64,000 bases of DNA, taken from contig NC_043016.1 of assembly GCF_006345805.1 (NCBI RefSeq), positions 15,500,001 to 15,564,000 on the forward strand, read 5' to 3'. Shown here piece by piece: positions 1-64,000 of this stretch. Position 1 is the first letter of the stretch. Each line of letters begins with the position of its first letter. Made by a program: the position numbers and the translations under genes. The notes below the pieces were generated by a model that was not told where the DNA came from, ran no database searches, and was given only the letters and a program-made list of their open reading frames with translations. This DNA comes from Octopus sinensis. Taxonomy: Eukaryota.

Positions 1-540
1 AGTAGAGGCCCGATTATATCTATATGGTTGTGTTGAAAACGTGAGTCCGGTGTTGTGAAAGTGCCGAGAGGCGATTTTACATGTCGCTGTATTTTTGCCT
101 TTTGGCAGGCAGCGCAACTCTTAGCCCAAGCGCGGATGTCCTTGTTAATGTTCGTCCACACAAAACGAGTTGTTATCATCTTCTGTGTGGAACGAATGCC
201 GGGATGTGATAGACGGTGAAGGGCAGTGAAAATACGTCGTCGGTGTTGTTCGTGGACGCAAGGACGTTCGTGGCCAGTGGAGGTATCGCACCATATGTGA
301 CAGGTAGAAGATAATGGGAGCAGATGGAACTTGAGGGACGACGAATTCCGTAGCCTATTAAAAGCTCTCCGTCGTTTTCCTGATCCGCCGTGATCAGCTG
401 AAGATCGATAGTCTCTGGAGCGTGCAGAGCGTTAAGATGGACGCGTGAAAGCGCGTCGGTTGCAGTGTTGTCGGAGCCTTTGATATGCCGAATATCTGTG
501 GAATATTGGGCGATGAAGTCGGGGTGACGGACTTCTCTGG
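1..540 (-). mobile_element. Ty3/Gypsy LTR-retrotransposon pol fragment (RNase H end to integrase zinc-binding region), frameshifted
   Basis: ORF 176-559 has FIAQYSTDIRHIKGSDNTATDALSR (RNase H C-terminal motif). Another frame continues as LHGLSHPGIRSTQKMITTRFVWTNINKDIRAWAKSCAACQKAK (integrase HHCC). Confidence 0.9.
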
Positions 541-705
<165 letters not shown>

Positions 706-959
706 ATATATGACTGATTATGGTATATAATTGGTCAGAGTGTTACTGTCTGTCACGCCAACTATTGCACAAGGCAACATTGACGACTCTCAAATATGTT
801 AACCAGAAGCGCATAACCTTTATCAGGCGAGAGGTATATATAGACTCTGGGTTGCCTAGTATTGGTAAAAGGAAATCGAACGAAACAATGAGAAAAAATA
901 ACATTTTCAAGGAGGTAGAGTTATTTTCTATGGATTGATGCTTGCCTGATATTTGCGTA

Positions 960-1570
960 TGTAAGCATATTTGATGTTCCTTAGTTCAAAAATGGATACG
1001 ACCAAGTGCGAAAATAAATTTCATACTCATGGAGGCATTATCAAATTATTTCACTTTTATAGTTCGGAAAAGCAACCAGATCGTGTAAATTTGCAATGTT
1101 TACTTCTGTTTAAATATGGCCCAGACCGTCCCAGGATCTTTCAATTCATTTTGTACAACGTTGCTCCCTCTTTTGATTACCATATATAGCTGGGTAACGC
1201 TGTAACATTTATGCCCCTCTTGGGTTATCAAAATGGATTTGTGATTATGTAGTCTGGCCTTAAAAAGGAACTCTTTATCCTAACTTATTTCTGTATATGT
1301 GTCACTCTGTTGTTATTGGATGACATTGTCTCTGCTTTGTAAATCGCGGCTTTTGTGTTGCATGTACATTCATTGGGCACTTATTGTATATCCTACATGA
1401 GCATCTTGCACTTGCCCGAGGCCTTGAGGTACTCATTAATATATTTTAATACAAGGTGCACAGCTAAACATGACCGTTAAGTCATACCGATTGAATATTT
1501 TCCTATACCTATGATCCTGTGTAAAATGCTTATCCACTAATCTAAGGAAGTTCCTTCCCATGTATGTTTT
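960..1570 (-). mobile_element. Degenerate Penelope-like element, linker/GIY-YIG region
   Basis: The minus strand reads GRNFLRLVDKHF ... IYKAET, typical of the PLE RT-to-GIY-YIG linker; interrupted by stops. Confidence 0.55.
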
Positions 1571-2229
1571 TGCATTGGGAAAAAAGGGAGGGGGAGAAAG
1601 CCAGATGACTTTTCTGCAACGCTTTCTCTTTTGAGTTGAAGCGAAGGGTTCACGACTTTAATGAGTCGGTTGCTGTGTCTGTCCGTTCAATAGTAATTGG
1701 TATACGGAGACAGACAGACAAAACTCAACTCGTGCAATAGAAAAGCTTATTAAAAGCAGTGGATTACGTACAATGTAAGATGCCTTTTATAACATTTCTG
1801 TAAAGAAGTAAGTTGTGTTTTATAGAGATGTCTATAGTGTGATAGTGGTAAATGAATGCGTGAAGACATTAGATGCACTTTGTGTAAACAGAAAGAGACT
1901 TAACAGAAATTTTTCTAGAAAACATGGGTGGTGACGACATTGAGTTTGGTCGGTACTGCCAGCGCACGTGGACGAAGAGTGGTTCTTGTGTGGGAGACGC
2001 CAGCGCAAACGCGATAGAACCAAACTACAAGCTAGGAGTCATTAGAGAAACTAAGAGAAGGAACTCAATTAAACATGGCCGCAGCCACATTATATAAGAG
2101 ACAATCGGGCGTAGTAAAGGGAGTCTGTTTATTCGGCCAATCATAGATCGGATAGAGCTGTAAACTTACCGTGTCGTTTGAGCCGACTTGAGATTCAAAA
2201 TGTATGTGTTAAACTAATGCTAGTACAGA

Positions 2230-2490
2230 CATGCTACAGGGTGATAGGACTGGGTATCAAAGTATTGCAGTCTTTAAACTTACTGGTTACCAGGACCTTA
2301 TTATAGGAAGTTGCCGCATCAAAAACATCTTTATTTGAAGGAAGGTTCGAAGTCTTCTTACTGACACTCTTTACAAAGTTTTTAAACATTATAGGTGGCT
2401 GGCAGGAGGTTGCGTTGATGTACAACAACCTTACAATCGGTTTGCAGAAGGGCCCGTGTGAACTTTTGCCTAAATTAACCATTATGTCGA
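2230..2490 (-). mobile_element. Penelope-like element RT thumb fragment
   Basis: ORF 2234-2482: YINATSCQPPIMFKNFVKSVSKKTSNLPSNKDVFDAATSYNKVL resembles the PLE Y..S.HP...K.I...I..R.S..SS...F motif. Confidence 0.6.
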
Positions 2491-3055
2491 TTTAGACTCA
2501 ATGTTACAATGTTAGCCAATGATTATAAGAGGAAGCAAACGCCACTCAAAATCAGCTGTTACTGGGATGGCCTAGGTCATGTCTAAACGGAAGCAGGCAT
2601 TGCAAACTTTACCTAGCAGTGAAGTGAAGCATTCTAAAAATTCATTCAATCCAAGTGTTTTCTGAATTAAAACAGTGAGATATTCGGATGCCACCCGTAT
2701 GTACACATACTAAGAGAATAGCATCAATCCATGGGAAATAACTCTTCTTTTCCTCTCGGGAAATATTTTTTCTATGAGTTTCATTCCAACCTCGAACCAT
2801 CCAGTGTCTGTATAACCCTCAGGCCTAAAAAAGGTCATGCTGTTCTAGCCAGCATCTCTGAAGAGTAGTCAGTATTTCCTAATGCAATAGCCGGCGTGAA
2901 ACCGACAATAACATTTTTGATTAATTTTATGCCATAACCAGTGATATACTGATTGACTACAGATATGCATGCGTGCATGCATATGTGTGTGTTTGTGTAT
3001 ATGTGTGTGCGTGCGTGCGCGCGCGTGCGTATTTATGTATGTATTATGTGTACAG

Positions 3056-3225
3056 GCGTAGGCGTGGCTGTGTGGTAAGTAGCTTGCTTATGAACCACAT
3101 GGTTCTGGGTTCAGTCCCACTGCATGGCATCTTCGGCAAGTGTCTTCTACTATAGCCTCGGGCTGACTAAAGCCTTGTGAATGCATTTGGTAGACGGAAA
3201 CTGAAAGAAGCCCGTCATATGTGTG

Positions 3226-3280
<55 letters not shown>

Positions 3281-3449
3281 AAGTGTATGTATGTATATGT
3301 TTGTGGCCCCACCATCGCTTGACAACCGATGTAGGTGTGTTTACGTCCTCGTAATGTAGCGGTTCGGCAAATGCGGCCGATAGAATAATTTGGCGGTGCT
3401 CCAGCATGGCCGCAGTCAAATGACATACAAATAAAAGAGTAAAAGAGTA
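3056..3449 (+). mobile_element. tRNA-derived SINE, family A (internal TA/TG microsatellite, AAAAGAGT tail)
   Basis: Pol III A-box TGGCTGTGTGG and B-box GGTTCAGTCCC; near-identical copies at 26800, 35404, 53059, 56479 and 58280. Confidence 0.9.
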
Positions 3450-3454
3450 CCTAT

Positions 3455-3775
3455 GTATGTTTGAGTGTGTACACGTGTAGTATATGTAATATGTGTGTGT
3501 ATGCGTCTGTGTGTCTGTTACGTATGTACGTATGTATGCATGTGTGTGTATGTATGTATGTATGTGTGTGTCTGTATGTGTGTGTGTATGTGTGTATGTA
3601 TGTATGTATGTGTGTATGTGTATGTATGTATGTGCGTATGTATGTATGTATGTGTGTATGTATGTATGTATGTATGTATGTGTGTATGCATGTATGTATG
3701 TGTGTATGTATGTATGTATGTATGTATGTATGTATGTATGTATGTATGTATGTATGTGTGTATGTATGTATGCAC
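3455..3775. repeat. (TATG)n/(TG)n microsatellite
   Basis: Tandem TATG; source of the spurious HTYI/MYVC ORFs. Confidence 0.97.
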
Positions 3776-3899
3776 GTGTCTCTATTTTAGCTAAAACCAT
3801 TCTTAATTAACGATATTTCAGATCGATTATCTTTAACTCTCCCAGCCAGGATACAAAAATACTAAAACACACAGCGAAAAAAAAAAAAGGTGGGTGAAC

Positions 3900-3956
3900 A
3901 TGCGCACGGCAGCACGCTATCATCACATTTGTTTATCGGTTCGGGGAGCTTGGTAG
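3900..3956 (+). other. Candidate uORF (MRTAARYHHICLSVRGAW*), in frame with the SLC7 start codon
   Basis: ATG at 3900 with A at -3, TAG at 3954-3956, main ATG at 3966 (66 nt downstream, same frame). A candidate acceptor TTTCAG ending at 3821 would place it in the 5' UTR. Confidence 0.45.
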
Positions 3957-3965
3957 CTGACGAAA

Positions 3966-4392
3966 ATGGCTCGAGATGCTAAAGTTGAGCTTAAAAAGCA
4001 AGTGACTTTACTGCAAGGAGTAGGTATAATCGTGGGTATTATAATAGGATCGGGAATATTTGTATCTCCCGTAGGCATTTTACAAAATGTGAAATCAGTT
4101 GGTCTTAGTCTTTTAATGTGGGCAATATGCGGACTGTACAACATGCTTTGTGCCCTGTGCTATGCAGAGTTAGGAGCTTCTATACCCGAATCCGGAGGCG
4201 AATACATCTATATTAAAAGAGCCTTCGGAGATTTTGCGGGATTCGTATGTCTTTGGATAAATTTTCTGCTAGTGTGTCCCGTTGGTATTGCTGCTGCTTC
4301 CCTAATATTTACAACATACTTGCTCAAACCAATTTTCTCCGATTGTGATATTCCAGAGAGTGGACTCCGATTGATATCAGCATTAGTTGTCA
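3966..4392 (+). CDS. SLC7 light-chain (L-type/heteromeric) amino-acid transporter, coding exon 1 (TM1-TM3/4)
   Basis: LKKQVTLLQGVGIIVGIIIGSGIFVSP, ALCYAELGASIPESGGEYIYI and KPIFSDC (conserved Cys for the heavy-chain disulfide). Kozak-like AAAATGG; donor GTAAGT at 4393 (phase 1). The ORF beyond 4392 is intronic. Confidence 0.97.
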
Positions 4393-4668
4393 GTAAGTAT
4401 TGTCTTATTCAAAGCTATCAGTTCAATACTTCGTCTTGTTTTTATTTTGAATTGCCAACTCCGTATCCTTCTAAATGTGTTTCCCGATTTATGTTGCTCG
4501 TCTCTACTTTTTGTTTTATGCAAGTTATATATTTTGATTTTCGGTATTTATTCTTAATTTGTTTATATTATTCTATGGTTGTATTTAATCCTAAAATGTA
4601 ATTAAATGAACCTTATTTGCCCACGTATTAAACTAATAAATGTATATTATGTATGTATGAAAGTCTGT

Positions 4669-4701
4669 CATGATGCGACCTTTCGGTGTTGTTGCATCAT
4701 G
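4669..4701. promoter_or_regulatory. Paired inverted C/EBP-ATF (AARE/CARE)-like motifs in intron 1
   Basis: TGATGCGAC (4671-4679) and GTTGCATCA (4691-4699, = TGATGCAAC on minus), opposite orientation, 11 bp apart. Confidence 0.35.
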
Positions 4702-6410
4702 CTATATGGAAAAACTGTTTGTATTACAGCCAGTACTTCAATAACGGTAAGTTCAGCACTTAGATACGAGATACGAAAATTCCTTGCCGATAATAAATTG
4801 GGATATTGAACAAATATTGAGTCATACCAAAACATGTCATATAAATATAAGTGTGACCGTCAAATTTTGTCTTTTATTGTCGATTCTATTCCAAAATAAA
4901 ACTTTGTCTATTTTAGGCATTTAGCATAAATTGCAGTTAAGTATTTTTGAAAGAAAATAAAGAAAGAAAAAGGAATAAGCGGGAAGGAAAATTATAAAAG
5001 TTGAGTAAATAACTTTGTAGCAGCTGTTGGGGGGAAAATATTTCACTTTGTGGTTTCTTTTTTCCTTTTGTGCGTGTGTGTGTGTAATAGTAGTAGTTAG
5101 TAGTAACAAACGAATTTACCAGCCTGGGTGCTTTGGTATTTTCATTCTATTTTGCTTGACAAAAAAGCAAAAACCACGTTGTTCGTGTCGCTAGGAACAG
5201 GATTCAAATTTCCCGTCCCACTGTCAGGCAGAAGGAGAGATACGTTCAACACTGTAGGGCAAAATGTAAATAAAAAGAAAATTAAATGTTTTAGGCACAG
5301 AAGTCTATCACAGAAGAAAACAACATAATGTTATGGTAGCAATTAAGAAAGTATTCAGTCTACAGGCTTCTATTTTTACTAGTTTACTTATTTGATGTCC
5401 AGTTTGTCTCTTGTTTTCATTTATTCCTTAATTAGTTTATTGTATTCGTTGGGTTTTGTTTTGGAGGGTGAGATATAATTAAATAAAAACTTTGAAACGT
5501 GTGTTTGGATATTTTTACTTATCGAAAAAGAAAGGACAGAAAATATGAACACCGAGTGCGTTGTGTTTATTTCTTACTACAACAATAATCCTTTTAACTG
5601 GAAACACCCTTCGTGTCAGCTTTGTTTTAATCTCTTGTTTAACTTATTTAGAGTTATAAAAACCTTATATCTTTATTATATCGAGTCCTTATGTCTATCT
5701 TTGTTCTCTGCAGCAGTGCGTGTATTTAATCTCCGCTCATAGCAGCTAAAACACGTGTACCCGTATTTTACAAAAGTCCTTCTGTTTATTTATTTATTTA
5801 TTTATTTGTATTTGCCTCATAATACTTAATGAAACAATTTTCTAAATTTGATAAAGGTCCTTACCTAAATCATCCTATCTTTCCTTTTTCGCATAGCAAA
5901 GAAATGTCTAAAAAAAATTGTCAGCCCGCCACGTGGTCCCAACGAACAAAATGGGGTACTTGTCTATTGTCGTGGTCCCGGTTTCGCACACGCGAATTCG
6001 CGCGCGCGCGCCAGACGTAGGTACTCGATACTCGAGATCCTAGGAGGTGACTTGCGCATGCGCAGTGCAGAATTCGCGCATGCGCGTTAAACCCCCCCCT
6101 AAAAAAAAGGTGTTGGATTTCACTAAAAATATATATGTGTGTGTGTGTGTGTGTATATATAACATTTTCAATTTTACACAAAAAAATTACATAGTCGCTT
6201 TCCTCGCGGATTTACAGATAAATGAATTAATTACTATTTTACAGAATAAAATTAATGAATTAATTATATAAATTAAATAATTCTTGAAAATTAATTAATA
6301 TTAATAATATTTTTTGAACAAAGTAAATAATTTATAAAACTTGGTTAATAATTTTTTTTACACAAACGCGAACGTATATAATTTGGTAAACTTAATGAAT
6401 TAATTTCTTC

Positions 6411-6795
6411 TCATCATCATCATCGTTTAACGTCCGTTCTCCATGCCAGCATGGGTTGGACGGTTCGACCGGGGATCTGGGAAGCCAGAAGGCTGCACCA
6501 GACTCCAGTCTTATCTGGCAATGTTTCTACAGCTGGATGCCCTTCCTAACGCCAACCACTCCGAGAGTGTAGTGGGTGCTTTTTACATGCCACCCGCACA
6601 GGTGCCAGTCGAGGCGGCTCTGACATCGGCCACGATTCGGATAGTGCTTTTTACGTACCACCAGTCCAGGGGTCCTGGCATTTGCCGGGTGTCACACTTG
6701 CCCCAACATGTCTTCGCAAGCAAAGGGGGTTGGCATGGGTGCCTGTCGTGGGATGAGGTTCGATATCAACTTCGCTTGCCTCAACAGGTCTTTGT
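6411..6795 (-). mobile_element. RTE-type retroelement 3' end ((GAT)n tail) inside the left arm
   Basis: Same tail as 16500, 18595, 29345, 42342 and 57255; mirrored at 7840-8222. Confidence 0.85.
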
Positions 6796-7839
6796 GTATA
6801 AATGTATAAATTTTTCGCACTAAATTCTTTCCGTAGAATTTATCAAAAAACGCGCAAAATATTCCGTAGAATTTATCAAATTAAAAAACGCAAAATTAAT
6901 ATATTTTTTGAAATTGCAAATTATTTAGAATATAAAACAAATGAAGTTAAATTTTTAAAATAAATGTCATATACTTATACTCTGTAAGGTGCTGTGTTCA
7001 CACTTCAATTTACTATTTTCTAGAAATGTTGCTTTTCTAATTGAAACAATTTTTCTCAATCTCCATTTAAAAGTCCATCATGTCTCTTGAGACATATCAA
7101 AATGAACAACTTTGAATTACGCGGCGGCGGTGGTGGTGTGAGGTTCTAATTTTTTTTTCTGATCTCTCTTTGCCCCCCTAGATGGAGGTGTGGTGGGGAG
7201 ACAGATGAAAGATGTTTCATTCTCTACTATGTATGTATATATATATATATCTATATATATATATATATTTCTTAAACCTACACGATATAGTCTATAAATT
7301 TGGGATGTTTTTGAAAGATAATATATTTTGTCATCAGAATATATATACTTTCTCACACTACAATTAAGATATATTTATTTTAAATCGTTCATCTTTTCCC
7401 GCGACAACAAAAATTGGGCGCGAAAATTTTTCTAAATATTAGCGGAATGAACAACTGAGATAAAGAGAGATCAGAAAAAAAAATTAGAACCTCACACCAC
7501 CACCGCCGCCGCGTAATTCAAAGTTGTTCATTTTGATATGTCTCAAGAGACATGATGGACTTTTAAATGGAGATTGAGAAAAATTGTTTCAATTAGAAAA
7601 GCAACATTTCTAGAAAATAGTAAATTGAAGTGTGAACACAGCACCTTACAGAGTATAAGTATATGACATTTATTTTAAAAATTTAACTTCATTTGTTTTA
7701 TATTCTAAATAATTTGCAATTTCAAAAAATATATTAATTTTGCGTTTTTTAATTTGATAAATTCTACGGAATAATTTTGCGCGTTTTTTGATAAATTCTA
7801 CGGAAAGAATTTAGTGCGAAAAATTTATACATTTATACA

Positions 7840-8222
7840 CAAAGACCTGTTGAGGCAAGCGAAGTTGATATCGAACCTCATCCCACGACAGGCACCCATG
7901 CCAACCCCCTTTGCTTGCGAAGACATGTTGGGGCAAGTGTGACACCCGGCAAATGCCAGGACCCCTGGACTGGTGGTACGTAAAAAGCACTATCCGAATC
8001 GTGGCCGATGCCAGAGCCGCCTCGACTGGCACCTGTGCGGGTGGCATGTAAAAAGCACCCACTACACTCTCGGAGTGGTTGGCGTTAGGAAGGGCATCCA
8101 GCTGTAGAAACATTGCCAGATAAGACTGGAGTCTGGTGCAGCCTTCTGGCTTCCCAGATCCCCGGTCGAACCGTCCAACCCATGCTGGCATGGAGAACGG
8201 ACGTTAAACGATGATGATGATG
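7840..8222 (+). mobile_element. RTE-type retroelement 3' end inside the right arm (mirror of 6411-6795)
   Basis: Reverse complement of the left copy; the mirrored ORFs 6443-6823 and 7811-8191 differ by one residue. Confidence 0.85.
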
Positions 8223-8682
8223 AGAAGAAATTAATTCATTAAGTTTACCAAATTATATACGTTCGCGTTTGTGTAAAAAAAATTATTAACCAAGTTTTAT
8301 AAATTATTTACTTTGTTCAAAAAATATTATTAATATTAATTAATTTTCAAGAATTATTTAATTTATATAATTAATTCATTAATTTTATTCTGTAAAATAG
8401 TAATTAATTCATTTATCTGTAAATCCGCGAGGAAAGCGACTATGTAATTTTTTTGTGTAAAATTGAAAATGTTATATATACACACACACACACACACACA
8501 TATATATTTTTAGTGAAATCCAACACCTTTTTTTGGGGGGGGGGTTAACGCGCATGCGCGAATTCGCGTGTGCGAAACCGGGACCACGACAATAGACAAG
8601 TACCCAAAATGGAAAAGGCATCGTCCCGGAGCATAACGAATGAGATTTATACGATTTACCCATACATATGCATATAAAAAGC

Positions 8683-8804
8683 GGCGGAGGTAAAGAATAC
8701 GCACACCATCCGTTTTCGGCGTAACCAAAGCCCTAATCTTAACCCTAAACCCTTATCCTGACCGTAACCCTAAACACCGGGTGTACGTATTCTTTACTTT
8801 CGCT
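8683..8804. mobile_element. Small MITE with ~25-bp imperfect TIRs and internal AACCCT-like repeats
   Basis: GGCGGAGGTAAAGAATACGCACACC ... GGTGTACGTATTCTTTACTTTCGCT; internal CCCTAA variants; flanks TAAAAAGC/ATAAAAGC are a near-TSD. Confidence 0.6.
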
Positions 8805-10403
8805 ATAAAAGCTGTTGTCGCACAATGAAACTATGATAAACTAAGAATAAGAAAGTGACTGCAGATTCTCCCTTAATACACTATTCATTCCTTCAGATGA
8901 TATAAAGGCTCCCTCACATATTTCTTTGCATTATCGTATTGTTTCTAATTTCGGCGCCAAGTCAGCAAAGGTATTTTTACCGGTGCCTAATGATTCGGCC
9001 AATTCAATATGCAAAAAAATTCTAATGTTTATTCTATTGAGTTGTCAGATTAATTCATATCTTTTCCCCCCATTTATTTTAATACTTATTTTTCGATAGT
9101 TTTTTAGCCAGTGATATACCCTCCTTCAGTCTTCACAATTCCTTGTCAACGCCCCACTAGCTTGTTTTTGCTTCATAGAATTCATCGGTTTTGCTTCGTA
9201 GAATTCATCGAAACATTTTAACAGCTTGCAGATTATGAGAGAGACACTGAGAAAAAGTGATAATGTAAAGGCGGCATATAATGAAAATTCGGTGGATGCT
9301 GTAGAATTTCCCAACCGAGCTTCTGGGCAGTATTTTTTGACCATTTAGCGATGAAGGGGTTGCGATTTGTCTTTTTCGTGGTACCTATGCACTAAGATTT
9401 CGGTTCTTACTGCTCTGTGACTCCTATGTGTAACTGAAACCCCGATAACCCCTTTCAGTTATAATGCCCTCTTTGTACACGACACAGATATCACGAGTGG
9501 CTTTGGTGATTTTGGAACCTCGACTGCAAACGCAGAGATGCAGGTGTTGGAAAGATTCTTTTTATTTTCCTACTTGGCATTCCATCATCATTGTCTCAAA
9601 AGATATTAAAGGAATTCAAATTTCAAAGACGATAAGCAAAAGTTGTAGGGGAAAAAATAGAGTTACAAAAAAAAAGAAAGAAACCAAGCACAACAATAAA
9701 AATATTTTTCATGTTAATTCAAATAACATTTGGAAGAAATGAATGAATTTATTTGGCAACCCAGTGTATTACCTGAAGAGCCAGATTTGGTCTGGATCTC
9801 TCTGAGTAAGGTGTGATACAACAATAGGGTAGCCAACCCCATTCAGAAATAATGAAGATTGACATCGCTTCATTGCTGTGTCACTACAGTACCTTTTCCA
9901 GGGAACACCTGGCCAAATTTGATGCCTGCTCTCGCAGACGAAACGGTTCCCTTGGTCAGATGGTCTGTGTTTTGCCATAGTGAATGGGTGTGATTGACAT
10001 TTGTCACTTAATGTATTCTTTACAATGTCGTTATTATGGACCCCATCCGAGATGCAAGACAACATTCAAGTCCACAAAATTTTGGTTGGAGCAGTTGTTT
10101 GTAAAGAATTGTTGTACAGACCTCTTTGCTTTCGCAACAAAGTCCATGTAGTTCCCCTGCAGCAAAGTAGGCAGTGACTCAGGGTAGGATTTTTCATCTG
10201 CTCCACAAAGCAATCTACTTCTTTCACCTGAAATGAAATGTGAGAGTGGAGTGAGAGAGAGTTGCTGCTCTCCTGTAAATTTTATGAAGTGAATGAAAGT
10301 AGTTTCAAAGAGAACTAACCCTCCAGTTTCAGGTGTTTAGAACTGAGACATTTTTCTGTGATAATTATGATTATGGTTACATGTGTGTGTGTGTATATAT
10401 ATA

Positions 10404-10690
10404 TGGCATGTCAATGCCAGTGCCACCTGACTGGTTCCGTACCGGTGGCATGTGAAAACCACCATTCAAGCATGGCCAATACCAGTACCACCTGACTGGC
10501 CCTCATACCAATGGCATATCAAAAGCACACACTACACTCTTGGAGTGGTTGGTGTTAGAAAGGGCATCCGGCTGTAGAAACCTTGCCAGATGAGATGGAG
10601 CCTAGTGCAGCCTTCTGGCTTGCCAGTCCTCAGTCAAACCATCCAACCCATGCCAGCATGGAAAGCGGATGTTATATGACGATGATGATA
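10404..10690 (+). mobile_element. RTE-type 3' end fragment
   Basis: ...AGGGCATCCGGCTGTAGAAA...CCCATGCCAGCATGGAAAGCGG...(GAT)n. Confidence 0.85.
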
Positions 10691-11269
10691 TATAGTTTGA
10701 ATTTACAGAAAACAAAAGACACAGACAGGTGAGGGAACAACAATCAGTTGTATTAGTTTGACATCCAGAAAGAATGGAAAAGTCTTTGAAGCTTCCAGCC
10801 TATGCTCTTTGGCAGAAAGGGTTGACAGTAAAAAATAGAGAAAGAATGAAAAAATGTGCAAAGATTAATGGTCCAACATGATACACACACACACACACAT
10901 TTTACATATAGTCAGATATTATATATACTGATGTCATGTATTGTCATTCTCATTGTTTTAATGTTCATAATTCTCTGCTGGCAAAAGTCAGGTAGTATTT
11001 GTTGAAGCAGATTTTCTATGGCCAGACACTTTTCCTGTCTCCAACTCTGTTTCCAAGTAAGGTAATATTTCCCCTTAACCTGACACGCTTTCACAGAAGA
11101 TTGAAAACAAAAGACATCACTTACACAACAGCAGAACATGCTTACAACAGTTACAAACACACATGCACAGGCACACACACATATATGCATACATATGTGT
11201 GTCTGTGTGTGTAGGTTATGAGAGGGAATGGTGCAAGAAGACCCAAAGGTGTCAGGTAATGCTGAGTAA

Positions 11270-11760
11270 GTGCTACGGACAGACTATAGTTAAGCTCCAG
11301 GTTTTGGTGATTATGCAAATGAGGAGTCCAACGTAGCATGAGATAAAAATCCAAGGCTGTGAAGAATTTCAGAACATTTATAAAGAGAGGGTCTTATAGC
11401 TGTTTCCGGGATATCTTATATATCCCTTCATCGGAAACGGTGTGACAAAATGATTAAGCAATAGTTATTCTAGAGAAGATATAAAATAGATAGGGAAATG
11501 GAAGAATGAAAACAGACATGAGATATGCAGGGATATTGTATCTGTAGTTCCATTATTTAAGCAGAATGGTATACATGTTTCCTGTACCTTGTGTGTAAGT
11601 TCCAATAGTATTTAAAATTGGTCATTCCAAGCATAGAGTTTGTAAACCATGTTATTGGATCGAGAGTTTTTCAGAAAAAAAATTATTTTTTTTTAATAAA
11701 CGGTAAGAGAGACAAACATATTCTAAATATTTCTTGATAGAGGAAGGTTTAAAGTTTATT
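11270..11760 (-). mobile_element. Penelope-like 3' region (GIY-YIG remnant plus hammerhead-like motif)
   Basis: Minus strand NNMVYKLYAW; motif CCGATGA-A-GGGATAT-ATAAG-ATATCCC-G-GAAA-CAGCT at ~11397-11433. Confidence 0.55.
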
Positions 11761-12149
11761 TTAAGGTAGTATACACTCAACATGAGCACCAGTGCTTTTT
11801 CCTTTACAAATGCAACCTTTTGCTGTGAAATTTTTATGCCATTCGTACATTTGCTTGTGACGAGGTGGATTTTTATTGAATTGGCAGCAAAATCCATGTT
11901 GCATTTGCACAATCGATTCGCATTTCTCAAACTGCAGCTCACAAAAAAACTTTCTAAGGAATTACACAAATGAAAATTATACAACTTTAAATAAAATTAA
12001 CAAAATGAAACAAAATTAAAATATTATTTTATTTACGGCTTAATTCAATTGATCATGTTCAGCTGTAAACTTTAAACCTTTCCCTATCAAGAAATATGTA
12101 GAATGTGTTTGTGTCTGTTACCGTTTGTTTTAAAAACAAATCTGAAATC

Positions 12150-13460
12150 TGCTCTTTCCTTTTGAATAACCCTGAATATATAGGTCTATAATCATCTTCA
12201 CTCTTGTGGGGAGTGATAGGGGTAAACCTAACATATCTGACGCAATATCTGGTTGACTGTGTTTATTGACCAACTTAATGTCAAGACGCATGAGGATGGT
12301 GATATGCACCAGCAACACAAGTATGCATATATGGATTCGTAAATGATCCTATATTGTTTGTAATTTTCTTTTGTTTTTTTTTTTTTTTACTTTTTGATTG
12401 CATTTTATCCATTTTTCTTTTTATGTGATGGTTTCCACTCAGTTATTAGTGTGGATTCACATATCCATCGTAAAGTTGCATTGTATGGCTGTGTCAGTTT
12501 GTTTTTTATGTCAATGTTATTCAGCATGCTAGATAGTACTAGTGTGTTTTCTATTCTTAATATATTCTTTCTGTTGAGCCCCCATTCTTTCTGCTAAGCT
12601 TCAGGCAGTTCCCCCTATATATACACTGTGATCGACTTCTTGCATTTACCCTCCATACATCTTTTATTATACTGTTGATCCCAGGGTTCATTTTGACACT
12701 CAAATCCTATTTGTACATGTGGTCCTATTATAGAGGTATATTCTGCTTAACTGTGACCTAATGGATTTTCCTAGTTTTCTCTACTACCTTAATTCTAAGT
12801 TTAGCAACACTCAGCCCTTTCTTAAACATATGAAACTAATCCCTATTATACCATGTGTTTACTTTATCTGCCTACTTATTAACATTTCTATCTTATTATA
12901 AGTCTCTGAATTTTTCTGTGCCCCTCCCCCTGTATACTCTGATTCAGTTTTTTTGGTTATGCCATAAGAACTGCATGCAGTGCATTTCTCTATTTCACAG
13001 AGTTTGCTTGATGAAGACAACTAAATTTGCTATGCGTATATCTATCTTAACATTATGGAATAAGTACTGGGAGGCCTTGGATTTTGCATAATACGGACAG
13101 GGGAGCTGTAATTTCTTATCTGTTGTCTCTAGACAAAGTTCAGTATTAAGGGTGGGAAGTCTTTTATTTTGGGTGTATAGTAGGGTAGTCTTTTGTCACC
13201 TTAATATTTTGGGGGATGAAGTTAGCTATATGTTGGATCCTCTCCACGATACTCTTTTCAAGTTCATTAGTGTAACTAATTAGGGTTGCCTTAGCTATAA
13301 GGTTTACATCATCTACACATCTGTATGATACGAGCATTATAGATTTTTCTTCTGAAAATTGAAGTTTTCTGTCTCTTCAGGTCATGAAGAGGCTGGCCTT
13401 GTATTGAGGAATATTGATACCAATGGCAGCAACTTTTCCTAGCATGTACAGTTTTTATTA
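12150..13460 (-). mobile_element. Highly degenerate Penelope-like RT region
   Basis: Minus strand YRCVDDV (RT catalytic YxDD-type motif) at ~13305-13325; many stops. Confidence 0.45.
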
Positions 13461-13469
13461 AATTTGAAC

Positions 13470-14710
13470 ACATGGCTCTTCACTACTATGTCCCATGCGT
13501 TCCTGGGTCTCCATTTTCCACAAGTTTCATACACATTACATGACCATACGAACACAGACAATCTCTCTTGCAGACTACATCCAATTCCTTTTGTGCCCAA
13601 TTTTTCTCTCACATTTGCATTTTGTCATGCCCTGTGATGTTGCACATCCCACACAGCATACTAACTTCTTTTCTTTCTAATCTTCGCATGTCTTCTGCAT
13701 TCATTGCACACATCTCCACTCTCTGAATCACTGATGTTCATACATAAGCATCATACAATCAGTCTTTTACTCCGAAAGACCTTTTGTTACCAACAGAGAA
13801 GCAATAGCTTTCTGAATTTTCTCCACCTGGTGCTTATTCATGCAACTATACTTTCCGATCATCCTTTCCAGCATTTGACAAAATCTATTTCCAGTGTGTT
13901 CTTAGTGTTTATTGCTCCTGTACATCTACTAAAAACAAAGTTTGCTTTTTCTGTGATTCTACTGCCCTTCTTGCATCTCAATAGCTTGCAATGAGTACAT
14001 CATATGGAAAGTTTACCAAACCTATATATGAAGTAGGGTTAGTTTCCTGAAGAAAATAAAGTCATGTCTGTTTTCTGCTAACTAGAATTTTGGTCTTTGC
14101 CTAGTTAAAGTCCAATGATTCCAGGTTTTGCTTTCATACCTGGATTTTTTTTTTTCAGTTCTGTTATTAATTCTATTACACATTTTGTTGTAAGAACATT
14201 GTCATCATCATATGGTAATTCTCAAAGGTCACTGGTCTTAAACTCCTCTGTTATGGTCTGGTAAATGATGATGAATAGGAAGGGACTGAGAAGTGATCAC
14301 TAATGAACTCCTTATCTCTATACTAAATTCATTGAAGGTAAGAGACAGTATACAAGGCATTCATCTCATCCAAGTTTCCTCAGAGACCCCATCATCACAG
14401 ATCAAGTGACCCTGTTGAAAACTTTCTCCAGGTTAACAATTACCAACTACAGTGGTTTATTTTTGGCAAAATACATTTGCACTTTCCTTACTAGAAAGAG
14501 GCAACATTAGTAGTACATCTCTCTGGCACCAAACCAAACTGCATTGCATTTCATCTTTCCAAATTCTCATCTCAAATAATTGGGCTATAACTTTTTCGCT
14601 AACTTTCATGATCTGGTCCAGCAATTTGATACTTCTGTGATTCTATTTAAGGCATCCCCTTTTGCCCTTGTAACAATTGACTAAAATGCTGCTACAGTTG
14701 TTGGATGTAA
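13470..14710 (-). mobile_element. Degenerate RTE LINE RT fragment
   Basis: Homologous by eye to the RTE copy at 58830-59900 (e.g. ATCCCCTTTTGCCCTTGTAACAATTGACTA vs ATCACCCTTACTCTTGTAGCAGTTGACTA). Confidence 0.7.
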
Positions 14711-14746
14711 AACCTTTCTTCTAATGTGTATGTAATGATACAGATG

Positions 14747-15138
14747 CAGGCGTGGCCGTGTGGTTAAGAAGCTTCTTTCCTAACTGTGTGGTCTCATGTT
14801 CAGTTTCATTCCATTGCGCCTTGGGCAAATGTCTTCTAGTGTAGCCGTGGGCCAACAAAAATCCTGTGAGTGAATATGGTAGACAGAAACTGGAAGAAGC
14901 CTGTCGTGTGTGTGTGTGTGCCTTTGCTTTGAAGTCACATGATCGTTGCAAATCATCATCATCATCATCATAGAAGCAATGTTGTTGTTTCTAGTATTCT
15001 TCATTAAACATGTTTGACCTATAAACAGGTGAGGGTTGCAACAGGAAGGCCAGCCAAGCGTAGAAAATCTGGTTCGACAAAATTCCATCTGATCCATGCA
15101 AACATGAGAACAGTAGAGGTTAAATGATGATGGTGATG

Positions 15139-15140
<2 letters not shown>
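14747..15140 (+). mobile_element. tRNA-derived SINE with a family-A head and an RTE-type (GAT)n tail
   Basis: A/B-box head as in family A, (TG)n, then GGAAGGCCAGCCAAGCGTAGAAAATCTG...CCATGCAAACATG...TTAAATGATGATG; related copies at 10940-11160 and 38180-38590 (-). Confidence 0.7.
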
Positions 15141-15174
<34 letters not shown>

Positions 15175-15178
<4 letters not shown>

Positions 15179-15311
15179 TGTCCCAAAAGTTCGTAGAAAG
15201 TCTTGGAAAATAATGGTCTTTATTTTGAGGAATAATTTTTGTTGTTTTTGTTAGTACTTGGTGAGTAAAAATTCAATTTTCGCAAGTGTTTACGAACTTT
15301 TGGGACAACCT
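15175..15311. mobile_element. Tc1/mariner-type MITE in a (TA)n tract
   Basis: TIRs AGGTTGTCCCAAAAGTTCGTA / TACGAACTTTTGGGACAACCT, flanked by TA. Confidence 0.8.
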
Positions 15312-15529
15312 AATATATATATATATATATATAACAATTGCAGCATGGAAGGTGTTTGTAAGCCATTTAAGAAACACACAAAAGCCGTTCGATTCACTTC
15401 AACATTTAAGCTTAATTTGTCAAAATATTTTCGGTGCTTTAAGACCGCGACCTGTTCACTGACGCTGTAATTGTTTTCGTTTCAGCACACGATCTCAGAT
15501 CAAATCACTTGGTATGGAAGTACATCTCC

Positions 15530-15546
15530 ATAATATATATATATAT

Positions 15547-15594
<48 letters not shown>

Positions 15595-15753
15595 TTATAT
15601 ATATATTATATATATAGATATATATATATGGATATATATATATAGATATATATATATATATATATATATATAGATATATATATATGGATATATATATATA
15701 TATATATATATGGATATATATATATATTATATATATATAGAATATATATATGG

Positions 15754-15803
<50 letters not shown>

Positions 15804-15804
15804 T

Positions 15805-15837
<33 letters not shown>

Positions 15838-16131
15838 TATATATATATATATATATATATATAGATATATATATATATAGATATATTATATATATATATA
15901 TATAGATATATATATATATATAGATATATATATATATATATATATATATAGATATATATATAGATATATATATATATAATAGATATATATATATATATAT
16001 ATAGATATATATATATGGATATATATAATATATTATATATATATTATATATATATAATATAGATATATATATATATATATATATATGGATATATATATAT
16101 GGATATATATAATATATATATATATATATAT

Positions 16132-16208
<77 letters not shown>

Positions 16209-16285
16209 GATATATATATATGGATATATATATATGGATATATAGATATATATATATAGATATATATATATGGATATATATATAT

Positions 16286-16324
<39 letters not shown>

Positions 16325-16500
16325 TATATATATATGGATATATATATATGGATATATAGATATGGATATATAGAGATATATATATGGATATATATATATG
16401 GATATATAGATATATATGGATATAGATATATATATGAATATATATATAGAGATATATATATGGATATATATAGATATGTATATGTGTGTGTGTGTATGTA
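15530..16500. repeat. ~1-kb degenerate (TA)n/(TAGA)/(TGGA) microsatellite
   Basis: Direct reading; generates the 339-aa IY-repeat pseudo-ORF. Confidence 0.97.
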
Positions 16501-16680
16501 TGTGGCACGTAAAAAACACCCACTACACTCATGGAGTGGTTGGCGTTAGGAAGGGCATCCAGCTGTAGAAACACTGCCAGATCAGACTGGGCCTGGTGCA
16601 GCCTTCTGGCTTCACAGACCCCAGTTGAACCGTCCAACCCATGCTAGCATGGAAAGCGGACGCTAAATGATGATGATGAT
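16500..16680 (+). mobile_element. RTE-type 3' end fragment
   Basis: Conserved tail ending (GAT)n. Confidence 0.85.
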
Positions 16681-17394
16681 ATATACACACACAGACAGAC
16701 AGAGAGATGCAGATGCAATTATGTTGTTAAGGGCTTGCCTCCCAACATCCAGCCTTAAAAAATCTCCATCAGTGAGCTTCGTCTACATATGCTTGGTTGG
16801 AAAAATAGATATTAAAATTATGCTGATGATATATCTATGTCTGTATATATAATAATAAAATATGTGTGTGTATATATATGTATGTATCCATGTGTGTTTG
16901 TGTGTAGTATATCTTCTGTGTTCAAACAGATGTATGTCTGCTACTGTTAAGTTTAGTGCTCCACATAGATTAATTTCATCCCATCTGCATCCGGAATAGG
17001 GCTTTAGCTACTACTGTACTTAGTAATGTTATTACTAGTTATGATATACAGAGTATGTGTGAGAGAAAATTAGTTTATCACACACACACACATATATATA
17101 TATTTGGTTTGCAAGATTCTTATGTATATATATATATATATATATGTTTGGTCTGCAAGATTCTTTATGTGAGTTCGTGTGTTAAAGCATATTTTGTTGT
17201 GTCTGGGGAGTCATTCTCTTTTAGTGCCTTATTATTTAATAAACTCATTGGTAAAGTTTCCACTCATTTACTTGTTTATATTTCCTAAAATGTTCGTTGT
17301 GTCTTGCAACCTCTTCAATAGTCGTTGACTCTGTCCGTTATCCGAGCTGCATTCTTTTTGTTTGTTTGTGCACATACACGTATGTATGTATGCA

Positions 17395-18575
17395 TGTGAC
17401 AAAAAAACAGTCCTCCATACTCTAACAATATGACAAGAACCACATAGTAAACTTTTAACAGGAAACTATACATGTAGGTTCAAGGTGCTGCCATTGGTGT
17501 CAGTGTAGCTGGAGATGTGGCCGGTCTGTTCATGACCTGGTCGGACAGAAAACTTTAATAATCCTTAGCAGAACAGTCCACAACTCCTTTACTTTACTGT
17601 AGATATGTAGACGACATTAATATTCTAATTAAGACCAACTCTAGTAACAGTAACGTAGACACCGAGGGGAATATACTGAACTTTGGTTAGAGACTGTGAA
17701 CAACAGAGAGCAGCTCCTCCACTCCTATTACATGAAACACAAAGCTTCGAAATATGTTGTTCACAAGAACTCAGCTTTGTCACACAACGTGAAAATTAAC
17801 ATACTGATAGTGGACTTAGTTGGGATAATGAATAACGTATCCCCACTATGCACATCCTTTGAACTGAAGAAACATGTACAGAACTTCATGCACCGCATGC
17901 AATTCTCTGGATATGATCAGAAAGATAGGATTTGGGTATACAGGGGGGGGGGCTAGAAATAAGTTAGATAACATTATATGTAATGAAATCAGTGGTACCT
18001 GCCCTAAATGTAGAAGTAAAGGCTGGAATAGAATACAGAGAGTTTGTGACAAAGCAAACAGGGTGAACATGTGGTACAAGACCAACAAATACCAAGGAGT
18101 GATGTTTTGTAGAGGCCACAGCCCATGGAGAACTAGCTGATAGATTTAGGAAAGCTCTGAAGGAGGCCAAACTCAGCATTAAGATCATTAAAAAGCCAAG
18201 GAGCCCCATCAGATCACAACTATGTAGGACGTATGCCTTTGAGAACACCATATGCACCAATGATAACTGCATGGTATGTAGTCTACAGCATAAGGTGCAT
18301 AGAGGGTGCTTGTAAAGACAAGAACATGACATACATTGCTGAGACATCTAGGAGAATTGCGGAAAGACTAAATGAACATCTGAGACAATATGACTCCAAA
18401 ACACAGTCCTCCATACTTTTCCAACCTGCCAAAGGCCAACATGGAGGCAACCTGGGTCAACTTGACATCCACATTTTACCCAAGCACCCAATGGACCCAA
18501 CACTCAGACAAATACAGGAGTACATCCTCATAAATGAAACATCTCCAGTACTAAATAGGAAGTATATGTAGAAGG
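17395..18575 (+). mobile_element. Penelope-like element RT + GIY-YIG, frameshifted
   Basis: QGAAIGVSVAGDVA; CRYVDDINIL (RT); VVYSIRCIEGACKDKNMTYIAETSRRIAERLNEH (GIY-YIG) in ORF 18233-18571. Confidence 0.85.
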
Positions 18576-18594
18576 TAGTTGTATATTATTTTGA

Positions 18595-19120
18595 TGTTAG
18601 TGGGGTGCAAAGAGCACCATACAAGTGTGGTCGTTGACAGAGCAGCTAACCGTCTTCCATGCCAGTAGCACATAAAAGGCACCATTCGAGTGTGATCATT
18701 ACCAGCATTGCCTTACTGGCACTTGTGCCCCGTGCTAGTAGGGTGCTAAGAGCACCATCTGAGCATGATTGTTGCCAGAGCTGCTAACTGGCCTCCATGC
18801 CCGGTGGCACGTAAAAGGCACCATTCGAGCGTGGTCGTTACCAGCATTGCCTTACTGGCACTTGTGCCGGTGGCATGTGTAAAAAGATTCAAGTGAAGTC
18901 GTTGCCAGTACCGCCTGACTGGCCCCCATGCCAGTGGCACGTAAAAGCACCCACTACACTCTCGGAGTGGTTGACGTTAGGAAGGGCATCCAGCTGTAGA
19001 AACTCTGCCAGATCAAGACTGGAGCCTGGTGCAGCCATCTGGTTCGCCAGCCCTCAGTCAAATCATCCAACTCATGCTAGCATGGAAAATGGACGTTAAA
19101 CGATGATGATGATGATGATA
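18595..19120 (+). mobile_element. RTE-type 3' UTR with ~60-bp tandem GGCAC/GTGCC units and (GAT)n tail
   Basis: Repeated TGGCACTTGTGCC...GGTGGCACGTAAAAGGCACCATTCGAGCGTGG units followed by the common tail. Confidence 0.85.
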
Positions 19121-19124
19121 TTCA

Positions 19125-19330
19125 TATATTCGCCATGATAGAGCGCTAGCCACTACACATTCTTTAATTTCTCTCCTTGTTTCTTTCTGTGTTCCTTTCT
19201 GAGGAAGAGTGTAGACTTGAAACGTTAAAGACTTTTTCACTTCTTGAGTGTTAAACTAATACATCTGTTTGTTGTCTACACCACCTGTCTTCGAATTTTG
19301 TTTGTTTTTTTGTGAATTCTCCCCCTAATA
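19125..19330 (+). mobile_element. ~200-bp Penelope-pLTR/retrozyme-like insert carrying a minimal hammerhead
   Basis: Homologous to 54150-54343 (+) and 10690-10890 (-); sits in TA-rich repeat; contains CTGAGGA...GAAACGT. Confidence 0.7.
19195..19230 (+). ncRNA. Minimal type I hammerhead ribozyme motif
   Basis: CTTT-CTGAGGA-A-GAG(TGTAGA)CTT-GAAA-CGT-T-AAAG: stem I CTTT/AAAG, intact CUGANGA and GAAA, palindromic minimal stem III. Confidence 0.65.
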
Positions 19331-20802
19331 TATGTATATATACAGGTAGAATAATTAGTGGACTGTTACATAGATGTATGTATGTGTGTATATGTATACG
19401 TACATGTGTATGTAGGTAAATGAATATGTATGTAAACAGATAGACATACAGATAGATAGGTACATAGGTAATATGAACAGACACACACACACATACATAC
19501 ACAAATGAAGACTGAAACACATGACAGTATACACACACACTTCACTTCACACAAGGACAGATGCAGTACATATTCACAAAAACCCATACACAGACATGCA
19601 CACACACACATGCAAACACATGAACATGCAGAATACATACATACAAATGTACACACATACATACATATATATATATATGCATACACTCACATGTACACAT
19701 GCACAAAAACAAACAAAAAGAGCGCAGATCGGATAACGGACAGTTTTAGGTTCAGACCCATTGTGTGGCACCAGACTGACCAAAGCCTTGGGAGCAGATT
19801 TGGGAGACAGAAACAAGCCTGTCCTATACGTGTGTGTGTGTGTGTGTTTGTCCTCTATCACTGCTTGACAACCAGTGTTGATATGTTTATGCCCCCCCCC
19901 CCTAACTTAGCAGTTCAGCAAAAGAGACTGATAGAATAAGTACTTGGCTTAAATAATAAGTCCTGGGGTTGGTTTGTTCGATTAAAACCCCTTCAAAGCC
20001 AGAATTAAAAAAGTATAGGGTTGATTCATTCAACTAACAATTCTTAAAAGTGGTGCACCAGTATGGCCACAGTCTAATGACTGAAACAAGTAAAATAAAA
20101 TATGCCTTCCATGTTCTCAGCTCACTTCTCTACATTATATTCTTTAAGTCTATCAAACAGGAATTTGAAACTGAATACTTCTGGGAACTTCTGTATGTCC
20201 TTGACCTTGTAATTATTACAGAATATATTCAAAATTAAGATTAATATGTAAACTTAACAGCTGCTAATCTATAGCTATGGTAATCTTATTAGTGTCTAGC
20301 CAAATTGTATATTATTTTGATGTTACCATAATAACAAATATAAAAGGTTAAAATATTCTTTTGTTAACTTTGTTCACAATAATCAGCAGATTTAGCAAGT
20401 GGGACCTTGTCTGTGGGCTTACTTTTCACATGTTTGGTTCTCTATTAAACTTTAACATTTAAAACAAGGATATGTGGTATTACAGAAGTAGAGAAACTAA
20501 TTTGACAGATTCCTTAATTATTTCCTGAATTGTTCATGTTAAAGGTCAAAGTTCAGTTATGCCAGACAAGTGTCAACAAATTTCTCAAATTAATTTCTCT
20601 CATAAAATACTGGTGAATGTTTCTTAGAGAATTATAAAATAAAACCCAAAGTATCTACAATGAACCCAATACATCATTCAACTATTTGATAGTCATTGAA
20701 AGTACATGATTTATAACAGCTTGTTCAGGGTATGCAAGTGTGTCATATTGATAACTAAAAAATTATTATAAGCAAAATGGTTTTTAGCTGTCTGTAATGT
20801 AA

Positions 20803-21010
20803 CCCTTTTGTTACCATATTGTTGTTGAGATGCTTTGTGTTTCTTTCAATTACTTTAAATATAACAAAGAATTTAGTTATCATTCAGCTAGTGTTAGGAA
20901 CATAAATTGTGACTAAGGTTTGGTGGAAGATTTTAATTCAAAACTTATGAAAACAAGACGTTTGTACTACAGAGCCAGATCCGGTTTCATCCGGGTTGGT
21001 ATAAAAAGGG
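20803..21010. mobile_element. piggyBac-like MITE
   Basis: CCCTTTTGTTACC...GGTATAAAAAGGG followed by TTAA; a second copy lies inverted at 43505-43716. Confidence 0.75.
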
Positions 21011-21389
21011 TTAATCATTGTACAGAAAGTAAAACATTGGTGGATGGCATGTGAGAAACATGTGCAAGAGAGCTGTAAGTAAACTTTTGAGCAGCAGTAC
21101 TTATTCTCCATGGTTCTGAGACTATAATGCAGAGTTTAGGACTAAGAAACTTTTAGGTACTGATAAATTGGTTGTCAATACTAAATCAGTGGTAATCATC
21201 ATCATCATCATTTACCATCTGTTTTTCCATGCTGGCATGGGTTGGACAGTTTGACAGGAGCTGGCAAGGCTGGAGAGCTGTACCAGACTCCAATGTCTGT
21301 TTTGGCAGACTTTTTACAGTTTGGTGCCCTTAATAACACCAACCCCTTTATAGTGTGGACTGGGTGCTTTTTAAGTAATACCAACACTG

Positions 21390-21720
21390 TAAGGATGTAC
21401 TTGGGCTTCCTCCTTCATTTCAAACTAAGCAAGACCAATTACTTTTGTTCCATCCTCCACGCATCCTTTCCAGGTCTTCTTGTGTCATCCAACTTTCCTC
21501 TTTCCTTCAGACTGGCAGTCTAACACTCGTCTTGCAATGCTGCTTGGAGGTCTCCTTAGAGTGTGACTGATCCAATCCCATTTCCTTTTCAGAATTTTTT
21601 GTTTGATGGGAGTTTGGTTTGTTTTATCCCAAAGACTTCTGTTTGAAATTTTGTTCAACCACCAGAACTTGAGAATGCAGTGCTGACATTTGTTGATGAA
21701 GGTCTGTAGCAACCCCAGCT
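21390..21720 (-). mobile_element. RTE-like LINE RT C-terminal fragment
   Basis: ORF 21485-21712: LQTFINKCQHCILKFWWLNKISNRSLW...RKWDWISHTLRRP. Confidence 0.8.
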
Positions 21721-21869
21721 GCTAGCCATTCATGGATTTCCAGCAATCCTTCTTAAGTCATGCAAACAAGCCCTTGCAAAACTATTGCAGCTTTTTTTTT
21801 TTTCAGAAGTTTTTGCAAACTGAAGGTGGGGATAATATGCCTTATTCATAAAGAGGGAAGCAGGGCAGA

Positions 21870-22960
21870 TGTTAAAACTATAGTCTCTCTGACTGCACCC
21901 ATCAGCAACATTATAGAATGAATAGTCTGCTAGAAATGAATTGCATTCCTTGAAGAGAATGACTTGCTGACTGGCACCCAGCATGGTTTCCACTCAGATA
22001 AAAGCTGCCTGATGCAGCCCTTGCAGCATTATGACTGGGTGTTAAAGCAGCTGCCCGACAACTCTAATGTGGATGTGATATATCTTGACTTTGCAAAAGC
22101 CTTTGATAAAGTCGACCATGGTATGATATGTCACAAGCTGTGTGATCTCAACTACATAGAAAACTTGGAGTATGGCTGCATGACTTCCTAAATGATATAA
22201 GTTAGATAGTGGTGGTCAGTGGGGCTACCTCCAAGGAAAGGCAAATAATGAGTGGTGCTCTACAGGGCACTGTCTTGGAGCTACTACTATTCATATTGAC
22301 CCTTTCAGACATGCCGTCAGCTGCTCAGATAGCCACACTTGCTAGCCATGCAGATAATACAAAAGTCTCTCAGAGGATACTGAACCTTGAAGATATTGCA
22401 CATCTGAAACAAGAGTTGGACGTAGGTGGGCTGAGGAAAATAACATGCAGTTTAATGCAGAAAAATTCCAAGCCCTGCACTACCAGCACACAAAGCTGAA
22501 TGAAAAGCTGATAGGATGCACTGGTGCAGGAGGGATTACAATCCCTGAATCAAAATCAGAGTATGTCCTGGGCATCGACATGAGTAATGATGCATCTTTC
22601 CAGGTGCACATTACTAAATTTGCAATAAAATGCAGACGCCGGGCCAGATGGATCCTTCAAACTTTTAAAATAAGAGAAAAGGAAACTTTATGCTCCTCAT
22701 GATGGAGGGCTTTCGTTTTCAGCCATCTGGATTACAACTCCCAGTTGTGGTCACCAAACAGTGTAAAATTAACAATGGCACTCAAGGTTATCCAGTGAAA
22801 CTACATAAAGATCAATACAATGCAATGCAACATATCGACTACTGGGAGAGACTAAAAGACTTAAGACCTTACTCCCTGGAGTGAAAGCAGGAAACGTGCA
22901 GTAATATACATCTGGAAAATCCCAGAAAAACTTGTGCCAGACTTTGGCATTGTCAGATTC
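21870..22960 (+). mobile_element. CR1/L2-clade LINE RT fragment, frameshifted
   Basis: QHGFHSDKSCL; DVIYLDFAKAFDKVDH; SGALQGTVLELLLFI; HADNTK; MQFNAEKFQAL. Confidence 0.9.
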
Positions 22961-22974
22961 ATAAACAGATTGAT

Positions 22975-25900
22975 AGAAGGAGGAGGGGGGTAAAGGAAAG
23001 AAAATATCAGAAACCAAATAAATGAGAAATATAGCAGCAACATGTGAATTAAATAAAACCCTAAAGTCTTGGAAAAAGATATATCTAGTAGATGTGAAAT
23101 GTAAGAAGAAAATCAATGTTTAAATTATATATATAATGATAGATATCACTTATATGAACTAAAGGGGTGTTTCTGCCAATGTTTACATCAATAAGAATGA
23201 TCTATAACTGTGTTTACAAGGGGATTTTTAAAAGAAAGAATAAAAAATAGTTCACAATTACAGAGAAGACAAAATTCCTTGCCTTTATCATAAGAGAACG
23301 AAATTGAGAGAATCAACCAATCTAAATTAAATTGTTTATTATGGTCTTTTAGATACCAACTTAATTTACTAAGCCCTGTAATGTTACGTTTATTCCTATC
23401 TCTAAATGTAGAGTAATGATTAGAAATTCTTTTAGATAACTGAGAAGAACTACCTATATATAAAAAGACATCAGTACCTGAAGTAATTTTACACTGGTAT
23501 TTAGAGTTTTTAATCTTAGAATTACTTGACATAAACTTAATTCTGTTGGAGTTGACTTCAAAGACAATAACCTTGTTATTAATATTTCTAATGGGATGGA
23601 TGGTATTTGCTATATCTAGTTAGTATTAGTAAATGGATTCTTATTTAACAGACTATAATATTATGTGAGGAGATAATTTGTAAGAGATTTTTTGTATTGG
23701 AAAAACGGATCTTTTCATTTTGAAAGCCAGATTTTCCTAGTTAACTAAACTATTTGAAACTTCGTATACTGGTAGAATGTGTCGAAAGAAAACATAATTG
23801 TAAACCAAAATGAAAACGGAATTGTAATTTCTAAGTTTAACGTTGTTTAATAATTCGAATTTTAACCAATGATATCCTTTCTTTCGACTTCATATCATTT
23901 ACTGCCTCTCAAAATATTGTTACTGTGACGTAAACAGCTATTTTGTGACGTAGTTAATGTAAACATGTAAATAGCTAAAATGTAAACATCCGCTTATCGT
24001 AACTAAACACTTTCAAACTTCGTGGAGTATATATAAAATTTGTGCCGATCCTAAATAGCTAAATTCTTTTTGAAAGTCTTAGTATATATAAAATGAGTGT
24101 TTAAATTATTTTCCATTGTTTGCATTGCTTACACACACACACACACACACACATACTAAAATTACATCGTTGGAGCAGTAATTTATTTATGTATTTTTTG
24201 TTATACAATTTATTTTTAAGCTGAATCCCTATCCTGCCATTAACCTCTTTCTTATAAAATAGTTGAAGAATCTGGGGTGTAGGAATTGGGCCAGTATTGG
24301 AACTTTTAACTTCTTGCTCTCTATCTTATGATCTCCGAAATTTAAGAATCTTGTGTTAACTGGGCTCTTATTATTTACTCTGACTCTGCCATCACCTCAA
24401 TGCAAAGACTATCAATATCAGAATCATCTTCACAACCACCACTACAACCATTACTACAACCTCCAATGCCACCACCACAACCATCTTCTGCAACCACAAC
24501 CTCAAGATCAATACCAGCGTCATATTCAAAATCACCAATTTCACCACCACTACACTCTGCAATGTCTTCAACACTACCATCCATGAGACATCCTAACATA
24601 ATCAATGCTACTACTACTATCATCATCATCCACTGCCACCACCACCTCTACAAAAACACCAACACTATAATTGCTGCCATCATACACATCCACTGTCACC
24701 ACTACACCACCACCATGATAACCACATCTACCACAGCTGTTTGCTTACTGCTTACCCACTCACAAAATAGCTGTCTACGTCACAGTAACACTATGCAGCT
24801 AATAATTTCAAATGAAAACAGACAATACGATTGGTTAAAATTTGCAGATTTAAACTACGTTTAAACTTATAAAATACATTTTTCTCAAAAAACTAGTTGA
24901 AATTATTGTTTTCTTTTGACACATTCTACCAGTATACGAAGTTTCAAATTATTTAGTTAACTAGAAAAATCTGGCTTTCAAAATGAAAAGATCCGGAAAA
25001 ACCAATCCTAACCGTATGCGAGCTGATAATAGAGTAATACCCAAAACTGAAGAGGAAGATTAGATTTAATCTGCCTCCCATAAGGAATAATCAACCAAAT
25101 AGTTTTGCTATTAGTTGCCTTATATTTAGTGTAGCTATCTTTAAAAGACATCGATTTACCTTTAGAATGAAACAAGGGGTTTAAATATGGGTTATCTCCC
25201 TTCCTCTGTTTGGTGTTGGTGTATAAATTAAAATTGATATCGTTTATATCGTTACAACTAGATTTCATGTCTCCATTAGTAAAGGTAGAATAAGATTGAA
25301 TGGAATTAATGCAGGTAACTATATCTGAATAACGTGCTTTAAGTTATTGAAAATGTCAACATTGGCAGATAACTTAGACAATCTAAATGAAATATCCTTA
25401 ACTAAGTTCTTACTGATTGCCCTAGAATGATTACTGAATTGGCTATTATACTTAAGATTGGTCGATGGTTTGTGGTATGGGAAGTACGAATTATTGGATA
25501 AGTTAAGTGTAGCATCTAAAAAGTTGGCCTTCATTACATCATCATCAAAAACAATGCTTAAGCCCATTCTAGAGAAAAACTTAAACTATTCTTAACCTTT
25601 TGTACTTTTTGGTTAGAAACATTTTGAAGGTAAAGTAAACAATCACCATGATATAGACCTCCATTTATGTTTGGGAACTGGTCTGCCATTTCATAAAGTG
25701 TATATATATACAGACTAAATCAGCTATTTGTGCTGAATCAGAACTTCCTATCGTAACATCAAAACCATTGTGTGTGTCTTTATGGACCCACATCTTATTA
25801 TCAAACTTTATGATAGATTTTCTGGCAGCCAACATTAATTTCTTCCCAGGTGAGACCAGCTTTGATATGAGCAAGCCAAAGTACTATTGGGTTGATGGAG

Positions 25901-26255
25901 GAATAAAAACTAGAAATGTCCAACTGGACAAACTTAGTGCTCCTCTTATTAGTAATAGAACTAAACCAGTCAACGACTTGGAATGAATTGGACTATAAAC
26001 TAAGCTTTAATTATTTTTAACTAAGGTAGATATATTTTTATCTAGAATATTTTTACTAAGTACACCGATGTCAGAGCTAGAAAGACAGATAAGCCTCAAG
26101 GATGGGTTATTAAAAAAATGTTGCTTCTGATCTTCCAAAATAAACTGAGTTTGCTTAGGATCAAGTGGTTCTGTCTTCATCTGTAATTTTCTCCATAATT
26201 TTCTTAGCCTCAGGGTTAGCTTTCTGAGTACACCTTTACCAGCTGTCTTCATTCA
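22975..26255 (-). mobile_element. Penelope-like element (RT + GIY-YIG), degenerate, split by a DNA transposon
   Basis: ORFs 26007-26252 (NPSLRLICLSSSDIGVLSK), 25665-25874 (FDVTIGSSDSAQIADLV), 25319-25567 (NFLDATLNL..YFPYHKP), 23188-23532 (YQCKI..YIGSS..LSKRISNHY..FR..C.LC..E). Confidence 0.88.
23707..24994. mobile_element. Non-autonomous DNA transposon, ~170-bp TIRs, GG..CC ends, 8-bp TSD (Merlin/MULE-like)
   Basis: GGATCTTTTCATTTTGAAAGCCAGATTTT... / ...AAAATCTGGCTTTCAAAATGAAAAGATCC; TSD GGAAAAAC at 23699-23706 and 24995-25002. Confidence 0.88.
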
Positions 26256-26455
26256 TATGTAACAAATGGCCATACCAGCACAGTCGCTTCTCTTGCACAC
26301 CACATTTGATGCTTCTTATGCCCAACTTTTCTCTCAGAGCACTTACACTCTGTCTTGTATGCACACTGACGTTACATTACACATCCAGCGGATCAGACCA
26401 GCTTCATTTCATTCAAGCCTATGCATGTCCTCAGCATTCATGGCCCATGCTTCAA
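26255..26455 (-). mobile_element. RTE LINE fragment
   Basis: Near-match to 58870-59085. Confidence 0.8.
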
Positions 26456-26600
26456 TCGATTTTTGTAATTTTTTCAAGACTTATACACACCTTGATACCG
26501 TCGGTATCTACATATCAAATTTGAGCGCAATTGCATGGAGGATGCCCAAGATCCTAGAAGACGCACACACAGACAGCCAGAACGGATTTTATATAAGAGA
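26456..26600 (+). mobile_element. Helitron/Helentron-type non-autonomous end fragment
   Basis: CAAATTTGAGCGCAATTG...CACAGACAGCCAGAACGGATTTTATATA; similar end at 62812-62950. Confidence 0.45.
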
Positions 26601-26799
26601 TGTGTGTGTGTGTGTGTATGTATATATTTATACATGTATACATATGTACAGATGTATGCATATATTTATATGTAGACATATATACATATATATATGTAAA
26701 TATATATATATCTATGTTTATAAGTATATGTGTGTATGTATATGTGTATGTATATATGTGCATGTGTATGTGTGTGTGTATATACTTATATATATAAAT

Positions 26800-27152
26800 T
26801 TTAGCTTCCTTACCAACCACATGGTCCTATGTTGAATCCCACTGCGTGGCACCTTGGGCAAGTGTCATCTACTATAGCCTCAGGCTGGTCAAAGCTTTGT
26901 GACTGGATTTGGTAGAGAGAAATTGAAAGAGGCCCGTTGTATATATATATGTGTGTGTGTGCGTGTGTATGTTTTTGTACCTGTGTTTGTCCCACCCCAT
27001 CTTCATTTGACAACCAGTGGTGGTGTGTTTATGTCCACGTAATGTAGTGGTTCAGCAAAAGAGACCAATAGAATAAGTACTAGGCTTACAAAGAATAATT
27101 TCTAATGTTAATTTAGCATGGCCACAGTCAAATGACTGAAACTAAATAAAAG
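26800..27152 (+). mobile_element. SINE family A copy
   Basis: Homology to 3056-3449 and 35404-35840. Confidence 0.85.
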
Positions 27153-27159
27153 AGTGTGT

Positions 27160-27204
27160 GTGTGTATATATATATATATACACACACACACATATATCTA
27201 TATA

Positions 27205-27286
<82 letters not shown>

Positions 27287-27493
27287 TATATATATATACT
27301 AAGCAATAAGGGTTTAGCAACGAGTTGCCTTACCACATACCGAATTTAGAAATAGCAGTCAAAGGGTTATAGCTATTTCTTCTACAAAAAAGGGAGATCT
27401 CAGTAAAAACAGCATTTGGAAGGCAGACACAAACAGGTAAGAGAGAATGAATTGACTGCAATTTATATATATATATATATATAGTATATATAT

Positions 27494-27524
<31 letters not shown>

Positions 27525-27548
27525 TATATATAATATATATATAATATA

Positions 27549-27589
<41 letters not shown>

Positions 27590-27730
27590 TATATATAATA
27601 TATATATATATATATAATATAATATATATATATAATATATATTATATAATATATAATATATAATATATATAATATATATATATATAATATATTATATATA
27701 TATATATATATATTAATATATATATATATA

Positions 27731-27761
<31 letters not shown>

Positions 27762-27900
27762 TAATATATATATATATATATAACGGGAAGCTTTATGAAA
27801 ATAAACAAAAGACGAAGGCAGGTGGAAAACAAACGAACAATTGTATTAGTATGGCGCTCAGGAAATATAAATAAAACATATATATATATATATATATATA
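27160..27900. repeat. (TA)n microsatellite cluster with short interspersed inserts
   Basis: Direct reading. Confidence 0.95.
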
Positions 27901-29004
27901 TCGTAAACCGGTGACAGCCGTACGCTGAAGACAGGCAAATACCTAGAAACTGCAGTCCGTGCGTGTCACTTAGGTTGACGAGAGAGGGATGACCTCCCTT
28001 TGCAAATACCATAAGGGCACAGAAAGTGTGTCTAAAGCCAGCTGGAGACGATGATCTCCTGGGGCTAAAAGCTACAGTAACACCCACCCTTAGTGGTTAG
28101 CCATATTGAGATGGCTAGTATACTTTACGTATATATATATATATATAGTATGTTTATATATTTGTTTTGCAAGATTTTTTATGTGAAGTCGTGTGTTGAA
28201 ACAGATATTGTTGTATTTCGGAATGGTCATTTTGCCAGTTTAGCCAATAAAAACACATGCACTATATATTTGGTGTTATTTTGCTTCAGTGATATTTATT
28301 TTTTACATTAGTCTTAATCTTATTTCGGCCAAAGTTCTTTCTTCACACTCCTGTGACCGCATCAGTGGTCCTTTGTTTTCTTCTCACTTATTTGTGTCTC
28401 TCCTTACTAACCGTCAGCCATTTTGTATTCCTATTGTATGTCCTCATTTGCACATGCTTATATCTCTATGTGCGTCTATGTTTATTTAGTGTGTGTGTGT
28501 GTGGAGGGATGCCTGTAATATTTGTATCTTCCGTTTATATACATTCATGTAATTTGAGATGAGTACACTCAATTCTATGAACTTAAAAAATGTGCAAATT
28601 ATAGTTGTCCCCAGTTGAATTCAAATTCAGTATAAAGGGCAACAGTTTGGTACTGAATGGCAGTTTGTTATTCGATAGTTTAGTAATGAAACATTAAGAT
28701 ACCTTTCTCAGCAAAAATATCAATTTCTTACTTTTTCTCAGCTTTTATAACATGTATAACTTTCAAAGTTATTAAATGTTACTTCAACCTTCACTTTTGT
28801 AAGAAATTTATAAAAGCTAACCTCCAACAATATACTGTATACATAAACATGTACTATACAAACCTATTGTAAAGACTTGTGCTCAAAGTTACACAACTTG
28901 GCATTCTGCTTTTCAAAATGTACATCCTCAAGAATTTATGCTTGGAATTATAAACAGTAAAGAGCAGTCAAAATAGGAAGTGGTTTAGAAACGTACATTT
29001 TAGA

Positions 29005-29120
29005 TAATATATATTTATACATACATATATATATATGTATAAATATATATTACATATATATAAATGTATGTATATATATATGTATGTATGTATATATATG
29101 TGTGTATATATATGTGTGTG

Positions 29121-29207
<87 letters not shown>

Positions 29208-29345
29208 ATATATATATATATTATATGTGTGTGTGTGTGTGTATATGTGTATATATATTGTATATATATATATTGTATATATATATATATATATGTGTGT
29301 GTATATATGTATATGTGTGTGTGTGTATATATATATATATGTATA
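29005..29345. repeat. (TA)n/(TG)n microsatellite
   Basis: Direct reading. Confidence 0.95.
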
Positions 29346-30130
29346 GCATAACTGAGGGCTGGCGAACATGACTGAGGGCTGGGGCCCAATGTTTGCACCA
29401 GGCTCCAATCTTGATTTGGCAGAGTTTCTACAATTGGATGCCCTTCCTAACGCCAACCACTCTGAGAGTGTAGTGGGTGCTTTTTACGTCCCACCGGCAC
29501 GGGGCCAGTCAGGCAGTACTGGCAACAGCCACGCTCAAATGGTGCTTTTTATGTGCCACCTGCACAGGAACCAGTCCAGCGGCACTGGTAACGACCTCAC
29601 TCAAATTTTTTTTTTCACGTGCCACCAGCACAAGTGCCAGTAAAGCAATGCAGGTAACAATCACGCTCAAATGGTGCTTTTTACATGCCACCGGCATGGA
29701 GGCCAGCTTGTTGCTCTTATGGTGCTCTTAGCGCTCTACTAGCACGGATGCCAGTCATCAAATTTGATATTGATCTCAATTTCAATTTCACTTGCATCAA
29801 CAGGTCTTCGCAAGCAAGGTTTATTGTCCAATGAAGGAAAGGTACGCATAAGTGGACTGGTTACACCCATGGAATAGGCCACGAGGTTATGGTTTCACTT
29901 GGCTTGCCAAGTCTTCTCAAGCACAGCATATTTCCAGAGGCCCCAGTCACTAGTCATTGCCTTGGTGGGGCCCAATGTTTGAAGGTCATGCTTCACCACT
30001 TCATCCCAGGTCTTCCTGGGTCTACCTCTTCCACAGGTTCCCTCAACTGCTAGGGTGTGACACTTTTTCACACAGCTATCCTCATCCATTCTCGCCACAT
30101 GGCCATACCAGCGCAGTCGTCTCTTGCACC
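29345..30130 (-). mobile_element. RTE LINE 3' part: ORF C-terminus plus tandem-repeat 3' UTR
   Basis: ORF 29895-30098 ARMDEDSCVKKCHTLAVEGTCGRGRPRKTWDEVVKHDL (RTE C-terminus) continues into the repeat-containing tail, tying the dispersed tails to RTE. Confidence 0.9.
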
Positions 30131-30552
30131 CAGATATGTCTGCATAAACAATAACTCACTCCTCAAGTTGGCCATGTTGTCCGATTCCTGATTTGAAAGA
30201 CTTTGCCAGGTGGTGCTATTAATTTAGACATGGCCTGGGCCAATACTGGCCGAAAGCTATTAAAGTATCAAAGTATGTATATATATATATATGTATATAT
30301 ATATGCATATATACTTACATATATGTACATACTTACATCTATACATATATATATATATTTGCATATGCGTGCACAGGATGTCACAAAACATATACGCCAC
30401 ACATCCTCCTCCAAGTAAGTTTTATCTATATGTATGTATGTATGTAAACACTGCCAGATCAGACTGGAGCCTGGTGCAGCCTCCTGGTCAAACCGTCCAA
30501 CTCATGCTAGCATGGAGAACGGACGTTAAACGATGATTATGATGATGATGAT

Positions 30553-30578
30553 GATATATATATATATTATATATATAT

Positions 30579-30630
<52 letters not shown>

Positions 30631-30960
30631 CATACATATATATATCTTTTGTATGTGTATATATATATATATCTTTTGTATGTGTGTGTGTTTATGTATA
30701 TATGTATATGCATGTGTAGATATATGTATGTATGTGTATATATATGTATGTGTGTATATATATGTATGTGTATATATATATATTATATATATATATATGT
30801 ATGTATATATGTATGTTTGTGTATGTGTGTGTGTGTGTATCTTTTGTGTATGTGTATGTATATATATATATCTTTTGTATGTGTGTGTGTTTATGTATAT
30901 ATGTATATATATATATCTTTTTTGTGTGTATATATATATGTGTTTGTGTGTGTGTGTTTG
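30553..30960. repeat. (TA)n/(TG)n microsatellite
   Basis: Direct reading. Confidence 0.95.
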
Positions 30961-31847
30961 TTGGGGGAGGGGTGTTTTTATGTACATATAATATTTTAAA
31001 TGGTGCTTAGTATAACTGCATCGGGATTGTTTTCAATCTTTTTACATTATTCTTAGTATGCTTTTTTTTCCCTTTTATTTTATATCCAATTCCATACATA
31101 TTTATAGTTTGGCACAACACCTATATAAAGGTGGTTATAAACTTCTAGAGGTCAAGCTATTTATATTTCCCATGTTTGTGTTGTTATTGTTTGCCCTTGT
31201 AACTTGTTAATGTTCTTCTAGCATTATTGGAAACATTGAAGATTTACATAACCAGCAACGTCCTTCATTTCACAGAATTGGTTTTGGCTCAGCCAGTATA
31301 ATGACAAATGGTACAGTTAGTAATACAAGAAATGTTACATTAGAAATTTCTGGATATTTGTTGTATTTTAAAAGTGAGAAGGTGAATGCCTTTCCAAACC
31401 AATCACAGATGTAGGTTTTGTAGCCAAAGTTCTTAAGAGATAAATAACAGGTTTGAAGCAGTGAGAGCAAAAAGAAAAATTGGAAAAGATCAAATAAATG
31501 TGAGTGATAGCAGAATAGCAAGCAAGGATTTAGGCAAGATTTATCAAGCTAGGAGGTGGGGGGGGACTGTTTTGTGCTAAGTTTATGAGATGCATGAAAT
31601 GTTTTGAATAATAAAGCAGTATATCCTCACATGTTGTTCTCAGTAAACAAAAATTCTGATACTAAATGTATTTTAGTAAAGTGGGTTTATTGTAGAAGTG
31701 AGTTATTAAGAGTTAATGACTGAAAAATTGCCAAGCTGTATGAAGTTCTTCCCTGCTGATGTTATTTGTGAGGAATATTAACAGTTCTTCTCTTGAAACA
31801 TTATCAAATAGTAATTAGCACTCTTGCATCCATTTTTCCTGTACCTA

Positions 31848-32057
31848 CAAGGGCATGCTGAAAAGTTCCTGGCTTTAAGGGTTTCATGAAAGACATGGTA
31901 GGAGACTCAACTTTCTGTGCTCTTCTACAGGGCTTAGAAAAACTGAAGGACCATTGCAATAACTGTGTGAATCTAAGAGCAGAATATGTTTGGTAAAATC
32001 ATAATTAACTGATCCTCATCCAATATATTCTTTTACGCAAAACCACGAACATCCTTG
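31848..32057. mobile_element. mariner-like MITE
   Basis: TA-CAAGGGCATGCTGAAAAGTTCCTGGCTTT ... AAAACCACGAACATCCTTG-TA (right TIR partly deleted). Confidence 0.6.
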
Positions 32058-34472
32058 TATGATTCTTCCACTTCTTCTTCTTCTCTCTTTTACCTGTAAT
32101 TCTTCAACTTTAGACAACTTTTCAGCCAGTTGGTTACTTATTGTGTAGGATTTGAAAACCACAATCATTTTGTTTTGATCATAAAATATAGGAAAGGAAA
32201 TGGTTCTGAACAAAAAGTCGTTTCCTCCCTTGTCAACAATTTCATTACTAACCTCTACTCCTCCCATCCACCCAACTCATGCGGGGGGGGGGGGGGCTTT
32301 TCCTTAACCCTTTCCCTATCTTTATAGGTGTTGCCTACTTCCTTCTCCCACTTTCCCTATCTCCCACACACTTGCAAACCCCAATCCACCTCCCCACCTG
32401 CAACTGCTCCTGCTACCTGAGGTGTCACCCGATCACCACATCACCACTGTCTATCTCCTTGGAGATGCCTCAAATTCATTCTTCTTCTTCTTCTTCTTCT
32501 TCTTCTTCTTCTTCTTCTCCTCTCTCTCTCTCTCTCTCTCTTAAATTTGAGTAACCATGTGGCACATTTATAACCTGAACCTGCTCTACACCATTCATAA
32601 TCTTGTAGCTTCAAGATTTTAAAGATCTGATTGTTTATTTTTTGAATGACCTTGCTAGGTAGATGTGAGAGGCCAGAAATAGGCTGTTTGGCAGGTAATG
32701 GATGGTTTAAATGCTAGAATAAAGGAATAACTTCTAATTAGCACTCATAAATGCTGCACTGGTACAGATCTCATAGGACATGAAGAACTAGAAGTGGAAC
32801 AATAAGTTGGAAGTTTATTAATGTTTTATTTTTGTATACAAAGCAAGATATTTGGACAAATTAAGGATGTTCACAATATTAAGAATACACTGTTCTTAGA
32901 GAACATGAAAATAACTGAAGATTTATGGAAGAGTTTTTATTGTACTTTTTGAGTTGTGAATTGGCTTGGTCAGTTCTGCCCTTTCATTTTTCTAAAATCA
33001 ATAAATTATCAGTGAATTAATGGGAGTTGATTTTGGCATTTGGAAGGGCATCGAGCCACAGAAACCATACCAAAACAGACAATAGATCTTGGCACAGCTC
33101 TCTGGCCAGTATAGAGAATGGACATTAAGTGATGATGACCGCAGTGACAACAATGGTGCTTACTACTAAAAATCAATGTGTTAAAATTGGAAATCAGTCG
33201 TACATGTCATTTAAACCTGGGCCAGACAGTAATGTGTCCTTTTTCTAGATAGTAAGACATGAGTTGAGAGAGATTTGACTGTTATTTTTAGAGGTCAAGC
33301 AACTGCTTATTGGCTCACTATAACAAATTGTTGAAAAATAATTATGAGTACAATAAGAGAAGTGGGTTGCTTTTTTTTTTTTCAGTTTATTTTGTTGATT
33401 TTTCGCAGCTTTTTAATGCAGTCAGGTGGAGTTAGTTTGCTGTAGCTGAGTGTCAATACCCCGTGGATTGTCCACAAAAAAAAAAGTTGCAAACTTCTTT
33501 TTGTTGATATTAGCCTATTTTGGTCGATGTATGCCATAAATGGCAGCAGACTAGGAACATTCTGAATTATGTACTTACTGTGTTCTCTTTGCTGAGAATC
33601 GAGTTTTGTTGACAGCTCATGTTGGTTGACCACATGCCACATGGTGACAGCAAATGAGGCAGTAACTTGTGGAGATGGCAACTGACTGGGACTCTGTTTG
33701 TTGGGTCACCCTAGGGGAACCCAGGAAAATGGCAACAAATGGTGAATGCGGCAACATGCTGTAACAGCGCATTCTTTCACACATGAAGTAACCTGTTTAC
33801 TTAGATATGGTACCATTTCTGAAAAAGAAGTTATAGCAGAATATTTCAGATCCAGTACTTTGTAATAATCGTATTAATCTTACAAAATAATGTCCATTGA
33901 TCAGAAGCCTTGCTGGTAGGGCAGTCTGCAGGCACTGGACATTAGCAAGTGCATGAAGGAAAGTTTATTTCTTCTAATATATTTTTGACTTGTTTTGCTG
34001 AGCGTAAGACGAATACTCAATAAATAATCAGTTCACACACATAAAAACAAAATAGTCAAACTATGGAAACTTGATATGTGCACAAAGTTTAAGTTTATTA
34101 TAGTCATTGTGAATTGCTTAGACAACTGTCTCTTCAGATTTCATTGGGAGCAATGTTGTGCTAAATAAATACCTATCATATCATTTTGAAATATGTTTTG
34201 TTGCTGGGAGTTTGTACTCTAGCATGAAGTACACAGATTGTTTGATCTACTCTGTAGACATCTTTTTGTATTTAGAATTCCCTTCTACAATTGTTTTTCT
34301 TCTTCTTCTTCTTTGCCTTCTTCTTCTTCTTCTTCTCTTCCTCCTCCTCCTCCTTCTTCTTCTTCTTTCTTCTTTCTTCATTGGCATCATTGTTGTCGTC
34401 TTCTTTAAATCTCCACATGGATAGAATCTTTTTTGAAATGATGGTCAGAGAAACCAATAGCACTCAAAAATA

Positions 34473-34596
34473 GATTGATATAAAGATATCATTGATATAA
34501 GATATCATTGATATAAAGATATCATTGATGTGAGATGTCATTAATGTCATTGATATAAAAATGTCGTTGATGTCATTGATATAAAGATACCATTGA
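34473..34596. repeat. ~17-bp minisatellite (ATTGATATAAAGATATC)
   Basis: About 7 degenerate tandem copies. Confidence 0.85.
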
Positions 34597-35403
34597 GCCT
34601 GTGGGTGTAATAATTACTTCAGTGATTTACTACCACCTGCCATTTTGCTGCTTGTAGAAGGGTATGTTGTTTCTAATCAGAATATCCATTTACAATCAGC
34701 ACTCAGTCAGTGCACTGCTTTTGGTGCCCGTAGGTATGTATCACATTACTGAAATGCCTCCATTTTGAATTATATAAAGAATTGCCAGACTTCTTTACTC
34801 CAATTGCAATAAATGTGTTCTGGAATTAAACACGAGTGTCTTTATTTTGATTAGGAATCAATGAAGGAAACTCCTATGGGTGTTGTGTCTGGTCACCAAG
34901 TGGAGGAATGCTGTTTACTTAGATACATTCCTGATTAACCAATTAACAACTGAAGGGTTCGTTATGAGTCCGAGTTCCACATGAACTGAAATTAAATTAA
35001 ATCGTAGAAAAAGAATCATAATTAAGCAGGGTAAAGGATCATTTCCTAATCTCTTTAAAGCAGGATAAAGGACCTTTCTTTTACCTCCTTGGCTTATTTC
35101 CCCTTTGCAGCCTTATGACTGAATATGCAGGCTTCCAAGATTTCCTTCAAAAGACATTTCTTGTGGATAAACACTTCCAGGTCCTTTAAGTCTACCTAAA
35201 TTTCTATACACTTTTCAGCAAGAAATGCTGTTCAAAATGTTGGCATAAATGTGTTCACTTAAGAACATATTATATAAATTTTTAATACAAAATCTTTGGT
35301 AAATTGTAATGCAATCAAAATATGAAATAAGCCACAAAAAGTGTAAAAATGAATGCATACAACAAACAAGGCATCTTAAATCTTAATAGCAAAACCTCTT
35401 GCC

Positions 35404-35555
35404 TTGTGTGGTAAGTAGCTTGCTAACCAACCACATGGTTCCAGGTTCAGTCCCACTGCATGGCATCTTAGGCAAGTGTCTTCTGCTATAGCCCCGGGCT
35501 GACCAAAGCCTTGTGAGTGGATTTGGTAGACGGAAACTGAAAGAAGCCTGTCGTA

Positions 35556-35604
<49 letters not shown>

Positions 35605-35840
35605 ATGTGTATGTGTGTGTGTGTTTGTGTGTGTGTGTTTGTCCGCCTAGCATTGCTTGACAACCGATGCTGGTGTGTTTACGTCCCCGTCACTTAGCGG
35701 TTCGCCAAAAGATACCGATAGAATAAGTACTGGGCTTACAAAGAATAAGTCCCGGAGTCGACTTGCTCGACTAAAGGCGGTGCTCCAGCATGGCCGCAGT
35801 CAAATGACTGAAACAAGTAAAAGAGTAATGAATAAAAGAA
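35404..35840 (+). mobile_element. SINE family A copy (near full length)
   Basis: A/B boxes, internal microsatellite, tail ...GGCCGCAGTCAAATGACTGAAACAAGTAAAAGAG. Confidence 0.9.
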
Positions 35841-36645
35841 TATCTGATGATCAAACATGTTATGAAATAATATGAAAAATTCTGAAGATATTTAACATTA
35901 TCTGGGAAAGTTGAAATTATATACTTTATTACTACAGCAGAAATTATGGAATTTCAGTTTATTTGGTAACACTGATAAATCAAATTATTTGGCCAATCAT
36001 TTATTTTCACTTTTGGAACACTGCCAGAGAAAGTAGATTTAAAAAAAACTTTGTCTATGTCTCTAATTTCTGTGCAGATCCTAAAATGCCAGTAATATTT
36101 ACAACATTGTGTTGATTGCCTCATTTGTTTACATACTGTTTCTATGTCGTTTTCACTGCTCCTGGCATTAAAAATGTTAATGACTGCATCATACATCAAA
36201 AATGTCTCTCATTTCCTGAGAAAGAAAAAAAAAAACCTTCAAACTCCCTTTGAGAACCAATTATTGCAGGTCACACAGCATGTGACAACATTTTTTAAAA
36301 AAGTGAATGTGGGCAGGGGATTCAAAGTGGCTTTTATGACTAAAATTTTCTTCAACTTAATATAAAAGGGTTTTGAATTTGACATCAAGAAATATTACTT
36401 AGAATGCAGTCAAATATTCTGAAAACATAAATAAAACCATTCTTCAAGGAGTGGTGATGAAGTATATACATGTATATGTGTATAAGTGTTTGTATGCATA
36501 CAAGTGAATCTGTATACTGAACACATACATGCTTGTGTATATATATAATAAACATTGAGCACGCAACTAAGTGCGCAGTAAATGTGTATATTTAAAGTGC
36601 GTATACATGTATAATGTAACAAAATTATGATCTTGATGTAGAGTA

Positions 36646-37163
36646 CCGTAAATCCTCAAGTATAGTCTGCCCTTGAGTATAATACGCAGGGGATTTTTAA
36701 GGAGCTGTACCTCTGAAAAACCTAAATCTTGTGTATAATACGCACCCCTTCTCTAACTTGAACTGTGCATAATTAAGCCAGAAGCACCTAGTCGAACAAA
36801 CACTTCCGCGCATGCATAATACAATAATGGTGATGTTCTTAACTGTTATATGGGAATGTAAATATGTTTGCAAATTGTTTTTACGTATTATTCTGTGTTC
36901 TGAATATTTTAATTTTAATAAATGTTGTTTACTGCAAGTTATGGATGATTCTTTTATGACTTCATTGCTTTCAGGCTTAGCTTAAGGTATTTTCATGCCA
37001 GACATCACAAAATGCGTCTGAATAAACATTGCTGGACAGCAAATAGAGACTCGGACATTGCTTAGAAAATATTTTTCATTTTTAACCTCGTATATAGTAC
37101 GCACTAGGGATTTTGACCTTTAAATTTCGGGTAAAAATGCAGATTATACTTGAGAATTTACGG
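36646..37163. mobile_element. pogo/Tc2-like non-autonomous DNA transposon
   Basis: TIRs CCGTAAATCCTCAAGTATA / TATACTTGAGAATTTACGG, TA TSD on both sides. Confidence 0.85.
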
Positions 37164-38634
37164 TAGTCTTTTCTGTTCATGACCATATATAGAATGCCTT
37201 GTTCTGTTGCAGCAATGTATATCAAAAGGACTATGAAACAATGAGAGTTACTGGCTGTAAGTTGTTTGCACTGAAGACCTTGTGTTATTGCCCTACTGCA
37301 TAGCGATGCGAGCTTCCTGTGTTACTGATGAGCTGAGTTGGCTGTGTCGACTGCTGTTATAGCCATTGTGCCTGCTATAAACAGTTAGGTAAGCCCGTTG
37401 ATATAGCAGCATACTAATCACTGATTTGTTGGGAATTAAATTAAATTCAGTTGCCAAGCAAATCTCCAGATGTGAGGGAGTTCACATTTTTGGCACCCAA
37501 AAAATATGGCTCATCCTTTGGCAGGAAAGATTCTCTAAGCTACAACTTCCATCATCCTTCATACCACTGTGCATTTCCTTTGCAACTCTGCACTTGTTTA
37601 TTTATTGAATCAGTTGTGTTTATAGAAAATATGCAATGTTAATATTCTTTCTGCTCACCATTAGAATGTTTGCTGCTGACAAGATGAAATCCAAGAAGCA
37701 CAAACATTGACAAAACGGCTTCTGTTTCTGTGTTATGAACTTTAACATTAACATTCAGACCACTCTGTCAAATGCAAAGCTTATTTATTCACATTGTTTT
37801 GAGTTTAATCATACATTATCTCAGGGCCTTGAGATTTTCATGATCTGTTTGTTTAGTTTTACAATGATTCTGTAGGATAAGTGAAAGACGTTGAACTGCT
37901 TGATTTCAACATAAAACAGAATATTTGAGCCAAATATGACCAGTTTAAATGCTGAAGGATTTATAGTGAAGCCCATGTAGATTAAGAACTATAGAAGCTA
38001 AAAGTTAGAGAGCATCTATAAATTACTGACAGCAAATATTCTTGGGGAAAGCATTCTTCTACTACATGTCATGCAACGCCTAATTAGAAGTTCAAGAAAT
38101 GTTTCTGTGGGAAGCCATTGTTTGAGAAACAAAAATGTGTGTATATATATATATATATATTTGCAGCTTACATATCTTTATATTATCATCATTACTATCG
38201 TTGTTTTAGCATCCACTTTGCTATACTTCCATGGGTCAGATGGAATTCATTAAGGCACATTTTCAACGACTGGATACCCTTCCTATTGCCAACCTTAACC
38301 TGTTTCCAACCAAAGTAATATTCCCTCATTGCCAGACATGTTTTCAAGTCTGGAAACAAGAGACTCTGCTTCTTTGATGATGATGATGCGCATTTGTAAT
38401 TATCCTATAACGTCAAGACAAAGAAACACACACGCATGCGCATTTATACATGTATATATACGTACATATATGTATATATGTGTGTATGTATATATACATA
38501 AATGTGTGTGTGTATGACAGACTTCTTTTAATTTCTGCTTACTAAATCAACTTGCCACCAAGTGCTCACACAGTATGGTTGAGCATGAAACCAATTCATA
38601 CAGTTATGCTTAACATAATTTATATTTTGATTTC

Positions 38635-38815
38635 AAGTTTTGGCACAAGGCCAGCAATTTAGGGGGAATGGGTAAATTAATTATATTGGCCCTTGTGCTC
38701 AACTGGTACTTATTTTATTGACCCTGAACAAAATCAATGTCGGCAGAGTTCAGATACAGAACATAAAAACATTTCTATCCAGCATGCTAGCAATTTTGCC
38801 AGCTTGCTGCCTTTA
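38635..38815 (-). mobile_element. SINE family C (GGTCGATAAAATAAGTACCAG-type central block)
   Basis: Related copies at 42835-42990 (+), 55490-55700 and 55725-55915 (-). Confidence 0.65.
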
Positions 38816-39295
38816 AACCAATCCATGTATTAAAACAAGGTTATGTTTAAGTTTGGTAATTTCTTTTTTAAGGATTTTTCTATTTTCCTTATAAGTCTTT
38901 TATGTTTGGTTTGAAACAATAGCATTCTTAATTCATTCATCTGGTATTTCAGTACTTTCACAATCTCACTTTTTCAAAAAAAAATTCTTCTCATAATGTG
39001 GTGCCCATTGTTCTGCAATAAGTTACAAAGAGTCTTCAGAATAATTTCATAACTGAAGAAATCATTGAAACCAATTACCACAGTTGGCTTTGAATATGAG
39101 ATTGAAAAAGTCTTGAAAACTTCAGACTAATATGCTTAGGAATATTATGGTTTTAAAACAGAAGAATCAATGCATAAGACTAAAACATTCTTAAAATAAA
39201 ATAAAAGAAACAAAACTTTAAAGTAGTCATGTTTTTAAGCAGGACATTTCAAAGAAAAGCTCCTCCTTATTTATGCAAATATCTTTGCATTTATT

Positions 39296-39340
<45 letters not shown>

Positions 39341-39492
39341 TGGACTCTGCCATCTAAAACAACTTATGAGCATTCAAATTTTATTGAAAGACCTGCACAA
39401 ATGATTTGTTTATACTTGGTTTAACTATTATGGTGTTGCACTTGTGTATGCACCTAATTCAGCCCACCTATTAATTTCTGCCAATTTTTATG

Positions 39493-39970
39493 TATATATA
39501 TATTTATGAATTTGTAACCAAACCCAAATGCTGTAAGTCATAGAGAAGAGTGACACACACACACACACATAGGTCCTTTTTAATAATGACTATAATTATA
39601 CATTATTTATAAAATAATATATACTCCATTTAAAGTGACTAAACCTAAACAATTGTTTACAAATTTATAAATATATATATACTAGACTAAAATTATCTTT
39701 ACATTAAAATTGGCTGAAATTGCTGGGTGGGCTATTTGGCCGAATTGAGTGCATATGGGACCATGGAACAATTGATGTCCTGTTCAGTTTCCATTAGTTC
39801 GGCCCATCTTCTTTTAGTCAATTGTCTAGATTCAGTCGCTTTAAATGGAACATATATTATGATATAAATAATATATAATTATAGTTATTATTAAAATGGA
39901 CCTATGTGTGTCGTACTTCTCTATAATTTACAGCCTTCGGGTTTGTTTACAAATTTGTAAATATATATAT
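39493..39970. repeat. Degenerate inverted repeat (~115-bp arms) flanked by (TA)n
   Basis: 39493-39611 vs 39863-39970, e.g. CATAGGTCCTTTTTAATAATGACTATAATTATA / TATAATTATAGTTATTATTAAAATGGACCTATG. Confidence 0.7.
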
Positions 39971-40489
39971 AAGTCAGGATGATGAGGGGAGTGTCAGTTT
40001 CAAAAATATAAAATGTATCATATTAATTGACGTGTCTCCGATGAAAAATAGATGAAAAATTTTGTAATTTTGTTTTCTCTGTATTTTTTCTGGAATTTTA
40101 ATATGCCCTTTTTATGTTTTATTATCCCAAATTTTTTATTATACCAATGTTTTATAACTTTAAGCATAAATTCACTGTGTTTTGTATGTAACATTGATTC
40201 TTATATACTTATATATATTATATGATTTTTATCTATTTATATATATATTATTATGTTTATATATGTCGAATTTTATATCCGTTCTGTAGATATAAATGAA
40301 TATATGAATGTATTTGATCTTTGAGTGTAGATCTGAGTAATGTTCCTTTAGTTCCTATTCGCATTGCCTCCGCTCAGATTAAGAAGCGGAATATAGCTCA
40401 TGTGGAGTACTAAAACTCCAGTTTGTATTATATTTTGAGTATTGTTATTACTAGCAATCTCAAGATATAACTGTATTTTGTATTTTATA

Positions 40490-40577
<88 letters not shown>

Positions 40578-40679
40578 AATTTCTAAAAACCAAAAACCAT
40601 TTACAGTTGATAAAATATTAAAAAAAGTGGCACTGATTACTCTTAACAACTTGACCATTCCTCCTTAGCACCATTCCTC

Positions 40680-41210
40680 AGATACAAAGACACAAACACA
40701 TACACCATACACGCACGCACATAAACACACACACACTCTCTCACAAGACAATAATAAAAAGGAAATATAATTTATGGTCTTCTTTCTCTCCCTCTTCTTC
40801 CTTTCCTTCTTTTTCTTTAACACTTCTTTCAGATACACACACACGCACGCACACACACATGCTCTCTCTCTCACTTTCTCCCCATTCCTCACCCTCTTGT
40901 ACTATCTTATATCCCTCCCCACCAATACACACTCAATAACACTTTTTTCCCAAGATCTTAACCCCTCCCCCCCTTGGAGTAAATATCCTGACCAACTATA
41001 AAAGAAACCAGCAAAACAACTTTTTCTTCTTCCCTCTCTCCCTTTTCTTCCTTTCCTTCTTTTTCTTTAACACTTGTTTCAGATACAAAAACACACGCAC
41101 GCGCGCACACACACACACACACATATGCTCTCTTTCTCTTCTTTCTCCCCATTCAACATCCTCTTGTACTATCTTATATCCCTCCCCACCACTACACACT
41201 CAATAACACT
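40680..41210. repeat. Imperfect local tandem duplication (~200-bp shared segment, pyrimidine-rich)
   Basis: CTTTCCTTCTTTTTCTTTAACACTT..TTTCAGATAC...CTCTTGTACTATCTTATATCCCTCCCCAC occurs twice. Confidence 0.85.
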
Positions 41211-41431
41211 GTAAAATGGCCAAAATTTTTCCACAGGAACTTAGTTCAATATGAAAACTCCACCAGAATGGCCGAAAGCGCTATTATATGATATATGATC
41301 TAAGTTATATGATGTATAAAAACATGTAATATACAAATAAATATCTGTAAATATAAAGCCATCCGAATTTCTGAGTACCTCATTTCTTCTAATATGATTA
41401 TATATATATATGCATATATATATGTATATAT

Positions 41432-41771
41432 GGGGAGACCCCCTTCAGTCATGAGTGACCATGGGGCTGCACCTAGAAAGTTACCCTCCGAGGCATAAGT
41501 CCAGGCAAGGTTGTTTATGGAAGACCAGCAGTTGCCCTTTGCTTACTAGCCTCCCTTCTCCATGCCACTAATATTATCCAAGGGAAAGGCAAGGGCCGAT
41601 ACAGCTTGGCACCAGTGACATCGCGACTCATTTCTACAGATGAGTGAACTGGAACAACATGAAATAAAGTGTCTTGTTCAAGAACACAACACACAGCCCG
41701 GTCCGGGAATCGAACTCACAACCTCATGATTGTAAGCTCGACGCTCTAACCACTGAGCCATGCACCTTCAC
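41432..41771 (-). mobile_element. tRNA-derived SINE, family B
   Basis: Minus strand A-box TGGCTCAGTGG and B-box GAGTTCGATTCCC; homolog at 54587-54905 (+). Confidence 0.88.
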
Positions 41772-41960
41772 AATATATATATATATATATATTTTTGTGA
41801 GAATTAGGGGTTGGGAAACCATCTAACTAAGGGATAGTACCTATCCAATATAGTACTGGTAGTGTACCCAATTATTCATAGTCAAGGGCTAGTTGTTGCA
41901 TGGCAATCTCGCTATTGGGTATTATACATGGCAGTGGTAAAAAGTGGTTTACCTTTAATT

Positions 41961-42330
41961 TATACGGCAAATAAGAAAGTGGAGAGGATATGAAATCGAC
42001 AGACATCAACCAGTAAACATTCCAGTATGTCTCTTTATTATTCCAATGTATTGGACTGAGACACGTGTATTTGTGGTACAGGTTATCAAGTGGAAAGAGT
42101 TAGTAACTGGTAAATGCAAAAAACAAGGGTGTGGAGGCACATAAGCATATAGGAACAAGTGATCAGTTGAGCAGATGAACAGATTGTCTATAAAACCAAA
42201 TGGGTGAGTAGGTGCTAGTTCTTAGTGTGTGTCTCAGTCCAATACATTGGAATAAATAGACACACTGGAATGTTTGCTGGCTGATGTCTGTCGATTTCAT
42301 ATCCTCTCCACTTTCTTATTTGCCTATATA
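41961..42330. repeat. Inverted repeat, ~100-bp arms, ~165-bp spacer
   Basis: GGCAAATAAGAAAGTGGAGAGGATATGAAATCGACAGACATCA... mirrored at 42229-42325. Confidence 0.9.
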
Positions 42331-42341
42331 TATATATATAT

Positions 42342-42650
42342 ATCATCATCATCATCATCATCATCGTTTAACGTCCGCTTTCCATGCTAGCATGGGTTGG
42401 ACGGTTCAACTGGAGTCTGGCAAGCCCGAAGGCTGCACCAGGCCAGTCAGATCTGGCAGTGTTTCTACAGCTGGATGCCCTTCCTAACGGCAACCACTCC
42501 GAGAGTGTAGTGGGTGATATTATGTGCCACCGACACAGGTGCCAGACGAGGCTGGCAGACGGCCATGCTCGGATGGTGTTTTCTTATGTGTCACCGACAC
42601 AGGTGCCAGACGAGGCTGGCGAACGGCCACGCTCGGATGGTGTTTGTTAC
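42342..42650 (-). mobile_element. RTE-type 3' end with tandem units
   Basis: Same tail and repeat unit as 57255-57800. Confidence 0.85.
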
Positions 42651-43069
42651 ATGCCCCTATGTAGGATGCACCACATTTGCCACAGACGATCTCGTATACA
42701 ACATAGGTCCTCTGGCACAATTCAGGGTTATTGATGGGGTCAGTAGACTTCAACATCTCATCATAAAATTGTCCTGCTAAGTTTTAAAATAGATTTTTGT
42801 TTACAAAAGTTTATTAAGCTACTTAGCATGTTATTTTTATTGTAATTCTGAGTTCAAATTCTGTTGAGGTTGACTTTGCCTTTCATCGTTTTGGGGTCGA
42901 TAAATTAAGTACTAGTGAATTACTGGGAGGGGGGGGGGTGTAATCAACTACTCCCCTCTCCACAAATTTCAGACTTTGTTCCTTTTGTAGAAAGGATTAT
43001 TATTATTATTGACTTTTAATCTTCATGTTTGCTACAATCACTTGCCAAGACACACCCAGCATCCTAGGG

Positions 43070-43090
43070 CAATTATTATTATTATTATTA

Positions 43091-43133
<43 letters not shown>

Positions 43134-43192
43134 CATCATCATCATCATCATCATTATTATTATTGTTATTATTATTATTATTATTATTATTA
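43070..43192. repeat. (TAT)n/(CAT)n trinucleotide repeat just upstream of exon 2
   Basis: Direct reading. Confidence 0.97.
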
Positions 43193-43265
43193 CCTTGGTT
43201 TTTGAGATAACATTCTATGATGTTGTTTTCTTTCCTAATATTTTCCCACACTTTCTTTTTCACAG

Positions 43266-43391
43266 TGCTCCTTATTATGCTAAACTGCATAAATGTGAAA
43301 TTAGTGACAAGGCTACAACTTATCATCACATTCAGCAAGATCATAGCTTTATTAATCATAATTGTCATTGGATTTTATTGGATTGGCACCG
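43266..43391 (+). CDS. SLC7 transporter coding exon 2 (126 bp)
   Basis: Acceptor TTTTTCACAG; (M)LLIMLNCINVKLVTRLQLIITFSKIIALLIIIVIGFYWIGT(G); donor GTAATG; phases 1/1. Confidence 0.95.
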
Positions 43392-43504
43392 GTAATGTTA
43401 TTTCTTTCTTTTTTACTTTGGCTGTTACAATTTACTACAACTGATTAAACAATATTCCATTTGAATTTTTTTTTTTTTTTTTTTCTTTTAAACATAAGAG
43501 TTGA

Positions 43505-43716
43505 CCCTTTAGATACCAACCCACCTCTGACTCTGTAGTACAAATGTTTTGTTTTCAAAAGTTTTGAATCAAAATCTTCCACCAAACCTTAGTCACAATT
43601 TATGTTCCTAACACTAGCTTAATGAAAAAGAAGTTATTTTACTAAATTCTTTGTTATATTTAAAATTAATTAAAAGAAACACAGAGCATCTCAACAGAAA
43701 TATGGTAAGAAATGGG
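43505..43716. mobile_element. piggyBac-like MITE (second copy)
   Basis: TTGA-CCCTTT...AATGGG-TTAA; reverse homolog of 20803-21010. Confidence 0.75.
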
Positions 43717-44487
43717 TTAAAGCTAAATATCTCTCTTTGCTGCTGTTTTCACTTGTTTTAATGGGATTCTTTCCTCCAAAAGATCTTTAGAGTAAAATCA
43801 TTCCACAGGGTGTGTAAAGCTCAGAGATCAGAGAGACTCTTCAAGTTAAACTGCTGCTTTTTCTTTACACTGATGGGTCACGGCTCCAGTACATAGAGTT
43901 AGAATGCCACAGTAAAGAATCACAAGACAGATTCTTCAAGCTGAAACAACCGATAGGAGACCTAGGGGCAAACCAAGAACAAGATGGTTGGATAATATCC
44001 ACGGACTCAATTGGTCCTATTTGAGAATCCAGCCTGAAAGTGTAATGATGGTTGCTTCTGATAGGACCCTAAAGAGGAGGCGCCTGAGAACTCTCCCACT
44101 AAGAATAGTGAGGTGGAAATCCTTGCCATAGATCAGAAGTGAAATCTTATTGGCATGGTTTCTGCTTCTAGTTGTATTTCACTTTGCTTACATTTCTAAT
44201 CATGTTGAGAAGAACCTGAATTTCGTTTTCTTTTCTCTACACTGTTTGGAATTTATGTCAAATGTTATGCAGTTCCATAGAATTTATATCAAATATTATC
44301 CAGTTCCACTATTCCACCATTTTCATAAAGTGGCTACATATAAGGAATACATTTCCTTCCTGTACACTTTTTATGCTGTGAGAAGAAATGGACTCTGTCA
44401 AATTTTCTTTTTTTTAAACATACATATTAGTAGTATAAACTTCATCTTTATATAATTTATGAAAATATCTTTTTTTATTCTTACCAG

Positions 44488-44587
44488 GCAATAATGAAAA
44501 CCTCAAAAACACATTTACTGGAACGGACTATCGAATTGGTCCAATTGCATTATCATTTTATTCTGGTTTTTGGGCTTATAGTGGTTG
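44488..44587 (+). CDS. SLC7 transporter coding exon 3 (100 bp, TM6 N-half)
   Basis: Acceptor TTCTTACCAG; (G)NNENLKNTFTGTDYRIGPIALSFYSGFWAYSG(W); donor GTAAGT. Confidence 0.95.
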
Positions 44588-45844
44588 GTAAGTATTAGAT
44601 TTCTAGTTTTATTTTATCATTATTTTGATATTATCCACTAAACACCCTTTCAGTAATATATAATATTCTTGTCTGCTATGGTACACCATACATCTATTTG
44701 AGAGGACCTCTCAAGGCTAATAGTGCAGTATTCAATGTCCTAACAAGACATCCATATTTAGTTGGATACAAAGATTACCTTTTGGTTCTAATACTGCTTC
44801 CGTTGCTAATAATTATAATGCTTTTATTTAATATTTAGTCCAAAAAGGAGAGATGGCATCTATTTTTCTTTTAAGCCTTCCCAGATAGAGGTTGATATTG
44901 GTGATGTTTAGTTTGAATTCCTGAAGTCTGAAAATATGATGGGGAAATATCAGGAATAGAATTTTATTCTAGGGAATAAAAATTGAACATGATTTTTTTC
45001 AGTTCAGAATCTAGAAAGAGAGATGAAGTAAGTGCGAATTCAGTTGAAGTAGATGAAGATAATAAACCATCGGAGAGTTAAGGGGAAGCGAGACCTGTGT
45101 ATTTAGGATAGAAGAGACTTTGAGAAAGCAGCAGAATATGTAGACCAGAATGCATTACAAATGTGTTAACATTACTCAAATACACAGCCATTTATCTGTA
45201 TTCCTCATTGAGGTTTGAACTGCTCAGAGCTGAAGTAAAATTTTGTCCAGGGAATGTCACCCAGGCTTTGCAATACAATCTTATCTATTTAAGTAATGTG
45301 TTGTTGCTATTAAACTCATAAGGGTTTTTATTGCTTAGAACAAATGGACAGTTGATGGAACTGGTTGTTTGTAGTTGAAGAGTTAGGAGGGTGTAATGTG
45401 TGATTCTTTGATGTGGTTAGTGCCTTGGTTCTAATAATGTACATATTGCAAGTTGTTCACCAAGCTGACTTATGATCATAGGCCTTCCAACCATGACTCT
45501 TTGTCCATGAAATGCTTACTACATTTTATTTTCCTTTTGTAAGGCACTAAGGATATGATTTTAAGTGATATTATGCTGCTCTTTTTCTGTTTGGTTAAGT
45601 GAAAGTTCAGAGGTTTGTCTACCACAAACTTATTGATGTTATCACAGTTCAACTTTAATCAAATGAACTTTTTGGTAAAAGGCAATTTGGCATCGACCAT
45701 CCAGGGTTTTTTTTTTTAAATCATGAACTACATTCATTAATATTTCCTTCTCTTTTTAAGATGGCAGAGTGATCTGAGAGCAATTTGGTTGCTATTTCTA
45801 CCAGTTCAAGTGACCTAATTGAAGTTCTCTTTTTATTTCATTAA

Positions 45845-46069
45845 CTCTTTAGCATTTAATCCACCCATGTCTAGCCACCCAAATATTCTATCTGTTTTAA
45901 GTTCAAGCTGGCTAGATCCAGCTTCTCACCTATAACCCTATAACTTATTCTAGAAATAAGCAAACATCATCAACATCAAAATCTTGAATCTAAGAAATAA
46001 TGCCAGATTAATTCAAGGGAATGTGAATAAATAAGCATTATATCTGACAGTAATCTGAATGCTAAAGGG
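45845..46069. mobile_element. Second piggyBac-like MITE family
   Basis: TTAA-CTCTTTAGCATT ... AATGCTAAAGGG; related copies near 37737-37960 and 32560-32720. Confidence 0.6.
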
Positions 46070-47750
46070 TCAACACAAGCTGTTGTTGCTGATAAAATAA
46101 AAGAGTATGGTTTGAGGGATATTTAGCTGGTATTTCTACTAGATTAAGCAACCAAATAGAATTGTCTTTGCTTGGCAAGAAGTATTGAGGTTGTGTATGG
46201 ATTGACTGAGTGAAAGTCATGCAGGGCTGTGTCTGTATTGGAGAGTACAGCTATAGATGCCAGTAAATAGGTTGTTACTGTAGAGAAGACAGATAATTAC
46301 AATGATACATGCTCTGTTGTAGAGAGGTCTGACAAGGAAGTTTCTAGTCATATGATTGAATTCAGTTGGATTGCTCGGACAGGTAACTTTTTAGAGCATT
46401 TCAGAACAAGTGGTCAAAGACTTGCTTGACAAATTAGCTTTCAATGAAGTTGTTTGCATAGAAGAACCATTGGAAAGTTAATTTATATGTGCATGCATGG
46501 AGAGAGAGCAGGGGGGGGGGGACAGTGTTTGTAGCTTTTTCAGGTTTTATAAGACTGGAAGATATAGACAGTTGGGTAAAAGCTAATGCAGCTAGGTCTC
46601 GGTTTAGTCTTTTTTTTTAGGCCTGGAATTAAGAAGCAATTGTAGGCAGGAGCACTTTCTAGAAATGTGTAGTTCTGTGAAGGAAGAATAAGGGGTAGTG
46701 ACTAACTGTGTTGGGATTGTGAGTTAAGAATTAATAGTAGTTCTGAAAGAGACAGCTGAGATGTCTGTAAGAAATGGCATGCAGTCAACAACTTTAGAAT
46801 AAAAACATCAATCTAGTAGCAGTTCAGAAAAAAAAAAGAATCTTCATTTTGGTAATTGACAAATGATTAAAGAGCATCAGTGAGTGGAAGAATAGATTAT
46901 ATAAACTGAAAGGATTAAAAGTAACAGTTTTTCTTCTACCATTTTCAAGAGCAAAAACATTTATGTGCAATTTAGAGTAGAAGTTTTCCAGTTGATTTGG
47001 CTGTACAGAAACTATTCTGGTGTTCAGTGAAAAAATAAGATATTCAAGTAAAAGAAGTGTATTGTTTATGACTGTTGTCTTTGTCTTAGAGTTGTTTTGG
47101 CCAGCAACTGACAAAGTCAAAATTAATTATTTTAGATATAGATTGTATTTGTTCCAGGATGAAATTTGAAGTTTTTAACCTGATTAACAATGAAATAATG
47201 GTTAATAATAGGGTATTCAAGCGTGCCTCTGCATAGTTACTCAACATAGCAGTAACAGAAAAATTACATCCTGCTGCCTGGGGGAAAAAAATTGATCCGA
47301 TTGTCTAAGATGGTTCTTGGTAGACTGTGACTAAAAAAACAAAACAAAAATAGCATAGTCACAATTAGAATATGTGTATATTTCTATTTGTCACAGTAAA
47401 TATCCACTGTAAGTGAAAAGAAAGAATTTATTGGAATTAATGTCCTACTTAGGATGAGAATGAATGAATGATTATGAACCAGCCTCTTTTAGAATAATTC
47501 CCATACTCAGAAATTTCAGCTTTTGGTATTCTGCATTTGGGAAGTGGGTGTGGTGGGGGAAGTCTTCTAGGAAAGGGAAAAAGACCAAAGTTATCTGGAT
47601 TCAGAAAGGAATCTGCTAAATGAATTGAAATTCTTATTACAACAAAGCATAACCAATCTGTTATTGAAGATAACAATGAATCTGTAGATCATATGATCAA
47701 AATAATCATAGCTTCTTTGCTTAACACAGATTGGTTATGGTTCAGAATGA

Positions 47751-47930
47751 CCTCTCTCTCTCTCTCTCTCTCTCCTCTCTCCTCGCTCTCTCCTCTCCTC
47801 TCTCTCTCTCCCTCCCTCCATCTCTCTCTCTCTCGTCCTCCTCTCTCTTCTCCTCTCTCTCCTCATCTCTCTCTCTCTCCTCTCTCTCTCTCCGTGTCTC
47901 TCTTCCCTCTCTCCTCTCTCTCCTCTTTCT
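47751..47930. repeat. (CT)n polypyrimidine microsatellite
   Basis: Direct reading. Confidence 0.95.
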
Positions 47931-48348
47931 CTGTTAGATGGTTTGTCTTTGCTGAAGCTACAGAAAAACATCTCAGCAAAGAATTAGATAGGAGGTTTAT
48001 GGTGTGTATGTGTGTAAATAAAGATTTGAGAAGGAACCGATGTTACCAGCCAGTATCCATGTGTGAGAGGCCAAGCACGTGTATAACTGCTACTTGGGCT
48101 GGGTGCAAAGGAAATCTATCCAGCTGGCATCAAGCCAAGTTTTCAAAAGATGAACAGAAAATAAAAATCAGAGAACAGAGTAGAGATAGAGTTCAAGAGT
48201 GAGAAGAGAATTGTAGAGGTTGGAATATTGAATAATTGTTAGACAAAAAGAAAATAATGATTTGTTTGTTTTTTTTTGTTTTGTTTTTTTTATTGACAAT
48301 AGAAATTAATAACAAGTAATAAAAATCTAAAATATTTTCTTGTTCCAG

Positions 48349-48393
48349 GAGTTACTTGAATTTTCTTACTGGTGAATTAGTCAACCCAAATAG
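48349..48393 (+). CDS. SLC7 transporter coding exon 4 (45 bp)
   Basis: Acceptor TTCTTGTTCCAG; (W)SYLNFLTGELVNPN(R); donor GTATGA. Confidence 0.93.
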
Positions 48394-48880
48394 GTATGAA
48401 GCTACGTTAAATTTCACTACATTTTCTTTTCATTTAGTTTAGAGGTTGCAGTTTCCTGGGCAGTGATTTTAGATCTGCTACGTATTAGATGCTTATATAT
48501 ATGTGTGTGTGTGTTGTGTTTATCCCCTGTTGCTGCTTGACAACAATTTTCGCTTGTTTATGTCCCCATTACTAAGCAGTTCAAAAAAGAGCCTGACAGA
48601 ATTAATAGCAGGCTTTAAAGAACAAAGTACTGGGGTAATTTCTTCAAATAAAACTTTCAAGGTGGTACCCCCGTATGAGTGCAGTCTAATACAGAAACAA
48701 TAAAAGATATATGTAGGTATGTAAGGTAGATGTGTGTATATATATATACATATATATATATACATACACACACACTATATACACTATATATAATTAATAT
48801 TAATATTAGGGAAGTTATTTCCGAGTCCACAAGGGAGAGAAGTTCAATTTAGTGGTACTAAAATGAATTACTCTATTATA

Positions 48881-49160
48881 TATATATAATATATAGATAG
48901 GTTTAAGAGACAGAATCACCCTGAAGCAACTCAATCATCATTGAATGACATTATCCACGATAGGTACATATAGGACTAAATATCAAAATTATATATACAA
49001 TTCTTATTTCAAATCATAAGAAATAAGAATTGTAGGTATTAATTTTGATAATTTTAATATTTAGTCCTATATGTACCTATCGTGGATAATGTCATTCAAT
49101 GATGATTGAGTTGCTTCAGGGTGATTCTGTCTCTTAAACTTATCTATATATATTATATAT
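48881..49160. repeat. Near-perfect ~280-bp hairpin in a TA tract
   Basis: Arms 48881-48992 and 49048-49160, plus an inner TACAATTCTTATTTC/GAAATAAGAATTGTA stem. Confidence 0.92.
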
Positions 49161-49290
49161 ATATGTGTGTATATATATATATTATATATGTATATATATT
49201 ATATATGTATGTATATATATATACATTCAAAATGTGACCACGTGTGTACCGTTGGCGATTTTTTTTTCTCTGGATCTTTCCTTCTCCTAT

Positions 49291-49325
49291 GTTTCTGATG
49301 AAGAGCTCCGCTCGAAATGTTAAAC
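49291..49325 (+). ncRNA. Minimal type I hammerhead ribozyme motif within a ~190-bp insert (49232-49425)
   Basis: GTTT-CTGATGA-A-GAGC(TCC)GCTC-GAAA-TGT-T-AAAC; sister copy at 58525-58705 (-) has CCGACGA...GAAACGT. Confidence 0.65.
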
Positions 49326-49423
49326 CCTCCTTCTTTCCTTCTTTCCTGAGCGTCTAATAATACTATATTTGTTCCACGTCCTTACGTTGTTGTGTTTTTT
49401 TGTGCTTTCTTGTTTGGATTAAC

Positions 49424-49460
<37 letters not shown>

Positions 49461-49568
49461 ACAGTATATATATATATATATATACAGTGCATGTATATAT
49501 ATATATACACAAATATACAAGGGGCAATGATGCTGGAAATTCAGTATACAGCACATGGAAAAATTATG

Positions 49569-49949
49569 AGTTGAAAACATGTGGAACACAAATATAAAAA
49601 GTAGAAGAGAAATACCTTCATTTCATATAGTTTAATACCTTTTTATAAATATATACATAATGTATGGATGTCATGAAATCCAACCGGTTTTCGCTATTTA
49701 AATTAGCTTTTCAAGGGACGTTGTACAGTAATCAATCTCTCATGACAAACATCCAAAATGATGAGACCTCTTTGTCATGAGAATTGATTACTGTACAACG
49801 TCCCTTGAAAAGCTAATTTAAATAGCGAAAACCGGTTGGATTTCATGACATCCATACATTATGTATATATTTATAAAAAGGTATTAAACTATATGAAATG
49901 AAGGTATTTCTCTTCTACTTTTTATATTTGTGTTCCACATATTTTCAAC

Positions 49950-49950
<1 letters not shown>
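49569..49950. repeat. Near-perfect inverted repeat (~180-bp arms, 21-nt loop), probably an inverted Penelope pLTR pair
   Basis: Arms 49569-49749 and 49771-49950; each carries CTTGAAAA-GCTA(ATTTAAA)TAGC-GAAA-ACCGGT, a hammerhead-like variant. Confidence 0.9.
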
Positions 49951-49980
<30 letters not shown>

Positions 49981-50072
49981 TACATTGTGCGTATATATAA
50001 CCATCATCCATCTTTCTTTTCCCCATTTCAAGTTTATCTTAATAATTTTGATGCGCTCTCTCCTGTACTATT

Positions 50073-50111
<39 letters not shown>

Positions 50112-50525
50112 CCTCTCCACCTTCGTTTTCTCTCTCATCCTTTCTCTAATTCTCTTTTCTCCTGTTCACTGTCTCTATCTGTCCCTCTCTTTCCTTCTTC
50201 CTCATTTACTCTCTTGTTGCTCATATGTGACCATCATCCATCTTTCTTTTTCTTTCTGTCTGTGTCAAAGATCAGATGCATTCTTGTCTGTCTTTTCTCC
50301 TGTCAAAGATTGTTCCTCCAGCATTCACCGCATTACCTCATATGGCCTAGCAGCTCTAACTGTTTGTTTTCACTGTCCTGTTTTAGTTATGTGGAGTAGA
50401 TAAACAGCCAACAACTAATGAAGGGTCATTTTTTTTATGTTACTTGTTTTGTTTTCCATTTGTTTCTCTCTTTGCTCGTAAAAAAATGTTTGTCTTCGTA
50501 TTTCATGCTGTTTATGTTTTGTGAC

Positions 50526-50559
<34 letters not shown>

Positions 50560-51389
50560 ATATATATACAGTATATATATATACAAACAGTGTATATATA
50601 TATACACACAGTATATATGTATATATATATATATATATATTATAATATGACTGAGTGCAACACATCCATTTCCAAGTAAGTTCATATATATATATACATA
50701 CATATATACTGTGTGTATATATATGCACTGTTTGTATATATATATACTGTATATATATTTATTTTTATATATATATATATTTCATTTCATTTCATATATA
50801 CAAATACATATATATATGTACCTTTTATCATAAGAGATACATATATATACGTATACATATATATATGCATATTTTTATATGTATATGTATATGCATATAT
50901 ATATGTGTGTGTGTGTACAACAATCTTGACTCCAAAGTACTGTTGCTGAATATCTCACATTGTGAGATTTAAAAATAGTAATTTTCTAATTTATAGATCA
51001 GTGACTAGTTGTCACTTTGAAAACTATATATTTTGAACAGGAGTTTGGCAGCACCACCTCTGGCTGAACAATTATTCTGTGATGATGAAAGGAAATAACC
51101 CAGAAATCACTATACACAGATATTGTTTTGAGCTGAGTGGGGACGCTAGACCCCCTTGTTGGAAAATATAAGGACACAGATCGTGTCGTATAGCCAGCTG
51201 GAGACGATGTCTCCTGGGGCTAAAGTACAGCAACATTCCTCCTAGGCCGGGACTGCCATGTTATGTTGGCAAACAATATTTACTGGTGTGTGTGTGTGTA
51301 TGTATGTATATATATATATATATATGTGTGTGTTGATATATATGTATATGCATATATATATACTATATATATGTATATATACATATATA

Positions 51390-52745
51390 TGCTAGCAGCT
51401 AAGCCTGGTTTCACCCTATTGGTTTGGCTAATGTGGTTGTAAAACCTGCTCTGTGTGTAAGCGTTTGATTTGTTTGGGCACGCTTACATTAAAAAACAAT
51501 TTTAGAATGACTTCTTTCTGTCAAAACACTAAAAATAACTGACCGACAAAAAAAAATCAAGATTCAACCAAATCAAAAAATAAATCCAAATACTAAGCGA
51601 ACAAAGGTTCAAAACAACAGAAACAAACATAAAAAATAAAACCAAAATTTTAAAAAAATTTTAAAAATAGGTCCAAAATCTTTTTAAATTTTCAATGGTG
51701 AAGTTAGATTTTTCATGGGCTGGCTGGTCTATCCCAGATACATGGGGAACTGAATTAAATCTTTCATTAACACAGGGGATCCAAAATATATTTTTCAATG
51801 TCCAAGGGGAGCCTAGTCATGAAAAAGGTTGAGAAACGCTGATCTATAAGGATAGTTTTTATTTAGGCACATCATAAAAGTAAGTATAATTGCTAAATAT
51901 AAAAAAAAGTATGTTTTTTTCAAGCAAATACAGTTAGAAAAAATATTTGCTATTTCAAGTCGTCACTAAAAACAAAGCTCATCAGTTTTTGAATGGAATA
52001 ATAATTTTATTCTTTTATTGTAAGTTGTAAATTTTGCCTGAGAAATAAAGCAAATATTCACCAAACATAAAAATCTGCAACTCAATAGCAAATATCTCCA
52101 AATTGATTAGAAATGCATAAGTTTAATAATACTGATGCTAAATAAAATTTGGTCGAGAAATACCAAAGAAATTACTTTATATCAACAAAAAACAGACACA
52201 TACCTTTATAGAGAACAGATTGTACTCAAGTGAAACATACCAAATACACAGAGTTGAAACGCTGTTTGATTATTCTTTTCAGCATTGAATTTTGACCATC
52301 ACACTTCCATTGCACACGCACACACACACACATTCACATACCCCAACCATCCCACTTCCATTGCACTCATGCACACACACTCACACATTCACATACGCAC
52401 CCCTTTTATATACACACATATTCACACAGTTGAAACGCTGTTTGATTTATTTTTTCAGCGTACAATTTTCATCATCCCACTACCAAATATGACATCACCC
52501 CTTCTTTTTTTATTTATGTATCACACCTTCCTTTCTCATTCATAAACACATGAGTGTAATTATAATCTCGGTAACCATGGGAGCTATGAAGAAATATGAC
52601 ATCACCGCTTCCTTCCTTATTCATCTATCACCCCTTTCTTTCTCATTCATAAACACAAGATTATGATTATAGAAGATTATCTTGGTAATCATGGAAGCTA
52701 TGAAACATACAAAGCCCTGCATCACCACCGGATCATTCTACATAT
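51390..52745 (+). mobile_element. Putative non-autonomous Helitron/Helentron-like element with internal duplications
   Basis: Starts CTAGCAGCTAAGCCTGGTTTCACCC inside a TA tract; duplicated internal blocks (52250/52430; 52485/52595); one hAT-like TIR end (AAAGGTTGAGAAACGCTG) at ~51825-51841. Confidence 0.4.
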
Positions 52746-53207
52746 ATGTATGAATTTTCACGCAATTCCACGCAGGCATTTGACCGTGAATCCGAAGACA
52801 AGAAAGAATTGGCCATGTCAAATTTAAATGTATAGATATATATATGTATATTCTATATATGTTGTGTATATATTTATATACATATATACTGTATATATAT
52901 ATATATATATGTATATGTGTGTGTGTGTGTGTGTGTGTATATTGATATATATCTATACACTGTATATACATGTATATATATATATATACGTATGAAGGTA
53001 TGTGTATATACACATGTATATATATATGTGTGTGTATGTATATATATCTATGTATATGTAGGAGTGGCTGTGTGGTAGGTAGCTTGCTTACCAATCACAT
53101 GGTTCCGGGTTCATTCCGTCTGCGTACACCTTGAGCAAGTGTCTTCTACTATAGCCTCAGGCTGATCAAAGCTTTGTGAGTGGATTTGGTAGGTGGAAAC
53201 TGAAATG

Positions 53208-53238
<31 letters not shown>

Positions 53239-53477
53239 AATGATGATAATATTAGGGAGTATAACTCCAAACATACAGGGAAAAATTCAATTTAGTATTA
53301 AATCAAATTTCACAGTATAAAAATGTAAAATATAAATTAGAGATAAAACCACTATTATGCAATTCAAATAATGATAGACATAAACTAAAACATAAATAAC
53401 AAATAAAATATATTTTTATAAAACATATGACTAGATCACAAAAAGTATAAAAATGAATAATCAATATATAAGTAAAA

Positions 53478-53571
53478 AACTACATACGTTTCATGGCTAT
53501 AATTAAATTCGAATTACAATTAAATTTAATTGAAATGAATTCAATTTAAAATTATAGTCAATCTTCAGGTT
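53478..53571 (-). ncRNA. Hammerhead ribozyme motif with long stem II
   Basis: AAC-CTGAAGA-T-TGACTATAATT...AATTATAGCCA-T-GAAA-CGTATG-TA-GTT; base of stem II imperfect. Confidence 0.55.
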
Positions 53572-54119
53572 AACAATAATAGTTAAATAAATAAGCAAAT
53601 AGAGTTAAACAATATTTATTTTTAAAATAAATAAAATGTTTTTTCTTATAGAAGAAGCACCATTAACTAAATTTGAAACTTGTATCTATATATATATATA
53701 TATAGATAGATGTGTGTGTATGTATATATATGTATGTGTATATACATATATATATGGAAAAAAAGTCAAGATAGAAAATGCTAAAATACTTTTATAAAAA
53801 ACATTTCAATACCAGTTTCAGTCAGAGACTTTTTCAACTGTAACAATTAAATAATTAAATTTTGAAAAATTAAAAGAAAAGTTTTTTTAAAAGAATATTT
53901 GTATAGTGTTCAAATACATGTGGCATTTTCCTTGTTTCTGTCTCTGTCTCTCTTGTTTACTCTTGTGGGTTTTGAATTCTTGGTAGGGAAGAAGAAGAAG
54001 AAGAATTTGGGAGTGCCATGATAGTAGTATTTTGCATGGTCAGTGGATGGTAGCAGTTGCTGTTCAATTCATGAAAATATTTCGTTTGAATGTTTTGTTT
54101 ATAGAATTTGCGTTGGTGT

Positions 54120-54149
<30 letters not shown>

Positions 54150-54152
<3 letters not shown>

Positions 54153-54340
54153 CACCATGATAGATCGTTAGCCACTACACACATTTTTTTCTCTCCTTGT
54201 TTTTTTTCTGTGTCTTTCTGTAGAAAAGCGTAGGCTCGAAACGTAAAAGACTTTTTCTATTCCCGAGCATTATACTAATACATCTGTTTGTTTTGTACAT
54301 CACCTGCCTTCGTCGTTTGTTTTTTTTTCATAAACTTTCC

Positions 54341-54343
<3 letters not shown>
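54150..54343 (+). mobile_element. ~200-bp pLTR/retrozyme-like insert between (TA)n tracts; hammerhead core mutated
   Basis: GTCTTT-CTGTAGA-AAAGC(GTAG)GCTC-GAAA-CGT-A-AAAGAC; homolog of 19125-19330. Confidence 0.7.
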
Positions 54344-54392
<49 letters not shown>

Positions 54393-54406
54393 CACATATA
54401 TATACA

Positions 54407-54438
<32 letters not shown>

Positions 54439-54586
54439 CTGGATGTATGTTATATATATATATATATATATCTATATATACTGGATGTATGTATATATAT
54501 ATATATAATATATATATATATATACTGGATGTATGTATATATATATATATATATATATAATTATACTGTATTTATATGTATATATA

Positions 54587-54905
54587 GTGAAGGCACATGG
54601 CTCAGTAGTTAGAGCATCAAGCTTACGATCGTGAGGTTGTGAGTTCGATTCCCAGACCAGGCTGTGTGTTGTTTTCTTGAGCAAGATACTTTATTTCACA
54701 TTGCTCCAGTTAACTCAACTGTGGAAATGAGTTGCGGCATCACTGGTGTGAAGCCATATCAGCTTTAGCCTTTCCCTTGGAGTGGGGAGGCCAGTATGCA
54801 TGGGTGACTGCTGGCCTTCCATAAACAACCTTGCCCAGACTTGTGCCTCGGAGGGTAACTTTGTAGGTGCAATCTCATGGTCATTCATGACCGATAGGGG
54901 TCTCC
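54587..54905 (+). mobile_element. SINE family B copy
   Basis: TGGCTCAGTAG...GAGTTCGATTCCC; homolog of 41432-41771. Confidence 0.88.
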
Positions 54906-54940
54906 TTTATGTCTGTATATATATATATATACTGTGTGTC

Positions 54941-54976
<36 letters not shown>

Positions 54977-56478
54977 TATACATATATATAAAACTTTGAT
55001 AGGTTTTGGCCAGTATAGGCCCAGGTCATGTCTAACTCAATAGCGCCACTGATGAAGTCTTTTAGTTATATATAGGGCACCATAGCCCACTCTAACAAAG
55101 AGTTATTACTGTTGGAGACATATCCGGGTGTAGGAGGATGGTCTGGGATTTTTTGCCAAAATTGAGCCTATAAGTTCATTTACCAGAACATGTCCCAGTT
55201 CTTGAAATGTCTAAGCTCTGAAATGCATAAAATTCTCATCTTTCCTGTGAACAGGATGCCATTTTGTCACAGGGTTAACCCCCAGTTGCTTCTGGCATGC
55301 ATGAAATGCCCGTGCAGGGGCACAACATGCTATCTAATTTCGACATTAAAACCACAACCTTCTAGTTGTGAGTCCAACACCCTAACCATTGAGCATAAAT
55401 AGATTACGTTAAGTTTTTCTTTGAATATTGCTTTCCAAAAAGTCAGTGTTTTCCTTCTCTCTTGAAAACTGAATAACTTATTAATTTTGGTTTCAAATTT
55501 TGGTGCAAGGCCTGAAATTTTGAAGGAGGGAGTAAGTTGATTACATTGTCCCCAGTGCATAATTGGTACTTATTTCATCCACACCAAAAGGATAAAATGC
55601 AAAGCCAACCTCAGAAGAATTTGAACTCAGAATGTGAAGAAGGATGAAATACCATTAAGCATTTTGTCCAGCATGTTAACAATTCTGCCAGCCCACCAAC
55701 TTATTAATATTCTTTTCTATGAAAGACCTGAAATTTTATGAGAAAGGTCTAGTTGATTACATCGACCCCAATGCTTGACTGGTACTTATTTTATCAACTC
55801 CAAGAGAATGAAAGACAAAGTCGACATCAGCTGTATTTGAACCCAGATTGTGTAAACATGAAAAGCCCCTAAGCATTTTGCCTGGTGTACTAATGGTTCT
55901 GCCAGCTCGCTGCCTTATTAATATTGCCATTCCTAAAAGAGGTTTTTGATATTGATTATGTTATGGAAAGAACCTACTTCTTTGATCTGTTCATCTTTTG
56001 AGATTCAGATATAGTTATCATTAATGCTATTTCAAAGTAATTAGATAACCTTAGATTTGATTTATGATCTCTAATGACAGAAATCTGCAGTGATCAGCAT
56101 ATTTATGTTCAGGTTTGTGAGAATATGTTAAGAATTGATATATTCATATTTCATTCAGCTTGACTTTTTTCTTCAGTGTTTTCAGTCTATAGACTGACCA
56201 AGTTGATATATTCCTAACTATGTAAATGGAAGGGCAAAATCCAAACCTTGATTTGATTTGATAATTTTTTGTAATTATTTATAAATCTAAATTCAAAATT
56301 GTATTTTTCAGTGAATCTCAACTGAATCCTTTTGAAATATCTAACTTGTATCACTATCATACAATAACTTTCTGCTCCTCTCCACTTCATACATAAATAT
56401 ACACACACTCATACACACATTTTCAGCTAAAAGTAATCTCTTATGCAGTTTAATAAAATGCAATTTAAAATAATATAG

Positions 56479-56865
56479 GTGCAGGAGTGGCTGTGTGGTA
56501 AGTAGCTTGATTACCAACCACATGGTTCCAGGTCACTGCATGCCCACTGCATGGCACCTTGGGCATTGTCTTCTACTATAGCCTCGGGCCGACCAAAGCC
56601 TTGTGAGTGGATTGATAGACGGAAACTGAAAGAAGCCTGTTGTATATATATGTATGTATGTGTGTGTGTCTGTGTTTGTCACCCCAACATCGCTTGACAA
56701 CCGATGCTAGTGTGTTTACGTCCCGTAACTTAGTGGTTCGGCAAAAGAGATCAATAGAATAAGTACTAGGCTTACAAAGAATAAGTCCTGGAGTCGATTT
56801 CTTCGACTAAAGGCAGTGCTCCAGCATGGCTGCAGTCAAATGACTGAAACAAGCAAAAGAGTAAA
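56479..56865 (+). mobile_element. SINE family A copy
   Basis: Homology to 3056 and 35404 copies. Confidence 0.9.
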
Positions 56866-56984
56866 ATTTTATTTTCAATAATTTAACAAGAAACTGAATT
56901 AAATTTACAAATGCAAGATTTAAAAAAATATTTGATCAAATAAGATTCAATAAAATAATAAAAAACTTATATCTTTTCTTATAG

Positions 56985-57108
56985 AAACCTCCCATTGGCG
57001 ATCCTCATCTCAATGTCTCTCGTCATTACTGTCTATCTCATTGCAAATGTTGCTTATCTCGGAGTTTTGTCGCCTTTTGAAATGCTCAAGTCTACTGCTG
57101 TAGCTGTT
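56985..57108 (+). CDS. SLC7 transporter coding exon 5 (124 bp, TM7)
   Basis: Acceptor TTTTCTTATAG; (R)[41 protein letters not shown]; donor GTAAGT (phase 0). Confidence 0.95.
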
Positions 57109-57254
57109 GTAAGTACTTTGAATTGTTTAACTTGTTACAAATTCATTCTTTTTGTGTGGTAACTTATTCTAAATTTTGTTGACTTTGCATTTCTGTGTAG
57201 TTTACCTAATCAACTTTTCTTATGAATTCTAAATTTATAAATATGTGAAAAAAA

Positions 57255-57800
57255 AATCAAAATAGATGAACATCAATGGAATATGTATCTTTGTGGTACC
57301 AGTGCCGGTGGCACACAAGAAAACTCCGAACGTGGCCTAGCCAGTACCGCATCGACTGGCCTCCGTGCTGTGGGCACGTACAAACACCATCCGATCGTGG
57401 CCGTTCGCCAGCCTCATCTGGCACCTGTGTCGGTGGCACATAAAAACACCATCCGATCGTGGCCGTTCGCCAGCCTCATCTGGCACCTGTGTCGGTGGCA
57501 CATAAAAACACCATCCGAGCGTGGCCGTTCGCCAGCCTCGTCTGGCACCTGTGTCGGTGGCACATAAAACCCATCCGAGCGTGGCCGGTGGCCGTTCGCA
57601 GCCTCATCTGGCACCTGTGTCGGTGGCACATAAAATCACCCTACACCTCTCGGAGTGGTTGGCGTTAGGAAGGGCATCCAGCTGTAGAAACACTGCCAGA
57701 TCTGACTGGCCTGGTGCAGCCTTCGGCTCCCCAGACCCCAGTTGAACCGTCCACCCATGCTAGCATGGAAAACGGACACTAATGATGATGATGATGATGA
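57255..57800 (+). mobile_element. RTE-type 3' UTR with ~62-bp tandem repeat array and (GAT)n tail
   Basis: Four near-identical TGGCACCTGTGTCGGTGGCACATAAAA units at ~57419, 57481, 57544 and 57609. Confidence 0.9.
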
Positions 57801-58702
57801 ATACTTTTCATTTGTTTAACATCTTTTGTTTGGACAGGGAGTCATTTAAAGCAGGATATGGTTAGGCACTCAGTCTGTCACCAGCCCTAAACTGTTTTCA
57901 AATAAGGGACTTTAATTCTGGAAGGTTTTGAAAGCATTGTAGCATGTGTAAACTATACAATATAAACTAGGGGCTCACAAGAAATTTAATAAAATCACAG
58001 ATAGACTAACAGAAAAAATAAACTTTGTAAATGACAGATGCACTGGAGCAATATTTACTATGAGCACATCGGAATTAGATCCTTCTAGAAGCCCAGATGA
58101 CTCACTATTACTGATTCCCTGAAAAAAAGCACCCAGTATACTTTGTAAAGTGGTTGTTGTTAGAGAGAGCATCCAGCTGTAGAAATTGTGTCAAACACAA
58201 CACTGGAGTATGGTGCAATGCTCTGACTTGTCAAATCTTGTCAAGCCATTTGACCAACATAGAAGTCAGTTTTTAAATGGGCATGGCTGTGTGGTTAGGG
58301 AGCTTGCTTCCAAGCTACATGGTTTCGGGTTCAGTCCCACTGCGTGGCACTTTGGGTAGGTGTCTTCCACTATAGCCCCGAGCTGACCGGAGCTTTGTGA
58401 TTGAATTTGGTAGGTGGAAGTTACTGCCGTGTGTGTATATGTGCGTGTAGGTGCTTGTGCCTCTCCGAAAGAGAGAGAGGGTGGTAATGATAGAGGTCGC
58501 AACAGTGATTGTGTATATATATATAAAGTTAATCCAAACAAGAAAACACAAAAAAACACAACAATGTAAGGACGTGGAACACATAAAGTATTATTGGACG
58601 CTCAGGGAAGAAGGAGGGCTTAACGTTTCGAGCGGAGCTCTTCGTCGGAAACATAGGAGAAGGGAAGACAGGAAAAAAATCGCCAACGGTACTCACAAGG
58701 TG

Positions 58703-58743
<41 letters not shown>

Positions 58744-58829
58744 AATTGGTTCAGTCACTACAGCTGTTTCAAACTAGATTTTTTTTATTGATGAATGGAG
58801 TTATTGCTTCAGTCGAAAAGGTAATCTCT

Positions 58830-61450
58830 TATGCAGGTTCCTTCTACAGTTAAGAAGTGGCACTTCCTCACACAGCTGTCCTCATCCACACCTAACACAT
58901 GGCCATACCAGTGCAGTCACCTCTCTTACACAACACATTTGATGCTTCTTATGCTCAACTTTTCTCTCAGGGCACTTACACTCTGCCATGTATGCACACT
59001 GACATTACACATCCAGCGGATGATACCAGCTTCATTTCTCTCAAGCCTACCCATGTCCTCAGCAGTCATGGCCCATGTTTCATTGCCGTGTAATATGGCA
59101 GTTTGCACACATGCATCATACAGTCTACCTTTCACCCTGAATGAGAGTCCCTTAGTTGCCAGCAAAAGTAGGATCTCCCTGATCTTTGCTCAGGCTAGTT
59201 GCTGCATTCTCAGAGCAACCACCCCTACTACAGACTTGGCCACCTAGGTAGCAAAAGCTATTAACTACTTCTAGTTTCTTCCCTTAGCATGTGATGGAAT
59301 CTGTTTTCTGTACATCTTCAGTGTTTTTTGCTCCAGTGCATCTGCTACACACAAAAACTATTTTCGTGGTCATCAGCATAGAAGAGCTCCCAGGGGCATC
59401 CTGTTTTGAATTCCTCTGTTATTGCCTGGAGGACAATGATGAATAAAGGGGACTGAGGGCTGAGCCTTGGTGTACACCTACTTCTACCCAGAATTCTTCA
59501 CTATATTCGTTGCCAATCCTAACCTTGCTGACAGCCTCTCTGTATAGAGCATGTACAGCCTTATTAGCCATTCGTCAATCTCCAGTTTCCACATAGACCA
59601 CCAGATAAGGGATCGGGGACCCTGTCAAAGGCTTTCTCCAAGTCCACAAAAGCTATAGAGGGGTTTATCTTTAGCTAGGTACTTCTCCTGCAGTTGTCGG
59701 ACCAGGAATATAGCATCAGTGGTGCTTCTACCTGGCACAAAACCGAACTGCATCTCATCTAAGCAAATTCTCTCCCTAATGAGATGGGTTATGACCCTCT
59801 CTGTGACCTTCATCACCTGATCCAACAGTTTAATACCCCTGTAGTTATTTCTATCTAGAGCATCACCCTTACTCTTGTAGCAGTTGACTATGGTGCTGCT
59901 ACGCCAGTCATTGGGTATGACTCCATTATGAACTACCTGGTTTACAATGCGGGTAACTAGGCCATAGCCCACATAGCCAGCTGTTTTAAGCATCTCAGCA
60001 GTGATTCCTGATGGGCCGGGGTCTTTACCTGGTTTCATATCCTTAATTGCCTTAACTACAAGGGAGCTGTCTATTCGGGTAGCTGGTCCCTCTACTGGGT
60101 CAACATTTGGCAGGCTCTCCTCCTCCCATTCATTCTCCTCATTCAGCAGTCTTTCATAATGGCTTCTCCAAGCCTCTTTCAGTAAAAGCAAGTGCTCCAT
60201 CATCCATGCGGACACATTTCTCTCCTGTAACATCACTATTTTCTCTGACACACTGTCTGGCAATCCGAAATACCTCAGCTCTTTGGTCCTCACGTCGCTG
60301 GACATTGGCAAACTTCTTTTCTGCTACATCTTTGGTTATGTATACCTGCCGCCCAGCCTCCCTTTTGGCTACCTGGTACGGTTCCCTGCTACCCCCATCC
60401 CTCCAGGCTTTCCAGGCCCGTCTCTTTGCACTAATGGCTTTGTCTACTGCACTATTCCACCACCACGTAACTCTAGGTCTGGAAGGGACTTTGCACCATC
60501 CACAGACTTGGTCTGTGGCACTCAGCAAGCTGTCCCGTAGGAATTCCCAGCTACCTTCTATGTCCGACGTCTGAAGCTCCTCCTCCCTCTCATCAAATTT
60601 CTTGATGAGGATGTCCCTAAATCTCTGACCATGTGAAGGGTTCTTTAACTTCCAAATCCTTCTTTTCTGGATTGGTCTGTTTCTTGGAGTCCTTCTGGCC
60701 TCAAGCCTAAAGTCACTAATGATTAGCCTATGCTGAGGGATACATTCTTCACCCGGGAGGGTCTTTGTATTTAAGAGCGACCCTGCATCCCACTGTCTGG
60801 TGAGGATGAAGTCTATTTGGCTAGCGGAGTCTCCTGACTGATAAGTTATAAGATGGCAGTCAGGCTTCCTGAAGTTAGTGTTGGAGATTAAAAGGTTACA
60901 TGCATCACAGAATTCCAATAATCTAGTTCCCTCATCATTTCTGGTGCCAATACGATGGCCACCGTGTACCCCAGTGAAGATACCCGATTCCCGCCCAACA
61001 TTAAGGTCTCCACCCACAAAGATGAGGTCCTTGCCACTAGTCTTTGAGGTAGCCTGTAGAAGGGTATCATAAAAGTGGTCCTTCTGATCATTTGGTAGTC
61101 CCGCTTGTGGGGCATAGGCGGAGATAATCGTAACTGTGCCACTCTGTAGGACCAACCTGAGCTTAAGCACTCTATCACAAACCCTGACAACCTCTATGAC
61201 CTTATCCACCCATTTCTCCGCAAGGAGAATGCCTACACCATCCATGTTACCTTGCCTGAAGACTTTGTACCTATGTGCCTTGCCTGTGAGGACCCTAACT
61301 GAAGCACCTCTCCATCTTACCTCTTGTATGCAGCATACATCAACCCGTCTTCTCTCAAGCATCTCTACAATCTCACTAGACCTACCTTTCAATGTACCAA
61401 CATTGACAGTGCCAACTCTGAAAACTGGCAAGGAGATGTGGGGAGGAGGG
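58830..61450 (-). mobile_element. RTE-clade LINE (AP endonuclease + RT), frameshifted and internally deleted
   Basis: ORF 60154-61431: TVNVGTL..VCCIQEVRW..ISAYAP..GGDLN..SQIDFIL..QHR (APE). ORF 59625-60311: MKPGKDPGPSGITAEML..NYRGIKLL..QFGFVPGRSTTDAIF (RT). ORF 58926-59165 is C-terminal. Confidence 0.95.
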
Positions 61451-61489
61451 GAGCAATTCAGCGCCTGAAAAGAAGAGGGTTGTTGTTGT

Positions 61490-62060
61490 GGTGGGAGTTA
61501 AACACAGGGGTTATTAAAATTCTTTTATTTCCTACATATGTTTCGAAGACAACATTGATATTATTCCAAAGGCATAAAATGGTGTAAAACAATGTAATTT
61601 TCTCATCAGGGAAAGGGAGAAAGGAACCAAACTCAATAAGGCATTTTAACAGAATGTGATGGATGTGTATAATGATGAACAGAACGCTATTAAGTTTTTT
61701 TAAAAAACCATTTGAGGATATAACCTCAAATGTAGTCTATAGAAAGAGAAGGGGTAAAGGAAAGAAATAAGCGGAAAACTAATAAAGGAGAAATATAGAG
61801 TGATATGTGAATTAAAATAAAAGCTTAAAAACTTGGAAATAGATATATTCTAGTGGAAGTGAAATGTAAGAAGAAAATCAATGTTCAAATTATATAGAAT
61901 GGTGTTAAAATGTCTTATTGATGAGTTTGGTTTCTTTCTCTCTTTCTCTGATGAGAAGATTTCATGAATGGAAATTAAGATTAATTTGTAGCCGAAATAG
62001 TACTGAATCTTTTGATACCCCATGCATCAAAATCTGTAACTCAGTTTTGGAATGGATAAG
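61490..62060 (-). mobile_element. Penelope-like 3' end/pLTR
   Basis: 61745-61900 is homologous to 22975-23135 (the 3' end of the PLE) and is followed by a hammerhead. Confidence 0.7.
61528..61614 (-). ncRNA. Type I hammerhead ribozyme with intact core
   Basis: TTTCC-CTGATGA-GAAAATTACATTG...CAATGTTGTCTTC-GAAA-CATATG-TA-GGAAA: 5-bp stem I, extended stem II, palindromic stem III, GUA cleavage triplet. Confidence 0.78.
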
Positions 62061-62943
62061 GAATATATATATATATATAGGACTGACTTTTTTCAAACTG
62101 AACGTATTATCTCACATTACAATAGAGACATGATTCTGAAATAGTGTAAGAGATAAGAGATTAGGCAAGAAGTTGGAAATTTTTTTGACTCATGACACTG
62201 CATGGACCTTGGCTTTTGCATTTAATGATTGTTACTTTAAGTATTTTATTTCAATTTTATGTATATATGTATGTATGAGCCAATGAGAGAGACCTCTACA
62301 TGGTAGCTACACGTGGTAGAAACAGCAGTCAAATCTCCCTCAAAACACCCTACTGTTTTAATCCGACAATTCTGTCTATTATGTAGTTTGAATGAGAAAC
62401 AGTAACTAAAGATTAAGATTATTAACCCCAAAATTTTACGCGTTTTAGTAGCAATCAATCTCTTTCTCTTTTTTTTTTTGCGTCGCTTTCCATGTCAGTT
62501 GTAAAGGTGAAGCAGGTTAACTTGGACGGTGTTAAGTAGTGGAGATGCTTGGTGATTGTATGTGGTGGCTGCTTTTGAATGTTTATTCTCAATAAGGATA
62601 ATTGATTGATAACGAATCTTAGCGCAATATATATACAACTTCAAGTGGAATTGGACATCATAAGAGTGACAGGATAGCAACGGTTCTGACTGACTGTCGT
62701 CCTGTTCTCCCCTTGTTAGCGAAATGGTATGTGCCAGCTGTCTGAGCAACTGGTTGAGTTTAATGGTGGAACAAACAGGATAACAAGATTTTTTTAAAAT
62801 AGCAATTCTCACCTTGAAACTAACTTTTTTGAAAAATGTTTTAGATTACAGAATGTCCTACTCTGTCATGTATCCATGTTTAAAATTTCAGTGCGATTGG
62901 CTGAACAATACTCGAGTTATAAGCGCACAGACAGACAGAACGG

Positions 62944-62987
<44 letters not shown>

Positions 62988-63104
62988 CATTTAGATACAT
63001 ACACTTGTGTAAACACATTTAAGATAGGGTATTTTACATTGTATCGTATATTTGTTTAATATATATACATAAGTATACATATAGAACACAGTAATTAAGA
63101 ATGG

Positions 63105-64000
63105 AGCAGAAAAGTCTTCACATCCGATATGGAATAGCTGAAATACTTGCAAACTCCATAGTCCAATGGTATCTATGGTCATTATGTACTAAACCCAGTT
63201 TCATTGCCACCTCTTTGTAACTATGGCTAACTGCATCATTAATAGTCCTCATATCTTCAAATGATGTAGCTTCGGGAATATGAGATAGTAAAGCTCTCAG
63301 ATAGAATTGCTCCTGTTCCTTTGGTGAAACAAAGTAGATACGCCCAATTGGGTGTGTTATTATTTTTTCACTATTATTCCATGTGTAAAATTCAGGGAAA
63401 TCAGTAGAGTGTAATGTATGTGCAAATAAGTTAACTGGTGATTCCCGGTTAACTTGCATCCATCCACTGAGTGTGGACCTGTCATGTGTGTGGATAACAG
63501 GTTCAATATCATCATCGTCATTAAAGTAAATGTATTGCTGTTGGGGTAAATGAACTGTAAGCTGTTGGACTGCAGGATGTGAACTCTGTAATTTGAACCC
63601 TAAAATCCTCCGGACTGCCTTTGATGAGGATACATAGCAGCCATTGATGTAATTTTCAGTTTCATCTTTGTGTGTTTGTTGTGCATTGGTTTGTCCCCTA
63701 ATATTGACCGTCACCCGATCATGGCCTTTATGAATATATTTGCTAATATATTTAACTGATTTTACAGATGCACATATCTCTACATTACAATGACATTCCA
63801 TATTTGACTTAAAAGATGGGGGCATATGATACTACTGAACGACTATCTAATTCAACATTAGTCTATGTAAATGTAAAACCATTATTTCAACGTTGGTAAA
63901 GTGGATTGCCATTATTACTGTGGAATGTATTTTCCTGAAAGTCTCTAGGGAAATGTCTTTTACATTTCCCATCAACAATACATATTGCATTGGGTTTATC
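63105..64000 (-). mobile_element. Helitron Rep/helicase fragment (degenerate)
   Basis: NPNAICIVDGKCKRHFP..LYQR..DSRSVVSY; HCNVEICASVKSVKYISKYIHKGHDR; AVQQLTVHLP; IGRIYFVSPKEQEQFYLRALL..ATSFEDMRTIN; contains stops and a frameshift. Confidence 0.93.

What the first reader, a model, noticed from the sequence alone, without database searches (positions are those of the whole stretch)
5947..8612. 2.65-kb foldback transposon: ~1.15-kb near-identical arms, GG..CC termini and a perfect 8-bp TSD
Seen: arm 5955-7171 is mirrored by 7462-8604 with only a few differences (one substitution in the nested repeat, homopolymer changes, one ~75-bp indel). The spacer is 290 bp and non-coding; CAAAATGG flanks both ends. 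Known: GG termini with an 8-bp TSD typify Merlin (IS1016-related), while MULE/Foldback elements have long TIRs. Arms over 1 kb would be exceptional for Merlin. The TSD and the arm differences argue against a read-foldback assembly artefact. Possibly an undescribed young family.
Basis: partly seen in the sequence, partly recalled or inferred. Interest (0 to 1): 0.72.

Follow-up and report, generated by a model that had tools for sequence, protein, structure and literature searches.

The report
Long-armed Merlin transposon in octopus
This is a real, recently inserted, gene-less copy of a Merlin-type jumping gene in an octopus-type genome; its two 1.2-kb mirror-image arms are likely kept alike by DNA repair copying one arm onto the other, a behaviour already described for a fly transposon, so it is a clear new example and not a new kind of element.

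Summary
Observation confirmed: arms 5955-7171 and 7462-8604 (99.4% alike, one 76-bp deletion), 290-bp spacer, CAAAATGG on both sides. It is not an assembly artefact: a contig from another run shows the empty site with one CAAAATGG. The terminus occurs 125 times in the genome. Of 59 two-ended copies, 39 have exact 8- or 9-bp duplications (control 0 of 3536). Copies with the same ends carry a Merlin transposase (DDE_Tnp_IS1595), intact in two. So this is a non-autonomous Merlin. The arms evolve in concert: a SINE-like insert sits mirrored in both, variants private to one copy occur in both arms, and arm divergence tracks the unique centre (Mantel rho 0.80). Autonomous copies lengthen their arms with 316-bp arrays built from the transposase 3' end. 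'Exceptional for Merlin' fails: Repbase zebrafish Merlins have 1-kb TIRs with mirrored arrays, and Drosophila Galileo shows the same arm growth. The scan noted similar long-armed Merlins earlier on other genomes. What is added is a young, polymorphic family with an intact enzyme in which arm-to-arm copying can be counted.

The parts
5947..5954 (.). Left target-site duplication CAAAATGG
   Evidence: single copy in the empty allele
5955..7171 (+). Left arm (long TIR), 1217 bp, starts GGTACTTG
5955..6374 (+). Outer about 420 bp of the arm, shared (80-92%) with transposase-bearing copies; likely holds the transposase binding sites (inferred)
6372..6385 (+). Junction of a 37-bp deletion between direct repeats, present in both arms of this copy and in none of the other 24 aligned copies
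6411..6799 (-). Nested high-copy SINE-like repeat with a (GAT)n tail, left arm; site is empty in older relative L118
   Evidence: the label SINE is from structure and recall, not a library match
6601..6608 (+). Junction of a second 37-bp deletion (GGTGCCAG repeats), in both arms here and in one arm only of 3 other copies
7172..7461 (.). 290-bp non-coding spacer, remnant of the DNA upstream of the transposase gene (81-90% to autonomous copies), with a TA microsatellite
7462..8604 (-). Right arm (long TIR), 1143 bp, ends CAAGTACC; lacks 76 bp near 8566
7835..8223 (+). Mirror copy of the nested SINE-like repeat, right arm
   Evidence: one substitution against the left copy, 6623/8011
8605..8612 (.). 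Right target-site duplication CAAAATGG

Best explanation
The element is a non-autonomous Merlin (IS1016/IS1595-type) cut-and-paste DNA transposon that is absent from this site in another sequenced sample, is likely moved by the 294-aa transposase of sister copies with the same ends, and has kilobase arms that are likely kept alike by occasional arm-to-arm gene conversion. Shown: shared GG...CC termini, 8/9-bp duplications, an empty allele, autonomous sister copies with an intact DDE triad, a spacer derived from the region upstream of the transposase gene, and concerted variation of the two arms. Inferred: an ancestor lost the transposase gene by internal deletion; a SINE-like element inserted once into one arm; repair of a break in one arm then used the other arm (of the same copy or of a sister copy) as template, which copied the insert, point changes and small deletions to the mirror position. 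Tracts that ran past the inner arm border lengthened the arms: in the autonomous lineage they recruited the transposase 3' end, later amplified as 316-bp units. Conversion is partial and occasional, not a rebuild at every jump.
For: Termini and TSD: 39 of 59 two-ended copies have exact TSDs (21 of 9 bp, 18 of 8 bp), 5 more have one mismatch; cross-locus control 0 of 3536. Transposase: Pfam PF12762 E 1.5e-20; D137, D198, E239 kept in 115/120, 114/117 and 115/118 homologues; 8 copies 97-100% alike over the 1.8-kb centre; unbroken frames in L108 and L114, both with exact 9-bp TSDs. Empty site: run X7 contig covers 5822-5954 and goes on with window 8613-8642 exactly. Concerted arms in 25 full copies: 5.8 substitutions/kb within a copy against 9.8 between copies, same-side equal to opposite-side; 9 of 12 doubleton sites lie in both arms of one copy (about 6 events in 5 copies; 2% expected per random pair); subfamily sites are in both arms of 8-10 copies; both subfamily haplotypes occur on side B (L051, L060). 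The insert sits at the same site in 84 of 86 arm motifs examined, and the 2 without it are in the older copy L118. In 8 autonomous copies, cross-side unit distance follows the unique centre (Spearman 0.80, Mantel p 0.001); units differ 0.9% within a copy and 2.7% between copies. L114 has 1442-bp arms at 99.7% that include about 220 codons of the transposase.
Against: 15 of 59 two-ended copies have no TSD. Most variant sites (102 of 127) are single-arm singletons, so homogenisation is slow, or many are sequencing errors. L057 and L061 share side-specific variants, so asymmetry can be inherited. Variants private to one copy and seen in both arms could come from assembly polishing; no raw long reads were available to exclude this. 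The inner about 340 bp of the arm (6830-7140) has little match in the autonomous copies examined, so the direct parent was not found. No contig spans the filled element; the one filled-junction contig (X4) reaches only 28 bases into it and may be the source sample. Transposase activity and expression were not tested.
Confidence: 0.85

Rival explanations
1. The arms are alike only because of one or two recent arm duplications in founder copies; there is no repeated conversion, and the both-arm private variants are made by consensus polishing of the assembly.
For: 102 of 127 variant sites are singletons; only assembled sequence was examined; all runs laid were contigs.
Against: Several subfamilies each have their own variants on both sides, and these track the unique centre. 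That needs one copying event per lineage at least. Single-arm copies show that haplotype is not tied to side. Copies are mosaics of shared and unshared sites, not collapsed to identity.
Confidence: 0.1
2. One arm is rebuilt from the other at each transposition, through a hairpin or panhandle intermediate.
For: Several copies have arms within 1-2 substitutions/kb; L114 arms are 99.7% alike; L110 has 433 bp of host flank mirrored beyond both termini.
Against: L057 and L061 inherited the same side-specific differences. Diagnostic sites near the arm ends are mixed in 5 of 14 and 6 of 14 carriers, against 1 of 11 mid-arm, as partial tracts would give.
Confidence: 0.04
3. Read-foldback or assembly artefact.
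For: Perfect palindromes are a known long-read artefact (recalled); no contig spans the whole element.
Against: Empty allele with a single TSD; 25 full copies with the same layout and different TSDs on many chromosomes; arm differences.
Confidence: 0.01
4. A MULE or Drosophila FB-type foldback element.
For: Long TIRs and 9-bp TSDs are typical of MULEs (recalled).
Against: The only transposase found between these termini is DDE_Tnp_IS1595; 18 of 39 exact TSDs are 8 bp.
Confidence: 0.01

Closest known systems
Merlin superfamily (IS1016-related), as summarised in PMC8101967 (passages)
   Same: 5'-GG termini, 8- or 9-bp TSD, DDE_Tnp_IS1595 transposase, internal tandem repeats
   Different: Arms of 1.0-1.65 kb against the 24-462 bp first reported; arms contain a mirrored retroposon or pieces of the transposase gene
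Repbase Merlin-N5_DR, Merlin-1_DR, Merlin-2_DR of zebrafish (PMC8101967 S1 Table, part 1 of 2)
   Same: 1000-bp TIRs (1_DR, N5_DR); tandem arrays near both ends (113 bp x 5.2 twice; 79 bp x 12.5 and x 9.7)
   Different: The table gives no account of arm homogenisation or of array units derived from the transposase gene; I saw no sequences of these families
Galileo (P superfamily, foldback-like) of Drosophila mojavensis and D. willistoni (PMC3573991: passages and Discussion; PMC4168063: passages)
   Same: TIRs lengthened by tandem repeats, by recruited internal sequence including the ORF end, and by a TE inserted in one TIR and passed to the other; two-TIR derivatives; recombination or conversion proposed
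   Different: Other superfamily and TSD (7-8 bp); no functional Galileo transposase was found there, whereas this family has intact frames. PMC4168063 called ORF recruitment unique to Galileo so far
Recently active Merlin families of Octopus vulgaris (PMC13282606, passages and supplement search)
   Same: 2 families, 11 insertions, 28,998 bp (mean about 2.6 kb, close to this element's size)
   Different: No structure described in the passages seen; consensus sequences are on Zenodo and could not be compared, so identity is untested

Membership tests
Merlin superfamily | TIRs starting 5'-GG | tested here: met
   GGTACTTG...CAAGTACC in the window and nearly all paired copies
Merlin superfamily | 8- or 9-bp TSD | tested here: met
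   39 of 59 exact (18 of 8 bp, 21 of 9 bp), control 0 of 3536; empty site
Merlin superfamily | IS1016/IS1595-type transposase in autonomous members with the same ends | tested here: met
   PF12762, E 3.6e-20 (L040) and 1.5e-20 (L108); the window copy itself has none (non-autonomous)
Merlin superfamily | Conserved DDE triad | tested here: met
   D137, D198, E239 conserved in over 95% of 120 homologues; assignment as the catalytic triad follows the known motif blocks (recalled)
Merlin superfamily | Transposase mobilises these ends | not testable with these tools
   Inferred from shared termini and TSD sizes
Foldback-like structural class (Galileo, FB) | Long TIRs with internal tandem repeats of variable number | tested here: met
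   Met at family level: 1-12 units of about 316 bp on the 5' side and 0-7 on the 3' side in 10 autonomous copies. The window copy has long arms without an array
MULE / FB-NOF | MULE transposase between the termini | tested here: not met
   Only PF12762 found; the one other long ORF between arms is an ankyrin retrocopy
MITE | Under about 600 bp and very high copy number (as stated in PMC3573991) | tested here: not met
   2.65-2.9 kb, 125 termini
An existing Repbase, Dfam or Zenodo octopus Merlin family | Sequence identity to a library consensus | not testable with these tools
   No repeat library held; PMC13282606 lists 18 Merlin families in O. vulgaris

The most novel reading that the evidence does not exclude
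A currently active Merlin family whose arms evolve in concert by frequent arm-to-arm copying, the first outside Galileo shown to pull the end of its own transposase gene into both arms. The mirrored gene-end arrays would fold any read-through RNA into kilobase hairpins around the ORF (self-silencing or A-to-I editing substrate), and the family would be a countable natural assay for conversion between inverted repeats, with tracts that can even run into host DNA (L110).
Probability: 0.35. Interest if true: 0.62.

Novelty: new member of a known kind. Interest (0 to 1): 0.42.

Why it matters
Long TIRs have arisen in several unrelated transposon superfamilies, and the proposed cause (repair copying between arms) rests mostly on dead Galileo copies. 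Here a young, insertion-polymorphic family with intact transposase frames shows all three Galileo-type routes of arm growth, plus site counts of homogenisation, so rate, tract length and the effect of arm length on transposition could be measured. For the host, dozens of 1.3-kb perfect hairpins are likely substrates for rearrangement and, where transcribed, for double-stranded-RNA pathways (inferred, untested). For annotators: TIR length does not classify such elements, and these palindromes are real.

Tried and rejected
Rfam scan of 5900-8700: only a sub-threshold microsatellite hit. The 130-aa frame in the nested repeat has no Pfam family; rejected as a gene. No RNA holder was listed; this says nothing on expression. 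Search for TSD partners between different loci (inversions between copies): 2 cross matches in AT-rich flanks, treated as chance. Spacer variants gave only weak support for subfamilies (4 of 25 spacers not extracted). Genome search for later exons of the neighbouring permease gene scored only 20 of 5704 candidates and found none. L033 as a Pack-type capture: rejected in favour of a retrocopy (spliced, single copy). My notebook gave L033 an 8-bp TSD; one search corrects this to 9 bp with one mismatch. Left out of counts: the 25 terminal hits not listed (a few recovered), L123 (duplicate of L053), L078 in the TSD count (degenerate right end), L114 in unit distances; the side assignment of L035 was undetermined. 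Literature searches listed no paper whose title or abstract opening describes foldback-type Merlin arms or their concerted evolution; the library lacks most subscription journals and Repbase Reports.

Full report
Observation. The inverted repeat is as described: left arm 5955-7171, right arm 7462-8604, 99.37% alike over 1105 bp, spacer 290 bp. The differences are one 76-bp deletion in the right arm between short direct repeats, one substitution in the nested repeat and four homopolymer or dinucleotide changes. CAAAATGG flanks both ends.

A family, and a real insertion. A terminal 19-mer has 125 exact hits in the own genome G000 (63 forward, 62 reverse; reversed control 0; only 100 listed). I fetched 80 stretches around these and around transposase hits. 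Among 59 distinct two-ended copies, 21 have an exact 9-bp and 18 an exact 8-bp duplication, 5 have one mismatch and 15 have none; 0 of 3536 cross-locus flank pairs match. The usual non-autonomous copy is about 2.87 kb with about 1.29-kb arms. Shorter copies keep one arm and a stub of the other; 10 of 14 such junctions examined overlap by 2-7 bases (rough BLAST estimate). A contig from run X7 runs from 5822 to 5954 and continues exactly with window 8613-8642, which is the empty site with one CAAAATGG. A contig from X4 holds the filled left junction but only 28 bases into the element, and may be the source sample. No spanning read was available.

The enzyme. Copy L040, with the same termini, holds a frame matching Pfam DDE_Tnp_IS1595. 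Eight copies are 97-100% alike over this centre (counts are lower bounds). L108 encodes an unbroken 294-aa protein whose D137, D198 and E239 are kept in over 95% of 120 homologues; it has an exact 9-bp TSD. L114 also has an unbroken frame; the others are frameshifted or have altered ends, which may partly be assembly indels. The best named relatives are octopus proteins (98% to one labelled Octopus sinensis by its source, 64% to O. bimaculoides). GG ends, 8/9-bp TSDs and this transposase define Merlin (PMC8101967, passages). The window copy shares its outer 420 bp with the autonomous copies, and its spacer matches DNA upstream of the transposase gene. It is therefore an internally deleted derivative (inferred); its direct parent was not found.

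How the arms behave. First, the nested SINE-like repeat sits at the same site in 84 of 86 arm motifs examined (83 by rule, plus L034 with a variant tail); the two without it are in an older relative, L118, which shows the empty site. One insertion at mirror positions implies copying between arms. Second, in 25 full copies the two arms of a copy differ by 5.8 substitutions/kb against 9.8 between copies, with no same-side advantage. Nine of 12 doubleton sites lie in both arms of one copy, about six events in five copies. The window copy has two 37-bp deletions in both arms, one seen in no other aligned copy. Third, autonomous copies of 3.3-8.4 kb carry arrays of an about 316-bp unit on both sides (1-12 and 0-7 units); part of the unit matches the transposase 3' end at 84-89%. 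Units differ by 0.9% within a copy and 2.7% between copies, whichever side, and cross-side unit distance follows the unique centre (rho 0.80, Mantel p 0.001, 8 copies). This argues against an assembler collapsing side-specific haplotypes, as does finding both haplotypes on side B of single-arm copies. Fourth, L114 has 1442-bp arms at 99.7% that include about 220 transposase codons, a likely intermediate of arm growth. Against a simple picture: 102 of 127 variant sites are singletons; L057 and L061 inherited side-specific variants; sites near the arm ends are often mixed. This fits occasional, partial conversion. Polishing artefacts cannot be excluded for the private variants.

Mechanism. Shown: termini, TSDs, empty allele, sister transposase, concerted variation. 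Inferred: trans-mobilisation by the sister enzyme; break repair templated by the opposite arm; extension when tracts overrun the arm border. Age: half the between-copy distance is about 0.5%; with the calibration quoted in PMC13282606 (0.09 = 25 million years) that is roughly 1.4 million years or less, since errors inflate it (inference).

Surroundings. The insertion lies 1.56 kb downstream of an amino-acid-permease exon (PF13520) that ends at a GTAAGT donor at 4393, so it is likely intronic; later exons were not located.

Comparison. Kilobase arms are not new for Merlin: S1 Table of PMC8101967 (part 1 of 2 read) lists zebrafish Merlin-1_DR and Merlin-N5_DR with 1000-bp TIRs, and arrays near both ends in N5_DR and 2_DR. 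The dynamics match Galileo: tandem expansion, recruitment of internal sequence and proposed conversion (PMC3573991, passages and Discussion), and recruitment of the ORF end, there called unique to Galileo, plus transfer of an inserted TE to both TIRs (PMC4168063, passages). PMC13282606 reports 2 recently active Merlin families in O. vulgaris averaging about 2.6 kb per insertion (passages and one supplement search); its Zenodo library may already hold this family and could not be seen. Eight paper searches (listings only, apart from the four papers named) showed no account of concerted arm evolution in Merlin. Feschotte 2004 was not read; it is cited through PMC8101967. MULE and FB features are recalled. 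Earlier notes of this scan describe long-armed Merlins on other genomes, one with a mirrored SINE; they are unchecked leads, and one pointed me to PMC4168063.

Verdict. A genuine, young, non-autonomous Merlin with foldback-like arms: a new member of a known kind. Its value is as an unusually clean, possibly still active case of convergent arm growth and arm-to-arm homogenisation. Interest 0.42.

Noticed in passing
L033:1569-3687 (G000:C1, about 171.815-171.818 Mb): A family copy carries a 2.1-kb spliced retrocopy of an ankyrin-repeat gene in its spacer. It matches three exons on C9326 at 98-100% with introns removed, and its 3' end stops at the (GAT)n tail of a SINE-like repeat in the source gene, which suggests LINE priming on a SINE tail. 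One copy found.
   Followed up: partly
L110:1456-1888 and 8071-8505: 433 bp of host flank is mirrored beyond both termini of an autonomous copy, with no TSD: a conversion tract running outside the element, an aberrant transposition, or an assembly artefact.
   Followed up: partly
L114:3148-6454: Older autonomous copy (about 92% in the gene) with 1442-bp arms at 99.7% that include two-thirds of the transposase gene; one full frame is intact.
   Followed up: partly
L115:3945-5346: A related copy has its own array of about 182-bp units made from the transposase 3' end, a second independent amplification.
   Followed up: no
window 3957-4392: Amino-acid permease (SLC7-like, label recalled) exon with donor GTAAGT at 4393; likely host gene of the insertion.
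   Followed up: partly
window 8680-8810: Small imperfect hairpin with TAACCC-like repeats just right of the element, high copy in contigs; likely another MITE-like repeat.
   Followed up: no
window 59628-61497 (-): LINE remnant with an endonuclease domain (PF03372) and RT-linked frame.
   Followed up: no
window 3-431 (-) and 63121-63831 (-): Frames resembling an LTR-retrotransposon integrase region and a Helitron Rep fragment by eye; the latter had no Pfam hit.
   Followed up: no
window 48877-49163 and 49569-49950: Two short near-perfect inverted repeats (116 bp at 97%, 168 bp at 99%).
   Followed up: no
L062 (G000:C23) and L056 (G000:C18): Two full copies 1.8 kb apart with different TSDs (possible local hop); a copy with a duplicated right end and the same TSD twice.
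   Followed up: no
L070 and L122 (G000:C30): A more distant Merlin (72% in the gene) with 455-bp inverted repeats lies next to family copies.
   Followed up: no
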